A DNA stretch of 64,000 bases from a virus. A model generated the notes under the pieces. It searched no databases and was not told the origin of the DNA. It was given only the letters and a program-made list of their open reading frames with translations. The position numbers were made by a program, and so were the translations under genes. The DNA is taken from positions 1 through 64,000 of the IMG/VR virus record IMGVR_UViG_3300005293_000039; one strand, given 5' to 3'. This document shows positions 1 through 64,000 of the stretch, piece by piece; the first letter of the stretch is position 1; the number at the start of each line of letters is the position of its first letter.

Positions 1-792
1 TTGGACGTTTGGAAATCCATCAGGGAGATACTGTTGAAGATCTTTTTTGATGAAGTAACCCGCGCCCGTTTCCTTGAGAGCTTGAAGGACTTGCTCAGTA
101 AACTGTCGCCAGTTTGTTAGTTGAGTTAGCTTGCTGTAGTTGATGCGCCCGATTTTGAACAGGTCAACATACTTATGCGTCTTACGGATGATCTCTATTG
201 TTGCCTCTGTGTTGAAAACGGGCTCAAGGCTGGCCCATGTGAAGATCCCGGCATCGTGAAATTCTCGAAGTGTCGAAATACGATCTGATGGAACGGCGGC
301 GTGCGGTTCCCATCGCAAAGACTCGGCTTCGTCCAAAGATGTTAACGATGACGCGAAAGCATCCATAGCGGGCCGGAACAAATCCAGGTCACGCAATGCC
401 CGCTGGCCCCCCTTCGTGAGCGTGCAAAAACTCAAGCCGTAGAATTTCAGCACTTCCAGCGTCTCACGCGTTAACCCTGTATCGCCGGGATGATACGGAT
501 CGGTTGTGAACGAAAGCATCACCTGTTCTTTGCAACCGATGGCACAATACTTAACCGCATCCTTTTCGAGTCTTGCTAAGAAGTCTTTCCGCGGCGTCGC
601 CCCTTTGTTGAAATCCGCACGTGGCATCTGAATCACGGAGGGCACGTAGCAGTACACGCATCCGTTACCGCAACCGCGATAGGGATTCGTAGCCAACCGC
701 GCATACTCTCCCGCTTGGCCAGAAGGCGCGTAAATCATCTGGCAGCCCCTGATTGAATAGCCATCGGGATTTAGCGTTACTTTTCTATTCAT
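1..792 (-). CDS. Radical SAM protein (spore photoproduct lyase-like family), 3' end runs off window
   Basis: Not in ORF track; the two ends, translated manually from ATG at 792, read MNRKVTLNPDGYSIRGCQMIYAPSGQAGEYARLATNPYRGCGNGCVYCYVP... with a CxxxCxxC motif and ...FKIGRINYS...IKKDLQQYLPDGFPNVQ at base 1. Confidence 0.85.
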   Translation of the reverse strand, partial: MNRKVTLNPDGYSIRGCQMIYAPSGQAGEYARLATNPYRGCGNGCVYCYVPSVIQMPRADFNKGATPRKDFLARLEKDAVKYCAIGCKEQVMLSFTTDPYHPGDTGLTRETLEVLKFYGLSFCTLTKGGQRALRDLDLFRPAMDAFASSLTSLDEAESLRWEPHAAVPSDRISTLREFHDAGIFTWASLEPVFNTEATIEIIRKTHKYVDLFKIGRINYSKLTQLTNWRQFTEQVLQALKETGAGYFIKKDLQQYLPDGFPNVQ

Positions 793-845
793 GCTTTCTG
801 CTCCGTTGGATTTCCCGAAAATTTGAATGGTAAAATACTAGACTT

Positions 846-1964
846 GTGATCACGACTTTTCGCTATCGAATCTATCCCACAAAACGTTAGGAGCAGGTCC
901 TTAACGGACAACTTGCGCTCTGTTGCGAACTTTACAATGCCGCTATTCAGGAAAGGCGCGATGCTTGGCGGCTGGAACGCAAGCCGATCTCTTGGTTCGA
1001 TCAGAATTTGCAGTTGACAGCAATTAAGCAGATCCGCGAAGACCTCGCTGCCTTGAATTCGAAGGCCTTGGAAAACGTTTTGAAGCGCGTTCAGTTGGCC
1101 TTTAACGGCTTCTTTAGAAGGATTAAGACAGGAGACAAGCCGGGGTATCCGCGATTTCGATCTGCACGTCGATACGACAGCATGACATTTCGAGAAATCG
1201 GCAATGCGCTGGCCGGAAACAGATTGAGGCTGTCCAAGATCGGTAAGGTTAGAATTAAGCTGCACCGCCCACTTGCCGGGACCGTAAAAACTCTGACGGT
1301 CAAACGAGAGGCGAATCGTTGGTTTGCTATTTTTGCGGTTGAGTGTGAATCCGCGCCTTTGCCCTTCAGTCCTAACGCCATAGGTATTGATGTCGGACTG
1401 AGTAAGTTCGTCTCTCTCAGCAACGGAACGGCAATTGAGAATCCACGCTGGTTTCGAACCGCACAAGGCAAGCTTAGACACTTGCAGCGGCGCGTTGCGC
1501 GACGTAAGAAAGGATCGAATCGCAGGCGCAAAGCCGTCCTGTTGCTTCAACGATTCCATAATCACATTCGCGACCAGCGCCGCGACTTTCATCACAAAGA
1601 ATCGCGCAAGATCGTCAATCAGAACGGCCTGATTGCAGTCGAAGATTTGAACGTGAAAGGCCTCGCGGCGGGAATGCTCGCTAAGTCCGTCAACGACGCT
1701 GGGTGGTCCAACTTTCTTTTTATGCTCGCGTACAAGGCTGAGAGCGCCGGGCGCGTACTCGTGAAAGTTGACCCTCGCGGTACTTCGCAGACATGCTTGT
1801 GCGGCGCAGGGGTTCGCAAGACGCTCGCTCAACGCTGGCATCTGTGTCTCTCGTGCGGGTTGTCTGCGGATCGCGATCATGTCAGTGCTCAAATAATTCT
1901 TTCCAAGGCTCGCGGTGAGCCATCAGGCGCTAACGTAGCGGATTTAATCGCACGCGTTGCCTGA
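846..1964 (+). pseudogene. tnpB: IS200/IS605-family RNA-guided nuclease TnpB with in-frame amber stop at codon 15
   Basis: GTG at 846 gives MITTFRYRIYPTKR*EQVLNGQLALCCELYNAAIQERRDAW (TAG 888-890), same frame as ORF 1008..1964; RuvC motifs GIDVG, VEDL, DRD and C-terminal Zn ribbon present; no tnpA nearby. Confidence 0.9.
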
Positions 1965-1984
1965 GAATGATTGCTGTTTATCAA
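1900..1984 (+). ncRNA. Probable omega/reRNA scaffold remnant overlapping tnpB 3' end
   Basis: Hairpins GGCTCGCGGTGAGCC and TCAGGCGC...GTTGCCTGA at the 3' end of tnpB, where reRNAs are normally encoded; TCAA at 1981-1984 is a possible right end. Confidence 0.45.
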
Positions 1985-2168
1985 TGCCGCCCGTTGGATT
2001 TGTTGCTCTCTTCCAGTGAATGTCTCCACATTCAGAACACTTACATCTGCTTCCGCCATAGGCGTTCGTCCCCGGCATCTCGCTCAACGCCTCGCGCATC
2101 TGCCGCCGCTCCGAAAATGAACTCGGTACGATTAGATCTACTTTCTGATCTTCTGTCTCGGTGTTCAT
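1944..2168 (-). CDS. Small Cys-containing phage protein, C-terminus altered by the tnpB cassette
   Basis: ATGA overlap with MTase stop; CKCSECG motif. Confidence 0.6.
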   Translation of the reverse strand: MNTETEDQKVDLIVPSSFSERRQMREALSEMPGTNAYGGSRCKCSECGDIHWKRATNPTGGIDKQQSFSGNACD

Positions 2169-3166
2169 GCGGTTGCGAATAGCGCGTCTGGTGGTGTCTC
2201 TTTTTCTGCCCGTTCAAGATTTGCCACGGCCTGTTTGTAGTAACTCTCTTTCAACTCTATACCGATGAAGCGTCGACCTTTTTGAATAGACACATAGCCT
2301 TCACTACCGATTCCCGCGAACGGACTCAGTACCGTATCGTTCGGGTTGGTCCATAGCTCAACCGCTCTGTCGATGACGTCTAACTGTAAGGGGCAGATGT
2401 GGCGCTCGTCTCGTTGCTCTCGCGCGGCTTGGACGTTGAGCGTCCGGGTTTGTCGAATATCCATCCACACGGGCGAGGCGTAGCGCCGCCACACTTGATG
2501 TGAATAAACAGGATCGTCCGCCGTTGTTGCGGTGTAACTCTCAATATCGACGCTTCTTACTTTTGGCTTTCCCTTACGCGCCTTTGGTTCATCGTCGCCA
2601 ATGAACTCTGTAAATCCATCTGGTCTTGAAATCGGTTCTGGGTTGATACCAGGCTTGCGCATCGTCACGAGGTAGTCAGGTAGCCCCTGCCGACACATCG
2701 CGCTATCCTTCGTAACTTGCTTGTGCATCAAGCCCAGCGCCTTTGTTCGTGTCGCCTCAATCAACGGGTCTTTCCAGATGACTACCTTTGAGTGATAAAT
2801 GAATCCCGCCGATTCAAAGATTTCTCGCAGTTGCGCAGGGAAGTCTTTCAGCCCTATGAATCCATCGCGCTCTTTCATGGCCGGAATATCCATGCAGTGA
2901 AATGAAACCAACCGCCCCGGCATGATTACTCGGTACAGCTCGCTAACGATGAACTTGAAGTGCTCGTAAAACTCTCGATCGGTTCGCGCATTTCCAAGAT
3001 CACGCTCGCTTGCTGAATAGGTATAGAGCGAGGCGAACGGCGGCGAGAAAATAGAGTAGTGAATGGAGTCGGACGGAATACCGTGTAGCGCCTCGCAGGA
3101 GTCTCCAAGATACATGGCCCAGCCTTCTCCGAATCTCTGATCGATTATGTTCATGCGTTTATCCAT
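2165..3166 (-). CDS. DNA methyltransferase (N4-C/N6-A, beta class)
   Basis: SPPF catalytic motif, HICPLQLD, VLSPFAGIGSEG SAM-binding motif, GIELKESY; real start may be 3154. Confidence 0.92.
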   Translation of the reverse strand: MDKRMNIIDQRFGEGWAMYLGDSCEALHGIPSDSIHYSIFSPPFASLYTYSASERDLGNARTDREFYEHFKFIVSELYRVIMPGRLVSFHCMDIPAMKERDGFIGLKDFPAQLREIFESAGFIYHSKVVIWKDPLIEATRTKALGLMHKQVTKDSAMCRQGLPDYLVTMRKPGINPEPISRPDGFTEFIGDDEPKARKGKPKVRSVDIESYTATTADDPVYSHQVWRRYASPVWMDIRQTRTLNVQAAREQRDERHICPLQLDVIDRAVELWTNPNDTVLSPFAGIGSEGYVSIQKGRRFIGIELKESYYKQAVANLERAEKETPPDALFATA

Positions 3167-4530
3167 TGCGGCAAGGCCATTGGCCTCGCTGCTTCGTATG
3201 CGTTTCCGGTTCTCACCGTGCCGTGTACCGCCTCAACGTTGTAGACGCTCATGTGTTTGACCATTTCGCTCGCCATTTTCATTGCGTCACGTTCTTTGCG
3301 TTCGATGTTCTTTACCACTGCACCTTCTTGCTCGCTCGTGATGATGTATCCGTTGACGGAACGTTTTTGACCGAATCGCCAGCACCTCCGGATCGACTGA
3401 TAAAACTTCTCGTATGAATCGCTCAGCCCGACGTAGCCCACATTCGGACAGTGCTGCCAATTCATTCCGAACCCACAAATGGACGGTTTAGAAATCAACG
3501 CGCGAAACTGCCCGTCACTAAATCCAAGCATCCGGGATTCTTTATCCTCATCTGAGTTGGACCCGGCCACTTGCACCGCATCCGGAATCATCTTTTCAAG
3601 CAGATCGCCCTCCGCGTTCAGGTCGCACCAGATCAACCACGGCTCCGTGGATCCGTTCACAAGTTCCGCGCACGCTTCAACGCGTTCACTTAGACTTGCT
3701 CTACGTGCTAATCGTCTTTCTTCGAGTGTCTGCGCTTCGACCGGGAATAAAAATCCTTCCATCGGCTTTGCGCCCTTTACTACAACGTGATGCAGATTAA
3801 GCGGTGGTAATTCAAAGCCTGCGTCTGAATAGCCGAGATCCGAAGGCTTGCGAATCATCACCGCCCAGCCGCAGATCCACTTCCAGTATTCTTCCTCTGC
3901 GTGGCCCTTTAGTCTCCACTTCGCAGTGTCCCCTCCGTCGTGCACAAAGAATGTTGAAAGCATTTCTGTTCGTGTAAGCACGCCAAAGAATTCAGAGTGG
4001 TTACCTAACTCCATAAAATCATTCGGTGCGGGCGTGGCGGTCGCGCACAGCTTCATGGGCGTGTTAGCGAATCGCTCAATGAGCATGTTTCGGGTCGCGC
4101 CGGTAAATGATTTCAGGATGGAACTTTCATCAAGCACAATCCCGGCGAAGCGCGACGGGTCGAAGTGCTGGAGCTTCTCGTAGTTCGTGACGAACACGCC
4201 GTGCCTCTTCACGCCCATATCCGACGCGGCGACTGCTACCGGGATACCGAACTTCCTGCCTTCACGCTCCGTCTGTTTTGAGACCGCAAGCGGAGCAAGA
4301 ATCAGCACCGGCTTATTGAACTTCGCGGTTACTGCTTCGGCCCACTGCAACTGCATCGGAGTTTTACCGAGACCGCAATCAGCGAAGATCGCAGAGCGTC
4401 CGCGTTCAATGGACCATCGCGTTATATCGCGCTGGAATTCAAACAACTGCGCAGACAAAGATTCAGGGGCGAAGCCGCTCGCGGGATGAACGATCTGCTT
4501 ACTCTGGAGAAATTCACCGTAGTGTTTCAC
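3151..4530 (-). CDS. SNF2-like superfamily 2 helicase
   Basis: DCGLGKT Walker A, LDESS Walker B, TATPAPND, QSIRRCWRFGQ motif VI. Confidence 0.92.
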   Translation of the reverse strand: MKHYGEFLQSKQIVHPASGFAPESLSAQLFEFQRDITRWSIERGRSAIFADCGLGKTPMQLQWAEAVTAKFNKPVLILAPLAVSKQTEREGRKFGIPVAVAASDMGVKRHGVFVTNYEKLQHFDPSRFAGIVLDESSILKSFTGATRNMLIERFANTPMKLCATATPAPNDFMELGNHSEFFGVLTRTEMLSTFFVHDGGDTAKWRLKGHAEEEYWKWICGWAVMIRKPSDLGYSDAGFELPPLNLHHVVVKGAKPMEGFLFPVEAQTLEERRLARRASLSERVEACAELVNGSTEPWLIWCDLNAEGDLLEKMIPDAVQVAGSNSDEDKESRMLGFSDGQFRALISKPSICGFGMNWQHCPNVGYVGLSDSYEKFYQSIRRCWRFGQKRSVNGYIITSEQEGAVVKNIERKERDAMKMASEMVKHMSVYNVEAVHGTVRTGNAYEAARPMALPQWINA

Positions 4531-4778
4531 GCTGCTGCTGCCTTATCCTGCTGCTCTACGATCTCTATTCCGCGATTCTTATTTGAACGCTTGATCCATC
4601 CTAGGCTTTCCATCTTCTTGAGTTGCTGGTGAACACTGGCGCTTGATGACATATTGAACTCTTCCCCAATCTCTTTCAGCGTAGGCGCTTCTCCATTTAG
4701 TAAAATAGAACCTTCAATGAAGTTGAATATCCGTCTCGTTTTCTGATGCGTTGGCATATTCAGATCCTCACCCAACAA
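4527..4778 (-). CDS. Stand-alone LexA-type winged-helix DNA-binding protein
   Basis: PTLKEIGEEFNMSSSASVHQQLKKMESLGWIKR...RGIEI matches the LexA N-terminal domain; no peptidase domain. Confidence 0.8.
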   Translation of the reverse strand: MLGEDLNMPTHQKTRRIFNFIEGSILLNGEAPTLKEIGEEFNMSSSASVHQQLKKMESLGWIKRSNKNRGIEIVEQQDKAAAA

Positions 4779-5122
4779 GCCAAATCAGTTGCGTTCATGT
4801 TCGGGCGTTTCGCCTTCACGTAGTAACCCGTCTTCTTTGCTAACTTCATCTTCGCAACCATGATCATTAAACTTCCCATGCAGCTGGAACTCACTTCATC
4901 AACCGGCGGATCACCCGCGATCTCTCTGACATCCTCAACCGTGAAAGTCTTCCCACGTGGGAATGTTTCAACTGCTGATCGGAACGCTTCGCGATACCAA
5001 TCCGGTGTATGACGAAAGACGGATCGCATACCGCTCTCTTTCAGTTCTTCACCTGTAAGCGGAGTCGAACTCGGTGCGCGAGGCCCAGAAAATACCTTGT
5101 CGAATAATGGATGGGTGCTCAT
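4760..5122 (-). CDS. Hypothetical phage protein (possible wHTH)
   Basis: Likely start MSTHPLF overlapping upstream stop (ATGA). Confidence 0.55.
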   Translation of the reverse strand: MSTHPLFDKVFSGPRAPSSTPLTGEELKESGMRSVFRHTPDWYREAFRSAVETFPRGKTFTVEDVREIAGDPPVDEVSSSCMGSLMIMVAKMKLAKKTGYYVKAKRPNMNATDLACWVRI

Positions 5123-5328
5123 CGTTTTATCCAGGGATTGACTAGCGTTATGTATTGTCCGCAGTGCTTCGGTAATCCCCTTCGCAGCCACTTTGCGATC
5201 TCGCTCGTCGAGCAGTTTCGTTCTTTCCCGCAAACCAAGCATTTGCCCGTAGTGCCGTCAGGGAAAGCGTGACTCGCAAGGTTGGCGTAGAGCGGACTCT
5301 TCTCAGTAATTTTGCTTAGTTTTTCCAT
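5119..5328 (-). CDS. Small zinc-binding protein
   Basis: CLVCG...KHCG; overlaps neighbours. Confidence 0.55.
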   Translation of the reverse strand: MEKLSKITEKSPLYANLASHAFPDGTTGKCLVCGKERNCSTSEIAKWLRRGLPKHCGQYITLVNPWIKR

Positions 5329-5554
5329 TTCTCAGTGCCGTCTCGAAGCGATCTAACATCCAATCAACTCGTTTGGGATTGTTGCCCTCACGCATAAACC
5401 TGATTAGAACTTCTTCCCACAATTCCAACTCGCCCGCGCCATTCGGAAGAACAGTTACAGCAATGTCGCGCCGTTGAATGTGGTTAGGGGTTAAATGAAC
5501 GATGTCCCGATACTTCTTTACTGCTGGATTGTCTAAGTTTGGATCTCTACTCAT
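5303..5554 (-). CDS. Small protein resembling the C-terminal (DnaD-like) domain of phage replication initiators
   Basis: AVKKYRDIV...LWEEVLIRFMREGNNPKRVDWMLDRF pattern and position in the early operon; weak, by eye only. Confidence 0.4.
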   Translation of the reverse strand: MSRDPNLDNPAVKKYRDIVHLTPNHIQRRDIAVTVLPNGAGELELWEEVLIRFMREGNNPKRVDWMLDRFETALRNGKTKQNY

Positions 5555-5925
5555 TCGCTTATCGCATTCTCGAATTGGGATTCAATTTCCTGCATTGATA
5601 GCCACGCCTGCCGTGACCTCCAGCGCCGCGCCCTCTTAATCATTTTCCCTCTTGGTTTGATTTGTCGTTTTACGCGCCGCGTCGCCTCTCTCAGCGTTAA
5701 GTCAGGATGATCTTTCTTCATCTGATGGACTTCTTCGTGACAATCAACGCAGAGCAATAGAACGTCATCAAACTCCTCCCTCCCTAACCGTGAATAATCA
5801 ACGTGATGAAGATTCAATCGCCTGCGCGCCCGGCAGAAGGCACAGTGAGGTTTTCGCCATTGAGCCATGTAAGAGGCTTTGAATTCTTTCCAGTGCGTGC
5901 TCTTAAGATAATCTTCGTACTTCAT
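5551..5925 (-). CDS. Small HNH endonuclease
   Basis: YLKSTHW, CAFC, LHHVDY.RLG.E, LCVDCHEEVH. Confidence 0.85.
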   Translation of the reverse strand: MKYEDYLKSTHWKEFKASYMAQWRKPHCAFCRARRRLNLHHVDYSRLGREEFDDVLLLCVDCHEEVHQMKKDHPDLTLREATRRVKRQIKPRGKMIKRARRWRSRQAWLSMQEIESQFENAISE

Positions 5926-5934
5926 AAACCTTAC

Positions 5935-6402
5935 CGCTTAGGTGGCTCGGTTGACGGACGTAGACCTTCCCTCTAAGGTCTACCGTCTCACCGCCCAGTA
6001 TGGCTTCGGCGTTTCAACGTACAGGTTCCTCTTGCGGATTAGCTGCCTTCTTGAAATGAGCAGCCGGGCCAATTAGCGTGCTGGCAAGAGCGCAGGGGAT
6101 GAACTTGTCAGCCTAAAATGCGACCCCGTTCCCAACGTCGGCTTATTTGTATGTTGGCTTCGTGACAAGTATTCGTCCTTCATATGCTGTAAGCGCTTCC
6201 CTCAACACGGGCACTCGTGAGACAATCTCTGCAATTCAAGCGAGTACCAGAAGGGCTGTAACTGTGAGACTTCGGCGTCAATAGTTACGGCCCTTGCTCT
6301 TTGTGAATTCTGCGCGCCAGAGGTGGCTGGATTCTTTTGTTACCAGCGTCCTTTGGGATTCCACCCCAATGCTCTGCGGACTGAGCTACACCCCTAACGC
6401 GC
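5935..6402. ncRNA. Highly structured non-coding element (RNA or ssDNA), function unknown
   Basis: Stems 5960-5968/5975-5983, 6029-6035/6084-6090, 6103-6110/6163-6170, 6251-6265/6281-6295; no credible ORF. Confidence 0.6.
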
Positions 6403-6555
6403 AAAAGAAAAGCGACTCAAATAAGCCGCGCTCGCGGTTTGGCCCTATTCACCCCTGCAAGCAGATAACAGAGACGAACGTTGCGAAAACGCGACTTATT
6501 GGAATCGCCATCTGCTTGAATCGGGCCGGGGCCAACCGGCATTCTCAAAGAACAA
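6403..6555 (-). promoter_or_regulatory. Attenuator-like leader with competing helices, U-tract and boxA-like site
   Basis: 6490-6508 pairs with 6412-6430 followed by UUUUCUUUU; crossing helix 6510-6527 with 6441-6466; TTGTTCTTTGAGAA at 6555-6542. Confidence 0.55.
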
Positions 6556-6681
6556 CCAACCAATAACACAACTCGAGAATTTAAGTTTTGCATCGACTCC
6601 GTTTCACACTTCTACTGTGTCCCACCTGTTCTAATCCCCTGCTTGAAAATTCATTACCCTGAGTTCGGTAGGTTTTGAGAT

Positions 6682-7053
6682 CTAGCTTTCCATCTCAGCA
6701 ACTAAAGCGTGATCGTCTGTGCCTTGAGATTCGTCACCCGGCAGCGCCTGTAACGGAATTGCGCCGATGACAAACTGCACCTCTTCTTCGGTTAGATATG
6801 GCCGCTGGAGAGCAGCAACCGCACCTTCCAAAGTTTTAACCGCATCTGCTACGGCGGCATCTCGCGTCTCTCCCTCGCCTATGTGGATTCCGTCGAAGTC
6901 TGAAACTTCTGTGTTGAGCCACACTTCAAAGAATCCGTCACGTTTTGCTAGGTGTAGAATTCGACCATCAAGAGAGACTCGCTCATCGTGATCATGCGGC
7001 CCACTCGCGGCATTTACATCCGGTGCATGGTGAAATCCGGTATTGCCTCTCAT
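6682..7053 (-). CDS. Hypothetical phage protein
   Basis: ATG at 7053 after AGGAG RBS; in frame with ORF 6682..7167. Confidence 0.6.
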   Translation of the reverse strand: MRGNTGFHHAPDVNAASGPHDHDERVSLDGRILHLAKRDGFFEVWLNTEVSDFDGIHIGEGETRDAAVADAVKTLEGAVAALQRPYLTEEEVQFVIGAIPLQALPGDESQGTDDHALVAEMES

Positions 7054-7054
7054 C

Positions 7055-7504
7055 TCAATCTCCTGCGCTTGCTGCGTGGGCTGCATTCGTAACATCTTCC
7101 AGCGGCGTCTCTGAACTCGGAATGGATGACGCGTTCTCTGACTTCTGTTTTGATTTGCGCGGCGCACGCGCTACAGACTTTGGGGGTTCAAAGTCATGCG
7201 AGTTGATGTACGTTCGATCATGATCTGACGCATCGGCGACTTGCCCGCAGATGCCGCACTTCGCTGCCTTGTCTGGAGTAGGTTCTTTCTGCGCCGGCGG
7301 GCTTGCAGATGGTTTCTCAGCCTTCTTGCGAGGCGTAGGTGTCAGTTCTCTTGTTAGCGCGTCGTGCGCCTGTTGTGCAGCCTCAGCCACGGCTTTAGCA
7401 GTGTTCAACTGCGATTGGGCCAATCGTTCGCGCATAAGCGCCGCCTCTAACCGCATCGCGGAGTCATTCAGAATTCGATCCGCTTTAGTGTTTCGTCGTG
7501 CCAC
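7055..7504 (-). CDS. Hypothetical protein, coiled coil plus CxxC-H-H zinc site
   Basis: GTG at 7504 with GAGG RBS directly after upstream stop; CGICG...H...H. Confidence 0.6.
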   Translation of the reverse strand: MARRNTKADRILNDSAMRLEAALMRERLAQSQLNTAKAVAEAAQQAHDALTRELTPTPRKKAEKPSASPPAQKEPTPDKAAKCGICGQVADASDHDRTYINSHDFEPPKSVARAPRKSKQKSENASSIPSSETPLEDVTNAAHAASAGD

Positions 7505-7505
7505 G

Positions 7506-7775
7506 CTAGTCCTCAACTTTCTCGTAAGTCGCTTCAAAGATGTCGGGCTTGCACGGATAAAACTCGCCTTTGACACCCTTGATAATCCAGTCACCCGGCT
7601 GAGCGGTCATCACACCTTCCAGCGTGTGAATCGCCAACGATTCGTCACGTTCGGATGTGTAATCAGCAAAGCCGACTTCTGCGCACCATTCAAAGAACGC
7701 ATCAAGATGATCGTCGCCGCTTGGCGGCAATCGAAAAGCGTCAATAACAACCGGCTTCTTTTTGAACTTCGGCAT
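7506..7775 (-). CDS. Conserved phage protein (PGDYG-like)
   Basis: KKKPVVIDA...TLEG...PGDWIIKGVKGEFYPCKPDIFEATYE. Confidence 0.8.
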   Translation of the reverse strand: MPKFKKKPVVIDAFRLPPSGDDHLDAFFEWCAEVGFADYTSERDESLAIHTLEGVMTAQPGDWIIKGVKGEFYPCKPDIFEATYEKVED

Positions 7776-7794
7776 CTCAACCCTTTCTTATTCA

Positions 7795-7952
7795 GGACTG
7801 GCAATCCCTGCCCCCCAAAGATCACCAGTCCCACCTTTCTCAGCATCAGCAGGAAGTTAAAACAAGACGCTGAGAACTCTGGTAGCGGGGACCACTACAC
7901 ACGCCGAGGGTCCTTGGCGTTGGCCTGTCGTTGCCTTCAGGCCGATCCCCGC
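7795..7952 (-). ncRNA. Three consecutive structured elements in an intergenic region
   Basis: GGACTGG/CCAGTCC, TTCTCAGC/GCTGAGAA, and a three-way junction closed by GCGGGGA(7885)/TCCCCGC(7952). Confidence 0.5.
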
Positions 7953-7960
7953 ATAAGGCA

Positions 7961-8707
7961 TTAAGCTATAATCGGGACCGCCTCAATCTTCCCGGTTAGG
8001 TATTCTTTGATGAACGCAATTGCGTCCAGCTTCCACTTGCCGCCGTCCGCTTCGAAAAGCGCAACGGTGGGCAGCCCTCCCTCGCGGCCCTGCTTCATGC
8101 GTAGGACAAATGGAGAAAGTGGCTGTGTAACTTCGCGGAACGTGCGGAATGGCGCAAGAAAGACCGGGTTAGGGACTGACACGTCTTCGACGCGAGCAAT
8201 GCCCGACTTTGCGGTGACGGTTTGCGTTACGCCGTCGTCGCCGGTCTGTCGAACGTTCTCTTCCTTGATGTTGCCGACGATCTTGAGCACGGCCGCTCTG
8301 CCGTCGAAGTCTTCAAAGAGCGAAAGCAGTTTGATTACAAAAGATTCACAATCGTAAAACTCACCAAAACGGAAATCGCTCTTTGATAGAACGGCATCGG
8401 CGGTTGATGATGCATAAACGCAGCGTTGCTCTGCGCGTCCGAAGGTTCCAGATAGCACATCGACCTGGCGTTCGTTTACAACATGAACCATAAGACCGAT
8501 CTCGTCTTCCTTAACGCCATCAGCCCCGTTGTTGACGTATTCGACAAGGCCCGTAAGCGTGTTTAGCTTGAGCGTTGCGGGAACCGGTTCTTTTGGCGGT
8601 TCATAAACAGGCCGCGAAACGAACTCCGTATCGCCAACAGTTATCACTTGTGTTAGCTCGGAATCCTTTATGGCCCGGACAGCGGCATCAGGAATTAATT
8701 CAGACAT
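7961..8707 (-). CDS. Conserved phage protein, partner of the 114-aa upstream gene
   Basis: VPNPVFLAPFRTFREVTQPLSPFVLRM...ALFEADGGKWK signature. Confidence 0.75.
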   Translation of the reverse strand: MSELIPDAAVRAIKDSELTQVITVGDTEFVSRPVYEPPKEPVPATLKLNTLTGLVEYVNNGADGVKEDEIGLMVHVVNERQVDVLSGTFGRAEQRCVYASSTADAVLSKSDFRFGEFYDCESFVIKLLSLFEDFDGRAAVLKIVGNIKEENVRQTGDDGVTQTVTAKSGIARVEDVSVPNPVFLAPFRTFREVTQPLSPFVLRMKQGREGGLPTVALFEADGGKWKLDAIAFIKEYLTGKIEAVPIIA

Positions 8708-9044
8708 TCGCGGCCTCCTTTGTCATACCGACAACGTTGTCGTTGAATGTCATCTGCCGCGTATCGCGTTCGGTTGCGACTGCTCTGCCTGCGTGTCGTC
8801 CAATGTAGATCGCCGTACCGACTGCGCGGCTCGGCGCGAGTTTTGATTTGACTTCGATCATTGTGTTTGCGAATGAGCGATCCTCATCCGGCTTGACGGT
8901 AACGGTGAGCGTTACAGACCGCGCCGCCGTGGGTTTAGTGTTCGGATCGAGAATGTTTTCCAACACTCGATTCAGTTCGTCCTCAAACTTCTCAATCGCT
9001 GCTCCTTGGCCCAGCGTATCGAGACTTACAAATTGTTCGCTCAT
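8700..9044 (-). CDS. Conserved phage protein (often labelled replication terminator protein)
   Basis: GAAIEKFEDELNRVLENILDPNT...RSVTLTVTVKP...VKSKLAP. Confidence 0.7.
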   Translation of the reverse strand: MSEQFVSLDTLGQGAAIEKFEDELNRVLENILDPNTKPTAARSVTLTVTVKPDEDRSFANTMIEVKSKLAPSRAVGTAIYIGRHAGRAVATERDTRQMTFNDNVVGMTKEAANV

Positions 9045-9216
9045 TCCTCTCCCTTCGCTTCAAAGCGGTAAAGTGTCTTACGATCAACAACCATTCATTC
9101 CTAAGTGCTTTGTCTTCATTTCGAATCTGGTAAGGGCGGCTTTGCCAGTTAAGACCAACAGATACCTCCGACATTTTTTAAGTGCATCGGGTGGGCCTGT
9201 TAGCCGCCCTAATTCG

Positions 9217-10005
9217 TTCCTGCGGGCCGGATTCCCACCCGGCTCCCGATCTACTATCTGGTCGGCATCGTTTTATCCACGGTTTGTGATGTCCGTTGCA
9301 TACTGCTGCCCCTACCAGCGGGCCATGCCGCCTCTTACCCCGGCGCTGGTACGCCGCCGCAGGAAATTCACATTAGCCTTGAGCCGCCCTCCGCAACGTA
9401 GTGCTTGATCCGATTCAGCGGCACCTTGAACGTCCGGCCTTTCGCCTTCGGATGAGACTAGGCGACTCAAGATTGGCTGCGCGGGCCGATGGGATTCACA
9501 CCCATGTTGATGCGGCTTCTGACCGGCTTATTGATTCCGTTGTAGCGGCCCCGGCCTGACGTACCCGCGCAAACTTTCAAAAATCAATCGCTGTCTCTCC
9601 AGCGTGTCACACAACTTGTCAAGGCCAGTCTCGGTTTCCAGAACGGGATCTCACCGCTCGCCCGACTTGGTGATCTTGCTCATGAGGCAGTGTGTCGCCC
9701 GACCCGCTTGCGTTGCGGTAGCACCTCTGCGACGCCGCGCTATCATTAGCACCGATGTTTCGTTGTCATCGGCAACGCCAGAACTAACGCCTCACTGGAA
9801 GCCCGCAGTCACGACTGGAACAGTCGCCAGCATGTTGCCCGTTGGTCTGCGGCACCATGATTCGCCGCGCAACGCGACGAAACGCAAAACTTTTCAAACA
9901 ACATCTCCAGTGGGTTTTCTCTCGCGATCCTCACACCGCAGACTCTGTTCTCATAGAGTGCTGACCTATGCTTTTCTGAGTCCATAAGAGAAGCCTCACC
10001 GGAGA
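9217..10005 (-). ncRNA. Tandem array of about five structured small RNAs, two with tRNA-like acceptor stem and T-arm
   Basis: Closing stems 9217/9365, 9378/9471, 9478/9571, 9904/10005 and a multibranch unit at about 9588-9885; AU-rich linkers. Confidence 0.6.
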
Positions 10006-10011
10006 ATCTTT

Positions 10012-10659
10012 TCAGAACGGAATATCGTTATCGTCGAACGGATCGTCGGGTGGCCCACCCATCGGCGGCCCATCCGCATGATCCTCAATAGCTGGTAGCG
10101 TCTTTGGCTTTGGCAACAAGATATTGCGGTTCTTCGTGTCGATGCAGATCGTTGCAAAGCACGCCTGTACCGCGACCGCATCGTCAATTTGCAAATTCGC
10201 CGTAACCAGGTTTGCCAATTCAGCACAACTCAACAGGTGGTCGGCGTAGGATTCACGATTCAGGGTGCCGTTTTGGGTCGGCGCGTGACTGTTCTGCGAA
10301 CCGTTGCCGTTACCGTTTGTTGACGCCGCTCCCCACTCCCATTTCGCACTCGAAGTAATGATCAACTTGTCATACGTTTTGTTTTGATATTCCTCGTGGG
10401 CTACCTTCAAGCCAGTTAGACCATGTTGCTTGGATTGGTTGGCGCGTATCGTTACAGTCTGCCCCACACGATCGGCAGGGAATTCACGCATCAATCCTTT
10501 AAGCTTCAGCTTCCCACCCCCCTTAACTTGGACGTCCTGAAAGCTCCACGGGCCGTTTTCACCTTCGCCGGATTTGAAGGCAAAGACTTTCTCGATCGTC
10601 ACCGTTACATCAGGCGGCGTGAATCCTTCGGGCATCTTCAACACTTCTGCTAGATCCAT
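10012..10659 (-). CDS. Putative single-stranded DNA-binding protein
   Basis: OB-fold-like beta-rich N-terminus, Gly/Asn linker, acidic tail DDPFDDNDIPF. Confidence 0.7.
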   Translation of the reverse strand: MDLAEVLKMPEGFTPPDVTVTIEKVFAFKSGEGENGPWSFQDVQVKGGGKLKLKGLMREFPADRVGQTVTIRANQSKQHGLTGLKVAHEEYQNKTYDKLIITSSAKWEWGAASTNGNGNGSQNSHAPTQNGTLNRESYADHLLSCAELANLVTANLQIDDAVAVQACFATICIDTKNRNILLPKPKTLPAIEDHADGPPMGGPPDDPFDDNDIPF

Positions 10660-11629
10660 TTTCTTGCTCCTTCAATTGTTTGTACTGATCGCACCACGGT
10701 GCCGCGAGACAGTAGCTTTCGCAACGCTTATTCACTCCCGGCCTGAATTGAATCTCATGATTTTTTACGTCGAAGATTTCTATGTGCGCTTGCGCCTCGG
10801 CCTCGGTAGCAAACAGTTTTGCCGCTTTCTTGTTTCCTTTTTTCGTGAGCGCATAAACGTCATCGGCCTTCCATCTTTCTTCATCCGTACATAAAGGAAG
10901 TGTCTTCTTCGCGCCCTCAAACTCAGCAATCCGAGCCGCAATGAACGCCTCTGTTTCGCTAGTCGGCCATACCGGAATCTCAAACTTCGCGACTTGATGC
11001 GGTGGATACTTCTCTGTCGATCCGACTAATGATTTTTTCCAATCGCGATAGAGCGCGATGTTCACGATCTCTTTGACTGAATAACCATTCTCCTCGAGTA
11101 GTAGGCGGTTGATGTTCCCCTGTGCGGCCCACTCCGGTTTCAATGACAGGTAAGACACGTACACAGATTTCTCTTTCCAGTCGTAAAGAATCCCGAGTCG
11201 CTTGTCGTAAAGATCAATTTGCCCACCAATCGTTTTACGAAAGCGCTTGATGTAGAACCTTTCTTCGGCGAGGTATTCGTACTGCTCACAAAATTCCGCC
11301 GCGCGCTCAAGTACGACATGCTTGGATTGTCCTGATAGCGAATAGATCCGATCCGTAACGTCTTCAGTTATTTCCATCCAATGTCGACGTTTAAGTGCCC
11401 ACTGCCGCGCGGGAGTTCCCGCCAATTGCGACGTTGTGTAGTCGGAGCGGCCCGGCGAATACTTGTCGTTCATTACCGCTTGAACCAGAGGCTCAGGCAG
11501 GTTGTAAATATTCGTGATGCGCGGCTTACGGGTCGGCGGCTCAATACTTTCCGAAACAGAAGCGCCCCCCGCTTCCATTTCTTCGCCGTACTCGAATTGA
11601 GATTCGTATTCGCGTTTTGCGAAACTCAT
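10610..11629 (-). CDS. PD-(D/E)XK recombination exonuclease (Cas4-like)
   Basis: H..LE, E.RF, GQIDL...DWK, Q.NI, C-terminal RCESYCLAAPWC. Confidence 0.8.
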   Translation of the reverse strand: MSFAKREYESQFEYGEEMEAGGASVSESIEPPTRKPRITNIYNLPEPLVQAVMNDKYSPGRSDYTTSQLAGTPARQWALKRRHWMEITEDVTDRIYSLSGQSKHVVLERAAEFCEQYEYLAEERFYIKRFRKTIGGQIDLYDKRLGILYDWKEKSVYVSYLSLKPEWAAQGNINRLLLEENGYSVKEIVNIALYRDWKKSLVGSTEKYPPHQVAKFEIPVWPTSETEAFIAARIAEFEGAKKTLPLCTDEERWKADDVYALTKKGNKKAAKLFATEAEAQAHIEIFDVKNHEIQFRPGVNKRCESYCLAAPWCDQYKQLKEQENGSSRSVEDARRIHAA

Positions 11630-11631
11630 TC

Positions 11632-11862
11632 CTAACCTCTTGCTGCTCTTTCTGCTTTTGCTGCTAGTACTTTTCCTAATAGTTCGTAATTCATATGCTC
11701 ACCACGAAGAGTTGCCGGCCGTTCGGTCTCAGATAGTTCGCCTCGTAACAATGTGTCGGTGGCGCGTTCGCTATAGCGGAGAGCTTCACCAACATTGCGG
11801 CGCTCAGAAGCGAGCGACGCGAGTCGGAAATATTCAGCCGCAGTTTCAGTAGCGATGCTCAT
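11632..11862 (-). CDS. Hypothetical protein
   Basis: Operon-consistent ORF with RBS. Confidence 0.5.
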   Translation of the reverse strand: MSIATETAAEYFRLASLASERRNVGEALRYSERATDTLLRGELSETERPATLRGEHMNYELLGKVLAAKAERAARG

Positions 11863-12011
11863 AAGTCCCCATCCTCGTCGTGCTCAAGTGCGCGGTGATT
11901 CTCGTAGCAGTAGGAGCAATACTCAATCCCATCATTGCAGTCGTCGCATTCCCTTACTCCCACGCGCGCGCCACATTCCCAGCACTCCTCAACGTTGAAT
12001 TCCGCGCTCAT

Positions 12012-12221
12012 CTATTTAAACTCCGGTGGATCCGGTAACTGTTCGCGCCAACGAGCAACGATGTCCCTGCCGCACGGCTCGCAGTAGGCGAGATCGCTAA
12101 GACTAGCGACCTGAAATCCAAGATCGATCGATATGTAATGCGTGGCCGGTGCCGCACAGTCGGAGCACTCCAGCGGCTCAATCGGAATCAGGTCTACGCA
12201 GGATTTATCAAACTCAGCCAT
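12012..12221 (-). CDS. Small zinc-finger protein
   Basis: CSDC...YCEPC. Confidence 0.55.
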   Translation of the reverse strand: MAEFDKSCVDLIPIEPLECSDCAAPATHYISIDLGFQVASLSDLAYCEPCGRDIVARWREQLPDPPEFK

Positions 12222-12432
12222 TAGCGTTCCATCTCCACCTTAATCGTCCATCTCTCTGACTTAGATCGCAGATCATTTCTGAACCACAGTTGAGACACTT
12301 GATCGTTGCGCCCTCTTCATGAATTAATTCCTTCGCATCCTCTCTGCGGTAAAGTTCAAGCATTAAAGTGTTCTTACAGCACTGCTCCATACCTTGTTCG
12401 TTTACTCGATATGGAATGTTGAGTTGAGACAT
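12214..12432 (-). CDS. Small zinc-ribbon protein
   Basis: CC...CLNCG; likely start MSQLNIP. Confidence 0.5.
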   Translation of the reverse strand: MSQLNIPYRVNEQGMEQCCKNTLMLELYRREDAKELIHEEGATIKCLNCGSEMICDLSQRDGRLRWRWNANG

Positions 12433-12436
12433 CGAG

Positions 12437-13201
12437 TTACCCGCGATTGATTTCCTCACGGATCGAGGCACCGATTGTGTTAACACGATGTTGTTTGCAG
12501 ATCTCCAGCACGCGTCTAACCTTGTCTAAATCCAATCGGCTGTCGTCATCGGTCCGCACGCGACGCTCCATGTCGATCCAGTAATCGCGACCGGCGCAAC
12601 GGTGCTCAATAATGGCTAGTTGGCCCTCAACGTTGTCTGGCCCAAGCCCGCCTGCATAACCGCATGGAAAATCTACCTGCGGAGACGGCCACGTGCTCGG
12701 TAGGCGACCAGCACCGCCCGATGTGTCGTACAGCGCGGCGACATCAAATTGCTTCGCTAGTGGCGCATAGATGAAGTGGTCGTTTACGCCATCCCACTGA
12801 AAAATAAATTGTCGTTGCGGAAGCGTCAGCGAAGAAAGATTGCTTAGTAGGCCAAGCGTCGAGACGTGTTCTTCGGCGTGCGTGTTTATCTGAATGCGCT
12901 GTGAGATGGAAATTACTGAAGGCAGTTCGGACCAATCAAGCGCGCCAACAAATAGACAGCGCACCCATCGCCCGCATACGTGCGTCGAGAGATTTAACGG
13001 ATTCAATTCTCGGACGCGGTAATTCGCCTGCTTGACCAGAGCATCAATCCATTTCCGCGAAGGGAACCGATAGTGCCCCTCTGATTTAGCAGAAACCAAA
13101 ATGCCCCACTCAACAAAGGGAAACTCTTTTGAGAGCGACAAGAGATCGTCGATTGGCGTCGAATCGTCAGCTCCGGTAATTGTGACCTTCTCAAGTGACA
13201 T
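12437..13201 (-). CDS. Phage TIM-barrel protein, phosphoribosylanthranilate isomerase-like
   Basis: VTITGAD, EWGIL, DTSGGAG, GYAGGLGPDNV, WIDME..VRT. Confidence 0.75.
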   Translation of the reverse strand: MSLEKVTITGADDSTPIDDLLSLSKEFPFVEWGILVSAKSEGHYRFPSRKWIDALVKQANYRVRELNPLNLSTHVCGRWVRCLFVGALDWSELPSVISISQRIQINTHAEEHVSTLGLLSNLSSLTLPQRQFIFQWDGVNDHFIYAPLAKQFDVAALYDTSGGAGRLPSTWPSPQVDFPCGYAGGLGPDNVEGQLAIIEHRCAGRDYWIDMERRVRTDDDSRLDLDKVRRVLEICKQHRVNTIGASIREEINRG

Positions 13202-13325
13202 AACTCTTTCTCTTTTTCTCTCCCCTCAGATAGAGACAAACAAAACGTAAGTTATTGAAGCGGCTGCTTTGCTGTGAGTAGGGCTAAGCGTCCTCACCCC
13301 CGCCTAACCCTCCCCCACGTCTGGG

Positions 13326-13724
13326 CTACTCAATACGATCTGCGGCCTGTTGCCTAAGCAGCCATTCCAGCGTTCGAATGACTCTCGCGATCTTCATTTG
13401 AAACATTGGATTACCGTTTCTGGTTCTGACGGCCTCAGCGAAGATCTGTAACGCGTCCGATAGCGTTTCATCCCAGCTCGCACCCTTGATTAGTTCGCCC
13501 TCTTTCAACGCATAGAACCGGGCACGAAAATCCAGATAGAAAAGTTCTGCGCCTTCGGGATTCAGTCGATACGCTGCCTCTAAGAGCGCCACCATTCTTG
13601 AATAAGGATCTGAATCCGCTTCTGCCAGCCATTTGTAAATTAGTGACTTGTCTCTGCCGACTTCGAGTGCTATCGCCTTTACGTGATCTCCAATTGCTTC
13701 GCGGGTTATCTCAATCGGTTGCAC
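13326..13724 (-). CDS. CII-like HTH regulator
   Basis: KAIALEVGRDKSLIYKW HTH; directly downstream of the Cro-like gene. Confidence 0.6.
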   Translation of the reverse strand: MQPIEITREAIGDHVKAIALEVGRDKSLIYKWLAEADSDPYSRMVALLEAAYRLNPEGAELFYLDFRARFYALKEGELIKGASWDETLSDALQIFAEAVRTRNGNPMFQMKIARVIRTLEWLLRQQAADRIE

Positions 13725-13809
13725 GGTGATTCGAAAATTCAGCTCAAAGTTCTAATAGACAATTACGCATAGGGCATTTATCTTCGCTGAGCCGTACTTC
13801 CCCCGTAAC

Positions 13810-14010
13810 TCAAGCGGCGTTATCAACGCGCTCGAATTTTTTAGGAAACCTTTTTAGATAACGAGGTAAGCCGAGCTTGATGATTTGCTCAAGAGCCTGA
13901 GAGCGCGTGTGATCCCGGAGCTTGGCCTCATGGTCGATCTCACGCTGTAACTCCAAATCCGTTCGCGTCGAGATAATTACAGTCTCTTTGGTATTAGTGT
14001 CTTCACTCAT
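13810..14010 (-). CDS. Cro-analogous ribbon-helix-helix regulator
   Basis: MSEDTNTKETVIISTRTDLELQREIDHEAKLRDHTRSQALEQII; ATG at 14010, first gene of the leftward operon. Confidence 0.75.
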   Translation of the reverse strand: MSEDTNTKETVIISTRTDLELQREIDHEAKLRDHTRSQALEQIIKLGLPRYLKRFPKKFERVDNAA

Positions 14011-14111
14011 CGCGTATACATATATAGCGTATACGCGTATACCGACGCAAGCGTCAAAGTGACCGAAGTGTGATTTATTTCCTAGCCACGAGTCGTCTAC
14101 ATGTATACAAT
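14011..14111. promoter_or_regulatory. Divergent promoter/operator region of the lysis-lysogeny switch
   Basis: GTATAC at 14014, 14029, 14037, 14103; minus-strand TTGACG at 14057-14052; plus-strand TACAAT at 14106. Confidence 0.7.
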
Positions 14112-14124
14112 GCGCCGTGCAGCC

Positions 14125-14418
14125 ATGCCGAGACCGAAGCCGAAGGGCCCGATAAAGACGTTTCAACTACGCTTAAGGGCTGATGAGTCAAAGCGTTGGT
14201 ATGAGATTTTCGCTAAAGCCTTGGAGCGGAATCCTCGTATTAACGAAACGGAAATTAATCGTCGCCTGCTTGGGCTCGATGTGGATATTGACGGAGCGGT
14301 CACGGAAAAGGACCGTATCTACTTTCAAGGCCAAACGCCCAATGCGGATATGCTAGGGCGAGCTAAATCCTCAAAGGCCCACTTGAAAGAAGTCTCTCCC
14401 CGTACCAAGCGGCAATAG
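14125..14418 (+). CDS. Putative immunity repressor, Arc/RHH-like
   Basis: MPRPKPKGPIKTFQLRL alternating beta ribbon followed by helices; divergent from the Cro-like gene. Confidence 0.6.
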   Translation: MPRPKPKGPIKTFQLRLRADESKRWYEIFAKALERNPRINETEINRRLLGLDVDIDGAVTEKDRIYFQGQTPNADMLGRAKSSKAHLKEVSPRTKRQ

Positions 14419-14476
14419 CCCTCAGTAATTCAGCAGAAGAACGAGCGGGACAATTTAGTCACGAGGATACCCTCCC

Positions 14477-14734
14477 ATGAAGAACACCGACAAAACCGGG
14501 GCTCTCCCAGGCCCCTATGTCGCCGCTTTAGATCTTAATGATCTTCTAATAGACCATCCGGGTGCCAGTTTTATCTTTCAGCTTGGCAACGACATAGCGA
14601 TAGTCGATCGGGCCGCAATTCCTGACGATGCCAGTATGGTAGTCGTTGAGAATGAAGGCCGGTTCATTGTCGATCTCTACCGCCACCAAAAGATCTTCGG
14701 CGTCATCACCTACCGGATCTACAGAACGCTTTAG
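14477..14734 (+). CDS. Miniature UmuD-like (S24 fold) protein lacking catalytic Ser and Lys
   Basis: LDLNDLLIDHPGASF, DIAIVDR, VVVENEGRFIV, IFGVIT align by eye to UmuD; GDSM and VKxL motifs absent. Confidence 0.75.
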   Translation: MKNTDKTGALPGPYVAALDLNDLLIDHPGASFIFQLGNDIAIVDRAAIPDDASMVVVENEGRFIVDLYRHQKIFGVITYRIYRTL

Positions 14735-14762
14735 CAGAGAATCTTTCAAAGAAATTCCTCAG

Positions 14763-14812
14763 TCGGTCACTTTGACCCTTGTAGTGTATACAGATATAGT
14801 GTATACATATAT
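14763..14812 (+). promoter_or_regulatory. Sigma70-type early promoter with GTATAC operators
   Basis: TTGACC(14772)-17 nt-TATAGT(14795); GTATAC at 14786 and 14801. Confidence 0.8.
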
Positions 14813-14858
14813 ACGGTTGAGGTTAAAGGTACTGGGGATGCGAACGGAGATTAAGAAG

Positions 14859-15161
14859 ATGACAAAGAGGGAGACAAAGTATTTCAGTGGCGCGGTTGAA
14901 TTAAAAGGTTCTTATCCGCTTTCTCGCGAAGTCGTTCGCGCCAAGTTTCCGACTGGGACGCTCAAGCGTTATGACAGTTTTAATCTCCTGGTCGGCACTG
15001 TGGACGGAAAATACTCCGAAAGTAACTTCCTGCCAGTAACCCGGATCATCAACTACAACCGGCAAGGTTCGCGGCACAAATGCGATGGTCGCTGTCTGAA
15101 CGCGAAGCGCGGCGATTGCGAGTGTTCTTGTGGCGGCGTGAATCACGGAGCGGGGAATTGA
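14859..15161 (+). CDS. Cys/His-rich phage protein
   Basis: HKCDGRCLNAKRGDCECSCGGVNHG; ATG after GGAG. Confidence 0.7.
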   Translation: MTKRETKYFSGAVELKGSYPLSREVVRAKFPTGTLKRYDSFNLLVGTVDGKYSESNFLPVTRIINYNRQGSRHKCDGRCLNAKRGDCECSCGGVNHGAGN

Positions 15162-15411
15162 TAAGAGCGAGGCTGAGCAGCGGGGAAATTATACCGCTGG
15201 AGAGGGATTGCGATTGTGTCATACACGAAGGCCCGCACTGGTTACACATGGACGACGTTGACAAGAGGCTCAACGCGCCGCTGCGAGAGCGGGCAATGCG
15301 GGGCGAGCCGCTGGCAATCAAGGCATACGCCGAGGCTGAGTTGCGCCGCTTGGGCGCGAAGCGGTTCGAGGTGGAGCGGCAAAACATTGACGAGATCTTA
15401 AGAGGTTAAAG

Positions 15412-15657
15412 ATGGACCACACAGATCAACTTCGAGACTTAGTGCAAGACGCCGATCACGCCGCGACTGACGCGGAGAGGTTTGCGGGAACAGCCGTTCA
15501 ATACGCGAAAGACTCCAACTTCGCCATGTTCGAACAGACGATCGATGCCGCGATAGCTATGGCTGAAAGTCTTCCGCATCAGCTCCGCGCCTTGAAGACG
15601 TTTATAGCGGCGCACCCGGAGATCATCGTGAAGGTTGAACAGGTGGCGAGGTTTTGA
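15412..15657 (+). CDS. Hypothetical protein
   Basis: GAGG RBS, operon-consistent. Confidence 0.55.
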   Translation: MDHTDQLRDLVQDADHAATDAERFAGTAVQYAKDSNFAMFEQTIDAAIAMAESLPHQLRALKTFIAAHPEIIVKVEQVARF

Positions 15658-15675
15658 AAGTCGTAGGAGGCAACG

Positions 15676-15966
15676 ATGGCTAACACGGTAAAGAAGGTTT
15701 ACTTAGGCGATAGCGTGTATGCGGCGCTTGAGGGCGACCGTGTTGTGCTTACCACTGAGAACGGCTTCGGCCCGTCAAATACGATCGTGCTTGAGCCGAA
15801 GGTTTTCGAGGCGCTGAACCGATACGTCGGGGCTCATTCGGTCACAGGGACGACTGTCGATCACGACGACAACCGCGAGCAGCAGCAAGCCGAGGCTCAA
15901 TATCGCAACCATTTGCAGCGCCGTGGTATCACTGAAGCCGAACACGAACAAGAAATCGGCGGCTAG
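15676..15966 (+). CDS. Conserved phage protein
   Basis: YLGDSVYA...LTTENG...NTIVLEPKVFEAL; AGGAGG RBS. Confidence 0.7.
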   Translation: MANTVKKVYLGDSVYAALEGDRVVLTTENGFGPSNTIVLEPKVFEALNRYVGAHSVTGTTVDHDDNREQQQAEAQYRNHLQRRGITEAEHEQEIGG

Positions 15967-16037
15967 ATGCGCAGGGCTGACTGCGGGGGGCGCCCGCTCT
16001 GTTAACGCAGCCCACGAAGTCAACAAGGGACAACCCA

Positions 16038-16202
16038 ATGCTAAATCTCACGACAGTTACACGGCCAAAGAAGCAGAAATTTAATCCTGAGTATCAGAGA
16101 TTCAAAGAGTGGAAGTGGTTTTGTAAATCATGCGGCGTCGCTAAGACGAGTGCTGATACAGAAGCAGGACGCTGCACAAATTGCGGGAAGGGGACGCGAT
16201 GA
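16038..16202 (+). CDS. Small zinc-ribbon protein (not in ORF track)
   Basis: MLNLTT...WFCKSCG...RCTNCGKGTR; ATGA overlap with next gene. Confidence 0.55.
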   Translation: MLNLTTVTRPKKQKFNPEYQRFKEWKWFCKSCGVAKTSADTEAGRCTNCGKGTR

Positions 16203-16537
16203 AGCCAGAAGAAACAACGGTGTGGAATTCAACAACAGAAGACGACGACGTGATTCGTTTCGTGCTGCGCCGTAAAGAATGGGACCGCCTGATCACGGCA
16301 TTGGCGGGTAGTTGTACGCGGAACGCTGACGCGTGGGACGGTCTTGACGTGCTGCGCAACGCGCAGATCGACGTGCGGGCATCCGCAATGGTTAAGGCGC
16401 TAACTCAGATCGTCAAGTATGCGCAAGTTACCAAGCCCGACAGAAATGACATGGAAATTATTCGCCACACCGCAGAGCGTGGACTAAAAGACGGAGCGCC
16501 GGAGGCGAAAGAGATCCAAGAAGCGGTAACAGCATGA
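16199..16537 (+). CDS. Hypothetical protein
   Basis: Operon-consistent, ATGA overlaps at both ends. Confidence 0.55.
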   Translation: MKPEETTVWNSTTEDDDVIRFVLRRKEWDRLITALAGSCTRNADAWDGLDVLRNAQIDVRASAMVKALTQIVKYAQVTKPDRNDMEIIRHTAERGLKDGAPEAKEIQEAVTA

Positions 16538-16676
16538 CCACCGAAACTCACCAAAGGTTAATCAACCACTTAGTAGTAATTCTTCTACTTCTAATAGCTC
16601 TCTTTTATCTAAAAGAGAATGTTTATCCAAAGTTACAGAAGGCTTTTGATTTGAATTCACAGATGGAGTTGCAGAA

Positions 16677-17123
16677 ATGAGCAGATTGAATATCGAGTTG
16701 CTGAAGAAGGTTCGCGAGAAGATCGCAACGACGCCAGAGGCTTACGATCAGGGCAACGAAGCCTACAACGACCAGCGCTCGCCATGCGGCACCGTCGCGT
16801 GTATTGGCGGCTGGGCCGACATTTTGTCAGCACCGAATAAGGCGGAACGCGATAGACGCATGCGAGGGTTTGTTGATCTGGACCGCGCCGCCGACGCACT
16901 TGGATTGAGCGGAGCTAGCTTCTGGAATGAATACGCGGGCGGTATTCAGACTGAGCGGGCCATCTTGTTTACCGGCGATCCTGATGAGAACTGGCCCGCG
17001 CCGTTCGCCGGGCAATACGTCAACGCTCTGGACTCTGACGCGTTCGACGGAAACAGGGCAATCGCGGCAGTTGCGGTCGCCTACCTCGATCACATTATTG
17101 CCAGCGGAAAGGTTTTGGAATAA
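16677..17123 (+). CDS. Phage protein with CGTxACxxGW motif
   Basis: YDQ...CGTVACIGGWA...AADALGL...LF. Confidence 0.7.
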   Translation: MSRLNIELLKKVREKIATTPEAYDQGNEAYNDQRSPCGTVACIGGWADILSAPNKAERDRRMRGFVDLDRAADALGLSGASFWNEYAGGIQTERAILFTGDPDENWPAPFAGQYVNALDSDAFDGNRAIAAVAVAYLDHIIASGKVLE

Positions 17124-17627
17124 ATGGCGCGACTAAGAGGCGAACAATTTACCGAGCAGAGATTTTGGAGCAAGGTGCGCAGGACGAACGCGTGCTGGGA
17201 GTGGGAGGGACATCGAAATCCCGCTGGCTACGGCGTCTTTTCAGTGGGCCAGAAGTTAATTCTCGCCCACAGGTTTCGATGGGAATTATCCAATGCCGCA
17301 ATCGCAAGCGAACAACGCATCCTGCATAAATGTGACAACCCGGCTTGTGTTCGGATCGACCATTTATTTCTCGGAACGCAGGCGGATAACGTTGCTGACA
17401 TGTCCGCCAAAGGACGAGACAGAAAGGCCGCAGGGGAGAGCCACGGCCGCTCTAAGTTAACAGACGCTCAAGTCCAACAGATCCGCGACTTATTAAACAA
17501 AGGAGATTTAAATGGCGTGGAAATAGGCCAAATCTTTGGCGTCAGCAAGTCCGTGGTGTCACTGGTACGCAACGGAAAGCGCGGCGGTCGTCCAAGCATT
17601 ATCGAAACAGGCAAGGTACTTGATTGA
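17124..17627 (+). CDS. Free-standing HNH homing endonuclease with C-terminal HTH
   Basis: RFWSKV, CWEW, GYG, AHR, HKCDNPACVRIDHLFLGTQADNVADM, SKLT. Confidence 0.92.
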   Translation: MARLRGEQFTEQRFWSKVRRTNACWEWEGHRNPAGYGVFSVGQKLILAHRFRWELSNAAIASEQRILHKCDNPACVRIDHLFLGTQADNVADMSAKGRDRKAAGESHGRSKLTDAQVQQIRDLLNKGDLNGVEIGQIFGVSKSVVSLVRNGKRGGRPSIIETGKVLD

Positions 17628-17660
17628 TTTGAATTCAAGGATGGAGAACGGGAGCGCTAA

Positions 17661-17894
17661 ATGAACTGCAACTGCATAGAACGGATCAACAAGAAGCTGA
17701 AAGACGCCGGGCATAACTATCAGATTGCGCCGAGTTTAGTCTTCGATGAAAAGATGCAACTGGACACACTGCTTAGTGTCGCAACCGCGTGGGTAGGTGA
17801 ACCGCCGCGCGGAAAGAAGCATAAATTACCGCCCGTGATGCTTTGTACATACTGCCCATTCTGCCGCAAGAAGGCGGCGGGAAATAAGAGGTAG
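17661..17894 (+). CDS. Small zinc-binding phage protein
   Basis: MNCNC...YCPFC. Confidence 0.65.
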   Translation: MNCNCIERINKKLKDAGHNYQIAPSLVFDEKMQLDTLLSVATAWVGEPPRGKKHKLPPVMLCTYCPFCRKKAAGNKR

Positions 17895-18400
17895 CGCCGA
17901 CGTCTGAAACTAAATCTTCTTAGTTGGTATGCGAAGCAAATAGGAAAGGGACGAAATGAAATCCTTAGATGAAATTCACGACATGATCGCGACTGCGCAG
18001 CTGGGTGACGGAGATCGCGTGCTCGATATTTGCCAGGCATTGCTGGAGCAGATCCGCGACCTTCGGCGAAGCGCCGATCACTTCGAGCAAGTCGAAGACA
18101 CGCGGCAGTGGATACAGGGCAATCCGAGCTACTGAAAGAGACTTCAACCATGACGCACAAAGAAGCGATGACAAGTCCGCGCGGCGAGAATTGGGATGGT
18201 CTACGCGACTACGCGCCGGTGCCCGAATGCGATGGATTATTGATCGATCCGAACACGTCCTACTCGTCTGACGTTTATTGGGAAGTCTTTACTTGCTCGA
18301 AATGCTTCGTGATCGTGTTCACCGTAGAAGGTTCCCGGCACTGGTGGAATCACGAAGGCACTGGATCGCCCGAACGAATGGCGCGGATCGCAGCAATGCA

Positions 18401-18661
18401 ATGATGCACGGCCAGAAATCAGGTTTAGGAAAGGTTCAAACAGTAATGGTGACTAAAGAAATAGAAAAAGAAGTGCGTAGCGTTGATGAGATTCAGGCAG
18501 AGATCGAAGAAACGGCATCCCGAATCCGCGAGCTTAACCGCGAGATAAAGCGGCTACGCGATGAGCGGGACGAGTTGTCTGAATTCCGCGGCGAGCTACA
18601 GGAAGAACTCTTAAAGGCCCTTGGCGAGCAGCTACGCTTGGCGAAGGAATCGGAATCATGA
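18401..18661 (+). CDS. Coiled-coil protein
   Basis: Heptad E/R/L-rich sequence; start uncertain. Confidence 0.5.
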   Translation: MMHGQKSGLGKVQTVMVTKEIEKEVRSVDEIQAEIEETASRIRELNREIKRLRDERDELSEFRGELQEELLKALGEQLRLAKESES

Positions 18662-18681
18662 ATTCAAAAATAGAAAAGTCT

Positions 18682-18846
18682 TCAAGAGAGGTGCAAATCG
18701 TAGCGACGGTGCTGCTTCTTTTCGTGCGCCACTTGAGAAATCAAATTGCAGGCTTTAGCGAACTCAAGCATGGTCGCCTTCAACTCTCCGGCGATGTTAG
18801 GCGTCACAACCAACTTCGCCTTCACAACCTGCTGACATTTCTTCAT
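18682..18846 (-). pseudogene. N-terminal fragment of a second TnpB-family gene
   Basis: MKKCQQVVKAKLVVTPNIAGELKATMLEFAKACNLISQVAHEKKQHRRYDLH matches a TnpB N-terminal pattern, then stops after 54 aa. Confidence 0.65.
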
Positions 18847-18879
18847 GCAGGCGCGAGTGTAACACGGGAGTAAATCCAA

Positions 18880-19221
18880 ATGAGCGAACGCAACTACATC
18901 GAAAAGCAGGGATTAGATCGTTACGCCAACACTGATCCATCACTTCACTTCAACGGCATTGAACGTTCTCCTGATGAACGCTGGCGCGGCGCATGGTTCT
19001 GGTGTCTCAAACATTGTGATTACGAAAGTGCTCAGTTGATTCACGATCGCAACGCGCCGCCAAGTGATGAATGTTTCTATGGCGACCATGATCGTTGTGA
19101 TTTTGGCTGGTGTAACTGCGTATGTCATGCACGAGTGAAATTCGAGCTCGAACATCCACAATTGAAATCATTATCAGAACTTCAAAGCGAGCGTGAGGCT
19201 CAGATGGAGGATGCAGCGTAA
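18880..19221 (+). CDS. Cys/His-rich hypothetical protein
   Basis: CLKHC, C..GDH..C....CNCVCH. Confidence 0.6.
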   Translation: MSERNYIEKQGLDRYANTDPSLHFNGIERSPDERWRGAWFWCLKHCDYESAQLIHDRNAPPSDECFYGDHDRCDFGWCNCVCHARVKFELEHPQLKSLSELQSEREAQMEDAA

Positions 19222-19466
19222 TGGCTGATTTCATTCCTTGCTCACATTGTGATGGTGAAGGCTACGTCGAGCTGACCGGCGTTCATGCGGAGACGTTGAG
19301 CCTTCTACGCGGTCTTCCTGCGGCGCTCAACGGCGTCGAACTTGCAAAGTTGGCGAACTGTAATCCGACCGCGATGAACAACCGCCTTGCGTGGCTCGAG
19401 TCTCAGGGGTTGGCCGGGCGTAAGCGTTACGGCAGAGAAAGTCTTTGGAGTGCCAGCAATGTATGA
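19221..19466 (+). CDS. wHTH protein with N-terminal CxxCxGxG
   Basis: CSHCDGEG; ELAKLA...AMNNRLAWLESQGL. Confidence 0.65.
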   Translation: MADFIPCSHCDGEGYVELTGVHAETLSLLRGLPAALNGVELAKLANCNPTAMNNRLAWLESQGLAGRKRYGRESLWSASNV

Positions 19467-19839
19467 ATGCGACACCATTGGATGCCCTGAATACGTTTCG
19501 CATCCCGGTCAGCTCTGCCTTGCTTGTACGCAACGCTGCGGCGCTGAAGACGATCCGCAAGACGACGATTACGACGAAGACGAAGGTTATTTGTAGAGAA
19601 GAAAGGGGAAGTAGATTGGAAAACTATGATGGCGATTTCAGATGTCAAGTAAGCGAAGGCGGACCATGCCGAAAAGAAGCGACAATGGTTTATCGCGAAC
19701 CCTTCACACCCGCAAGCGTTGCGGTACCGGCCTGTGATGAACACTCAGACGGTCTGTCAAAAGCAGGCTATCACTTCGATGAACAGGCCACGATTGAACT
19801 GGCGCGCGATCGCGAGCGTGAGGCGATGATCGGAGTCTA

Positions 19840-20241
19840 ATGAGTTACCGCTGGAACAGTTCATTTCGAGTAAAGCCTTCTCGTTTGAAGAGAAGCGGGA
19901 TAAAGAGATCTCTGCGTCCGACTTTGAAGAAGATCGGCAGGCGAACTAAAGACTGGCGCAAGGTATGGCGCTTTCTCAAACCCGAACTCAAGAAGCGCGG
20001 GCGAACAGGTTGTGAGTTTGGATTCATACCGCATGAGTGTTGGGGGCCGCTCGATCCGGCGCATTCCAAGAAGCGCCGCAACATGAAAGGCAATGACATT
20101 TACACGTGCGCGATCGCTTGCCGCTACATACACAACTTTTTAGATCTGCAATGTACCCATGAGCAGATGGAATTGTTTGTGCTACACGCGATTGACCTTG
20201 CTGGCGGGTTAATTATTCCAGAAGTTAAGAAAGCGGCTTAG
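19840..20241 (+). CDS. Basic HNH-like nuclease (NinG/Ref-like)
   Basis: K/R-rich N-terminus, CE...C.GPLDPAH..KRR...ACR..H. Confidence 0.5.
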   Translation: MSYRWNSSFRVKPSRLKRSGIKRSLRPTLKKIGRRTKDWRKVWRFLKPELKKRGRTGCEFGFIPHECWGPLDPAHSKKRRNMKGNDIYTCAIACRYIHNFLDLQCTHEQMELFVLHAIDLAGGLIIPEVKKAA

Positions 20242-20637
20242 TGATACCCGAAAGGAAAACAGAGTAGATGAAGATCCGAGACGTTACCGATCCACAGGAG
20301 TTGCTGCTGGCCCAGCTTGATGAAGTGCGGCGCAGGAACGCAGCAATGCGGGAAACAATCAGACAGAACCGCGCAACTTTAAGAGGCGGCATTGCAGAAG
20401 AAGCGCGTCTTGAGGCCGAGCTTGTGGAGCTGGCAATTAAGAAAGTTGAGATTTAGTTGTGGCTGAAGAAGTGGTGGACGACAGGTTTGTTTGCACTAGA
20501 GAGAATCCGTGGTCAAGGGAGAAGGCCGAGCGGTCGGCGCATCCTGACGCCCGTGAGATTGATAACCATCTTTGCGATTGCTGCGCAAAGTACGAGTGCC
20601 CTAACTGCGGATTGATATTCAAATGCGAGTTACCCCA

Positions 20638-21150
20638 ATGACCAAAGACAAGGCAACAGCAACCCGCGATCTCCGTTTGGAGCCGTGTCCGTTTGATGGT
20701 GGCGATGAAGTCGTTATCGGCAGCGGAAGTAACGACGGGCCGTATGTCCGGTGTTTCTTTTGCGACACGTATATTTTCGGGGATTCGGAGGCCGAAGTAA
20801 TTGAGAAGTGGAATACGCGCGCCGGTGGTGTTGGGCTCATCGCTAAGGAACGGGCGCGACAGTTGGCGGTTGAGGGCTGGACACCAGAGCATGATGATCA
20901 CCATACGGATCAATCACTTGCACAAGCCGCTGCGTGTTACGCGTGGCCTCCGATGCGTCCGATCGAGATTAAGAAGGCATGGCCGTGGAAACTGTGGGAA
21001 TGGAAGCCCGAGCTGTTCGCGGTCGATGCAGGCGAAGTCGCAAAAGCCGAAGCGCGTATCCGCGTACTCGCAAAGGCTGGCGCGCTGATCGCAGCAGAGA
21101 TAGATCGATTAGAACGCGCTCGCGCCGCCCTAAGCAGTGGGAAGGAGTAG
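20638..21150 (+). CDS. Lar-like zinc finger fused to a conserved ERxRQ/WPW phage domain
   Basis: LEPCPFDG...CFFC...IEKWNTRA, then ERARQ..EGWTPEHDD, AAACYA, WPW, KAGALIAAEIDRL. Confidence 0.7.
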   Translation: MTKDKATATRDLRLEPCPFDGGDEVVIGSGSNDGPYVRCFFCDTYIFGDSEAEVIEKWNTRAGGVGLIAKERARQLAVEGWTPEHDDHHTDQSLAQAAACYAWPPMRPIEIKKAWPWKLWEWKPELFAVDAGEVAKAEARIRVLAKAGALIAAEIDRLERARAALSSGKE

Positions 21151-22708
21151 AGGAATGGCCAAGTTCAAAGACGGCGACAAGGTTCAGATGACACCGGAGA
21201 CCCGAAAAGCAAACCCTGGTGCCCGCTCATTTACTGGCGTGGTCGTAGGTGAGGCACGGCACCCGAACGAGATCCGCATTCGGCGCGATGGACAAAAAAC
21301 AATCGTGCTTTGGCATGAGACGGCATGGGAACTGAGATCTGGGGGCGTGCCAACGCCCTAGAGAGTTAATGAAACGGTTAACCGTAAAGGAGACCTAATG
21401 AATAACGATGACCTAACCAAAGAATCGCGTTCCGTTTGGGGTTTGGCATTGGGCGAGACCGGTTATCAAGTTGGCAAGGACGGAGTGACTGCGATTGAGC
21501 CTATCGACGTAACCGGACAAATGGCATATGTGCCGTGGTTCAACGTCTGGCGCGGGCAAACGCTCGCCTGCAAGGTCAACGCAGCCTACGTTCACATCGT
21601 TGAATACGCGCCATCAAGTTGAGGTTAGACCATGAGTAAAGAGACCAGAGAGATCTCAGAACGGATCATTGCAGAGTGTACCGACATCACCGGTCGCGTC
21701 TTTCCTGCGAGAATGGCCAGCGCTATTGATGAAGCGCTCCGCGACCGGGATGAACGAGCGGCGAAGATTGCCGAATGCTGGCTAGATAACCGCGTCGCCA
21801 AGTCGTGGAACAGCACTCAAACAGCGAATGGAATCGCCGCCGCAATCAGAGACGGAGTAGCCGATGCTAAATGAACCGGAACTACAGGAGCAAAAATGCC
21901 CCGAATGTGGGTTGAGCAAGGGTCACAAGATGTCTTGCGTAAGGGGCAATCAGCTTGCGATGCGTCGCCAGCAGCCGGAGCGGTACGAACGTGAGTACGG
22001 CGAGCATTCCGTTGATCTGGATAGTCTGCGGCCTGTCCCGCTCGCTGAAGTTGCAAAGGGACCAAATCGCGAATGGAATGACAAGGCCAAAGCGCCCGAA
22101 CTCTTTGAGCAGTGGTGGGCCAAGCACAGCGATAAGCATTGGTCTGTTAAGCACGCTGCCCGCGAAGGATGGTACGCGTGCGCTGAATCACTGGGAGTTT
22201 ACGATGACAAGTAAGCAATTGACCGCCGAACAACTACAGGAATTGTTGAGAGTGGCTGAGAGCGACTTGCAATAAAGATTAATGAGTTTTTATTTCTGGA
22301 AATTTATTCATAACGCGTTGATCCACCCGCTAATGGCGTGGCCGTGGTCAGAGCCAAGATGGTTGAACCGCTTGCACGACTGGACGGGCGAGCGATGTAA
22401 AGGAGCAGGATGAACATCAGAACTTTGAAATGGATACAAACCTCGAAGAGACGTGTCATAGCTAACCGGAAAACCGTTATTTCTGAGACGTGGGAGGCGC
22501 GCACCCCGTTCGTTGCATACAAGGTTTACTCATCTGTGGCCGGACAGTGTTTTGTAGTTCTACCAAATTCGTTTGATGCGGGCGGTTTGCCGGGATTCTA
22601 CCCTGACAGTCTCAGCGGACCACCTAGAAGACGTTGCGCCTCAGTCGCAGAAGGGAAACGCATCGCTGAAACGCATTGGACGCACGCCGTTGGGGAGGAA
22701 CCGCAACT

Positions 22709-23317
22709 ATGACAACTTCATCAGACCCGCAACCCCAGCAGCAGGAGGGGCCGGAGCTGAAGCCGTGCCCATTTGGACCACCGCCGGAACATCTACCGCC
22801 AGTTGTCAAAGAAGTCAACGCGACACAGGGAACGTACTGGTGGGTTGGCTGCGAGATTCACTTGAGTCCCTCTGCACCCCCGACAGGATGCGGAGTCGGA
22901 CACAGTGCACTGACGCGCGAGGAAGCGATAGCGAAATGGCAATCCCGCGCCGATCTTCCACGCGCTACAGTAGAAGCAGTGAGCGCGACCGAGAATCACG
23001 TGTTTACCTGTGTTCGTTGCTCGCGTCAGTGGACAGTTGTCAGCAACCACGAACTTGAATGCTTCTTTTCAGGTTTGTGCTACTGGTGCCTGCGGGAAAC
23101 AGGGATAGGTCAAGAGAGAGTTAAAACTGCCCTACTAACTGATACCGACGAGGTAATGGCTAAGGCTGCTCTGGAATTGTTCCGCGTCAACGAGATTGCT
23201 GCAGTCGTGACCAGCGAGCGCTCTATTGCGACGGTAGGGAAGGCTTATGACGATTTAAAGAAAGCTGTCCGCACCTGGTCCAAGTCCCGCGCAGCCACGA
23301 GTGAAGGGGGAGGGTGA
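22709..23317 (+). CDS. Lar-like zinc-finger protein
   Basis: LKPCPFG...WVGC...CG...EEAIAKWQSRA plus CVRC/CYWC. Confidence 0.6.
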   Translation: MTTSSDPQPQQQEGPELKPCPFGPPPEHLPPVVKEVNATQGTYWWVGCEIHLSPSAPPTGCGVGHSALTREEAIAKWQSRADLPRATVEAVSATENHVFTCVRCSRQWTVVSNHELECFFSGLCYWCLRETGIGQERVKTALLTDTDEVMAKAALELFRVNEIAAVVTSERSIATVGKAYDDLKKAVRTWSKSRAATSEGGG

Positions 23318-24279
23318 CAATGCCTGAGGAACGAACGCCGGGTGGTGAGTTGTTTAGGCTAGTGGAGCAAGATCTTGGGTTTGCTCATATCTCGGATGCG
23401 CTTGACGATCTCCCATTGGAGCGCGTTCTGGCGATTGCACGTGGCTCGTTAAAACATACAGAGAGCGCGTCTAAAAAGTTGAGACGGTTTATCCGTAAAT
23501 ACGAGCGCGAAGTGAAAGGCAAATCACAATGAGACCTGATCCAGGACAGTCCCTGCCTCTGCTGATAGGGCTACTACTGATTATCTTGGTTTTATTCATC
23601 GTGGCGGTTGGTCCAAAGCCACAGGCCGCGTTCAGAATTACCACGAAGGAAGGGTGTCGATGTTTTTAGTGTTGGGAGGCGAATTGAAATGAGCAGTGAG
23701 ACGACATTCACATTAGAGGAAATCAAACAAGGCTGCGAACCGCTTTGGAATAACGTCGAGTGTCTGACGTGTTCGCGGTTGCTAGGTTACATCAAAGACC
23801 TTCTCTCCTGTATTGAAGGCAGGGGAGTAGAGAACGCGCGTAAATTAACGCGGCCAGAGATTAACCATCTGCTCGGTCTACTCGAAGCGGAGCGCGAATC
23901 CGGGGAGTATACCGGGCCACGCGAACAGTATTACGCTCGCACGAAACGGTTGATTAGATGGTGTCAGGAGTAGGTCAAATGAGCGAACTAAACACGATTG
24001 CCGATGGTCTTAACAGCCTACTGGCATCCTACGCTGAGCCGTGTGTCTGTGACTGCGAGCATAGCCATTGCCCGTTGTTGCGAGAGCTTTACGCACTACG
24101 AATCAAGGCCACGCTGGAGAAGGCGCGACTGACAGTTAGGCCAATCGTTGATAGCGAGAAGCAAGGCGAGCAGGTAGGCAACTTGGTGAACATGCGACTA
24201 CATGGCACCACAGGCGGCGAGCGGTGTGCTGAGTCGGAAATAAAGAACACAACCGAAGATCCGATTGTGATAATGGACC

Positions 24280-24780
24280 ATGAGAGAAATTCTACTAACT
24301 AATAACAAAATCGCCCTTGTTGACGATGGGGATTTTGAGACTTTGTCTCGGTTCAAGTGGACGGCGTATAAAAAGCGATCTACATGGTACGCGCATCGCA
24401 CGGTTCACGCCTCTGAGCGTGAGTTGCTAGGTGGTCGCAAGTCAATTTCAATGCATCGATTCTTACTGAGCCATCTTCCGACTAAGGGAATAGAAATCGA
24501 CCACAAGAATCGCAACGGACTGGATAACCAACGAGAAAATCTGCGCGTTGCCACGCGGAGTCTGAACCAAATGAATTGCGGCCCATACAAAGGCAACAAG
24601 AGCGGCTATAAGGGCGTTTCATGGAGACAAAAGGGTCGCGTTATCGCGCAGATCTACATCAACACGCGGCGCGTTTACTTAGGACGGTTCGATACGCCAG
24701 AGCAGGCCGCACGCGCATACGACGCTAAAGCAAAAGAGCTATTCGGCGAGTTCGCTTATCTAAACTTTCCAGAAGGGTAA
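24280..24780 (+). CDS. HNH-AP2 homing endonuclease
   Basis: ALVDD.DF, MHRFL, IDHKNRNGLDNQRENLR, SGYKGVS...YLGRFDTPEQAARAYD AP2 domain. Confidence 0.93.
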   Translation: MREILLTNNKIALVDDGDFETLSRFKWTAYKKRSTWYAHRTVHASERELLGGRKSISMHRFLLSHLPTKGIEIDHKNRNGLDNQRENLRVATRSLNQMNCGPYKGNKSGYKGVSWRQKGRVIAQIYINTRRVYLGRFDTPEQAARAYDAKAKELFGEFAYLNFPEG

Positions 24781-24784
24781 ATCA

Positions 24785-25645
24785 ATGCCGGAAATCTGTA
24801 GCGAGTGTGGGCACGTCAAACTCAACCCGTGGCGTGGTTATTGCCAGCATGAAGTATCAGCATTCGGCAAGCGTCCGGTTAGATACTGCGGCTGCAAGTG
24901 CGTCTTCCCTGCGCCACCTGAGGTTGTTGAGCAAGTTAAGGCTGAGAATTGTAAGCCCGCCGGGGATTGCGCGAACTGTGGAGCGCCTATCGTAGAAGCG
25001 TTTGCGCCCGGCATTGGGGATTACTGGTATCACGTGCGCGGACTTGCTTATTGTGACACGGACAACCCGAGCTTTGATCGCACCGCAACGCCTCAATGGT
25101 TAGCAGAGGAAGAAGCAAGCAAAACATCCGTGCCCGCTTCAGTACCAGCCGAGGCTGCGGCGAATTACATTCACTTGCCTCAGTATCCAATGAACGGCAC
25201 TCAACTGGAATGTGACGGATCAGAGTTGCGACCCGATGGAACGTGCGCCAAGTGTGAGCGAATAAATGATCGTATTGAAGCCCATTACACCAAGCTGAGC
25301 ACCGCTACTAACAGCGCCGCAGTGGAAGCGGCGCGATTGGCCGCACGGGAAATTTTCAGGTATCTGGAAACCGCTCGACCGCACCCGACGTCGCCTGAAT
25401 GGAATTCCGTGAACGTGACGGCCACCGGGAAAACAGTACTTGAAGATGCGGTAGTTGCAATTATCTCGCACCATTTCCCTCTCACTGAGGCAGCAGGTGC
25501 GATTACTGATCTTAGATCTCTTAGGCAACAGGTTGAGGATACGGTTCTAGTGGCACAAACAGAGGAAGACTCTGACGGGTTTATTACGGCATACCACTTT
25601 AAGACCGGAGCTATCCATCGGCTGTTAGCGGAGGCGCGGAAATGA
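24785..25645 (+). CDS. Mosaic multi-zinc-finger phage protein
   Basis: Several CxxC clusters; operon-consistent. Confidence 0.55.
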   Translation: MPEICSECGHVKLNPWRGYCQHEVSAFGKRPVRYCGCKCVFPAPPEVVEQVKAENCKPAGDCANCGAPIVEAFAPGIGDYWYHVRGLAYCDTDNPSFDRTATPQWLAEEEASKTSVPASVPAEAAANYIHLPQYPMNGTQLECDGSELRPDGTCAKCERINDRIEAHYTKLSTATNSAAVEAARLAAREIFRYLETARPHPTSPEWNSVNVTATGKTVLEDAVVAIISHHFPLTEAAGAITDLRSLRQQVEDTVLVAQTEEDSDGFITAYHFKTGAIHRLLAEARK

Positions 25646-26028
25646 CTCTCAAGTGTGGATATTGCGGGAACTATAAACCCGAGGCATTAGCTGAATTCGG
25701 CGTTACTATGAAAGCCGTGCCCACTGGGGCAGCAATACCGGCTGGAGAGTTGAGGCCACATGGTGATATGTCATTCACAGAAGAAGTTGCGTGGCGGCGG
25801 GAACGCGAAAAACAAATGCTTGCTTCAATGGCAGCGCAGGGGAGGTGGATTGAGCGGCTCAACGCAGAGGTAGCACGACTCACAGAACTTCTGACCGATG
25901 CCTGTGAAACGGAAAGTAACTGCCGTGCCCTGCTAAAGCCTTACGATAAATCTGACTCACTTGGAATAGTTCCGTTAGTAGAGGTAATCACAATTGCGCT
26001 TGAAGATCTAAAACAGAAGGGGAACTAA
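25642..26028 (+). CDS. Hypothetical protein
   Basis: ATGA overlap, GGAGG RBS. Confidence 0.5.
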   Translation: MTLKCGYCGNYKPEALAEFGVTMKAVPTGAAIPAGELRPHGDMSFTEEVAWRREREKQMLASMAAQGRWIERLNAEVARLTELLTDACETESNCRALLKPYDKSDSLGIVPLVEVITIALEDLKQKGN

Positions 26029-26178
26029 TGAAATCTCAACTATCCAAAAGAGCTGATCTCTACCAAATTAAAAGATTTGGATCTCTTAAACCTCATAAAC
26101 CTTTAACAGAAGCTATTGCCAGAACTGTACGTAAGCATTTGACGGGCGATAAGAAGCAGGGATAGACTCTGCGGCACC

Positions 26179-26388
26179 ATGATTCCTCTGCTTGGAATTT
26201 TACTCTCCATCTACCTCGCGTTTAAGGGGATTGAGATCTTTCAGATTGCCTATTCCAACAAAGATGCTCCGTTTGGATCATTGGTTTTAGGTGCTGTAAT
26301 GATGGTGGTCGGCATCCTCATCGGACTCATATTTGGGGTGCTGTTTATGGATAGCGGGACTTCCATGCCTAGTATCCCGAGACTTTAA
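26179..26388 (+). CDS. Two-TM membrane protein (moron)
   Basis: Two hydrophobic segments; upstream TTGACG-18 nt-TAGACT promoter. Confidence 0.7.
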   Translation: MIPLLGILLSIYLAFKGIEIFQIAYSNKDAPFGSLVLGAVMMVVGILIGLIFGVLFMDSGTSMPSIPRL

Positions 26389-26392
26389 AATC

Positions 26393-26770
26393 ATGACATC
26401 ATCCATTTCCTCCCTCCTGATGGTTATTGGCCTTTGGCTTACGTTGGCTTTCTTCTGCTGCGGCGAGAATCGAAATCCATCTCAGACAGCTTACAAAGTT
26501 ACTTACCGAGTTGATGGACAGGGAACCAACACGGCGCATGTTCTGTTCACGGATTCACGTGACGCTACCGTAAGCGACAACGTTGACTTGCCCTGGACTC
26601 AGAGTTTTGAAGCGGAAGGCGGGCGGCTGCTTCTGTTGAGCGCACGTAACACGGGCGGCGTTTCCGCTTCAGTCACCGCCGCGATTATTGTGAATGGGAA
26701 AATTGTGGACGATAAGACAGCGGGTGGACGCATCGATACGGCGGAAGTGACTTATCGCTGTCCGTGGTGA
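26393..26770 (+). CDS. Putative lipoprotein with MmpS-like beta domain
   Basis: Hydrophobic signal ending FFCCG; YKVTYRVDG, LPW, VTAAIIVNG. Confidence 0.6.
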   Translation: MTSSISSLLMVIGLWLTLAFFCCGENRNPSQTAYKVTYRVDGQGTNTAHVLFTDSRDATVSDNVDLPWTQSFEAEGGRLLLLSARNTGGVSASVTAAIIVNGKIVDDKTAGGRIDTAEVTYRCPW

Positions 26771-27050
26771 AGTGAATTGAAGCAACTGCACGGAGCCAGC
26801 GACGCAGATCAGCTAATTTTTGTGAAGCCTAAAATCCCAAAATCTGAAATCCCTACATTGGTGATCGGTATTGCCATTCTCTTAATTTTCGGCATCATCG
26901 TTTACCGCGAAATGGACAGGTCTATGACTGAACCCAACTCAACAAGCGGCTCAAAGATTGTAGTGCCTCCAGTGTACAAGGGCCGTGGTCTTTTCCCCTT
27001 AACCCCTTAACCACTTAATACATCGACAGAGAACACGAGCGCGACTTTTA

Positions 27051-28490
27051 TCAGGCCTTGTATCCGCGCCACCTAGCCGTGGTGGAATCATAAATGACAA
27101 AGATAGCCTCATTCGCGGCGAGCACAATATCTGCTCCGGTAGAATTCAAAAACCGATTTCCTGCCGTGCTGCTTGCGCTCTCATGTTTGAGGGTAATATT
27201 GTTACTCCCCACATTAACGATAAAATGAGTTTGCCCGTCCACTTGGCCCCGAACCATTCCGGTCACGTCTATTGCCGCCCCTGAACTCCAACGCTGCATG
27301 TGCGCATTTGACGTATAGGTATAGTTGTTTAAGTTGCTGCTGCCCAAACTCTCAGCCTGAACGCCAGCGGCCCATGTTCCGGGATTGCCTCCGTTCTTAC
27401 AAAATCGGGTAACGCCACCATTTGTGTTTCCTGCGTCTCTCAGTTCTGCTTGCCCCTCAAACTGGAAAGACGTCTGGACCATTACATCTACCGCTCGGAG
27501 GATCGAAAATCTTACTGAACCTGTACCTAGTGCAATGACATTGTTAGAGTCTGGATAAAGTGAGCCCCCATCGAACGCCAGGATCCGCGATGCGCCATAT
27601 CTGAGTTGCAGTTGTCGTTGTGACCCTGTTCCCGCTGCCTCTGACTGGATTACAAAATCGGAACCCACCGGCCCTATCTTTAGCCTCTCGTAATTTGATG
27701 CGTCCGCAAAAGTCCGATAGATGTTCAATAGTTGCGCGTTCGCTCCATTTCTCTGCGCAACGGTATTTGCGTCTTCAATAACTAAGGGCGCGATTGAACC
27801 CCCACCCGCAGAGGTAAGATCTGTTTCTGTTCCTGTCGAGTCTTTAATGTAAAGATGCTTGTCTGACTTGGCGTAGATATGAACCGTGCCGCTTGCTGGC
27901 GTACTTGGTGCTGAGATTTCGGGAACTGTGATTGCCCCCGCATCACTAACGATGACAACGGAGTTTTGAATTAACTTCCCGGTTGTTGAATCGAAGCGCG
28001 CGATCGCGTTATCTGTTGCTGAGCCGGGACCTACTACGTCGCCAATGCCACCTGTTCCACCAGACGGAGAATTGCCTAGCAGACTTTGCATCTGCATATT
28101 CGTTCCGTCATAAACCAGATCCACCCATTGGCCCGCCCGAATATCGTTTGTATCGAGATCGGTAGTAATTCCCCCGGCGGCTTTCTTAATTGTCTTTGCG
28201 CCAAGAGAATTAAAGTTGACCGTACATGCGCCTGTATTCGCCGTGTTGGCTTTGAAGCGATAGTGTTGGCCCGTAACATAGGCAGCGGGAGCCGGAGAAA
28301 GCGTCACCATGTAGGTATCAGTCGAGCCTGCATCCGAACCGAATACCCACGTTTGAAGCGCAAAGAACACACTTGAAAGTCTTGACTTTTTAGTTGCCGG
28401 TGTTCCCGCCGGATCGTTGACGGTGACGATTAAGTCATCATGAGTCGGCGCGGTGTCTTCGGTTAATTGTGAAATTTTTAGATTAGCCAT
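27051..28490 (-). CDS. Tail fibre / receptor-binding-type virion protein
   Basis: KISQL N-terminus, modular Gly/Thr/Ser-rich beta segments; last gene of the tail operon. Confidence 0.65.
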   Translation of the reverse strand: MANLKISQLTEDTAPTHDDLIVTVNDPAGTPATKKSRLSSVFFALQTWVFGSDAGSTDTYMVTLSPAPAAYVTGQHYRFKANTANTGACTVNFNSLGAKTIKKAAGGITTDLDTNDIRAGQWVDLVYDGTNMQMQSLLGNSPSGGTGGIGDVVGPGSATDNAIARFDSTTGKLIQNSVVIVSDAGAITVPEISAPSTPASGTVHIYAKSDKHLYIKDSTGTETDLTSAGGGSIAPLVIEDANTVAQRNGANAQLLNIYRTFADASNYERLKIGPVGSDFVIQSEAAGTGSQRQLQLRYGASRILAFDGGSLYPDSNNVIALGTGSVRFSILRAVDVMVQTSFQFEGQAELRDAGNTNGGVTRFCKNGGNPGTWAAGVQAESLGSSNLNNYTYTSNAHMQRWSSGAAIDVTGMVRGQVDGQTHFIVNVGSNNITLKHESASSTAGNRFLNSTGADIVLAANEAIFVIYDSTTARWRGYKA

Positions 28491-31400
28491 TTATGACTCC
28501 TTCAAAATAAAGTCTCCGTCTTCTTGGAGTAAGAGTTCTCCCGCCTCGGTTGCGATTCCCTCAACGGTGCCAAAGCCAACTAAGATTGAGGCTGTTATTG
28601 CGGTCGAGCAGCCCCATTGATTACAAGCAACTGCTTCGACCGTATATAGCCCATCTGTAGAAGCTAAGAATTCAAACACACCTTTATTATCTTCATTAGG
28701 TGGAAGTCTTGAGTTAATAGATTCATCCACTACAACTCCACCACGAAGAATCAATCTAACTTTCGCATATTGGGCGTACACAGATGCGCCGAAAATCAGA
28801 CCACCACGGATAGAGGTTATTTCTGCTGATCCATCTGTGGATTGTGTTAGACCATCCGGAGGAAATGTTACGGTATCGAATGCGATATTCGGTGGTGGTT
28901 GTTGGAAGTTTGGTAATCCTGACTCTAACGGTACGTCTGTAGGATCCGGAACTAAATCGCTAAACTGATCGCGTGAGTAGAGTCGATTAACAAAGAAGAC
29001 TTCGACCGGGTTTCGGATCGAAATGTCTTCAATCCTCATCAAGACGTTTCGATAGTTTCCAGAGTCATCCGAAGCGCAAACGACATCGCCCTGATCTAGT
29101 GCTAAGGCTCTCCCGGTTGCGCCAAACTTATAGAACCTATCGCCCGCTCGAAACTTATTTAAGAGAGCATTACACCGTCTCGCATCCTGGTTGTAGTTAT
29201 CGATCGCGGAATGATCGGGCTCGTAAGGATTGACCTTTACGTAGTCTTCTTGATGCTGATCATCATTAACAACTATCGGGAAGTCGCCAAAGTCTTGTAT
29301 GGCCTCTTTGTGAGTGGCTTTGATCTGATTGATTACCGGCTGACGTGAGGCTTCCGGCCATTCAAATGTTCCATCTAGAATGTTTGATCTTGTGGTATCG
29401 GCATAAGTCAGAGCACGGCCGGCAAACGAACCTAAGACTCGAGTTAATTCAATTCCAGCCTCGTGCTCTTCTTCGAGCTCGGATGCAAGTTTAAGAACTC
29501 CAATCTTTGAATAGACCGTAACGACATTATCTGCGGCATGGGCTTCGATGTATTCCCTGAGTACCGGATCGGCGTTGATCACGCACGCCATGCGATGACC
29601 AATGATTGATGAGGTTTCACCATTGACCAGATCCAGAACGCAATCAATTCCATCTATCGTAACGGTTATGCTTGAACCATCTGCTAACGAGCCTGTAATA
29701 GTGACCGTGGCTGACGATTGAACCGTCTCAGAGCCTCCGGTGAGGGTTGCATCAGAAGCTACAGCCGTAGGCCCACCTGACGCAGATGCAGCCAGCGTAA
29801 TCTCGTCCCCGAGGTCTGAATAAACAACTTCACTAACTGGCCTGACTTCTGAGTTGTCCTGAACCTCAACCCATGTGGGAGTAGTTGCGGTGAGTTGCCA
29901 GAGACTATTCCCTTGAACCTGACGTGCGTATTTACCAACATCGTCCGCGGTAAATCCCGTGGCACCTAAGCGCGCTGTCTGATCTCTATAGATCCAGTTC
30001 GGTTTAATCGCGATATGAAGCTTGCCATGCAGTAGGTAAGGCGAACCCTTTGTGGTTTTCCACGGCAGCACATCGTTAACGATCAACTCAGTGGTGCCGC
30101 CTTCACTTGCAACTCTCAGTTTTGTCCAGTCTGCGGGGCGTTCACCATCAATAATGATCTGTCCCTTAGCATTCCATCGGAAAAAGCCTCCAAAAGTGGG
30201 GAAGATCTGATCGTTGATAACATCGATGACCTTCTTCGCCTGAGTGAGTTCGGTGTTACACGTAGCGCCTTTTCGATAAGCCACAAGAAGATCTGCGGAC
30301 GTCGGCGGCGCAGCCGGATCATAGAACTCATATTCTCCGATCCTGTTACCACCCAAGCCGACGTTAATCAGTGCTCTTGCGGGAACTCCGGCGGGAATCT
30401 GAGTTCGGGTCGCCTCAAACGACTGAGGCCCAAGTAGGCTCGTGGATGTATACCGTTGAAAATCAACCCCAGCTCTTGAGACTTCGGTATTTGGTAGTAA
30501 TGCCCTCTCCGCGTTTGTTTCGTCTTTAACTACCCGACAGTTGTAGGCGGCAGAGAATGCGCTCTCGTAGTCGTCGACCATGTTCTCGGGGATATTGAGA
30601 GCAGAGGGTTCGGTGAGTAAGTAACGAACATGATCGACCGGGTTGTCGGTCCAGTCTTCACCCGGGCATCCTATTGGACTTGTTACCGCTGAGGCGTGGA
30701 TTGACTGAATCTGAGCCTCCGTCAAACTCGCGTTGGGATAAAGGGCAACTCGAGCCATTCCTGAGCTGGCGAACACGGGGCCAAAAATAATGTTTGGAAT
30801 GAAGCCAAGCCGCCACGGTGCATCCTGAGGATCGCAAACTGCATCAGCAGGTAAATCTGATCGTGAGGCGCTCAGACATCCATTGATCCAGATGCCCATA
30901 AAGGCACCATCACGAACACACGCAACCGATACCACGGTATTGACTGGGACCGTCTTGGATATAACAGCAAAACTCAGAGCCCCCTCGAGCTCCAATGCGA
31001 AGACAACGTTATCTGAAAATAATCCTGAGGATCGCGAGCCAAACGCAATATATGTATTAGGGACATCAAAGCCGTGCGCAATCATCATCTCGCAGCCTGA
31101 GGCTGTGTGTTTGGCTCGACAGGAGAATGAGAATTTTGTGCTTGATGGTCTTAAGCTTCCCAAGGTATTTCCAGACGATGGAACTTGTCCTATTGCCCCC
31201 GACATTCCATTTCCCGGAGATTCGGTTTCCAGGAATCCCGGAATGCCCACAACTAGATTGCTTCCCAGCGATAGGGGTATTAGAGATCCATCGTGGCTGT
31301 CGGCAGAATCCACACACAGCGTATTGGGATATGAGGGCGGGATACTTGTGCCATCCAGTTTCCAATAGGCTTCGGGATTAGTAGGGGTGATGGCTTCATC

Positions 31401-32696
31401 ATATGAATTGTATTTTTGTCCGGGCGCGCTGAAGCTTGTTCCTGGAGCGGTTACCCCGCCCGTGCCGCTAGACAGTTTCCCTGTGCCGTCAGGATCGACG
31501 TCGAAGTACATTTGATCCGGCACAATCCCTGCGACTACAGAAGAGATTTCCGGTGCGGGATCTTCCGTCTCAATATCGCTGCCATTGCAATATCCCGTTA
31601 TGTAGGCAAGCCTTGAGTGGAACGAATGATCGGGGAAAACAGTGTCGGCAGTTTGCGATCCATCCCCACCATACTCGCCCAAATGTTTTGTAACCCCTAT
31701 CGGCTGAGTGAACCCTAGAGATTCATTCCTCACGTTTATGAAGTCATGGATCTTCCCGCGGCACGCTGCCATCTTGAAGTTTATTGACGTGCCGATGTCT
31801 CGAAACTCAAGTGGTATTAAGCGTTTGGACCATCGGCCCAGAATCGTCGGGATCGCGTTGCCGTAAGGCGTACCGTCATGTGTTGAGTCATTAACTGTAG
31901 TGGATCTTCTTTTGCCAACTAATAGGCTGCCCACTAGTCCGAAACCGCCATATCTTAATAACTTTTGCAGAAAGCCTTCATGCGATTTGTTGATAAATGA
32001 ACTTTCGATCTGAACAATGCGAATCCCTTGGAAGAATTTGCGATTACTGTAGAAAATGCATTTCTCTTCCGTCTTATTGCAGACTGTTCCCGCCTGAAAC
32101 TCGGCAGACTTCTCCGACAATAATTCAGTACCAAGGCACTCTGGCCCTTTGAATTTAATCGTGCAATGTTGTTGAAATTGATAGCGAGGTATGAGGGCTT
32201 CAATTGTTCCGCAGTCCTGATTAGCCGTAATCGTTCCACGTTCTCGATTGAATCCGTCCGGCTTATCACATCGGCCGGCAAACAAAATGATAGAGTTAGC
32301 AAGTATCGCTCCGTCATTCCCGATCGCGGCTGCGACAGAAAAATCCAGAACTCTAACAACTAATTTCTTGCCCTCAACCACATTCGCGTTGACATATCGC
32401 GCCATGTAGCGAAAGCCGTCGACGTCATTATCAACGTTAGAGAAGTTGATCGAGACTGAATTGATTTCTTTCTTAACAGTCTTTTCGATTGTCACACCCT
32501 CGAGCACCTGGCGTTTGTAAGTTACCGGCCCGAACGGGAGAACATACGTAAACTCAGCAAAAGTTCTTTCGGCAGCGCGAGGATCGAAGCCTGAGGCTGA
32601 GTCGTAGTCGCTGGCGTAGATTTCATAGACCGCGAACAGATCGCTATTCTCTGCGTCCAGAACTGTCTCTAAATATGTGCCGAGGTTGAGTTGCAT
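28491..32696 (-). CDS. Tail tip / central baseplate-hub protein with inserted LamG-like domain
   Basis: 1401 aa after the distal tail gene; Cys cluster near N-terminus; AYWKLDG...VACVRDG..IWING...VALY..SLT..QI LamG pattern. Confidence 0.75.
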   Translation of the reverse strand: MQLNLGTYLETVLDAENSDLFAVYEIYASDYDSASGFDPRAAERTFAEFTYVLPFGPVTYKRQVLEGVTIEKTVKKEINSVSINFSNVDNDVDGFRYMARYVNANVVEGKKLVVRVLDFSVAAAIGNDGAILANSIILFAGRCDKPDGFNRERGTITANQDCGTIEALIPRYQFQQHCTIKFKGPECLGTELLSEKSAEFQAGTVCNKTEEKCIFYSNRKFFQGIRIVQIESSFINKSHEGFLQKLLRYGGFGLVGSLLVGKRRSTTVNDSTHDGTPYGNAIPTILGRWSKRLIPLEFRDIGTSINFKMAACRGKIHDFINVRNESLGFTQPIGVTKHLGEYGGDGSQTADTVFPDHSFHSRLAYITGYCNGSDIETEDPAPEISSVVAGIVPDQMYFDVDPDGTGKLSSGTGGVTAPGTSFSAPGQKYNSYDEAITPTNPEAYWKLDGTSIPPSYPNTLCVDSADSHDGSLIPLSLGSNLVVGIPGFLETESPGNGMSGAIGQVPSSGNTLGSLRPSSTKFSFSCRAKHTASGCEMMIAHGFDVPNTYIAFGSRSSGLFSDNVVFALELEGALSFAVISKTVPVNTVVSVACVRDGAFMGIWINGCLSASRSDLPADAVCDPQDAPWRLGFIPNIIFGPVFASSGMARVALYPNASLTEAQIQSIHASAVTSPIGCPGEDWTDNPVDHVRYLLTEPSALNIPENMVDDYESAFSAAYNCRVVKDETNAERALLPNTEVSRAGVDFQRYTSTSLLGPQSFEATRTQIPAGVPARALINVGLGGNRIGEYEFYDPAAPPTSADLLVAYRKGATCNTELTQAKKVIDVINDQIFPTFGGFFRWNAKGQIIIDGERPADWTKLRVASEGGTTELIVNDVLPWKTTKGSPYLLHGKLHIAIKPNWIYRDQTARLGATGFTADDVGKYARQVQGNSLWQLTATTPTWVEVQDNSEVRPVSEVVYSDLGDEITLAASASGGPTAVASDATLTGGSETVQSSATVTITGSLADGSSITVTIDGIDCVLDLVNGETSSIIGHRMACVINADPVLREYIEAHAADNVVTVYSKIGVLKLASELEEEHEAGIELTRVLGSFAGRALTYADTTRSNILDGTFEWPEASRQPVINQIKATHKEAIQDFGDFPIVVNDDQHQEDYVKVNPYEPDHSAIDNYNQDARRCNALLNKFRAGDRFYKFGATGRALALDQGDVVCASDDSGNYRNVLMRIEDISIRNPVEVFFVNRLYSRDQFSDLVPDPTDVPLESGLPNFQQPPPNIAFDTVTFPPDGLTQSTDGSAEITSIRGGLIFGASVYAQYAKVRLILRGGVVVDESINSRLPPNEDNKGVFEFLASTDGLYTVEAVACNQWGCSTAITASILVGFGTVEGIATEAGELLLQEDGDFILKES

Positions 32697-33431
32697 TTAG
32701 GCAGGGCGCTTTATGAGTTTTACTTCGAACGTGTTGCGCCACACTAACGTGTGATCAGGATCCACTGGCTCTTCAAAGCGCACTCCCGTAACCAATTCGC
32801 CGGGTTCGCCGCGCACAAAGGGCACGGCGCGCGGCTCGAGAAAATCAAAGGCCAGATCAATTCCGTGCGCTAAGTAAAAATCAACGATCGTGCTTGTGGC
32901 GTCTTCATCCTTACGGTTGTATTCCAATGTATATCTTTGCGGAGCGCCGAGAGCAGATCGGTTGTAATGTGCTCCCTTATCTTCAAACACCGAAACAAGC
33001 GTTATCTCATCTAGTCGTTTTGGGTGTTTTGTGTACTTGTTCGCCTTGATCCCCGTCCCGCCCGTTGAGTTTCTCGACGGAACCAAGGCCGCATCAGGAT
33101 CGGGAAGAGCATTGATTGAGAATCCGCTACCTGAATTATTCGCAATGAACCTTAAGAGGGTTGAGTTAGGTAGTTCTGAAACGAACCAATCAACTGATGT
33201 CGCTCCAGTCGGGAGGGGGGTGATTGCGGTGACGTCGATTTGCTCGTCATCATCAATCGCGATTAAACCTGGCGGACTAATCTTTGTCTTTCCATTAACG
33301 TTGACGTAGGCGTAGGCCACAAGATAAGCCCCATTACTGAGTGCGCCCGCAGAGTTCGATAGAACCGGCGCATCCGAGGGGCTGGCAAGAATTCCGGCGG
33401 CGTGAATTGGATACAGATCAGCCACTAACAC
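32697..33431 (-). CDS. Distal tail-type protein
   Basis: Directly after tape measure; C-terminal FDFLEP...VRFE pattern. Confidence 0.55.
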   Translation of the reverse strand: MLVADLYPIHAAGILASPSDAPVLSNSAGALSNGAYLVAYAYVNVNGKTKISPPGLIAIDDDEQIDVTAITPLPTGATSVDWFVSELPNSTLLRFIANNSGSGFSINALPDPDAALVPSRNSTGGTGIKANKYTKHPKRLDEITLVSVFEDKGAHYNRSALGAPQRYTLEYNRKDEDATSTIVDFYLAHGIDLAFDFLEPRAVPFVRGEPGELVTGVRFEEPVDPDHTLVWRNTFEVKLIKRPA

Positions 33432-36400
33432 CTCCGTCGTTTAAAACAATTTCTCTGATTGATCCGCCTCTGCGATAGCCCTTGCTAAGGACTTCGAGAA
33501 TGTGCGAGTCATTGCTGACAATCTTCAGGACATGTTCGTGCCTCACGATAGTTTGTTGGGGCGCCGTCCCAGAGTTTCGTGAGAGCGTTGCGGCACTGAT
33601 TTGCCCCGTCCCTGTATTCGAAGATGATCCGCTGCCATTCGGACCTGTCGGCTGCTTAAACAGATTCCCGGCTGCTTTTCTTCCCACTGCTGCCGCGACT
33701 CCGGCAATGGAGCCAAAGATGGCCGCAGCGGTGAAGTGCGACGCAGAAGCTGCGGGATGAACGAATAGCAAGGCAAAGCCTTCTGCTAGCTCAAAGATTG
33801 CCTTGACTGCGGCCTGAGCTGCGACTTGGGCCAGTACCTGAGCGGTCAGCTTTCTTAGCGCGGCGGGACCAGTTTCTCCCGTCAGCACCCAAGCAGTGAT
33901 CATTTGATTCAAACCATCAGTGAAGGTTCGAATTGCATCACCGGCTATGGTGGAAAAGTTTCCTGCCGCTCTTGATTGTTCCTTAAAGAAATCTGCTGCT
34001 GTTTGCGCGGCAGCCCTGAAGGCAACGGAGAGGTTATTAACAGACTCTTCGGTTAACTCGGCTTCTGCACGAAAGCGCTCGAAGTTTTCACTAAAGTTAT
34101 CCCCGAAAAGTGAACGAGTGCTTAAGGGATCTTCTCTTTCTAATGCGGCCTTCCGACGCGCCTCAATTTCAGCATCGGCGGCGGCATGGCGTTCTCTTTC
34201 CGCTTCTTCTTTAAGATTGATCTGACGTTCTTTCTCGAGCCGTTGTTCTTCAGTCTGAGCGGCGGTTCGGTTTTCCTCTTTTTCCTGATTAATTGCGTCC
34301 TGAGCTCGCTTATGTCGTGCGTCCTCATCGCTGCGATCCAGATCGGCTTGACGTTGAATGATTATTCTGCGGTCAAAATTGCGTCGAACGAGAGACTCTA
34401 CGCGCAACTCTTCCGTGTCCCTGAGAATTCGCGAGATCTCTTCCTCGAGACGCTTTATCTCTTCGTTGTAGCGTCGATTATTTTCTAGATCCTTTTGTCG
34501 CTTGTCCTGGATGTCGCGGTCGCCATTGGCCTGAATCGTTGTACGTTCCGCTTTGAGGATCTTGATATCGTTATTGAGCTTCTGCTGCGCCTCAGTCTCT
34601 TCTTTGTTGGCTCTTCGGGCTTCGCCAACTCGCAACGCATCAATCCGGGCGATTTCCTTGGCGGCATCGGATTGTTCGGTGAGGCGTTTTACCGGATCTG
34701 CTATAGTTCCAGCCTCTTGTAAGCGTTTCTCGGCCGCCTCTCGCTGTTTCACGAGATCATCTGAGATCTTGCGGTTGATTTCGGTAATGGTGTTGGCGCG
34801 CGTGAAGGCTAACTCTATTTCCTGCTGATTTGCATCCAGTCTCAGCTTGAGTATTTTCTTCGCCGCTTCTTCTTCCGTTTGAATGCGAGCAGCAGCCAAC
34901 GCCTCGTTTGAGGTAATGAGACGCTCTCTGGTGATCTCAATTAACCTGATGGTGGTATCGAGGTCTTGTTGCTGTAGCCCCGCTCTTCGCTCGGCCTCAT
35001 TTCGAATGATCTCGATCCTGCGCTCTGCCTGTTGCTGTAAAGCTGCGGTACGTTCACGTTGGAGGTCATCAAGTTGATCGTTGATCTTCTGTACGAGTGC
35101 CGGATCTTTGCCGGCCTCTTCGCGTTCTTTCTGGAGTACCTCACGGCGCTTGGCAAACTCGACTTCCAGCAATCCCGCGGTAGCATCGGCGGCAACTAAG
35201 GCTGCTGTCCTTCCGGCTTCGGCAGATCTATTTATCGAAGCAATCTGATCGCTGATCGCCTGGTTGAAGATACTGGCCTTTGCCCGCCTATGGGCCTGCT
35301 CTCGTTCTAATTCCTGTGCTCGGAACTCTGCGCGTTTGTCGGCTTCGAGTTTTCTAAAGCCATCTTCAGCGGCTCGGATCTTATTATCGAACTCCAGAAC
35401 GTCATCAAATTGCTTTTGCTTCGCTTGTTCATCAACCGCAACTTCTTTTGCACGCGCTTCACGTTGTTTTTCTAAGCCTTCGACAACTAACCGGGTCTTC
35501 TCTTTCTCCGTAGCAATCACAGACTCGAGTGCTGTTGCTGGCGCGATCTCGCGGGCCTTTAGTTGCCGGTCAATGGCGTCGACCTGTTCATTTGCAAAGC
35601 GGACTGCTTCATCGATCTCAGCGCGCACCTCTCGTGCTTCCTGTCTTGTCTTCGCTAAACTCGATTCAGGCGGTGCTAAGGGAACTGGAGTTACATCGGG
35701 CACCTTCAGGGCGGGAATCTCTGGCTGGATATTAAGAACGGCCTTGATGATATCGGCGAGTTTGTGCCACTTATCGATCTCTACATCCAAGAAGGGTTCA
35801 ATAAGCCGGAATTCTCCGAGCACCGTTTTGGCAAAGCTACCGATCGCACCAGCCGCTAACCCGAGGATGTCATTAAGCGCCTGAATCTCGTTGTGGTTTT
35901 CATCAATAAACTTGGAGAAATCCCGCACTGCATCAGTAGCCGCTGGAATAACATCCTTGCCGAGCAGTGCTCGGAACTTCAATTCCAGTATCTCTAGCTG
36001 AGCATTGAACTCCTGCGCAGCCTCGGCATCTTCGCGCGAGACGATCAGGCCCATCTCCCGGAACCTGTCAATCGCGCCGTCGAGATCTCCATGCATCTCT
36101 TTAAGGATCGCGAGAATTGATTTACCGCCCCGCTCAAAGAGTTCGAGTGCGGTAGCGGTTTGGTGAAAGCCTTCGGGCATGGCCGCAAGACCGATAAGGG
36201 TCTGGCGCAGCGCGGCTTCGGTGTCGGTAATGTCAACCGACAGTTCGGAGAATGCTTGCCCAGCCTTCGTGGTGGGATCGCGGCCCTCTTCGAGCTTTTT
36301 CTGGAAGATTCCGAGTGAGGCTGTGACACTTCCAAGATCGCCTCCTGTGGTCTTAGCGAAAATCTCAAACGCGCTTAAGGTTTCAACGCTTATGCCTACC

Positions 36401-37491
36401 TGCTGGCTAAGATCAACCATCTCCCCGCGAAATCCGGCGGCTGATTTAGCTAACTCAAGAAAACGTTCCCCGATGTCTATGCCGACGTCGGCAAGTAATC
36501 CCATTGCGACAACAAGAATCCCTACGCCTACAGCCACTCCGGCAACGATTAGACCGACCGGCCCAGCAGCAGCTATCAGCGCACTCAAACCCTCACCAGC
36601 TTCAGCCGTGGCCGCAGTGAGCCCTGACATTTCAGCTTCCGCCGTACCAAGTGCTGGGAGTAGTTTTTGTGCGGCTGCGGCACCAAAGAAATCTATCGCC
36701 GCAGAGTCTTTTTCTGCCTGAGTTCCGAGATCCTTAAAGCCCGTTAGGAATGTTTTGATTTCGCCAGCAGTCTTTCCACTCCCTGCGGCAAGGGAATTTA
36801 TTGCCTTACCTAACCTGAGCGTGGATGCTTCGACATTGCCGGAGGCCACGCTAAAATTTCGAAGGTTATCGGTGACACGGAGAAACGCTCCACCAAACAA
36901 TGGAATGCGTTGGCCCACAAACACATTGACTTTATCACCGAGTTCCTGAATGCCCTTGCTTGCGATCGAACTGACATTCGCCGTTTGGGTCGCTGATTTA
37001 AGTAGTGCCTGAAGTTCAGAGGCCGCTGTCTGTGAAGCAACTCTCAGGTTACTTGCGGAGGCGGTTTTCTGTTCAGTCTCGCGGGCTTTTTCTTCGGCCT
37101 TTAACTGAGATAGGATTGCGCTTGAGCGCTGTTTCTGAAGAGAAAGTACAGCATTAGAGCGGGACTTTTCCTCCGCGATCAGGGCCGCACTCCGCTGCTT
37201 ATCCAGAGACTGTACGGCTGTTTGTTGAGCCTTAGCTTCTGCAATCAGCGCCGCAGAGCGTTGTTTCTGTAGCGATGCTACGGCAGCGTCAGTTTCCTTT
37301 TGGATCTTGATAGCGGTATCGGCCTGTTGCTTTTGAACGGCCGTAGCGGCAGACGCGGCAGCGCCGTCGTTGGGCTTATTCAGCCCGGCAAGTTGTGAGG
37401 AAATGTTAGCGGTTAGGCGTTGGAGTTCGCTTGAGGCTTGGGAGCCATCAAGGCGTAGCAGAAAAGTTAGTGAAAGTTCGTTGGCAGACAC
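33418..37491 (-). CDS. Tape measure protein
   Basis: 1357 aa, Ala/Glu/Gln-rich helical, hydrophobic segments, position in tail operon. Confidence 0.92.
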   Translation of the reverse strand: MSANELSLTFLLRLDGSQASSELQRLTANISSQLAGLNKPNDGAAASAATAVQKQQADTAIKIQKETDAAVASLQKQRSAALIAEAKAQQTAVQSLDKQRSAALIAEEKSRSNAVLSLQKQRSSAILSQLKAEEKARETEQKTASASNLRVASQTAASELQALLKSATQTANVSSIASKGIQELGDKVNVFVGQRIPLFGGAFLRVTDNLRNFSVASGNVEASTLRLGKAINSLAAGSGKTAGEIKTFLTGFKDLGTQAEKDSAAIDFFGAAAAQKLLPALGTAEAEMSGLTAATAEAGEGLSALIAAAGPVGLIVAGVAVGVGILVVAMGLLADVGIDIGERFLELAKSAAGFRGEMVDLSQQVGISVETLSAFEIFAKTTGGDLGSVTASLGIFQKKLEEGRDPTTKAGQAFSELSVDITDTEAALRQTLIGLAAMPEGFHQTATALELFERGGKSILAILKEMHGDLDGAIDRFREMGLIVSREDAEAAQEFNAQLEILELKFRALLGKDVIPAATDAVRDFSKFIDENHNEIQALNDILGLAAGAIGSFAKTVLGEFRLIEPFLDVEIDKWHKLADIIKAVLNIQPEIPALKVPDVTPVPLAPPESSLAKTRQEAREVRAEIDEAVRFANEQVDAIDRQLKAREIAPATALESVIATEKEKTRLVVEGLEKQREARAKEVAVDEQAKQKQFDDVLEFDNKIRAAEDGFRKLEADKRAEFRAQELEREQAHRRAKASIFNQAISDQIASINRSAEAGRTAALVAADATAGLLEVEFAKRREVLQKEREEAGKDPALVQKINDQLDDLQRERTAALQQQAERRIEIIRNEAERRAGLQQQDLDTTIRLIEITRERLITSNEALAAARIQTEEEAAKKILKLRLDANQQEIELAFTRANTITEINRKISDDLVKQREAAEKRLQEAGTIADPVKRLTEQSDAAKEIARIDALRVGEARRANKEETEAQQKLNNDIKILKAERTTIQANGDRDIQDKRQKDLENNRRYNEEIKRLEEEISRILRDTEELRVESLVRRNFDRRIIIQRQADLDRSDEDARHKRAQDAINQEKEENRTAAQTEEQRLEKERQINLKEEAERERHAAADAEIEARRKAALEREDPLSTRSLFGDNFSENFERFRAEAELTEESVNNLSVAFRAAAQTAADFFKEQSRAAGNFSTIAGDAIRTFTDGLNQMITAWVLTGETGPAALRKLTAQVLAQVAAQAAVKAIFELAEGFALLFVHPAASASHFTAAAIFGSIAGVAAAVGRKAAGNLFKQPTGPNGSGSSSNTGTGQISAATLSRNSGTAPQQTIVRHEHVLKIVSNDSHILEVLSKGYRRGGSIREIVLNDGGVSG

Positions 37492-37565
37492 ATCTAATTA
37501 GAAAGCACGGAAAGCCACTATAAATGAGTTGTGAGATTTAAGTTTTGAGTGCGATAATTCAGGAT

Positions 37566-38111
37566 ATGGAAAGTCATCAGCACAAGCCCATTGACGTTTA
37601 CTCTGAGCGTTTTATTGATCCCATTATGGTGCGGTGCTCAGAATGCGGAGAGATATTGATCGGTCCCATTGCTTCCCTATTCGAAGCGAAGCCAGAAGAA
37701 CCTGCTGCTGATAAGGTCGGAATGATTCCAGTTAGTGAGATCGTTAGCGTGCTTCGTGACGCCATTGCGGGTAAGCTACCCGTGAAGCCCGTCGGCCCAA
37801 CGTGGAATGAAGTGTATGCGGGAGATGTTCAGTTCTGGTTTGGCGATTGGAAAATTGAAATCTTCAACGACTGCGATTCGTTTGATTACATAAATTCAGT
37901 CGAAGCACCTGATGGGCGTAGAGCGGTTTTTGAAGACTGGTGGGGCGACCGCGAAATTCCAATTTGCCCTGAGAATCAGTTAACAGGGGATGAGATAGAA
38001 CGGCTTGTCGAATTTCGGGTCAGAAAATCTGAGCCTCACCAAACGCAGAGACGGTGGCCTTCGAGAGTTCTAAAACAAAATCTCGCACCTCAAATCGAGA
38101 TCGAAACATGA
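37566..38111 (+). CDS. Antisense moron, hypothetical protein
   Basis: TGCGATAAT -10 upstream; IFNDCDSFDYINS...DGR motif. Confidence 0.55.
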   Translation: MESHQHKPIDVYSERFIDPIMVRCSECGEILIGPIASLFEAKPEEPAADKVGMIPVSEIVSVLRDAIAGKLPVKPVGPTWNEVYAGDVQFWFGDWKIEIFNDCDSFDYINSVEAPDGRRAVFEDWWGDREIPICPENQLTGDEIERLVEFRVRKSEPHQTQRRWPSRVLKQNLAPQIEIET

Positions 38112-38459
38112 TCTTGGAACCATTCACATCAACGACTACTAACTGACCACCATCAGGTACAGATACTCTGTACGCGCTACTAGCCGCAGGTGACTGTTCG
38201 ACGTCGTTCAGGATCTCGATTATTGAAGGTCGATTTTCGAATGCATCAGGTATCCCGTCATTATTCCTGTCGGGAAATTCTTGATCGGTCATTGTTAGTA
38301 GGTATGACGAGATCCGCGGGGTCGGGAGAAAAGATATAAGCCCCACCATCCACCATATGCGGCAAACTCAGCGCAACTGATTTGACGGAAGTTAAAAGGG
38401 CAAGGCGGTACTTCAAATACTCGATTGGCCATAGCGGAGATTATAAGGCGTGGTTGCTG

Positions 38460-38695
38460 CTAGCTCAAAGCTTTAGTTAATGACGACATACCGAGCGCTG
38501 CTGCCATCAATTCTAGTTCAATGGCTTTTTCAGCCAAATCGTAAATTCTCAGTCTCTTACTACAAACAAGGTCGAAGGCAGTTGCTATCAAATCGCAATT
38601 CTCATCGATGCCATAAAACAGACTTGGGCGAACTGAGAAATCCCTAGCCGCGACCGATAGTTCCAGAACGCTTTCGGGATCCGCGAGAAACGCTT
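38460..38695 (-). CDS. Tail assembly chaperone frameshift extension (gpT-like part)
   Basis: Open +1 frame without a start codon at its 5' end: FLADPESVLELSVAARDFSVRPSLFYGIDENCDLIATAFDLVC...KALS. Confidence 0.65.
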
Positions 38696-39192
38696 TTGAG
38701 GTCTTGCACCTTCATGCTCTCACCCCCTTTGAGTTCCACTTGTGATCCGTCTGCCTGTCCTGTGCCGACTCGAAAGATGAATGTGATGTCACTATCGTCA
38801 AGATACGCAGGATCGAGTTCACCCGGCTCACTTGCACCTTTTACTAACTTAGGCATCACGCAGGCTTGCTGGACCACGCGGGCCATCAGTTCGATGCTAC
38901 GTCGACTCTCGCGGATCTTCTTTTCAAGTTCGGTATCTTCAGACCCGTTCTCTTCGTCATCGTCTTTTGTTGGAAGTTCAACCCCTTGCTCGGCCCACGC
39001 ATTTAATGCGTCCTTTGAGAAAATATCGGGCATTGAGCCGACAACCGCATAAGCCACCGCGCCCACGCGTCGGATTAAAAATCGCTCCCCTGTTTCCGGG
39101 TTGGTATGCCATTTGGGCGCAACCTTTTCGAGCCGTTCGGCCTTGCGTTTAAGATACTCCGCCGCGTTCCACTCTTGTTTTTGTTTACTCAT
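38644..39192 (-). CDS. Tail assembly chaperone (gpG-like)
   Basis: Between tail tube and tape measure; ACVMPKL...LDDSD..FIF. Confidence 0.75.
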   Translation of the reverse strand: MSKQKQEWNAAEYLKRKAERLEKVAPKWHTNPETGERFLIRRVGAVAYAVVGSMPDIFSKDALNAWAEQGVELPTKDDDEENGSEDTELEKKIRESRRSIELMARVVQQACVMPKLVKGASEPGELDPAYLDDSDITFIFRVGTGQADGSQVELKGGESMKVQDLKSVSRGSRKRSGTIGRG

Positions 39193-40061
39193 TAAGGTGC
39201 TGGATTAATAACCAGAGTAAAGGATTTTGTTTGAGTCGCTCCGTTTGAGTCCTCAGCTTGCACAGTAAACGTAGAACTGCCATCCACAGAAGGAGTGCCG
39301 GAGATCACGCCCGCCGAACTCAATGTAAGCCCTGCGGGTAGCGTGCCGGTCGTCACCGTCCACGTATAAGGACTCACGCCACCGGTCGCCGCCAACGTTT
39401 CGGAGTAGGCCACGCCGTCGTCGCCTTCAGGCAGAGGTGAGGCGTTAGTGATCGTTAGGAGAGCTTCAATCACGAATGAACGCCAAACCTGATCGCCGTC
39501 ATCCCGCGTGTCATCGGACAATCCCTTGATGACCATGTTCTGTTTGGCGCGTTCTGTCTTTTTGAACACGAGTTTGTATGGAGTGCTGTTATAGCCCTTA
39601 TGCAGAATTGCGCCGATATAGCCCCCGCTCTTTTCTTTTGAGATCACAACAACGGGAGCAGGCGAAAGCGATACTCGTGAGCCGCCTGCCGTGACCCTTT
39701 TCGTTGTGGTTCCAGTTACGGTGTTTTCGGAGTACTCAACGCCTGGCTGTAATGCGGCGAATCGCTGAATATCGACAACTTCAAGCGCGTCGAAGGCGAT
39801 CTGCGCGTTCCACCCGTCGACGCCAACATCGAAAGGCGCATCGATCTCGTCGTAAGTTTCTTCAACAATCGTGGGTTCAGCAGTAAAGTCGTAACCAGCA
39901 TCTGTGGCTCCGATAAATACCGCGTCGGGATTCTGAGTGGCATCAGGCACGCCATTCTCATCAACGATCAAGTCCTCATCGAAATCCAGTGACTTGATGT
40001 TGTAATAGAGTTTTCCGTGCTTGCGATGAAACTTTTGGGGATTTGCGTCACCTAATGCCAT
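39192..40061 (-). CDS. Major tail tube protein with C-terminal Ig-like domain
   Basis: IGATDAG tube motif; LTITNASPLP...YSETLAATGG..PYTW...LPAGLTLSS.G.ISGTP Ig domain. Confidence 0.85.
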   Translation of the reverse strand: MALGDANPQKFHRKHGKLYYNIKSLDFDEDLIVDENGVPDATQNPDAVFIGATDAGYDFTAEPTIVEETYDEIDAPFDVGVDGWNAQIAFDALEVVDIQRFAALQPGVEYSENTVTGTTTKRVTAGGSRVSLSPAPVVVISKEKSGGYIGAILHKGYNSTPYKLVFKKTERAKQNMVIKGLSDDTRDDGDQVWRSFVIEALLTITNASPLPEGDDGVAYSETLAATGGVSPYTWTVTTGTLPAGLTLSSAGVISGTPSVDGSSTFTVQAEDSNGATQTKSFTLVINPAP

Positions 40062-40071
40062 TAGTTTTCTC

Positions 40072-40596
40072 CTATCCTCTTTCGACTTCTCTGTAAGAGA
40101 TCGTTGCGATTACACTGCCTACCTGAACGTATGTGTTTTCACTGTCGTATTGCGGACGCTCGCCATAGCGCTCGCCTTTTACCGTGAGAAGCATTTCTTC
40201 TCGGCTGTTCATATTGATACCACGTGTTAGATCCTGATCGGTCATTTCCGTCAGTACTGACTTAACCATCAGCACGTATATCTCAGTTAATTCAAATAAC
40301 GCTTCTTGATCTGTGGCTATGGTCTCGACTTCGATTAAGAGACTTTTGTTTTCGTCATAGTCGCCGCCGTCAGTCACCCTCGGATCGCCGCCGGGAAAGA
40401 GAACATTGCAGATCGGATGTTCATCCCGAACAGCACGGGCAATAAATACATTCGCGAGCGGCGGCAAGGTTCCCGTAATACCTGATTGACTCGCCGCCCA
40501 AGCTAATGCTTCGACTTGGTTCGCGAGGATCTCGCTCACGATGTTGTCGCGAAACGGCTTGATCGATAGAAAGTTGAACCTCGGTAGCCATGTCAT
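40072..40596 (-). CDS. Putative tail terminator / completion protein
   Basis: Position before the tail tube gene. Confidence 0.55.
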   Translation of the reverse strand: MTWLPRFNFLSIKPFRDNIVSEILANQVEALAWAASQSGITGTLPPLANVFIARAVRDEHPICNVLFPGGDPRVTDGGDYDENKSLLIEVETIATDQEALFELTEIYVLMVKSVLTEMTDQDLTRGINMNSREEMLLTVKGERYGERPQYDSENTYVQVGSVIATISYREVERG

Positions 40597-41057
40597 TTGA
40601 CTTCAAAGCCTAACGCCTGACTTTCTTCTTTCAATTTATCTTTCGCTACGTCACCCATGCGCTGGTAATCCTCTTTGTCAAACATAAAGACGGGACGCTT
40701 CTTACTTGCGAATCTCGAATAGTGAACCGATGAACCGAGCAATAATGAATCTCTCCCTTGTGCTGTGTGAATGTTCATCGTCGCATTCTTTTTCATCAGC
40801 GAAGTTACCAGTGCAGTAGTGGCTTGCATGATTGGCTTGTCACCGAACTTTTCAAGCTTTTCTTCTCGATATGCGGGAGTCAACTCCGGCCACTGTCCCC
40901 GACCTTCGCTATTAAAGATCTCTTGAACGATCGGATAGAACGCACGCTCCGCAACTGTTTCGAGGATCGGTTGAGGCTCTTCAATCTTTCGGGCTAATTG
41001 AATTAGCGCTGACTGAATCGAATCTAAGCCAATTACTTCGACAGAGAATCTCACCAC
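40593..41057 (-). CDS. Neck / virion morphogenesis protein (Mu gpG-like)
   Basis: F.SEG...WPELTPAY...K, T..LV.SL, GSSVHY, RP; GTG start near 41054-41057. Confidence 0.7.
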   Translation of the reverse strand: MVRFSVEVIGLDSIQSALIQLARKIEEPQPILETVAERAFYPIVQEIFNSEGRGQWPELTPAYREEKLEKFGDKPIMQATTALVTSLMKKNATMNIHTAQGRDSLLLGSSVHYSRFASKKRPVFMFDKEDYQRMGDVAKDKLKEESQALGFEVK

Positions 41058-41278
41058 GGTCCGTCCCTCAAAATAATGTCTCTCATGGGTCCGCCCTTTC
41101 GGAAATCCTCCACAACAACATGGATGATGTGCTTCGTATCTGACATCGTACTCACGGCCTCTGGCCCTTTGAACGGATGCGTATCGGTTATTTGGTACGG
41201 CCGACTCGAAACAGTCGCGGCAGCGGTCGTGCCAACAATGCCCACACCCAGCGCTTTTAGTAGTTCCCTTCGATTCAT
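41051..41278 (-). CDS. Small protein with twin-arginine (Tat) signal
   Basis: MNRRELLKALGVGIVGTTAAA; ATGA and GTGA overlaps with both neighbours. Confidence 0.6.
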   Translation of the reverse strand: MNRRELLKALGVGIVGTTAAATVSSRPYQITDTHPFKGPEAVSTMSDTKHIIHVVVEDFRKGGPMRDIILRDGPW

Positions 41279-41631
41279 TTGATTGCCCCGGTCTTAATCT
41301 CTTTCGTAAAGAAGGTCCACACTCGAGGTTCGCCCTGCGGCGGATCCTGGCTATCAACCTTGCAGTAGTTCGCTCCCCACCTGAGCCGATTCACTCGAGA
41401 GGTCACGTTGGTTGTCAGTCCTGATTGATCACCGACCTCGATCTTGAACAACGTCTCAATCTGCCCTCTTAACCGCTCTTCTGAGGGACACCATCCGTCC
41501 TCGAGCTCTGCTAACAAAGTCACCCCCCCGGTTAGCTTTTCAAAGAACTGCAACTTGATATTCCCGAGCTTTAATCGCGCCCGTTTCCGGTCCAGCATTC
41601 GCGATGTAAGTCTTGTCCGATCAACAGGCAT
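41275..41631 (-). CDS. Putative head closure protein
   Basis: Size and position. Confidence 0.5.
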   Translation of the reverse strand: MPVDRTRLTSRMLDRKRARLKLGNIKLQFFEKLTGGVTLLAELEDGWCPSEERLRGQIETLFKIEVGDQSGLTTNVTSRVNRLRWGANYCKVDSQDPPQGEPRVWTFFTKEIKTGAIK

Positions 41632-42006
41632 CTAAAAGACCGCTGTGTTTTCAATTGCGAAACTATCGGCACCTGATTGAGTCCCGCCTATCGTGATTCC
41701 TGAAACCTTTCCTGCCCAGATGTTGCGCATCTCAAGGCAGTGGTCATAGATCTCATTCTCGTCACCCGCAAATAATTCCACTGCGGCGGCTAATTTCCAC
41801 TCCCAACCTTGGGCGATCGCGGCGTTAAGTGACTCAAAGGTGTATGTTTCAACGTATCCGGTTCCCCCCGGACTTACCCCATTAATATCTACCGCCCGCG
41901 CAAGGAGAAGCAGTGTCTCTCTTTTGTTTTCCGTAAGCCGGGGCTCACTGTCCCATTCAAGGCTGAACTCCAGGTAATTCTGCGCTGCTGTGGGATCAAT
42001 CGGCAT
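41632..42006 (-). CDS. Putative head-tail connector
   Basis: Size and position; LNAAIAQGWEWK. Confidence 0.6.
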   Translation of the reverse strand: MPIDPTAAQNYLEFSLEWDSEPRLTENKRETLLLLARAVDINGVSPGGTGYVETYTFESLNAAIAQGWEWKLAAAVELFAGDENEIYDHCLEMRNIWAGKVSGITIGGTQSGADSFAIENTAVF

Positions 42007-42010
42007 CGAA

Positions 42011-42631
42011 TTAAAATGTCAACACTGTGGCCCGCACTGTAGCAGCCGCAGGATCCGCAGTAATGGTTCCGGTTACGTTGCAGCGTCTTACGCTTACAGT
42101 TCCATTAGCACTGACCCAGCCAAAGAACGTTGTACTCTCCGTAGCCCCATCGACATCAGCCAATGCGTCTGGTATTCCAAGCGACACGGAACTGCCGGTA
42201 GTTGAATTTGTGACCGGGATTGTCAGTGTCTCGCAGGAATTCGCTGCCAGCGCAGTGAAATCAAGAGATGCGGTTCCTGAGGTGAGTCTTAAGAGTGTTC
42301 CATTGCCCGAGCCAACTGAGAGTCCGCCGGCTGCGGTTGTAACGCCTGTTACGCCTAACGTTGTACTGACTGTCTCGGCTCCCGTTATTGACGTCGCTCC
42401 CGTGATTCCGGTTGCGCCAGTGATTGTGGTGGCACCCGTGATCGAGGTTGCGCCAACTACGTTTGTTGGCCCTGTAATGGTAGTTGCCTGTCCGGTCTGG
42501 GGCGTGATAACAACCCCTCCAGATCCGGTGATATCAATCAGCCCGCCGTGCTTTCTGAGCCGCTGGCCTATGACGGTTACAGAGCCGGTCAGAAGTAGCA
42601 GGGAAGTAATAAGTATCAGAGTACGTTTCAT
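42011..42631 (-). CDS. Head-region protein with signal-peptide-like N-terminus and hexapeptide ITGA(T/S) repeats
   Basis: MKRTLILITSLLLLTGSVTVIG; TTITGP TNVVGA TSITGA TTITGA TGITGA TSITGA. Confidence 0.65.
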   Translation of the reverse strand: MKRTLILITSLLLLTGSVTVIGQRLRKHGGLIDITGSGGVVITPQTGQATTITGPTNVVGATSITGATTITGATGITGATSITGAETVSTTLGVTGVTTAAGGLSVGSGNGTLLRLTSGTASLDFTALAANSCETLTIPVTNSTTGSSVSLGIPDALADVDGATESTTFFGWVSANGTVSVRRCNVTGTITADPAAATVRATVLTF

Positions 42632-42835
42632 TTACTTCTCCTTCTTTGCGGACTTGCTTTTATCTTCGGGCTCTGGAGCCGTCCCAGACCATTTGCCCTC
42701 GATGTAGCCCTTAGCTGTCAACCGTTTGACTTCGGATGAACTAAGTAGAGCATCAAGCTCATCTTCTTTGCCTGATACGTAGGTTGTTCCTCCTACGACG
42801 ACGCCGCGAATGATTTTGCGATCACTGTTTGCCAT
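42632..42835 (-). CDS. Small post-capsid protein
   Basis: GGAGG RBS; directly after the major capsid gene. Confidence 0.65.
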   Translation of the reverse strand: MANSDRKIIRGVVVGGTTYVSGKEDELDALLSSSEVKRLTAKGYIEGKWSGTAPEPEDKSKSAKKEK

Positions 42836-42852
42836 TTACCTTTAATCCTCCG

Positions 42853-43908
42853 TTATACGCCCGCATCGATAACCCATACTTTCGACTCATCCGGAACTGG
42901 CATGGCGTTCAGTTGCGCTTCGACCTCTAATTCGCGTGCGGCATTTTCAGTGTGGTGAAAGATCGTTACCCCGCGCACATCGATCGAGGCCTCGGGAACC
43001 TGAGTGCTCAATTCCATAGCTCGGACGACAGGCGCGAACGCGGCCCTGCCAACGGCCCTACCAGCAGGAATGAACGCAACTTGTTCTGCGGGCCACACCT
43101 TTGTTCGGGTGACAGCGGTGCCGCCATCGGTGAACACGTCCACCGAGTTTTCGTTGATGAAAAACTGAAACGGACCGCCAAGATCCTGTTGAATGCGATC
43201 TGTAAGTTGCGAACGCGACATCTTGACACCATTCGGAAGATCAGGAGCGTCCGCGAGAATTTCCTTGTAAGTCGCGAGGCGCATCATTGCTCCCTCGCCA
43301 GGACCGGATGCCTCTACGCCATCCTCAAACCACTGGATAAACGCGTCGTAAGCATTTGGTGCCGCTGCCCACGTCGGCGAGGCCGTTGCTAAACGGGCCG
43401 CATCGAAGCCGAAAGACACAGTGAAGGTCTGTGCGGCGTTCTGCGGGTTTCGCTGCACGATCATTCCGGTGGTCCACGCCGACATCGAATCCAGCTCTAA
43501 GCGACGATAGTCTGAGATCGCCAAACGATCTGTACGATCTGGAAGACGGACACCGATCACCTGTTCGATGATGGCCTGATTAACACCGAAGGTGCCCTCC
43601 ATTAAGTACTGCATTTCGAGTTCGTCGATCTTGTCGTATGCCTCAATCGGCACCATGACCAGCTTGCGTTGTGCGGGCGTTAGCTTTGGAATCAAACGAC
43701 CACGAGCCCCCCACTCACGCCGATCTGCCGCAGGCCGATCATCAAGAGTATTAATCTCGCTCAGTCTTATTGAGTCAACGTCTTCTCGTGGGAAGAAAAT
43801 ATCCCAAAGAAGCCTTCCGTTGTCGTTTGGGGAAAGCGTTTGTGCCCTTACCGTCAGGGCCGCAGGACTCAATGTTTCAACTTGAGCCATCCATGAAAAA
43901 TCAGCCAT
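42853..43908 (-). CDS. Major capsid protein
   Basis: 351 aa after scaffold and decoration genes; FFP near N-terminus and C-terminal AMPV resemble lambda gpE-like capsids. Confidence 0.8.
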   Translation of the reverse strand: MADFSWMAQVETLSPAALTVRAQTLSPNDNGRLLWDIFFPREDVDSIRLSEINTLDDRPAADRREWGARGRLIPKLTPAQRKLVMVPIEAYDKIDELEMQYLMEGTFGVNQAIIEQVIGVRLPDRTDRLAISDYRRLELDSMSAWTTGMIVQRNPQNAAQTFTVSFGFDAARLATASPTWAAAPNAYDAFIQWFEDGVEASGPGEGAMMRLATYKEILADAPDLPNGVKMSRSQLTDRIQQDLGGPFQFFINENSVDVFTDGGTAVTRTKVWPAEQVAFIPAGRAVGRAAFAPVVRAMELSTQVPEASIDVRGVTIFHHTENAARELEVEAQLNAMPVPDESKVWVIDAGV

Positions 43909-43962
43909 CGTTATTCTCCTAAGCTAATAGTTGCGATCCTTTAATCGGTTCTCCAGAGGGAC

Positions 43963-44373
43963 TTAAGTCGCCGATAGTGCGATCTTTGATCCCGCCGCAT
44001 CGAATCCCGCAATCTCATTTGCCGTAAGCGCGCGGCCCAGATTGTCTTCAATCACATCGCGGTTGACGTGACCAATTGTATTGACCGTTATAATCGGATC
44101 CGCAGTGACGGCCGCCAACGTTGTGTTGGTAGGATTAGCCGGAACTATCTTCTGCGCTTCAAAGGTTACGCCGTAGACAAATGCTGGTGACGCGCCTACG
44201 AGGACGCCGGTTTTTGTCAATGGCACTCCCGGTTTCAGATAGCCGAATTGATCGACTTCATTGGTAGTCAATCCTGAGACATCGACCGTGATCTGAGCCG
44301 GATGATTTACGCCGCCGATAAAGGGGTTGCTATTCGTCATCCCCCCGGCCGTTTTTTCTACTAACATAGGCAT
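43963..44373 (-). CDS. Head decoration protein
   Basis: GYLKPGVPL motif; directly before capsid gene. Confidence 0.7.
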   Translation of the reverse strand: MPMLVEKTAGGMTNSNPFIGGVNHPAQITVDVSGLTTNEVDQFGYLKPGVPLTKTGVLVGASPAFVYGVTFEAQKIVPANPTNTTLAAVTADPIITVNTIGHVNRDVIEDNLGRALTANEIAGFDAAGSKIALSAT

Positions 44374-44385
44374 AATCGATTTCTC

Positions 44386-45189
44386 CTATTGAGCTGTAGA
44401 CATATGCAGTCGCTTTTCCAGCGGTTCTGTAACGATCTGTTGCTTTTGCTTCTCTTCCGCTTTCTTGCGGATTTGGTCGTAAATGTTCGTGCCGGAAGAG
44501 CCGCCATCTGCCCTTTGGCTGGGTACTCTTGTTCCAGTCGGAACCGCGTCATCGGTAAGCGGGATTCCGAGATCCTTCCAATGATTGTCGGAGTACTCAG
44601 ACAACGTCACCCACTTGTTGTTGTCCTTGACGTGCCATTCTTTTTTGGATGTGGTCTTCCCGTTTTCCGTGACCGTGACGTCGCGTTCTTCGTAAGTAAG
44701 ACCGCCCGCATCTTTGTCCAAGAGCTGAAGGCGTTTCAGGTTCAGCTTCTTGCCGCCGATTCCAGACTCTGCGACTTGTTGTAATTGCTGCGCTTTTTTC
44801 AGCGAAGCGTTCTCAGTTTCCAGAGTTGGCAAAGCCGTAAGCTTCGTCTTAATACTTTCGACCTTCGCCTTCATGTCCGCGCCTTCACCCAACTCTTTTA
44901 CTGAATCCAATAACTTGGCTTCGTCGGCCGGGATCGCAACGTGGCCACTTGGAAGTGTGGGTTGATTCTCTGCCGCTGTTTTCAATCGCGTGACTTCCGC
45001 TTCTGCGGTAGCCGCTCGCGTGTTGGCTGCTTTTACCTCGTTCTTCTTTTCTTCTGCCAGTGTGGTGTTTTGCGCCTGCACTGGATGCTCACCATCCAAC
45101 TCAAGGACGTAGCGATCACCGATCTTTTTGTAGTGCTGACGATCTCCTTCTGGAATTTCGTCAATCGTTTTGTAGGTTGATTTCAACAT
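44386..45189 (-). CDS. Capsid scaffolding protein
   Basis: MLKSTYKTIDEIPE...HYKK..DRYVL, coiled coil, Gly-rich C-terminal linker. Confidence 0.75.
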   Translation of the reverse strand: MLKSTYKTIDEIPEGDRQHYKKIGDRYVLELDGEHPVQAQNTTLAEEKKNEVKAANTRAATAEAEVTRLKTAAENQPTLPSGHVAIPADEAKLLDSVKELGEGADMKAKVESIKTKLTALPTLETENASLKKAQQLQQVAESGIGGKKLNLKRLQLLDKDAGGLTYEERDVTVTENGKTTSKKEWHVKDNNKWVTLSEYSDNHWKDLGIPLTDDAVPTGTRVPSQRADGGSSGTNIYDQIRKKAEEKQKQQIVTEPLEKRLHMSTAQ

Positions 45190-45536
45190 GTGAACTTCTG
45201 TTCTCCTGTTGTGTCTTGGATCTCCGAGACGGGTTGTTCGACTCGGGACGCAATGGTGCCCGCTGGTACTGCGTCCCAATCGACGTAGTCAATGCAGTCT
45301 GGCGGCGTGGCGCTGAGGTAAACAGGCTGGAGCGGTTGATTGAACGTATTCACCGCCAGATAAATGTAGCCCTGCTCAGTGACCAGCCGCTTTTCTTCGT
45401 CGGTCAGCTCCCAGCGAGTCAGGATCTTGCCGTTGACGCACTTAAACGCGGGCAAAGGCTGGTATTCTGGCTGATCTGCCGCATACACAACCTCATCCAT
45501 TAGGACTCCTGGAATTACCGGACTTACTGGTTTCAT
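45183..45536 (-). CDS. Conserved phage protein
   Basis: DQPEYQPLPA...ILTRWELTDEE...QPLQPV. Confidence 0.7.
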   Translation of the reverse strand: MKPVSPVIPGVLMDEVVYAADQPEYQPLPAFKCVNGKILTRWELTDEEKRLVTEQGYIYLAVNTFNQPLQPVYLSATPPDCIDYVDWDAVPAGTIASRVEQPVSEIQDTTGEQKFTC

Positions 45537-45570
45537 AAAGCCTTCTGGCTTCCTTTCTCGCTTCTGCGAG

Positions 45571-45620
45571 CAAAAACAGAAACGCCTCGCAAAGACCATT
45601 GCTGATCTCTGCGAGGCGCA
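45571..45620 (-). terminator. Terminator-like hairpin in the head-gene leader
   Basis: CGCCTCGCAGAG...CTTTGCGAGGCG followed by TTTCTGTTTTT. Confidence 0.6.
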
Positions 45621-46547
45621 TCACTTCTCGATTTGTACGGCTCTAAAGCCGCAACTGCCTAGATTTCAAAACTAAACTCGGGGAGAGAATAGCACACGCG
45701 CCGAGTTATATATTTTTCACTCCGCAACCATGTAGTGCCGCACACTGCGATTTTCTATCCAAACAAGTGCGTCCATGACTGGCTGAACCTTCATCAGGTG
45801 CTCACGATGTAACGCCGAAAGCTCGCGATCCGAAAGACGGATACTTCCGCGCGGCTGCATTCTGCTGCGAGTCTCCTGCTCCATGTCCCGTAAAATGCGC
45901 AGAAACGGTTCGCGCGCCTTTAAGGTTTCAGGTGAATCCAAGATCGTGATTTGCATATCTCAAACCTCAGGCGCGTTTACCATTCGAATGAAGGTAAGGT
46001 ATTGCTCGGCAATCCCCTTGACCCACGACGCGTTGTAAAACCCTTGGCGCTCAATCTCCGTATCGTTTGGATCTGCGGAAAGGCAATAAAGTGGGGTTTG
46101 GTCACAGTCTCGTGCGTGATGAACAACCCAAAGACGAACGCCGTTATTGAATTCCACTAAAGTGCCAATCGAATACTTATGAGTCTTCGCGGCGTCTTGA
46201 CCCGGATTGCTGTTAGGTAGCATAAGCATCGCGCCCGTCGGCAGCAAGTCGTTTACGGTTATCTCAAACGGCGGCTTCGGTTCGTTTTCCACGTTTTGAA
46301 TCATACCAGAGAGGCGGGGACCGGCACAGATGCCGTAGCTTTTACTCTGCGTTTTATTGCCTCGTTCTCTGACATACGTTTGCACTTATAGCAGAGAGGT
46401 TCAGGGAATAGTAGTAGCCACGAATGCCTCCGAAGATGGTCACGAATCAGCGTCTTAATGTACGGTGTTATGGGTAGCCCGCCGTCAAATGAGTAGTGGC
46501 GAATAAGTCTGCGCAGGTATCTGAACTGAGAATGTTTCACTGTTGAA

Positions 46548-46736
46548 TTATACAGAATACACAGGCACCGGAACCATCTGTTTTACCGGCCTCCACGTTA
46601 TTTGTCGCCCGCACTTTGAGCACTGCATCTTTACTGGTTGACTAATCTTGACCACATCAAGAGACAAAACCCTATCAGACGATTCGCCCAATTGGTTCTT
46701 ACAGTGACGACAGAGGTAGGGCTTTGAATTCAGCAT
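46548..46736 (-). CDS. Com-like zinc-ribbon regulator
   Basis: YLCRHCKNQLG...MQCSKCGRQ, 62 aa. Confidence 0.55.
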   Translation of the reverse strand: MLNSKPYLCRHCKNQLGESSDRVLSLDVVKISQPVKMQCSKCGRQITWRPVKQMVPVPVYSV

Positions 46737-46904
46737 GGCTACGTCGATTTCAACTCTCGCACGCGACGCTCAAACTCGCGGCGCTCTCTCAGCGTCCAAA
46801 GGTGTCCAGCATTGGCCAACGCTAACCCATAGCCGTCAAGGCGCGGCAAAGTCCTTATTCTCCGTATCGTAGCAATGATTGCTGGGGTTGATAAATACAT
46901 GCGA

Positions 46905-47384
46905 TCATCTGTCTTTCGTGCTTGATAGATCCTCGTACAGGCCCAACTCGTAGCACTTCTGCGTGAATTGCCGGCACATCACGCCCAACGCATAACAGAA
47001 GCGTTCTTCCGGGCCGTCATGCTCCATAACCGCCAGTCTCGCGCCCTCACTAAAGCTCTTATCGGTTGCTTGCTCAAGTCTAATCTTACGTCGCTCAGCA
47101 AATGCGAAGGCTGCGTGGGTTAACTCATGCGACACGATCTCTATGCCAAGTCGATTTCTGTTAAAGTTAGCCTCCGCAAATAGTCCAGTCTTTCGCATAC
47201 GCCCCTTCGCTGGAACCTGATACGCAATGCGGCCACCGCAGCATGCCTCATAGTTGTGTCCGGGCAATCGTGTGTGCGCGTGCATTGCCTTTTTGTTAGG
47301 CCAGATATTGATTTCAGCGTAGAGAAATGTTCCTTCGGGGTAAAGTCGAAACGTGATCGGCTTTGCATGACGCTTCTTACTCAT
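46905..47384 (-). CDS. HExxH putative metalloprotein
   Basis: VSHELTHAA...EERFCY. Confidence 0.6.
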   Translation of the reverse strand: MSKKRHAKPITFRLYPEGTFLYAEINIWPNKKAMHAHTRLPGHNYEACCGGRIAYQVPAKGRMRKTGLFAEANFNRNRLGIEIVSHELTHAAFAFAERRKIRLEQATDKSFSEGARLAVMEHDGPEERFCYALGVMCRQFTQKCYELGLYEDLSSTKDR

Positions 47385-47749
47385 TTCTTTCGCTTCCGAG
47401 CAAGTCCCGCCCTCTTTAGCGCAATCGCTACCTTCTGCTTCTTCGGCATTGACGCGTTCTCTTGGTTCAACTTGCGGATAACCTTACTGACAACCTTCTG
47501 TCGTGCCTTTTTCTTCGATCCTTTTCTGGCTTTTGGTAATGGCATTGCAGCGTATCGCCTAGCCGCTGACGTTGCGCGATTGTCACGCCGCATCGCGATA
47601 CCAAGTCTGTTGTTTGCCTCAATTGCAAATGACATCAGATGAACCAGCCCGCAGTCACAGCACATAAGCTTTAATAACTCAAACGAGCGTCTCCCGGCCC
47701 TATTCAGTTCAATTGCGTCTACGTCAACTCCGATGCGAGGATATCTCAT
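47381..47749 (-). CDS. CCDCGLVH protein with highly basic C-terminal domain
   Basis: CCDCGLVH...RRDNRAT then MPLPKARKGS...QKVAIALKRAG. Confidence 0.6.
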   Translation of the reverse strand: MRYPRIGVDVDAIELNRAGRRSFELLKLMCCDCGLVHLMSFAIEANNRLGIAMRRDNRATSAARRYAAMPLPKARKGSKKKARQKVVSKVIRKLNQENASMPKKQKVAIALKRAGLARKRKK

Positions 47750-47758
47750 AGCCGAATC

Positions 47759-49402
47759 CTATTGAATCAGTTGACTGTCTCCGTTTGGTGGCGGTTGAGG
47801 CGGTGGAATGATCGGCGCTGGCGCGTCTGCTTTCTCTTCCGCTATCTTGGCACGCTCAGCGTCAGTGTCATCAATCCCGCCGCGAGACATCGCGGTTTCC
47901 TTGCTAAGCAACCCCGCTTTTACATCGTCACGGTTTGCTGATCGTTCTTCGGGGCTAACAGGGCCGTCCTCAATAACCACCTCGAAGTTACAGCGTAACC
48001 CCGCAAAGTCTTGTGCCCGACCACAGAACTGTGCGGCGATTCTTAATCCCGTGTCGAGTGTCCACCGTCCTGCATCGTCGATTGAATCCTGCGAATCCAA
48101 GAGCGATGATCGATACTCTGCGCGGGCTTGTTCCCTTGATTTACCAGAAGCCGCAGCGTCTCCCGAGATCATTACATGAGTCTGTTGGGCCTGCCCGAGA
48201 ATCGACGCGTACATTGAATCTCGAGTACCGACAAATGTATCGATCTGGACCGGATCGCGATAAGAGATGTTTGGGTCAGCTCGACCAATGATCTTTCCGT
48301 CTTTGTCCTTAATTAGAAGCCCGCTGATAAGGTTTGATACTCCTGGGCCGATCAAAAATTCGCTATCGATAGATTCTTCTCTGAATCCTGAGGCTTGGGT
48401 AGAGTCTGGAACCTTAATTTTTCGCTTCGGCGGCTCCGCGTTCATAATCACGCGCTCGAGATTGCCGGCCAGGTTAACGTTGCGCATCATCATCGTTAAC
48501 GCAAGATTCAAAGACTTTTGATTCGATCTAATCTGCGCCGTGATCAATGCTTTTCGATTGACCTCATACATCCATAATCGGCCTTGGAGATCGTAAGGAA
48601 TGGGATCGACTACCAGATCCGGACTGTCCGAAAGTACTTGCAGAATTGTTTGGCCTAAGTCATTTACATAACTGAGCTCAACACAGGTAGATTGATCTAC
48701 CTTATAGACGTAAAGACCAAACGGCTTTTCAGTATCCGAATCATTAAATACGCCGCCCTTGTCCGAACAAACCACGTCAATGTGAAGAAAGTTCAGAGCA
48801 TCTGCCAAGGATCGCTGTTGCGGGATCTGACCATCGTTTCTTAATCCACGAGGCACAAACAGACGCAACAATACCTTTTCTTCATTCAGGCACTTTGCGA
48901 GAGCTTCTTTGAGTTTCTTTCGGGGTTTGGCCTGATCCCACCAAACAGTTAACGCTTCGTCCGCTTCCTGTGCAAACTTATCAAGCTGTCCCGCGCCTTG
49001 ATTCTTTGGTAATACAAAACTGAATAATTTGGCAAGCTTTGTTCGGCGAGCTTGCGTTGACTTTGAAACCGTAGCTTGTGGTACGAACCCCCAGAGAGGT
49101 TCGCGGCCTAAGATTCCCCCAACATGACGATCCACTACTTCCGCGATCACGTTCTCAGATACAAAGGCTTCTTCAATCTGAATTAACGTTGTGCTTAAGC
49201 GATCAATCGGCTTGGCACCGATCCACCCGTTGCCCTTTTGCCAGTGATCACCCTCATAGAAGAGTGTATTAGCGATTGCTCCGTCTGGACGACGTTTAAT
49301 AGAGCGCCCATCGACAACCTTAACCTCCGTGAGCAATCCGTTAGCCAGTTCTACTGCTTTCTTTTGATCGGCTTGAATTATGTCTGAGAGAAGGATCGGC
49401 AC
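47759..49402 (-). CDS. Portal protein (SPP1 gp6-like)
   Basis: After TerL; FYEGDHW, NVIAEVVD, ASG, GLLSKETAM...ERAKIAEE. Confidence 0.85.
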   Translation of the reverse strand: MPILLSDIIQADQKKAVELANGLLTEVKVVDGRSIKRRPDGAIANTLFYEGDHWQKGNGWIGAKPIDRLSTTLIQIEEAFVSENVIAEVVDRHVGGILGREPLWGFVPQATVSKSTQARRTKLAKLFSFVLPKNQGAGQLDKFAQEADEALTVWWDQAKPRKKLKEALAKCLNEEKVLLRLFVPRGLRNDGQIPQQRSLADALNFLHIDVVCSDKGGVFNDSDTEKPFGLYVYKVDQSTCVELSYVNDLGQTILQVLSDSPDLVVDPIPYDLQGRLWMYEVNRKALITAQIRSNQKSLNLALTMMMRNVNLAGNLERVIMNAEPPKRKIKVPDSTQASGFREESIDSEFLIGPGVSNLISGLLIKDKDGKIIGRADPNISYRDPVQIDTFVGTRDSMYASILGQAQQTHVMISGDAAASGKSREQARAEYRSSLLDSQDSIDDAGRWTLDTGLRIAAQFCGRAQDFAGLRCNFEVVIEDGPVSPEERSANRDDVKAGLLSKETAMSRGGIDDTDAERAKIAEEKADAPAPIIPPPQPPPNGDSQLIQ

Positions 49403-49712
49403 GGGTGAGAGTGTGCCAAAGATGGGGAATTTATTTTGCGACTGTCAGCCTTCGAAATGAATGAGGTAGGTGGGTGTTAGAATTAACAGGATTCGAATCA
49501 CTGATGAGAGGGTAAACACCGATGGAAAATGAACTACTGACGGGCATTGAAGAGATCGATCAGCAAATCCTTGAACTACTCCCGCAAACCCAAACTATGT
49601 CGGCTGGGAGTGGGATGAATGATCGAGTAAGCCGACTCGGCAGCATGGCGGCGACACAGCGGATAGCTGGATTACGCCAAGCGGCAGAGATTTTCAAGGC
49701 GCGGGAAGAACT

Positions 49713-52514
49713 TCAATAACTCTGACTGGTATAGCTTTCCGAGTCTTCTTCTGAATAGCGATCTTTGCCGATTGGTTTTTGGTAAAACGCGAGGTTTGCT
49801 CCGTCTGCTAGGTCCGGTGAATATCCCAGCCGCTTTTTCATTTTCTCTTTTTCTTCCACGATCTTATAACCCGGCGACTTGTACTTTGGCGTGGACCACT
49901 CGCGCTCCAACTTTAAGCGAATATCCTGCCGTAGACGTGAGTAGTCTAAACGCTTTTCTTGTGCCCGTTTGCGGATATCAAACCACAATTCTGAGCGCAC
50001 GTTTTTATATTGCTCTCTGTCGTTGGCGGGTTCTGTCGAGTTGACTCCGATAGCGTTATATCCAGCGGTCTTTAGTACAAAGTACGGCCCCATACCCGGG
50101 CCTCCTGTAGTGTCGATCTTGATCGGCACCTTCTTAGCGACTTTGATTTGCTCTTCGGTGTCCGTAATTGCGGTCCACTGCCGACCTTTCCACTGCCTGA
50201 CGGCTGCGAGCGCATCTTCCATGCATGCCTGCGCCACTTCCATCCCGTCCATCTTGCGGATCTCGCGACCCGAGATCAGGCAAGGCCCACGGCGCACAAA
50301 GATCGTGGTCCTGTCGTCACCAAACCTCGCGACGTCTGAGCCTAACTCTGGCATATCACTCTCGATCGGCTCTGATCGCGGCTGAGACTTTAGCCATGAC
50401 CTCGGGATAACCTGCTGATCGGCTTGAGTGGGAAACTCACCCAGCACACGTCCTTGGAAGTAAGCAGTAGGCATGTAGAATTGAGTTTTACTCAGATCGG
50501 CCGGCCGACCCTCAAGGGCATTCTTAATCTCTGCCAGTGAGACGAACTCAAAAGCATCCTCAACTAGCTTTTCGGTCAATTCGCATTCCTTCTCGAGCAT
50601 TTCAGACAGCCAAAGAAGTCGAACCGCATCAGGGAATGGGGGCTTCTCGCATCTCAACTCCGATGCAATGTTCGGATGTTCAAGCGCAGAGATTGAAAGA
50701 GTGTTATAGAGAATTGATTCTGATGCGAGCCCGAACTCTGTTGCCTCATCAGTCGGATTGCCGATCGCGAAGACTCGGTTATCCGGGTGAGTCATCAAAC
50801 CGCCCACCGCATCCCAAATGTATTTAGGAACACCAACGCCCTCTTCGATCACGATCAGAATAGGCGCCGAGTGTTCCCCTTGAAAACCTTCGCCCCGCTC
50901 TGCGTTGAGAGCTCGAATGTAATGCTCGCCCTCTTTCAGTTTGTCGAGATCGCGGATTATCCCCGTATCAAGAATGATGCCCGGCAGTCCCTTTGCCCTT
51001 CGGAGTGTCTTTAACTGTTTGAATGTGAGACCGAGCGCCTGTGGCCAGGTAGGCGCCGTAATGTATCCGATGTGTTTATCCCAACAGTCATACCACCATG
51101 AGGTTGCGACTGCTGCGGTGAATGTGTTGTGCTCCCAGAACGTAGTTAAGAATGTATGATGCTCGGGAACTTCAACTGCTACCGTGGTCTCAATACCCGC
51201 ATACTCAATACTTTTTACCTTTTCGAGAATCGTGCCTGACGGTGCGTAGCGAGTGCGCCACACCCGTCTCGAGCGACCAGAGAGTTTCTTTTCCGCGATA
51301 AACCGGACCTTCGCTATTGCGGCGGTCTTACCGAATATGCCGACCTGATCGCAAAATCGTAGAACGCTGTCCGCTGAGTGTAGTGACACATCCCACGCGT
51401 GAACCTCTGGCCTGTATCGCAGCCTACCCGCGATCCCAAAACGCAGTAATAGTTCCTGTACATCACGTACAAGATTCTCTGATACTGAACAGAACCCTAT
51501 TTCAATAGCTCCGGTGTTGCTTGCGGACGCCCATCCGTCCGTCGCATACAAGCGCGATAGAAATAAACGAATCTTGTCGAGGCTTTGCACAAAGACTTGG
51601 GGCGGAACTCTCTTATCGCGCGAATGCTTGCCCATTAACCCGTGGCGGCGAAGCAGATCAGCGACTTCGTTTAGGCGGTGACTCGTAACACCGGATGGTG
51701 ATCTGCTTTTGGACGCACGGACACGTGTGCCAACCACGCGGTATTGATACCGATCTTCACCACATCGCTTTAGAGCTGCTCCGCGCTCAGCGCATAAAGA
51801 CTTGAACTCCGTGAGTTGTTGATTGTCTTGCTGGGTGAACGACACGCCTCTCGCTGTGTATCCACCGTCGCCAATCAGGTACGCGAGTAGTTTGAGATCT
51901 GAGTCCGACAGCGGTGTTTCTCCGCTAAGCTCAAAGCCGCTCAAGGTTGACGCCACCGCAACCACGTCGCCGGGCCTGATGTTGCTGAGCGAGGTCCATC
52001 TCAAGGGCTTGATTTCGGGATGCTTCCCGGCAACGAATGTGGCATTAGCCGACATAAACGGGTGTTCGGCATTCCGTATAACACGCCGACCAGACTCAGT
52101 TGTCAGCGCATAAACAGGCTCTATCGCATTGATTACCGCGTGGGCGTTAACCGCTTTGGGGATACCGTTAACTAGCGTGAGAAGGCGAAACCTCCGACCA
52201 ATTAAGTCGCCCGCCCGTCGCCTGGAGCCATCGGCAAGCGGAATAAACTCCGATGCCGCGACGCACTTTCCGATCGCATGGCTCGCTTGTGCGAGGGTGT
52301 AGCGATTCTCAAGAATGCTTTGCAGCATCGCATCTTGATCGGGCGTAAGAGTTACGCCGAGGATCTCTTTAGCGTAAGCCTGTGGGCGGGATTGATACTT
52401 TTCTAAGGATTCGGCGGGCCGCGCTCGTGAGGGTATACCAGCTCTAACCGCTGCCTGTTCAGCGATCGCTATAGCATGGGCTTCTTGTTCGGCTGATGAA
52501 TACTGAACACTCAC
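49713..52514 (-). CDS. terL: Terminase large subunit containing an intein
   Basis: Walker A SHAIGK/T split by the intein, IEE Walker B, IGNP, DVARFGDD and SPDLAD nuclease motifs. Confidence 0.93.
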   Translation of the reverse strand: MSVQYSSAEQEAHAIAIAEQAAVRAGIPSRARPAESLEKYQSRPQAYAKEILGVTLTPDQDAMLQSILENRYTLAQASHAIGKCVAASEFIPLADGSRRRAGDLIGRRFRLLTLVNGIPKAVNAHAVINAIEPVYALTTESGRRVIRNAEHPFMSANATFVAGKHPEIKPLRWTSLSNIRPGDVVAVASTLSGFELSGETPLSDSDLKLLAYLIGDGGYTARGVSFTQQDNQQLTEFKSLCAERGAALKRCGEDRYQYRVVGTRVRASKSRSPSGVTSHRLNEVADLLRRHGLMGKHSRDKRVPPQVFVQSLDKIRLFLSRLYATDGWASASNTGAIEIGFCSVSENLVRDVQELLLRFGIAGRLRYRPEVHAWDVSLHSADSVLRFCDQVGIFGKTAAIAKVRFIAEKKLSGRSRRVWRTRYAPSGTILEKVKSIEYAGIETTVAVEVPEHHTFLTTFWEHNTFTAAVATSWWYDCWDKHIGYITAPTWPQALGLTFKQLKTLRRAKGLPGIILDTGIIRDLDKLKEGEHYIRALNAERGEGFQGEHSAPILIVIEEGVGVPKYIWDAVGGLMTHPDNRVFAIGNPTDEATEFGLASESILYNTLSISALEHPNIASELRCEKPPFPDAVRLLWLSEMLEKECELTEKLVEDAFEFVSLAEIKNALEGRPADLSKTQFYMPTAYFQGRVLGEFPTQADQQVIPRSWLKSQPRSEPIESDMPELGSDVARFGDDRTTIFVRRGPCLISGREIRKMDGMEVAQACMEDALAAVRQWKGRQWTAITDTEEQIKVAKKVPIKIDTTGGPGMGPYFVLKTAGYNAIGVNSTEPANDREQYKNVRSELWFDIRKRAQEKRLDYSRLRQDIRLKLEREWSTPKYKSPGYKIVEEKEKMKKRLGYSPDLADGANLAFYQKPIGKDRYSEEDSESYTSQSY
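51126..52265 (-). mobile_element. Intein (380 aa) with LAGLIDADG homing endonuclease
   Basis: Starts GK|CVAASE, ends WEHN|TF; NAEHPF block B; LAYLIGDG and LSRLYATDG motifs. Confidence 0.93.
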
Positions 52515-53131
52515 ATAACCTCTGTACTGATTAACTCTTGCTCTGAGATTCCAAAACGTGAGGCTACTATCTGACGTGCTTTATCCTCGGATAATCCGGT
52601 CTCGCTTAAGATTGCGCGTAACGCTTCTCTCGCGGCCTCATTCGGATTGATACCCGGCAGCTTATTCAACCCAAACACCGCACACAGTTGTTTCGCGGCT
52701 TCTTGTGCGCTGTACATCTCAAATTCATGTGTAACTATCCGCTCGCCGTCCTTCGTGAATCGCTCTGTGGTCTTCATCTTCTTTATGAGATGAGACAGCC
52801 CACGCTCTTTGGCTTGTCGGAGGACTTCGTTATCAGGAAGGATCTCAGCGATGTCGGCGCGCATCTGACTCGCAAGCGTTCCGATCACTTCATTTGTCTG
52901 GATTTTAGAGTCTTCAATGCGCTGTTGAATTCGTTCTTGGATACCAACATTTACCAACAGACGTGGCCCTTGCTTGTTTGGCTTCCGGTAACCTGCGGCG
53001 CGTGCGGCACGGGTTGCGTTGCCGTCCTTCAGAACTTCTTCGGTGAACCTCTGCTGCTTTAGGGTAGGCTTCCGTTTGGCCTTGTCTCCCGCCTGAGGCA
53101 ACCTATCATTTTTACTAGGCTTTTTCATCAT
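52511..53131 (-). CDS. terS: Terminase small subunit
   Basis: TLKQQRFTEE...NATRAARAAGY...RLL..V.IQ. Confidence 0.9.
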   Translation of the reverse strand: MMKKPSKNDRLPQAGDKAKRKPTLKQQRFTEEVLKDGNATRAARAAGYRKPNKQGPRLLVNVGIQERIQQRIEDSKIQTNEVIGTLASQMRADIAEILPDNEVLRQAKERGLSHLIKKMKTTERFTKDGERIVTHEFEMYSAQEAAKQLCAVFGLNKLPGINPNEAAREALRAILSETGLSEDKARQIVASRFGISEQELISTEVM

Positions 53132-53320
53132 TCGGCCACGTGCTAACGGTTAGCTATAATCCCCTGCGCCCTCAATTCCGCTCCCATGTGCTTGACCCGC
53201 TGATAGCGAGCATATTTTCGTTGTGTCTTCCACGCGAAGTTACAAAACTTTTCAATTTCATCTATCGCAGCGGCTTGGCGTGATTGAGTCTTCATTTGTA
53301 CCTCATTTTTATTGCCTGTC

Positions 53321-53473
53321 TCACCATATATGCCCGCGCAACATCACAATCAAAGTCAACGCTACCAACACCACAAAGATGATCAGCTTCTGAGTCTCCG
53401 TCACCTTGGGAGCAAAGTTGATCAAGATCGCTAAGAGGATCAGAACTAAGACGATAATTATAATAGATTCCAT
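53321..53473 (-). CDS. 50-aa two-TM membrane protein (not in ORF track)
   Basis: MESIIIIVLVLILLAILINFAPKVTETQKLIIFVVLVALTLIVMLRGHIW. Confidence 0.6.
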   Translation of the reverse strand: MESIIIIVLVLILLAILINFAPKVTETQKLIIFVVLVALTLIVMLRGHIW

Positions 53474-53525
53474 TTTATGTCCCTCTCAATAGTAGTCTAA
53501 TCTCCTGCTAAACAATCAGAGGATC

Positions 53526-54950
53526 TTAGTTTCCTTCATAAAGAATCAATGCTTGACTGAGTTTCTCTCCAGCGGTGTCGCTGGTTTGATGCGCCGAAAC
53601 AATATCCTCATCCCAAACTGCATCCGCTATTGCGCCGATACTGGGAATGTCTCCTGTGGCTGAAGGACTCGCCGGTAGATTATCGGTCTTTGCTTTAATA
53701 GCTCCCGTATCTGACTTCACCGAGGCGATGTCCGCACTTACTGATGCCCCTGCGGGCGCGCCAAGCCTGGCGTAGGCATCTCCAGTCATTGCTGGAGCAC
53801 TCGCACCTTTCCAATCAATTACGTTCGAGTCAATCTGATTTGCAACGGTAAACGCCAGTTGGTCGGTCTTTGTCTTTATTGCGCCCGTATCGCTCTTTGC
53901 GGCGGCTATGTCAGTGCTAATCGAAGCCCCAACCGGAGCGCCAATACGTGTGAAGATGTCACCCGTCAGGTTGTCGATGATTCTTTTTGCGATCGAGCCG
54001 GCCGTGGTCATCCCCGAAGTTAAAGCATTCCATACATCCGCTACCGTGTGACTGCTCCGGGTTGATACCGCCGCGTCGAGATTGTCAAGTTTTGCGGCGC
54101 GCGCATCGGTCCATACATCATCAATTAATAAACCGCCTGCTGCACCCGGCACAGCATCAGGTAGAGAATTTACCGTGCCGGTTGGGCTGGCAACGTTGAA
54201 GAACTTCTTCACCCCAGCCGCGATCTGGCCTGCCGTCTCCGTTAATGCTGTACCAAGAATTTGCGCAAGGTTGGCTTTCACTACTCCTGAAGTGAAATCA
54301 AGCTGGCCGGTACCAGTACCGGAAGACAAGAGTACGCTTGCGCCAATATCTCGAGCTGTGACTGTGGTGCCGCCAAACTTTGTGGTGTTGACAGCCTGAT
54401 CTGCGGCGAGTAGCACACTTAATCCGATGTCTCTTCCGGTCTGAGTTGTACCACCGAGTTTCACGGCATTTGCATCTATCTGCCCATTGGCAGGTTGATT
54501 GATCTGTCCTGCACCTGTACCTCGGGTGTAAAGGCCGCCCGCTGCTTCCGCTGCTGCATTAGGTAACGCTGTGAGTCCCGCTCGAACACCATCGTTCTGA
54601 TCAACGTTAGTAAGCTGGATCTCAATATTGATTGGCACAAGGTTAGTGCCTTTCAGCATCATTACGGCATCGTTAGCCCCACTTGCTAAAACTGCGTCAG
54701 GTACTCCGATCTCATACCATCCGGGCATGTTTGTGGCGTCCATTTCTTTTATCCCACCACTGCTCCATGTTCCTAGCGTACCCGAGCCTGTCGTGACAGA
54801 GGTCGCTGATGATGCTCCGTCTCGCCAGTAGTACCAGGTAAACGATGAGTTTGTTAACCCAGTCTTTCCGGCCCCTGTAGTTAGGGTTGCATCCTGCACA
54901 AAGATGTGCAGCTTTTTTGATGTCGTGCCTTTGAGAATTAAGAGTTTCAA
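53526..54950 (-). CDS. Repeat-rich virion-type protein
   Basis: MPGWY motif; internal repeats GRDIG.SVLL, RxGAPxGAS.S.DIA..KSDTGAIK.KTD, VW. Confidence 0.6.
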   Translation of the reverse strand: MKLLILKGTTSKKLHIFVQDATLTTGAGKTGLTNSSFTWYYWRDGASSATSVTTGSGTLGTWSSGGIKEMDATNMPGWYEIGVPDAVLASGANDAVMMLKGTNLVPINIEIQLTNVDQNDGVRAGLTALPNAAAEAAGGLYTRGTGAGQINQPANGQIDANAVKLGGTTQTGRDIGLSVLLAADQAVNTTKFGGTTVTARDIGASVLLSSGTGTGQLDFTSGVVKANLAQILGTALTETAGQIAAGVKKFFNVASPTGTVNSLPDAVPGAAGGLLIDDVWTDARAAKLDNLDAAVSTRSSHTVADVWNALTSGMTTAGSIAKRIIDNLTGDIFTRIGAPVGASISTDIAAAKSDTGAIKTKTDQLAFTVANQIDSNVIDWKGASAPAMTGDAYARLGAPAGASVSADIASVKSDTGAIKAKTDNLPASPSATGDIPSIGAIADAVWDEDIVSAHQTSDTAGEKLSQALILYEGN

Positions 54951-56770
54951 CTAAATATGCCGCCTGTTAAAGGTCTGCCTATACCATTAAGATAAGATTG
55001 AATTTCGTTGCCGCCGCTTGGCGTCGTCCCCGGTATGTAAGCAATCTGAATCCCGCACTCATAAACAAATGTGTCCATCGACGTGCCGCTAGACTTCATT
55101 CCGATTGTATTTCCGTTTGAGGGATAAGTACCTGAGGTAGTGACGTTACTGTAAAAAGTCGCCGTGTTTGTTAGGGTGATCGCGACGTCAGTTCCGTTAT
55201 CGACTAACTGCGGTGTACCGGCTGAGATAGGCGTGATCTTGAATGACGCTGTGCCGACAACTCCTGCGACACTTGTTCCGGTCATCTGCGGCTGAATAGA
55301 AGTTGTGACCGTGACCTTGCGATAGGTGAGGCCAACTGAAATGTTTGCGCCCGCACCACCTGAGCCGGAACTGTGCGCTTCGATGATCCCTGTCTCCAAT
55401 GCGCCCGCTGAGAGGGCAGCGTTCGACGCGCGTGAGCAGAAGCCGAGGACAATTTCGTCTGTCTGAGCGAGCGTTCCCGATAGCGGACAGTCATAAGGTG
55501 AGGTTGAGTCATTCGCGTTAGTAACGTTCGCATCCAGGGGAGATGCGCCGAAGATTGACGAATCCCAGACTCCCAAAGCACCCGCACGAGCATTAGCAGA
55601 CGATCCAAATGTCACCGTGACAGTCATTGACCCGCCATTGGTAACAATGCAATACCACTTCGAAAGACGCGCCGTGTTGGTTGTGGGGCCACTAAGCGCG
55701 GTCCATGTGTTGCCGCCTATGTCGTCGCCAATAGTTGGAGCTGTACCAGCAACCTGATCGCCAAAACAAACAACGATTATGTCTCCCGCCGCAACAGTCA
55801 CGGGGCCAAGCGCGAGAGTTGTGCCCGTGGCTTTCGCATTGTTGATAGCGGTCGTCTTTGGAATGCCCGTGGTGACATCCTGCCCCTTCGCATAAATCCA
55901 CGCCTTATGTCCGAGGATGGTTGCGCCGCCGCCGCCGCCGGTAATGTCAACATCGCCCTGAGAAGCCGATTGAATCCCGTAGGCTTCGATCACCTGTGAA
56001 GATCCGGCTTGTTTCCATCCCTTTCCAATGGCTACGGGAACTTCGTTGACCGCGTCCCAGCGATTTGTGACTGATCCAACCGCAGTATCGAAGGCGTTGT
56101 TGGTTCCATTTGCATTTGGAGCTTTACGAGTGACACGAAGATCAGAACCGGCACCAGGATCGTCTAAGGTCGTACCGTCATCAATGTAGAAATCATCAAG
56201 GAAGTTAGTCTGCCCCGAATTCGCGGCAGCTGAAATTTGGAATTGACCTGCGTCAGTACCCACACGCGGAAGACTGAAATCAGCATTCGTTACTGTTAGA
56301 ACAAGCGTGCCATTGACAAACACCCTGATGGTGTAGTTGGTCGTGCTAGTTATTACGTAGGCGAGCGATACGCGGCAGTAAGAACCAATGGAAACCACGC
56401 TAGCACTACTGCTTTTCTGTGTAGTTCCATTAAAGATCGTCAAAGCCCCGGTCGACTCAAGGCCTAGTCTAAAGCACAGTAAGTTACCCGTACCGTTAAC
56501 GTTGAATAAGATTCTGGCGTTTGCCCCAGTGACCGCATTCGCGATGTAATATCCAGCCGAAATTCTGCGCCCAGCATCCGCTAAGAGACTGTCCAGGCGA
56601 ACGAAATTCAAGGGCCCGGCGGTGGTGTCTCCAGAATTACCAATTTCAATAGAGTAAGGACCGCTACGGGGCTGAGAAGTAGAAGCACTAACAGTACCAA
56701 ATGCGGATGACCATTCAGTCAGATCACCTGTCGAGTCTCCGCAGTCCGTGGCAAAAATCAGATTCGCCAT
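54947..56770 (-). CDS. Beta-rich virion/adhesin-type protein
   Basis: Lectin-like N-terminal domain, Thr/Gly/Ser rich. Confidence 0.55.
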   Translation of the reverse strand: MANLIFATDCGDSTGDLTEWSSAFGTVSASTSQPRSGPYSIEIGNSGDTTAGPLNFVRLDSLLADAGRRISAGYYIANAVTGANARILFNVNGTGNLLCFRLGLESTGALTIFNGTTQKSSSASVVSIGSYCRVSLAYVITSTTNYTIRVFVNGTLVLTVTNADFSLPRVGTDAGQFQISAAANSGQTNFLDDFYIDDGTTLDDPGAGSDLRVTRKAPNANGTNNAFDTAVGSVTNRWDAVNEVPVAIGKGWKQAGSSQVIEAYGIQSASQGDVDITGGGGGATILGHKAWIYAKGQDVTTGIPKTTAINNAKATGTTLALGPVTVAAGDIIVVCFGDQVAGTAPTIGDDIGGNTWTALSGPTTNTARLSKWYCIVTNGGSMTVTVTFGSSANARAGALGVWDSSIFGASPLDANVTNANDSTSPYDCPLSGTLAQTDEIVLGFCSRASNAALSAGALETGIIEAHSSGSGGAGANISVGLTYRKVTVTTSIQPQMTGTSVAGVVGTASFKITPISAGTPQLVDNGTDVAITLTNTATFYSNVTTSGTYPSNGNTIGMKSSGTSMDTFVYECGIQIAYIPGTTPSGGNEIQSYLNGIGRPLTGGIFS

Positions 56771-57040
56771 TTACCAGTGCGTCTCCATGCTGCTAAAAGT
56801 AAAGCTCTGATCATTGAAGTCCATGACGATCTGCGCGGCCGATAATGCCCCACCTGACTGTGCGGCCAGCTGTTGGCTGCCCCATGTGATGACAAGAGCC
56901 TTACGCTGTGCGGCCGTACCGGAAGTCGTTTGATAGAACGCCTGTAACTGCGCCTTGGTGAGTGTGCAGACATTTCCATTCCCGGCACATACTATTGTGA
57001 TCACGTTATCTTGTACTGTTTGTGATCTAACATTGGGCAC
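56771..57040 (-). CDS. Hypothetical protein
   Basis: Operon-consistent. Confidence 0.5.
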   Translation of the reverse strand: MPNVRSQTVQDNVITIVCAGNGNVCTLTKAQLQAFYQTTSGTAAQRKALVITWGSQQLAAQSGGALSAAQIVMDFNDQSFTFSSMETHW

Positions 57041-57563
57041 GATAGGACTCTCCCGCCACGATCAGTTGTTTAATTCCTGTTCGCTGCCACTTCATTAATC
57101 GATCACGTTTTACTCCCTTATTCCGGGCTAACTGGACCAAGGATTCACCGCCGAGAAAAGCACTAATTACCTCGCGATGTCTTGGTTTCAGGCAGTCAAT
57201 AAATCGAGTTAATAGTTGGCGCCGTTCGCGGTCGTAATACACGTTTTCTTGCACCGGATCAATCGAGTGGTCTGCCAGCGGTGTGAACTCAATCAGCGCA
57301 GAGTCGTGATGACCATCAATGCGCGTAAACGATCTGATCATGTCGCCGCGCACAAACTTATAGGCATAAGTTTTGAATTGACAACCATTCCGAGCCTCAT
57401 AGCGATCTGCTGCCTTTACTAACGCCAGGTTTCCGGCGCTGATTAATTCATCCCAATCAGCGGAATATAAGAGTGATTCCTTCAGCCCAGCAGCAACAGA
57501 TCGCACCACCCAAAGATGCGACAGGATCAGGTGATCGCGATCTTCTTCCGCTACATGACTCAC
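57027..57563 (-). CDS. RNA polymerase sigma-70 family factor (regions 2 and 4)
   Basis: HLWVVRSVA, ELISAGNLALVKAADRYE, FKTYAYKFVRGDM, LKPRHREVI...SLVQLA HTH. Confidence 0.85.
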   Translation of the reverse strand: MSHVAEEDRDHLILSHLWVVRSVAAGLKESLLYSADWDELISAGNLALVKAADRYEARNGCQFKTYAYKFVRGDMIRSFTRIDGHHDSALIEFTPLADHSIDPVQENVYYDRERRQLLTRFIDCLKPRHREVISAFLGGESLVQLARNKGVKRDRLMKWQRTGIKQLIVAGESYRAQC

Positions 57564-58069
57564 CGCTTGAATACGACACCTTTCTTGAAATCAAAACTGG
57601 TAGCGCTAAATGCCTTACCAACTCGCTGCACAAGATCACCGGAGCCTGTCGGTGGAGTTGCTGTGATACCACCCGGTACTGAAGCTGAAAGATATTGCTC
57701 GACTCCACCTGTCATTCCTGAGACTTGATCATTTACTCCCTGACTGTAGACTGTTGCCGGATCTCCTGAGGCAACATCGTCAAGGACAAACCCATCTGCT
57801 TGCTTACTCGCACTCCCGTTTGCTAATCGTGCTTTTGGAGTGCCTGAATCGTTCCAGATATTGATTAAGTCTCCTGCTGCTAAGTCTTCTGAGGCGGTGA
57901 AGTCTGTTCCGACATGGGAGATATCATCAAGAAGCGCGAACGTTCCCGGCTTGTCGGGTAGATCGTAGACACGCTCAGATGTGAGTGCGGTCGAATCGAC
58001 TACGGCTCTGTTGAAACCGATTCTGAAAGTCTCGCCGACCGTCCCTAATAACTGAAGCCAGAGTCCCAT
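57560..58069 (-). CDS. Virion accessory (capsid fibre/cement-like) protein
   Basis: ASEDLAAGDLINI...ADGFV...YLS...G..T.TPP...QRVG.A. Confidence 0.6.
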   Translation of the reverse strand: MGLWLQLLGTVGETFRIGFNRAVVDSTALTSERVYDLPDKPGTFALLDDISHVGTDFTASEDLAAGDLINIWNDSGTPKARLANGSASKQADGFVLDDVASGDPATVYSQGVNDQVSGMTGGVEQYLSASVPGGITATPPTGSGDLVQRVGKAFSATSFDFKKGVVFKR

Positions 58070-58758
58070 CAGCTTGGAATTGCATAAAAGACCATGAACC
58101 GAGCCGATCCTGCCGCTGCGCCGCCGTCTGCATAGGTAATGATTAGCGACTCGGGACTACCCGGAGCCTCAACACCCGGATGAGCCTCGAATACTGTTGT
58201 GGCTGCTTGGGTCAGATCAATATCAGTAGCCGCAAGGTACTTAGAGGTTTGGCCAACGATGCCGACCGATGCGGAGGGTGTTCCATCAAACGCCTCATCA
58301 ATGACGACCTGAACCTTGTCAACTACCGCCCCGGCCGGCAACGTGAACATTGCGACGGGCGATGTGTCGCCAAAGTTCAAAACCGTCTCATCGATCTTGT
58401 CATCGGCGTCAGTGCTCGCCGCGCTAATCCAGCTCAGCACGCCCGATCCATCAGTCGATAAGACTTGGCTGGGCGATCCGTCATCAGGCGGCAATGTCAG
58501 CGTGACCGCGGCCGCCATTCCGCTTGCGGGACGCTGGACAGTGTACTTCCAGTCGGCACCTGATCCAGCAGCATCCGAGTTAATGTCGAACCCGTTCCCG
58601 CTGATGTTCATTTTCGATGCGGTAACTTCAGCGTCCGCTGAGTCGCCCGGATTTCTGACCGCCAGATTGCCACCGGAGTTTTTTAATCGTGGGCCAGTGA
58701 AGCCAATTCTGAAAAAGGCTTTGGTTGTACCCAGTAGGTCTTGCCAGATAGAGGCCAT
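58069..58758 (-). CDS. Virion accessory protein
   Basis: VTLTLP..DG...QVLSTDGSG.LSW fibre motif. Confidence 0.55.
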   Translation of the reverse strand: MASIWQDLLGTTKAFFRIGFTGPRLKNSGGNLAVRNPGDSADAEVTASKMNISGNGFDINSDAAGSGADWKYTVQRPASGMAAAVTLTLPPDDGSPSQVLSTDGSGVLSWISAASTDADDKIDETVLNFGDTSPVAMFTLPAGAVVDKVQVVIDEAFDGTPSASVGIVGQTSKYLAATDIDLTQAATTVFEAHPGVEAPGSPESLIITYADGGAAAGSARFMVFYAIPS

Positions 58759-58778
58759 TTCATTTGCTCCTTAAGTCT

Positions 58779-59264
58779 TTACGTTTGCATTTCCACAACA
58801 ACCAATCCTGACCCCTGGGAGGCTCCCAAGCCGGGACTGATAAATAACAAAACCTGCATGTCCGTTTCGTAGTAGAGATTCGGCGTTACTTGATAAGCCG
58901 CCTCTTCGCTTGGATTGTTTTCGAATGAGTTCATCAACAATGCTGGGTTGTCCCCGTCCCCGATCGTTAAAGAGGGAGTTTCGCCATCAAAGGGTGTTTC
59001 GATAAAGATCGCGATGCGTTCAATCAGTTTCCCCGCAACTGCCATAAAAAGATCTGTCGGCGTGGCATCACCAAAAGAAAAGGGAATCTCTATGCGGGGT
59101 GTTCCAGCCGAACCGGGGATACCCTGCAATCCTTGTGGTCCTGATGGTCCCTGTATCCCGCGAATAACAACCTGAACATCCTTCTTTTCAATCGTGATTT
59201 GCTGGCCAGATCGAAAAGTCACGATCTGTTTCTTGGGCTGTATTGTGACTGTTTCTACAGGCAC
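58779..59264 (-). CDS. Virion accessory protein with short collagen repeat
   Basis: GIQGPSGPQGLQGIPG; C-terminal domain resembles that of 58069..58758. Confidence 0.55.
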   Translation of the reverse strand: MPVETVTIQPKKQIVTFRSGQQITIEKKDVQVVIRGIQGPSGPQGLQGIPGSAGTPRIEIPFSFGDATPTDLFMAVAGKLIERIAIFIETPFDGETPSLTIGDGDNPALLMNSFENNPSEEAAYQVTPNLYYETDMQVLLFISPGLGASQGSGLVVVEMQT

Positions 59265-59602
59265 GCTTTCTTAATCCTCGCCCTGCCGGTTAGCCAACTA
59301 AAATCTCTGTGTCCATCCGTGTAAGTAACGCTCCAGCAAAAATCGGCCGCCTCCCATTGGTACGCAGCGATTTCTTCCATCAATACCTCAAAGCCGATTA
59401 CCCCATCGGATGGCATTGTTAATTTAGTGTTTTCTAGACTCCATATAACGGGTTCAAGCACAGTCCCTTCTGGGCTCTTGTCAGGATGGAAGGTTAGCTG
59501 TGTATTACTAAAAACAACGGGCGAACCATTTCCGTCTGTAACGGTGACTTGCTCTTCCCAATAGTCGGCATCCTGTTTGAGCTCGATGGTCCAGCCAATC
59601 AT
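59255..59602 (-). CDS. BppU-like adaptor protein
   Basis: About 115 aa beta-sandwich pattern ending WLTGRARI. Confidence 0.45.
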   Translation of the reverse strand: MIGWTIELKQDADYWEEQVTVTDGNGSPVVFSNTQLTFHPDKSPEGTVLEPVIWSLENTKLTMPSDGVIGFEVLMEEIAAYQWEAADFCWSVTYTDGHRDFSWLTGRARIKKACL

Positions 59603-59607
59603 TCATT

Positions 59608-61437
59608 TCACCGTACATTCACCATCACAGTCTGAGATCCACACGGACCACTCACTACAACACTGCTGGATTTCTTCTTTGCCTGAAGTCCAAATTCAAC
59701 AATCACACTCGATCCACTTATCGATCGTGACGTTGGCGGATCTACAGTTACCTGTCCGCTTGTCTGTGTAGCGTTCAACGTCGACGGCGAACTAAATCCC
59801 GATAGATTCACCACGAGCTTTCCACTACTCCATTGAGTCAACACAGGACTATTAACTGTCATCATGCAGGAGATTGGCGTAGGGACAGGCGTTGGACTCG
59901 GGATTGGTGACGGCGTAGGCTGCGGGGTTGGCGTCGCCGTCGGAGTAGGAGTCGGGGAAGGTGAGGGGAGCGGGGTCGGGGTTGCAATAGGCGTCGGCGA
60001 CGGAGTTGGCACGTTCCCATTTGCGGAATAACCCGGTACAAGTGCGTCTGTACCTTTGAATCCCACCAAGCCACTTAGATCCACCGGAAAGAAATTACCT
60101 GCTGGATAGATGCGCTCGAGCGCTCCAGCTATCACATTTCCCGAAACTACTGCTAAGGGAAAGTAAGTGTTAACTGTCGCGGTTCCTTCTTCGGTACCGT
60201 CTCCCTTAATTCCAAAACTGTTGGGTGATCGCAGCGTTGCATTATTGCGATAGATGAAATTTAGCGACGGTTGGCCAGTGGCCACAATGAAGTTCCCGCC
60301 CTGCAAGTGCGTGTTGTGCTCAATCGTGACGTTGTTATAGCTCGCGACAACTAGCCACCAGTTCTTTATGTCAGTGAATAAGTTGTTGCTTATCAGTAGA
60401 CCTGTACTCTGTTGCGAGACGTTTGGACTGTCCTTACCGAGTAACTGAATGCCTTGTTCTGTGCCCTTAACAGTGTTGTTGGTGAATTGAATGTTCTCCA
60501 GAATCGCCCAAGGTGCGCCGCCGTCCTGATTTCTGACTGTAAACAACACTCCGTAGCCAATCTGCGCATCGCCCCAGGAGTTCTCAAGTGTGTTGCCGTC
60601 AATTACTACGTTTCGGCCCATCTTGATTTCTATAAGGTTTTTAATGGACCAGTGAATTCCCGCATAGGCAGGATCACCGACCTTCCATCGTAGCGGCTTG
60701 AAGGCGTAGTTGTTGCGGATCTCAATGTTCGACGGAATAAGGTTCTGAATGGAGGGATCGGCGCCGCCAAAGAGGATGTTTTCGCCGGCCGCCTCGAGAT
60801 AATTGTTAACAATGTGAAGCGGTCCCGGCCCGTTCCATCCACACAGTGCCTGTGTGTCGTATCCAGTACCGTGAATCTCATTGATGTACGAGTCTGAAAT
60901 GGTTATCTCTGAGCCATTAAGACTTACGCCGCGCTGCACTTCTTGAGTGCTATAGCCGTGTATCCAGCTCCGGCTGATTTCAATGTTGCTGGGAACTTCT
61001 GTCGCTGTTTGTATGCTTGTGCCGATCTGAAATAGGTCGTAGACCTTGGCATTTGTGGATGTGGCTACGTCTACTCCAATCAATCGCCAGTGGTGACTTC
61101 CCGGAGATGTCTTAATTACCGGCGCGGCAGTATCTACCGTGCTATTGCGCAAGGCCGCGAACAAGGATGCCTGTGCGGGATTGACTCGCGTTCCCGCCGG
61201 AAGTTCTGACGCACGCGAACTTTGAATAGTAATGAACGCGGTTCCTGATTTGTTCGGAAGGATGAACCCACCTGAATAAACAGCTCCTGCGTCAACGATG
61301 ATCGTGTCGCCGGATTGTGCGGCATTAATCGCCGCCTGGAGATCGCCGCCCGCGGGGACAACAATCGTCTCGGCCAAACAGGCCACGGAGCAAAATAACA
61401 GCAGTACTGCTGATCGTAAGATTGGCTTAACTACCAT
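59608..61437 (-). CDS. Secreted right-handed beta-helix (pectate lyase-like) protein with Pro/Thr linker
   Basis: Signal peptide ending ACLA; [16 protein letters not shown]; repeated N-I-x-I-x-N-N; long PT/PS tract. Confidence 0.8.
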
Positions 61438-61567
61438 TCGCGCCTAACTTTCTGGACAAAGACCGAAGAGGAGTAAGTTCTCCGGTCCTTCCCCCATAGA
61501 ACACAATCGCAAACACCAAAGAACAACCGATCTCTCGATCAGTATTCGCCTCGTTGGCGAATTTCGT

Positions 61568-61885
61568 TTAAGAACCCATTCTGTCTTCCAACGCATCAAA
61601 TAGCGCGAACATCTCATCAACCATCTCGGAAGAGTTTTTGAATCCATTCGCGCCCGTTCCTGCGGGCCTGGTTCCGCTAACCGCGTCCATCATTTCGTGT
61701 TGGAGTTTCGAGATCGGCTCAGTATCGGCATAGCTCAATCTGTCGCGGTAGTACATCATTAGATTAGTCGCTGTTTGTGACGCTGCGCGGATCATTTCAA
61801 ATCCACTGCTCGCGAGGGCCACACCGATTCGCCCATTGCAGATGATGATGTAAGTTGCGCGGGACGCTGGGGGAACTTCTGACAT
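61568..61885 (-). CDS. Hypothetical protein
   Basis: AGGAG RBS, operon-consistent. Confidence 0.5.
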   Translation of the reverse strand: MSEVPPASRATYIIICNGRIGVALASSGFEMIRAASQTATNLMMYYRDRLSYADTEPISKLQHEMMDAVSGTRPAGTGANGFKNSSEMVDEMFALFDALEDRMGS

Positions 61886-61894
61886 TGACTTCTC

Positions 61895-62437
61895 CTATTG
61901 CTGGTTTCCACCAGCTTTCTTGATTCGCTCTAGAGCGTCTAATTGTTGCTGAGTGAGCATGCCTTCGATCTTTTTCTGATTGCCGTTCATGACCTCGCGC
62001 CAAGCTTTGGCCTCGGCTGAATCCGCTTTGCGCTCCGCCGACTCTGCCATCGCCGCTTCCTTGGCAAGCCGAAGTTCAGTCTTCATTTCGATCATCATGT
62101 CGCGCTGATCTGCGGAGCGCCACGATGATTGAATGCCGTAACCTATGGCACCCGTAAGGATCGCGATCACGAACCATTTCGGCATGGTGATGCTGTCAAC
62201 CGATTTGTTAACCGTCACGGGCTCCCACTCCCTAGCAAATCGATACCACCAACTACGCAAGCGATCGCGCCACTGCTGTTTAGCCGGAAGACTTTCAGGC
62301 AGGTGCAATACTTCTTGCATCTTCCTGCTTGAGCTTCGGCCATTCGAGTGTGTGAAGTTAGGATTGTCAACTTGCGCTAACGCCATGCCTTGTTTGTGCA
62401 AATCCTTAAATCGATCGAAGTGCTGTCGTTCATCCAC
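61895..62437 (-). CDS. Membrane-anchored coiled-coil protein (lysis region); start uncertain
   Basis: WFVIAILTGAIGYGI TM followed by a charged helix. Confidence 0.55.
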   Translation of the reverse strand: MDERQHFDRFKDLHKQGMALAQVDNPNFTHSNGRSSSRKMQEVLHLPESLPAKQQWRDRLRSWWYRFAREWEPVTVNKSVDSITMPKWFVIAILTGAIGYGIQSSWRSADQRDMMIEMKTELRLAKEAAMAESAERKADSAEAKAWREVMNGNQKKIEGMLTQQQLDALERIKKAGGNQQ

Positions 62438-62594
62438 ACGATTTAACCGATCTGCTCTTTCCCTCCAACGGGGGATTAGGTTAATGTTTCCCGCCGCTCG
62501 CTGGCTTGGCCTCGCAAGTTGGGCCAGCGGGTGACGGCTGCGAGCGTTCTTTCGGGGGCGCTCGCGCCTCCACTTTCATGATACGTTTTCAAGT

Positions 62595-63032
62595 TCATCT
62601 CACTACTAACCTTTGAAACGCATAGGTAATGATTGCCAACACCAACGCGCCAATTACCAGCCGCGATAACCACATCATTGACGACTTCAGTTCGGCAAGG
62701 TCAGTTGCATTCGTCTTAATATCCGAGGCCATTGCTATCATTCGCTCGCTATCGGTCTGCCGCTGAGTTCGTAGTTCTTCATGTGCCGGGCGATAGACAT
62801 CAACTCTCACGAACTCAACCCGGTCCTTCTCAACCGCCTTTCGCAGCTCGTTCAACTCGTTCAATCGCCTGTCTAATTGCACCAGCGCGACTTCCAGCGC
62901 TTTTTGCTGGGCCTGCTGGTCCTTGGCGGTCAACTCTTTTAGGTGCGCAATTTCCCTGTCCAACTGAGCCGTAGTCAGCAGGGTCGGATCGGGAATAGGA
63001 CGCCAGTCTTGATTGTTGTCGTCGGGCTTCAT
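62595..63032 (-). CDS. Coiled-coil protein with C-terminal TM
   Basis: PIPDPTLLTT motif, heptads, WLSRLVIGALVLAIITYAF. Confidence 0.65.
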   Translation of the reverse strand: MKPDDNNQDWRPIPDPTLLTTAQLDREIAHLKELTAKDQQAQQKALEVALVQLDRRLNELNELRKAVEKDRVEFVRVDVYRPAHEELRTQRQTDSERMIAMASDIKTNATDLAELKSSMMWLSRLVIGALVLAIITYAFQRLVVR

Positions 63033-63050
63033 TCACTAGCCGCACTGCTT

Positions 63051-63209
63051 TCAATACTTGCCATTAACAAGCGATGTGATCTTGTCATTCGTATCCGTCA
63101 CCACTGTTTGATTCGCTCGATGTTCTCGATTGCTCCAGAGACGGCAGAACACCACCACAATGATCGTGGTAACGTTGGAAATCAGGGCAATAGTTACAGC
63201 TTCGCTCAT
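63051..63209 (-). CDS. Small single-TM holin-like protein (not in ORF track)
   Basis: MSEAVTIALISNVTTIIVVVFCRLWS...LVNGKY. Confidence 0.55.
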   Translation of the reverse strand: MSEAVTIALISNVTTIIVVVFCRLWSNREHRANQTVVTDTNDKITSLVNGKY

Positions 63210-63367
63210 CCAATTAAGTACGCCAGTGCGAGGGCAGCGATTAAAGCAAGCTCAAAGGCACCCTTGCCCATCATCCAGAGTACAAATGCTCCTACCAGCA
63301 CAAGCAGCACCAAGATGAACCCGATGCCGCTTGATTGATAGGTCTTTCCATTGACTACGATCGCCAT
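63206..63367 (-). CDS. Small two-TM holin-like protein (not in ORF track)
   Basis: MAIVVNGKTYQSSGIGFILVLLVLVGAFVLWMMGKGAFELALIAALALAYLIG; ATGA overlap. Confidence 0.55.
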   Translation of the reverse strand: MAIVVNGKTYQSSGIGFILVLLVLVGAFVLWMMGKGAFELALIAALALAYLIG

Positions 63368-63379
63368 GGAGTGCTTCTC

Positions 63380-63607
63380 CTACGCCGGTGGTGCGGCTGG
63401 AGTGTTAGCCGTCACTGCCGCTGCAAGCGCATCGGTCTGAGCTGAAAGGTCGGCTGAGAGTTGCGCGGTTACAGTATCGTCGGCGAGATTGTCTGCCGCC
63501 ACTGCATCAGCCACCTTCTGCGCAATGCCGTTAAGCATAGCGATTGCTGAAGCTGCGACATCCGCATTGCGTGTTACCTCTGCTTGTAGCTGTGAAAAGT
63601 CTGCCAT
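63380..63607 (-). CDS. Ala-rich helical phage protein
   Basis: LQAEVTRN..V..SAI.MLNG...LAAAVTANTP; AGGAG RBS. Confidence 0.65.
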   Translation of the reverse strand: MADFSQLQAEVTRNADVAASAIAMLNGIAQKVADAVAADNLADDTVTAQLSADLSAQTDALAAAVTANTPAAPPA

Positions 63608-63617
63608 TTTAGTCTCC

Positions 63618-63992
63618 TTATGATTGATTGGATTGAACCGCAGCGTCGATCGCGTTGGTTGTTGATTTAAGTTCAGCGGTGAACTTGTCGATTTGCTCTT
63701 GTACCTGAGCTGAGTTGTCGTTGGGGGTTGACGCCGCTAGGGCAATCGCCGCCAGCCACTTACCGATGTTGTCAGACATGGTGGCGATGGACTCGTTGAT
63801 CGCCGTCAGCTTCATGCCGACTTCAGTTCTTAGTTGGGAGATTTCAGCGGCAACACTGGTATCGGGGTCGGATACGTTCTCAGCTAGCTTATTGATCGCT
63901 CCGTCAATCCCGCCCAGCTTCGTGTCCAGCGCCTCGAACTGCTTAGCGTCAAGACCGAACGCTATTGCTAGCTGTCTATTGCCATCGTCCAT
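63618..63992 (-). CDS. Helical coiled-coil protein
   Basis: Operon-consistent ORF; may extend beyond the window. Confidence 0.55.
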   Translation of the reverse strand: MDDGNRQLAIAFGLDAKQFEALDTKLGGIDGAINKLAENVSDPDTSVAAEISQLRTEVGMKLTAINESIATMSDNIGKWLAAIALAASTPNDNSAQVQEQIDKFTAELKSTTNAIDAAVQSNQS

Positions 63993-64000
63993 TTTTATTC

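Follow-up and report, generated by a model that had tools for sequence, protein, structure and literature searches.

A probable portable structured RNA module with a tRNA-like cloverleaf in the early leftward operon of a temperate soil phage

The window analysed here, a stretch of 64,000 nucleotides, comes from the complete 74.5-kb genome of a temperate soil phage, for which a protein atlas gives Acidobacteriota as a faint lead only to the host phylum. Upstream of an SNF2 helicase gene in the early leftward operon there is a hypervariable slot that holds the longest ORF-free stretch of the genome (positions 5926-6681), in which all six frames are interrupted by stops and no translated similarity was found to any locus compared. 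A conserved non-coding element of about 628 nt lies within it (5929-6556, minus strand), composed of a 3' domain of about 370 nt (5929-6295), which leans to the minus strand and is common to all three lineages that carry the element, and a 5' domain of about 260 nt (6296-6556, minus strand). A second ORF-free gap (9045-10011) shows no similarity to this stretch and gave zero Rfam matches. The element ends 3 nt before the ATG (5925) of a gene encoding a 124-aa HNH endonuclease (5551-5925, minus strand), whose ORF overlaps by 4 nt that of an 83-aa protein, p83 (5303-5554, minus strand), in agreement with the preliminary description of this DNA, in which the element abutted an HNH gene coupled to an 83-aa ORF. 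The HNH protein shows the beta-beta-alpha metal finger (CAFC...HHVDY...CVDCHEEVH, following the CxxC...HH...CxxCH motif) and matches phrog_8060 (1e-12) and the HNH family phrog_119 (7e-7), while its score against Pfam HNH (PF01844), 18.5 bits, is under the 21.4 cut-off. On the other side, the stretch 6554-7135 (minus strand) contains most of a 161-aa ORF.

Three lineages display the element with sharp borders: the window, a sister phage contig (L169; 92% identity over 5921-6589, and likewise 92% in the 3' domain) and a group represented by L163 (with L165, L166, L167 and L172), where the 3' domain is 71% identical over 5932-6261; soil contigs from four other sequencing runs add to these. Contigs from soil run X3 span 5929-6139 and 6118-6553, and at both ends they diverge or join elsewhere. 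In other samples homology stops on the right at 6553-6556, close to the limit of about 6560 that had been proposed before, and in run X5 there is about 10-fold extra depth over 5969-6277. The lineages are separated by indels of 1-2 nt which, together with the stops in all frames, mark the element as non-coding. In L169 the flanking proteins p83 and p179 are just 43-50% identical to their counterparts (43% for p83, which sits beside the element in both phages), whereas the element itself keeps 92% nucleotide identity; on these comparisons, the element is better conserved than its flanks.

The surroundings of the element change at both borders. The next gene after it encodes the HNH protein in the window, a 58-aa ORF in L169 and a 154-aa ORF in L163, and the 58-aa ORF also replaces HNH in the X3 contigs; since the RNA is present without HNH in L169 and L163, the HNH gene is a lineage-specific insertion. 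The stretch 6554-7135 is absent from L169, where 262 nt separate the tail of p179 from the element, and from the X3 contig, which joins 6553 to 7136, and it therefore represents another insertion specific to the lineage, this time at the opposite border. No neighbouring protein is common to the window and L163: in the L163 group the element lies in an unrelated integrase/excisionase (int-xis) context, and p83 is absent from that lineage. These contexts suggest that the element moves from one mobile element to another, unrelated one without being tied to a protein. It is absent from six complete sister phages and is thus not essential to the phage group. Searches of viral contigs with the HNH and p161 proteins gave no relatives, none of 160 loci found through the helicase and phrog_1029 had the element by blastn, tblastx or nhmmer, and blastn gave no match to it in GenBank phages and plasmids. 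Four sequence patterns scanned over viral contigs produced 0 matches; of two scanned over genome contigs, one produced 0 matches and the other 2 chance matches. The sequencing runs listed as containing the element included no RNA run.

The layout of this one genome, with an RNA directly upstream of a co-oriented HNH-bearing ORF, is the same as that of the HEARO or omega RNA of IscB, which makes it tempting to regard the element as a guide or scaffold RNA of the HNH protein, the preliminary description having put forward an HNH-associated RNA of HEARO-like layout. Our analysis removes this reading, which we now consider extremely improbable: L169 and the X3 contigs have the element but no HNH gene, the 58-aa ORF standing beside it there, and HNH is likewise missing from the int-xis context of the L163 group; the 124-aa protein has the HNH motif only and lacks both RuvC domain and bridge-helix, whereas the IscB partner combines a split RuvC with HNH in about 400-500 aa; the Rfam scan (841 bases) returned no HEARO match even at E 10; and at least three further free-standing HNH genes are found elsewhere in the phage. 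Given that the element occurs in other soil mobile elements lacking HNH, it is best taken as a self-contained RNA module and not an HNH guide RNA, and the HNH gene would be an unrelated newcomer at the element border, encoding a free-standing endonuclease of the homing type.

Folding was assessed against shuffled sequences. The whole gap gave z values of -3.4 on the minus and -5.0 on the plus strand, and 6296-6560 gave -5.3 on the minus strand, so the heavy folding described earlier holds, and the stems named at that time are all present, namely the 9-bp perfect stem (5960-5968/5975-5983), the long stem at 6251-6295 and the helices within 6029-6178 (6029-6035/6084-6090 and 6097-6104/6171-6178). 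For the 3' domain we curated 68 pairs, with 97.5% of cells paired across the three lineages. Double-sided changes affect 9 of the 68 pairs, compared with 3.0+/-1.4 in shuffles (0 of 500 reach 9) and at most 4 in slid controls, a count based on three distinct sequences from which the curated structure itself was derived.

Several parts of this fold deserve attention. Hairpin Ha (6251-6295, assigned to neither strand), on the 5' border of the shared domain, carries two compensatory changes (C-G to G-C and U-A to C-G). A 28-nt block on the minus strand (6195-6222) is invariant in the alignments of the three lineages, with no well-supported variant listed in four soil runs, and it contributes two strands to the fold, the 3' one to helix Hb (6210-6217 with 6241-6248) and the 5' one to a long-range helix. 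The loop word UUCAAG (6050-6055, minus) pairs with CUUGAA (6235-6240) in a pseudoknot or kissing interaction, whose closing C-G becomes G-C in L163 (GUUGA/UCAAC). Helix D (6171-6178 with 6097-6104) closes a variable sub-domain (6097-6178, minus) and differs between the window and L163 on both sides in 5 of 7 pairs. The 9-bp stem belongs to a hypervariable hairpin, H6 (5957-5988, minus), which is a perfect inverted repeat in the window and retains about 12 bp in all lineages despite largely different letters; in L169 it has 12 pairs, two of them G.U on the minus strand. The word CUCUUGC has competing alternative pairings.

The 5' domain (MFE -115 kcal/mol, z -5.3 against 200 shuffles) is limited to the lineage of the window, L169 and X3, and is missing from L163. 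It is closed by a helix between GUUCUUUG (6546-6553) and CAAAGAGC (6296-6303). It contains the word GUUCUUUGAGAA (6542-6553, minus), which we take to resemble the boxA of rrn operons and lambda and which a hairpin (6525-6540) follows. A terminator-like hairpin followed by a U run (6402-6429, minus) is located just upstream of a tRNA-like unit, in a region where terminator-like sites are no more numerous than in shuffles. This unit is a tRNA-derived cloverleaf (6318-6395, minus strand), a feature missed in the preliminary description. It matches the Rfam tRNA model RF00005 with 45.9 bits (gathering score 29, E 2e-8, model positions 1-71) and has four intact stems, a G3.U70 pair, the anticodon GGA, U8 and A9. 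Like a tRNA it is thus a full cloverleaf above the gathering threshold, but it is without the canonical elbow, a free acceptor end or CCA: the D loop, AGUCCGCA, contains no GG (G18-G19 are missing), the T loop, UAACAAAAGAAU, has 12 nt instead of the canonical 7-nt T-psi-C loop, and 8 further pairs (6310-6317 with 6396-6403) lengthen the acceptor stem in the window and in L169, leaving no free 3' end and no encoded CCA. ARAGORN called no tRNA at 6318-6395, nor at the corresponding position of 50 related loci. In L169, the acceptor pair U6-A67 is replaced by C-G, a compensatory change, and two flank changes give better pairing.

The loss of the canonical D and T loops, in a slot that is hypervariable, would fit a remnant without function, for instance dead genes or a tRNA cluster in decay. 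We consider this very improbable in view of the compensatory changes and of an element conserved at 92% and 71% although the flanking proteins are 43-50% identical or unrelated. Transfer RNA mimics serve as processing handles in the CI RNA of P4, the C4 precursors of P1 and P7, and mascRNA, and the cloverleaf described here likewise lies inside a longer phage early transcript. Beyond it, no Rfam family covers the element in scans up to E 10, the tRNA model being the sole family matched. This result, the conservation and the compensatory changes uphold the earlier proposal of an undescribed structured non-coding element.

Other identities were considered and rejected. Some words of the element presumably resemble the P, Q and S elements of group I introns; such an intron was rejected, as the flanks differ in all three lineages, there is no split ORF and no Rfam intron model matched at E up to 10. 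A small plus-strand ORF (6147-6284) was discarded because lineages differ by indels whose lengths are not divisible by three, and the 6 of 12 variants that fall in one codon phase are not significant. A host-derived attP, or a fragment of tmRNA or RNase P, was dismissed since there is no Rfam match and two invariant 19-20-mers were unmatched in 185,579 species genomes.

The strand on which the element acts leans to the sense (minus) strand. When read on the minus strand, the curated helices contain 20-23 G.U cells against 4-5 A.C cells, and when substitutions are placed on folds of single sequences, more pairs survive on minus than on plus (for instance 21/53 vs 15/54 and 18/68 vs 9/66); the MFE of the whole element is -239 on minus and -226 on plus. 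Alifold scores are equal on both strands, and the 3' domain alone folds better on plus (z -3.4, -3.4 and -1.6 for the three lineages, vs -1.9, -1.8 and -0.5 on minus). Ha is perfect on the plus strand only: a C.A mismatch on minus, which becomes G.U on plus, is found at the identical place in all three lineages, with a second C.A in L169, and on plus the hairpin is followed by a U-rich tail, in which 5 of 8 bases are U in both lineages although the letters are different. The preliminary description had read most wobble pairs in 6098-6295 as G-T on the plus strand, antisense to the operon. That assignment stands for the hairpin at 6251-6295 and fails for most other helices supported by covariation, where the G-U pairs are on minus.

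Two antisense arrangements bear on this mixed signal. One is a structured sense-strand leader under the control of a short plus-strand countertranscript ending at 6251-6295, which would regulate the early genes further down the operon at the level of read-through or translation, in the manner of plasmid copy-control leaders. It would account for G.U pairs on plus in Ha alone, at a position conserved in three lineages and with the U-rich tail in both, and on minus in the remaining helices; the competing pairings of CUCUUGC and the close contact of the element with the ribosome-binding site and ATG of the downstream gene, in the window and L169, also speak for it. We nevertheless consider it quite unlikely: the downstream genes differ in each of the three lineages, the next ORF of L163 is separated from the element by a strong hairpin and about 50 nt, and scanning found no conserved plus-strand promoter. 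To our knowledge, antisense-controlled leaders are far smaller than 370 nt with a pseudoknot. The other arrangement is an independent plus-strand RNA gene of about 370 nt, antisense to the operon, with its start near 5929 and a terminator at 6251-6305, as the earlier strand call would have it. The 3' domain folds better against shuffles on plus in all three lineages, Ha resembles an intrinsic terminator, and the shared homology ends just past its tail. This gene is distinctly improbable, given that Hb, D, H5 and H6 would contain A.C mismatches on plus, that substitution mapping keeps fewer pairs there, that a TTGACA-like word (5950-5955) is lost in L163, and that the tRNA-like unit and the entire 5' domain are clearly minus-strand structures.

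The position of the element within the operon raises the question of a replication origin. Among about 70 ORFs scanned we recognised an SNF2-type helicase, an exonuclease, a ParB-like protein, a methylase and an integrase, and no initiator, primase, polymerase or DnaB-type helicase, as the preliminary description had claimed for the early operon. In the closest sister phage, L002 (helicase identity 78%), the slot directly upstream of the SNF2 helicase encodes a primosomal protein and a DnaC-like loader, and homologues of both are missing from the whole genome of our phage. The element could then stand in for this initiator-plus-loader module in the same slot, as a protein-independent or DnaD-assisted origin in which a structured transcript or single-stranded DNA form primes or nucleates replication. 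A replicator lacking a cognate protein would explain the unrelated contexts, including the int-xis one of L163, and the model of p83 (pLDDT 88) has DnaD domains as its best fold matches (2zc2_B and 2i5u_A, Z 6.6, 68 residues aligned). This Z is weak and within the range common among small helical proteins; sequence searches support neither an initiator nor a DnaD assignment, leaving the label "initiator-C-terminal-like" given earlier to p83 with zero sequence support.

Positive sequence evidence for an origin, as it was read in the preliminary description, did not emerge. Iterons were not found, the element containing only two-copy repeat families of 9-14 nt (a three-copy 10-mer at 6773-6847 is inside the 161-aa ORF); there is no AT-rich stretch, the minimum GC over 40 nt being 0.375 vs a genome first percentile of 0.325; no DnaA box is matched anywhere in 5-8 kb; and plasmid or GenBank phage similarity is lacking. 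The L163 lineage is without p83, and GC skew has its turning points near 14 kb and 26 kb and not at the element, a signal confounded by gene orientation. Other close relatives also lack the L002 module, which makes the slot simply a hypervariable one. We therefore regard an origin as unlikely. If it were one, the nearest parallels would be the ColE1-type origin with its RNA II and RNA I and structured single-strand initiation sites: the element is also long, structured and untranslated, with a possible antisense hairpin terminator, requires no cognate initiator to be portable and sits in a replication-module slot, but it has no plasmid similarity and no RNAI or ctRNA match above noise.

The explanation that we favour, with a probability of roughly one half, is that the element is a self-contained, horizontally exchanged and highly structured non-coding RNA module in a variable part of the early leftward operon. 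Its core would be the multi-helix fold of about 370 nt with at least one pseudoknot, probably acting as sense-strand (minus) RNA within the early transcript. The lineage of the window would have gained the 5' domain of about 260 nt with its tRNA-derived cloverleaf, in which the elbow is destroyed and the acceptor stem runs into a long helix. By analogy with known mimics, this cloverleaf may offer a grip to tRNA-processing enzymes of the host or to other proteins that bind tRNA, and these could excise the RNA from the polycistronic transcript or stabilise it, and the boxA-like word may shield the long untranslated stretch from Rho. Once released, the RNA might act alone, like other large ornate phage RNAs. 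GOLLD and ROOL are RNAs of this type, several hundred nt long, multi-helix with a pseudoknot, borne by prophages or phages beside tRNA-type sequence and with no fixed protein partner. The element shares with them the size class, the pseudoknotted multi-helix fold, phage carriage, an adjacent tRNA-type sequence and the lack of a single protein partner; it differs in that their Rfam models give no match to it, either with gathering thresholds or at E values as high as 10, in being smaller and from soil phages, and in that its tRNA unit is a crippled mimic within a closed 5' domain.

A bolder interpretation, tentative and unlikely in our estimation, is that the element belongs to a new class of large structured RNAs of soil phages and integrative elements with a portable core, being either an RNA-based, initiator-free replicator or a new ribozyme or RNA-only machine. 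It follows from the core being fused to a tRNA mimic in the slot of the sister phage's primosomal and loader genes that it could be one or the other, and a replicator could be for the phage what RNA II is for ColE1, perhaps with help from a mini DnaD-like protein. Large intricate RNAs without known function are rare and have repeatedly led to ribozymes, riboswitches and RNA-only assemblies. With its pseudoknotted core bearing compensatory changes, its built-in tRNA mimic and its sharp, portable borders, the element is worth pursuing, and it occupies a replication-module slot in a phage with no recognisable initiator. Since it is short enough to be synthesised, probed, imaged and placed in a minireplicon, both its role and the way in which this phage starts replication are directly testable.

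The whole virus record is a complete genome of 74,540 bp with a 65-bp terminal repeat, and the window covers the first 64 kb of it. The phage occurs in soil metagenomes and is temperate, with a tyrosine integrase at 72212-73414. A long minus-strand transcription unit, running from ~14.2 kb through position 1, encloses the structured element (~5929-6556), which lies in the longest stretch without an ORF anywhere in the genome (5926-6681), flanked by a 161-aa ORF (6682-7167) and a 124-aa HNH ORF (5551-5925). This stretch has stop codons in all six frames and shows no similarity in translated comparison with related loci, and 1-2-nt indels between lineages exclude a coding role for the element. 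The 161-aa ORF overlaps a 179-aa ORF by 113 nt (7055-7167), and since its N-terminus matches relatives only in this shared part, its true start is probably further downstream. Within it, at 6773-6847, the 10-mer AAC(C/T)GCA(C/T)CT occurs three times (spacing 44 and 21 nt), which could be chance or binding sites; the ORF is absent in the related contig L169 and in the soil run X3.

Close phage relatives were gathered via the SNF2 helicase (72-78% identity) and a phrog_1029 protein. Their corresponding slot is ORF-dense with different contents, and blastn, tblastx and nhmmer found no copy of the element in them; it is likewise entirely absent from six complete sister genomes, five of which were searched for the 83-aa protein p83 (5303-5554) and also lack it. 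Contigs from four other soil runs, aligned to the window, do contain the element. In X3, two overlapping contigs span 5929-6553 at ~92% and ~96% identity, with another gene left of 5929 and with 6553 joined directly to 7136, and in run X5 there is ~ten-fold extra depth across 5969-6277. Using an 18-mer from an invariant block as query, two lineages were recovered from JGI metagenomes. L169, from the same phage family as the window, matches it at 92% identity over 5921-6589; where the HNH would be it has a 58-aa ORF, and its p83 is 43% identical. The L163 group (five identical copies) is 71% identical over 5932-6261, and there the element has an integrase, a 300-aa ORF and an HTH_17 excisionase-like gene ahead of it and unrelated ORFs behind it; a strong C6/G6 hairpin after the element and ahead of the next ORF (L163 5405-5440) may mark the RNA 3' end in that lineage. 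Comparison of L169, L163 and X3 therefore places the borders at ~5929 and ~6556 and makes the element independent of both the HNH and the 161-aa ORF. It is more conserved than its protein-coding flanks. Of its two domains, the 3' (5929-6295) is shared and the 5' (6296-6556) is lineage-specific.

The preliminary description had proposed a HEARO-like, HNH-associated RNA, which is contradicted by the occurrence of the element without the HNH; on these sequence comparisons, their link is coincidental. The 124-aa protein carries the CxxC...HH...CxxCH finger. Among PHROGs it matches HNH families, its Pfam score is under the cut-off, and its few homologues lie on short soil contigs. At least three more genes of free-standing HNH or endonuclease VII type (17124-17627, plus; 24280-24780, plus; genome 71637-72212, minus) indicate a phage rich in homing-type endonucleases.

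The stems named in the preliminary description are present in the sequence, and on either strand the ORF-free stretch is predicted to fold more stably than shuffled controls (z = -3.4 minus, -5.0 plus). RNAalifold plus hand curation gave a secondary structure of 12 helices. In alignment A3, pairing holds in 97.5% of 204 cells, and both members changed in 9 of 68 pairs (shuffles 3.0±1.4, 0/500 reaching 9; slid controls at most 4), counts that rest on three distinct sequences from which the curated structure was itself derived. Helix D (6171-6178/6097-6104; 8 bp) holds swapped pairs at five of the seven counted, a loop-loop pseudoknot reads CUUGAA/UUCAAG in the window and GUUGA/UCAAC in L163, the hypervariable hairpin H6 (5957-5988) maintains ~12 pairs with different letters, and hairpin Ha (6251-6295) has two compensatory swaps. 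The 5' domain (fold z = -5.3) is closed by pairing of an A-rich linker with a putative boxA-like word; inside it lie hairpins, a cloverleaf and a hairpin that resembles a terminator.

Rfam in gathering mode gave no match in the whole window, and at E up to 10 the region matched nothing but tRNA, with HEARO, GOLLD, ROOL, introns, tmRNA and RNase P all without a match. Laxer filters brought up tRNA on the minus strand, at 6318-6395, with 45.9 bits where the gathering score is 29. The unit keeps its four stems whole and has G3.U70 and a GGA anticodon; GG is missing from the D loop, the T loop has 12 nt, no CCA is encoded, and the acceptor helix extends 8 further pairs into the flanks. Given these features and its rejection by ARAGORN, the unit is a tRNA mimic rather than a working tRNA. 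In the L169 cloverleaf, an acceptor U-A is swapped to C-G and two flank changes strengthen pairing. A second large ORF-free gap in the same operon (9045-10011, minus strand, ~967 nt) has a tRNA-like unit near 9478-9571; this gap has no Rfam match and no similarity to the first, and in L169 is not conserved beyond 9122.

The wobble pairs had been read as favouring the plus strand, antisense to the operon, which holds for Ha: all lineages share one pair there that is C.A on minus and G.U on plus, and a tail rich in U lies on plus. Across the curated helices as a whole, 20-23 G.U cells against 4-5 A.C cells favour minus. Minus also keeps more pairs once substitutions are placed on folds of single sequences, the tRNA-like unit and 5' domain are minus-strand structures, and minus gives the lower MFE for the whole element. 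Taken alone, the 3' domain in each of the three lineages reaches lower z-scores on plus, and alifold scores are equal on the two strands. On this mixed evidence the sense strand is the likelier one for the greater part of the domain. For Ha, a plus-strand terminator or a deliberate non-canonical pair is possible, and a structured leader under antisense control is, beside an RNA-based origin, the main rival explanation.

An RNA-based or DnaD-assisted replication origin draws on the closest sister, L002, whose slot upstream of the helicase is filled by a DnaC-like loader together with a primosomal protein; homologues of the two are missing from the window phage, and the pair is not shared by the other sisters. 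As first described, the operon has no recognisable initiator, nor was one recognised among the ~70 ORFs scanned, and an origin therefore stays a rival. The proposed RNA-primed or structured origin is nevertheless unlikely: the region has no iterons, AT-rich stretch or DnaA box, resembles no plasmid and offers no other positive evidence from its sequence. For p83, labelled 'initiator-C-terminal-like', sequence searches of Pfam, PHROGs, NCBIfam and PDB gave no family; the nearest matches of its confident model (pLDDT 88) are two DnaD-domain structures (Z 6.6, 68 residues aligned), a predicted fold that may weakly echo the label.

Elsewhere in the window, a radical SAM protein at its edge (1-792, minus; Pfam 1e-10) and a 114-aa protein (8700-9044) that matches phrog_997 ('replication terminator'), and HPPK weakly, may form, next to the SNF2 helicase (3151-4530) and N6/N4 methylase (2165-3166), a nucleotide or DNA-modification module. 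Helicase and methylase are overlapping ORFs here and one fused ORF of 771-807 aa in some sister phages (L004 6001-8316, L008 5896-8319). A 367-aa ORF (789-1892, minus) has no match in Pfam, PHROGs or NCBIfam, and these searches thus lend no support to a TnpB identity. The terminase large subunit (49713-52514, minus) is unusually long (933 aa), with a ~460-aa N-terminal extension deduced from a PHROG match that spans residues 464-917 only.

The element is thus a real non-coding module, conserved, structured and portable, that includes a tRNA mimic and is not in Rfam. Its best reading is a sense-strand RNA that would be excised or stabilised via the tRNA-like handle and, once released, would act alone.

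What the first reader, a model, noticed from the sequence alone, without database searches (positions are those of the whole stretch)
9217..10005. Tandem array of tRNA-like and other structured RNAs in the early transcript
Seen: about five units with their own closing stems, separated by short linkers, most of them AU-rich. Unit 9478-9571 has an 8-bp acceptor-like stem and a T-arm ATGGG-TGTGAAT-CCCAT (5 bp, 7-nt loop). Unit 9217-9365 has a 9-bp closing stem and GCCGG-GTGGGAAT-CCGGC directly before the 3' acceptor strand. Neither has a canonical D or anticodon arm or encoded CCA. Inference: a polycistronic RNA cassette cut by RNase P/E into tRNA mimics that may act as decoys for anticodon nucleases or other defence proteins, or as sRNA scaffolds.
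Basis: partly seen in the sequence, partly recalled or inferred. Interest (0 to 1): 0.72.

Follow-up and report, generated by a model that had tools for sequence, protein, structure and literature searches.

The report
Conserved array of stem-closed phage RNAs
A 970-base gene-free stretch in the early operon of a soil phage is a string of separately folded RNA modules whose closing helices and linkers recur in other soil phages; it matches no known RNA family and is not a set of tRNAs.

Summary
The stretch 9045-10011 has no coding signal. Within this window alone the structure is barely above chance: stem density gives p about 0.07, and fold z-scores match control segments. Comparison with other phages settles it. 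Five other soil-phage contigs (L164, L167, L170, L171, L179) carry the same linker (UUUGAAAAGUUUG) and the same closing helices around unrelated interiors. In every case the array lies between recombination and replication genes. The helices are kept by compensatory and G.U changes (11 G.U, 0 A.C), so the structure belongs to the sense transcript.

Best reading: a polycistronic array of exchangeable, stem-clamped non-coding RNA cassettes, probably released by cuts in the A/U-rich linkers. That release step is inferred, not shown.

The units are not tRNAs or tmRNAs by covariance model, ARAGORN or anatomy. One relative does have a near-canonical T arm at the same place in unit 5. The decoy function remains untested.

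Seen in passing: a genuine atypical tRNA at 6318-6395 (-), inside a second ORF-free stretch that is about 640 nt long and conserved in L169. The scan had noted part of this array before on this genome (e1-6098731), but not on other DNA.

The parts
9905..10005 (-). u1: three-way-junction module starting 6 nt after the stop of the SSB-like gene
   Evidence: The MFE equals the centroid, with z -3.08. The first 33 codons of an ORF read across it are 31/33 identical in one ENA relative (P0122), after which the sequences diverge.
9888..9904 (-). linker 1, AUGUUGUUUGAAAAGUU
   Evidence: It is a direct repeat of linker 2. The same UUUGAAAAGUUUG linker occurs in L164, L167, L170, L171 and L179.
9589..9887 (-). 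u2: about 300 nt. It comprises u2a (closing UUGCGUU/AACGCAA, 9887-9881 with 9714-9708) and u2b, which ends in a terminator-like hairpin at 9604-9589.
   Evidence: Stems are and the terminator-like site. Fold z is +0.98, so there is no excess stability. The part 9582-9772 occurs in an unrelated soil run, X3, with a 14-nt net deletion. The module is absent from the P0122 relative. It contains the 18-nt repeat at 9846-9863.
9574..9588 (-). linker 2, UGAUUUUUGAAAGUU
9475..9573 (-). u3: closing helix UUUGCGCGGG/CCCGCGCA(GC) around a 78-nt interior with the hairpin AUGGG-UGUGAAU-CCCAU.
   Evidence: Homologues occur in L170, L164, L167, L171 and L179, with interiors of 78-140 nt that do not align. 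96.7% of cells pair against 90.4% in shuffles (6/500), and two pairs show changes on both sides.
9378..9471 (-). u4: closing helix CUUGAGUCGCC/GGCGGCUCAAG (11 bp, one G.U)
   Evidence: Homologues occur in L167 and L179. 100% of cells pair, against 24-45% when the partner is slid, and three pairs switch between G.U and Watson-Crick.
9217..9365 (-). u5: 9-bp closing helix UUCCUGCGG/CCGCAGGAA with a hairpin (9243-9226) abutting the 3' strand.
   Evidence: L164:2517-2643 has the identical closing helix. Its hairpin sits at the same place with two compensatory pairs and a near-canonical T loop. L171:721-842 is a possible third member, with three changes on both sides and one mismatch. Fold z is -2.1 to -2.3.
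   Evidence: z -2.25 to -3.4. An (A/U)GGGCGG start to the last module is also seen by eye in L169 and L170.
9045..9132 (-). leader and ribosome-binding site (GGGAGAGGA) of the phrog_997 gene

Best explanation
Window 9045-10011 is a non-coding part of the leftward early operon of a 74.5-kb soil phage. It is made of seven tandem RNA modules. Each module is shut by its own long-range helix of 7-11 bp. They are joined by short A/U-rich linkers with a conserved sequence (UUUGAAA(A)GUUUG, AAUCUUGA). The same linkers and closing helices enclose unrelated interiors in other soil phages. There the array always sits between the recombination genes and the replication genes, and modules can be present, absent or replaced by a protein gene. 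I read it as a polycistronic array of exchangeable, stem-clamped small non-coding RNA cassettes. Shown here: it is non-coding, the linkers and helices are conserved, the covariation points to the sense strand, and it matches no known family. Inferred: the array is co-transcribed with the early genes, endonuclease cuts in the linkers (an RNase E-type sequence context) release the modules, and the closing helices protect their ends. The same operon must be processed in any case, because a true tRNA gene lies in a similar ORF-free stretch 3 kb downstream. What the released RNAs do is unknown. They are not tRNAs.
For: Non-coding. Every ORF in the gap scores at or below the 5th percentile of real coding windows of this genome, and no frame shows a coding signal between 10025 and 9080, while both flanking genes do. 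The 127-aa plus-strand ORF has no homologue and would be broken by a 14-nt net deletion in run X3. The only homologue of the 58-aa ORF (P0122) matches two window segments that lie in different frames.

Conservation. The linker plus closing helix of u3 occurs in L164, L167, L170, L171 and L179. L179 was found with an exact 17-nt pattern.

Covariation. In u3, 96.7% of cells pair against 90.4 +/- 2.3 in shuffles (6/500). The covariation score is 0.287 against 0.160 (5/500), and slid controls give 30-53%. In u4, 100% of cells pair against 24-45% when slid. In u5, the closing helix is identical in L164 and the adjacent hairpin has two compensatory pairs.

Strand. There are 11 G.U cells and no A.C cell in the closing helices.

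Context. L179 has non-homologous flanks (AAA_24 recombinase-type gene, then the array, then DUF1376, helicase and Toprim genes) but the same functional position. L162, L163 and L166 have an initiator and a primase-helicase downstream of the SSB-like gene.

Cassette behaviour. The P0122 relative lacks about 400 nt (u2-u3). L167 has an HTH gene where L164 and L171 have u5, between the same boundary sequences.

Need for processing. The tRNA at 6318-6395 scores 45.9 bits.

No known family. There is no Rfam match in the window or in the relatives.
Against: There are no expression or end-mapping data, and no RNA run holding the stretch was listed. Only 3-6 homologues exist per module. Six of the ten u3 pairs never vary, and two of the homologues (L164, L167) are close to each other. 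The interiors are not conserved, and the fold energies of the named units are no better than control segments. Selection may therefore act only on stems and linkers. That would fit cis-acting punctuation or recombination boundaries as well as released RNAs. Cleavage in the linkers is pure inference. An ORF of 58 aa with a good ribosome-binding site overlaps u1, and its first 33 codons score ambiguously (0.12 bits per codon).
Confidence: 0.5

Rival explanations
1. Cis-acting punctuation of the early operon. The hairpins followed by U-rich linkers act as terminators, attenuators, processing sites or stability elements. They gate or uncouple expression of the replication genes from the recombination genes. 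No free RNA has a function of its own.
For: Only stems and linkers are conserved and the interiors are free to vary. There is a terminator-like hairpin plus U run at 9604-9589. Both linkers follow a helix and are U-rich. Relatives show, by eye, a long hairpin followed by CUUUUCUUU just upstream of the initiator gene. The position between two gene blocks is constant.
Against: Modules move between phages with non-homologous flanking genes and are gained or lost individually, which is gene-like behaviour. Closing helices spanning 90-170 nt are not terminator-shaped. The linker U runs are interrupted (UUUGAAAAG).
Confidence: 0.22
2. The units are tRNA mimics cut out by RNase P/E, and they act as decoys for anticodon nucleases or other tRNA-directed defences.
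For: u5 and its L164 homologue place a 5-bp hairpin directly before the 3' strand of the closing helix, and the L164 loop (UUUCGACU) is one base from a canonical T loop. T-loop-like GAAU-CC hairpins are enriched, with 5 observed against 1.6 +/- 1.3 expected, and three of them lie in the two ORF-free gaps. A real but atypical tRNA lies in the same operon. Phage tRNAs are known to counter tRNA-targeting defences (PMC10264068, PMC11555353).
Against: No tRNA, tRNA-Sec or tmRNA model hit at E up to 10 in windows of 170-280 nt, although the same mode found the real tRNA at 45.9 bits. There is no D arm or anticodon arm. Closing helices are 8-11 bp, and in u3 a 3-nt spacer separates the hairpin from the 3' strand. 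The u3 hairpin is absent from all five homologues. The window's u5 hairpin is better read as a 7-bp stem with a GNRA tetraloop. No CCA is conserved.
Confidence: 0.1
3. A DNA-level element. The hairpins form in single-stranded DNA as priming or origin signals for the adjacent replication module, or the conserved linkers are simply recombination boundaries between exchangeable cassettes with otherwise neutral filler.
For: The array always lies next to replication genes. In L167 a protein-coding cassette replaces an RNA module between the same boundary sequences. The interiors are unconstrained.
Against: There are no iterons or A/T-rich unwinding region, and GC is 55%, above the genome mean. Eleven G.U cells against no A.C cell is the usual signature of RNA. 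G.T pairs are weaker in DNA, though they are not excluded. Neutral filler would not keep long-range helices through compensatory change.
Confidence: 0.1
4. Part of the stretch encodes small proteins, notably the 58-aa ORF 9809-9985 (-), which has GAGG 8 nt upstream of its ATG.
For: The ORF was called as a gene in the record and has one homologue, with 31 of the first 33 residues identical. The first 33 codons score 0.12 bits per codon, which is the lower quartile of real genes.
Against: The whole ORF scores -0.02 per codon, at the 5th percentile of coding windows. Identity stops abruptly after residue 33, and the relative's tail matches window DNA in another frame. Only one homologue turned up in full searches of two very large protein collections. 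The start codon and ribosome-binding site are buried in the u1 helices.
Confidence: 0.05

Closest known systems
Phage tRNA gene clusters with co-transcribed small stable RNAs (for example the T4 tRNA region with its species 1 and 2 RNAs; from my own knowledge, not checked here)
   Same: Tandem small structured RNA genes in an early transcript. Short spacers separate them, each unit is closed by a terminal helix, and units are gained and lost between relatives. A real tRNA lies in the same operon.
   Different: The units are 78-300 nt, have no cloverleaf and match no tRNA model. The conserved parts are the linkers and closing helices, not the interiors.
tRNA-like domain of tmRNA, or the acceptor/T-arm minihelix
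   Same: In u5 the 5' and 3' ends pair, a 5-bp hairpin abuts the 3' strand, and the rest of the RNA is inserted between them. The L164 homologue has a near-canonical T loop.
   Different: ARAGORN finds no tmRNA. There is no G3.U70 and no CCA, the closing helix is 9 bp, and the window's own loop is not a T loop.
Operon-embedded phage or prophage regulatory RNAs released by processing (P1/P7 c4, P4 CI, DicF of the Qin prophage; from my own knowledge)
   Same: Small RNAs excised from a longer early or immunity transcript. One window segment (9863-9846) is perfectly antisense to the translation start of a phage gene.
   Different: There was no Rfam hit at all, and Rfam holds a C4 family to my knowledge. 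The antisense match is a single case, lies in a module absent from a relative, and has no counterpart in L179. These known RNAs are single genes, not arrays.
Intra-operon terminators and antitermination RNA sites of lambdoid phages (tL terminators, nut and put sites; from my own knowledge)
   Same: Hairpin elements inside the leftward early operon, downstream of recombination genes.
   Different: Those are single short hairpins. Here the helices span 90-170 nt, occur as a modular array and move between phages with unrelated flanks.
Large ornate phage-associated RNAs found beside tRNA genes (GOLLD, ROOL; from my own knowledge)
   Same: Long ORF-free, structured and conserved RNA regions in phage genomes associated with a tRNA. 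This applies chiefly to the second gap, 5948-6588.
   Different: No Rfam hit of any kind, so nothing to the GOLLD or ROOL models that Rfam holds to my knowledge. The array studied here is modular, with non-conserved interiors, and is not one large conserved fold.

Membership tests
tRNA (Rfam RF00005) | Covariance-model score at or above the gathering threshold (29 bits) | tested here: not met
   No hit at E up to 10 in 8900-10150, 9440-9610 or 9120-9400, nor in L164 2232-2760. The same mode gave 45.9 bits for 6318-6395.
tRNA (Rfam RF00005) | Cloverleaf with D arm and anticodon arm, called by ARAGORN | tested here: not met
   ARAGORN finds 0 genes. At a relaxed threshold it gives 41 scattered calls genome-wide, which is noise. 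The folds show no cloverleaf.
tRNA (Rfam RF00005) | 7-bp acceptor stem stacked on a 5-bp T stem with a UUCRANY loop, then discriminator and CCA | tested here: not met
   The stems are 8 and 9 bp. u3 has a 3-nt spacer. The loops are UGUGAAU and GUGGGAAU, and the latter folds as a GNRA-capped 7-bp stem. GCCA follows the u3 stem only in the window, not in the homologues. L164 u5 has UUUCGACU, which is near-canonical.
tmRNA | tRNA-like domain with G3.U70, a canonical T arm, CCA and a tag reading frame | tested here: not met
   ARAGORN finds no tmRNA, and the permissive Rfam scans returned no tmRNA-like hit. Position 3 of both closing helices is a Watson-Crick pair.
Any Rfam 15 family | Match to one of 4227 covariance models | tested here: not met
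   Only chance-level hits (E 0.5-10) in the window stretch and in the arrays of L164, L179 and L171.
Intrinsic terminator | G+C-rich hairpin directly followed by a U run | tested here: inconclusive
   There is one consensus match on the minus strand, at 9604-9589, with a 5-bp stem and AUUGAUUUUU. The region has 6 sites against 3.0 +/- 1.7 in shuffles. The U runs are interrupted.
Trans-acting antisense RNA (c4/DicF type) | Extended complementarity to the translation start of a target gene, conserved in relatives | tested here: inconclusive
   There is an 18-nt perfect match to -11..+7 of the 69-aa gene at 26179. It is the longest repeat in the genome, with about 0.08 expected. The segment is absent from the P0122 relative, and the L179 array has no second match in its own genome.
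Type III toxin-antitoxin RNA (ToxI-like) | Tandem near-identical short repeats next to a toxin gene | tested here: not met
   There are no tandem repeat families, only two 21-nt linker copies 317 nt apart.
Replication origin | Iterons and an A/T-rich unwinding region | tested here: not met
   There are no iterons, and GC is 0.554 against about 0.51 for the genome.

The most novel reading that the evidence does not exclude
These arrays are a new class of phage accessory element, which could be called RNA morons. They would be exchangeable cassettes of stem-clamped small RNAs, bounded by a shared linker that serves both as processing site and as recombination boundary, and swapped freely with each other and with protein cassettes. 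Their variable interiors would carry phage-specific functions such as tRNA-like minihelix decoys against tRNA-directed defences (u5 and its L164 homologue) or antisense control of phage genes (the 18-nt match in u2). Together with the neighbouring conserved RNA of about 640 nt that embeds a tRNA, they would form an RNA-based early programme in a group of soil phages.
Probability: 0.15. Interest if true: 0.8.

Novelty: new variant of a known kind. Interest (0 to 1): 0.6.

Why it matters
Phage genomes are compact, so a kilobase of conserved, structured, non-coding RNA in the early operon is probably doing something. It matches no described RNA family. Its architecture is unusual: the linkers and closing helices are conserved while the interiors are freely replaced, and modules are swapped between phages with unrelated flanking genes. 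If the modules are released as stable RNAs, they would be a new source of phage small RNAs. These could be counter-defence decoys, regulators or scaffolds, in soil phages that cannot yet be cultured. The linker would be a handle for finding more of them. The nearby atypical tRNA and the conserved RNA of about 640 nt around it suggest that this phage group invests heavily in RNA-level functions.

Tried and rejected
**Similarity searches that missed the homology**
- blastn and nhmmer with default scoring found nothing against 160+ related loci, the INPHARED phages and five related whole phage records. The homology is confined to boundaries of 15-30 nt and was first seen by eye.
- Sensitive blastn recovers only those boundaries, at E 0.06-9.
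- A 22-nt pattern from 9599-9626 had no match in viral contigs.
- Genome contigs held no relative of the SSB-like protein.

The closest relatives, with 75-93% SSB-like identity, could therefore not be fetched.
- No RNA holder was listed among the sequencing runs.
- X3 covers only 9582-9772. The missing cover elsewhere is not evidence.
- RNA duplex scoring of the gap against all translation starts was uninformative, because long loops inflate the energies.

**Ideas considered and dropped**
- A pseudogene of the initiator or primase genes that relatives carry at this position: there is no protein-level trace.
- Promoter readings of the linkers (TTGAAA as a -35 box): there is no -10 box at the right spacing, by eye. 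The one consensus promoter, at 9769-9742, loses its last T in X3.
- The antisense-guide idea as a general rule: the L179 array has no second match in its own genome.
- A replication origin: there are no iterons.
- Alternative genetic code: not pursued, because long ORFs elsewhere in the genome read normally.

Full report
**Setting.** The window is the first 64 kb of a 74,540-bp IMG/VR virus record with terminal repeats. It comes from a soil metagenome. The finding lies in a run of minus-strand genes:
- an exonuclease, phrog_2139, at 10610-11629;
- a 215-aa protein at 10012-10659 with no Pfam or PHROG hit, whose family ends in the SSB-type tail DDDIPF;
- 967 nt without a convincing ORF (9045-10011);
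- then phrog_997 and phrog_1029.

**Check of the observation.** ARAGORN and Rfam call nothing in the stretch. Taken alone, the structure is only weakly above chance:
- There are 17 perfect stems of at least 7 bp, against 10.8 +/- 2.8 in shuffles.
- The whole-gap z is about -1.9 on either strand.
Segments elsewhere in the genome chosen the same way, by a stem of at least 8 bp, average -1.65 +/- 0.92.
- The 300-nt middle part has no excess stability.
- GCCGG-GUGGGAAU-CCGGC folds best as a 7-bp stem with a GGGA tetraloop.

**The stretch is non-coding.**
- A codon model trained on this genome gives 0.2-0.3 bits per codon for the flanking genes. Every ORF in the gap scores about 0 or below, at or under the 5th percentile of true coding windows.
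- A sliding scan shows no coding frame from 10025 to 9080.
- The 127-aa plus-strand ORF has no homologue. A 14-nt net deletion in an independent soil run would break it.
- The 58-aa minus-strand ORF has one homologue, P0122. It is identical for 31 of the first 33 residues and then unrelated. Its tail matches window DNA 400 nt further on, in a different frame.
- That pattern shows conserved DNA segments and a relative that lacks about 400 nt (u2-u3). It does not show a conserved protein.
- No remnant of the neighbours' genes is detectable.

**Homologues.** Standard nucleotide searches found nothing. Reading the DNA downstream of the SSB-like gene in distant relatives (56-62% protein identity) showed the same punctuation:
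- The linker AUAUUUGAAAAGUUUGCGCGG opens a helix.
- The helix is closed 90-160 nt later by CGCGCA, followed by xxAAUCUU(U)GA.
- An exact 17-nt pattern from this linker retrieved one more genuine case, L179, among 12 hits.
- L179 has flanking genes that are not homologous to the window's but are functionally parallel: an AAA_24 recombinase-type gene, then about 1.7 kb without ORFs, then DUF1376, helicase and Toprim genes.
- In L162, L163 and L166 the SSB-like gene is followed by an initiator and a primase-helicase.
- The array therefore always sits between the recombination and replication blocks.

**Covariation.**
- u3 (six sequences, alignment A5): 96.7% of cells pair, against 90.4 +/- 2.3 in shuffles (6/500). 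The covariation score is 0.287 against 0.160 (5/500). Slid controls give 30-53%. Two pairs show changes on both sides and two more switch G-C to G.U. The interiors do not align.
- u4 (three sequences, A6): all cells pair, against 24-45% when slid, and three pairs switch between G.U and Watson-Crick.
- u5: L164 has the identical 9-bp closing helix and a hairpin at the same place with two compensatory pairs. L171 may be a third member, with three changes on both sides.
- A further module family is shared by L165 and L179 only. Its closing strands differ at several positions by eye, and both form a closed helix of 11-12 bp. The L179 helix was counted by script (10 Watson-Crick pairs and one G.U); the L165 helix was re-registered by hand after a register error.
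- In all the closing helices there are 11 G.U cells and no A.C cell. The structure therefore belongs to the strand that carries the genes, which is the early transcript.
- One substitution in run X3 (9672) turns a predicted G-C pair into G.U on that same strand.

**Anatomy in the window (minus strand).**
- u1: 10005-9905
- linker 1: 9904-9888
- u2: 9887-9589
- linker 2: 9588-9574
- u3: 9573-9475
- u4: 9471-9378
- u5: 9365-9217
- u6: 9210-9133
- leader of the next gene: 9132-9045

Modules behave as cassettes. The P0122 relative lacks u2-u3. L170 has only a first hairpin, u3 and a last module. L167 carries an HTH protein gene where L164 and L171 carry u5, between the same boundary sequences. Part of u2 occurs in an unrelated soil study.

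**Are the units tRNA-like?** No tRNA, tRNA-Sec or tmRNA model matches u3, u5 or the L164 array, even when windows of 170-530 nt are scanned in the permissive mode. That same mode found a real tRNA at 6318-6395 at 45.9 bits. The whole-window gathering scan, ARAGORN and the genome search had all missed that tRNA. The u3 hairpin is not kept in any homologue. The one point in favour is u5. There a 5-bp hairpin abuts the 3' strand in both the window and L164, and the L164 loop (UUUCGACU) is one base from a canonical T loop. Hairpins ending in GAAU-CC are also enriched, with 5 observed against 1.6 +/- 1.3. However, I defined that motif after seeing the hairpins.

**Mechanism.** Four things are shown: the region is non-coding, it is modular, its helices and linkers are conserved, and the helices form on the sense strand. 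I infer three further steps. The early transcript is cut in the A/U-rich linkers. The closing helices then clamp the ends of the released RNAs. The variable interiors carry functions specific to each phage. Cis-acting punctuation (termination or attenuation ahead of the replication genes) is the main rival, because only stems and linkers are constrained. A decoy role is possible but untested. Published work shows that phage tRNAs can counter tRNA-targeting defences (PMC10264068, PMC11555353).

**Verdict.** This is a real feature and a new family of modular structured RNAs of unknown function. The tRNA-mimic and decoy reading is not supported.

Noticed in passing
window 6318-6395 (-): A genuine but atypical tRNA gene: Rfam RF00005 at 45.9 bits, E 1.7e-8, and a cloverleaf as its MFE fold. 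Its acceptor stem has G3.U70, which is the alanine identity pair from my own knowledge. The anticodon loop is GUGGAAU (anticodon GGA), the T loop is 12 nt long, and no CCA is encoded. The whole-window Rfam gathering scan, ARAGORN and the genome search 'own' all missed it.
   Followed up: partly
window 5948-6588 (-); L169:3137-3733; L170 about 2390-3010: The second ORF-free stretch of the operon is one conserved element of about 640 nt. It is 64% identical to L169 (E 1e-37). Its fold z is -3.43. A consensus fold has 122 predicted pairs, of which 38 keep pairing through changes on both sides. L169 has a shorter tRNA-like piece with a canonical GGGUUCGACUCCC T arm where the window has its tRNA. 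This looks like a large structured RNA that embeds a tRNA.
   Followed up: partly
window 9846-9863 and 26168-26185: An 18-nt exact direct repeat, TCTGCGGCACCATGATTC, is the longest repeat in the genome apart from the terminal overlap (about 0.08 expected). The second copy spans -11..+7 of the start of a 69-aa two-transmembrane protein gene on the plus strand. A minus-strand RNA from u2 would therefore be perfectly antisense to that translation start. The segment is absent from the P0122 relative.
   Followed up: partly
window 10012-10659 (-): A 215-aa protein with no Pfam or PHROG hit but more than 130 homologues in metagenomes. The family ends in the SSB-type acidic tail DDDIPF and always follows the exonuclease gene. 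It is probably a novel single-strand-binding or annealing protein.
   Followed up: partly
L162:4701-7606, L163:4921-7615, L166:3018-5572, compared with window 9045-7961: Relatives carry a replication initiator (HTH_36/DnaD-like or DUF1376) and a primase-helicase downstream of the SSB-like gene. This phage has a phrog_997/phrog_1029 module instead, shared with Firmicutes phages such as Paenibacillus phage Dragolir. This is a module swap at the array.
   Followed up: partly
L167:5095-5424 compared with L164:2517-2643 and L171:721-842: An ORF that I read as an XRE-type HTH gene (by eye, not scanned) occupies in L167 the slot that holds RNA module u5 in L164 and L171. It lies between the same boundary sequences (CCGUCAGAA ... 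AGAUCAAGCAGGGCGCA), so protein and RNA cassettes are interchangeable there.
   Followed up: no
window 6401-6432 (-): A terminator-like hairpin followed by UUUUCUUUUGC lies directly upstream of the tRNA (weak ctRNA_p42d match). Similar CUUUUCUUU runs follow long hairpins just before the initiator genes of L162, L163, L166, L167 and L171.
   Followed up: no
window 7510-7596: Many unrelated soil contigs match this short piece at the start of the 179-aa gene 7055-7594. It is probably a widely conserved domain, which I did not identify.
   Followed up: no
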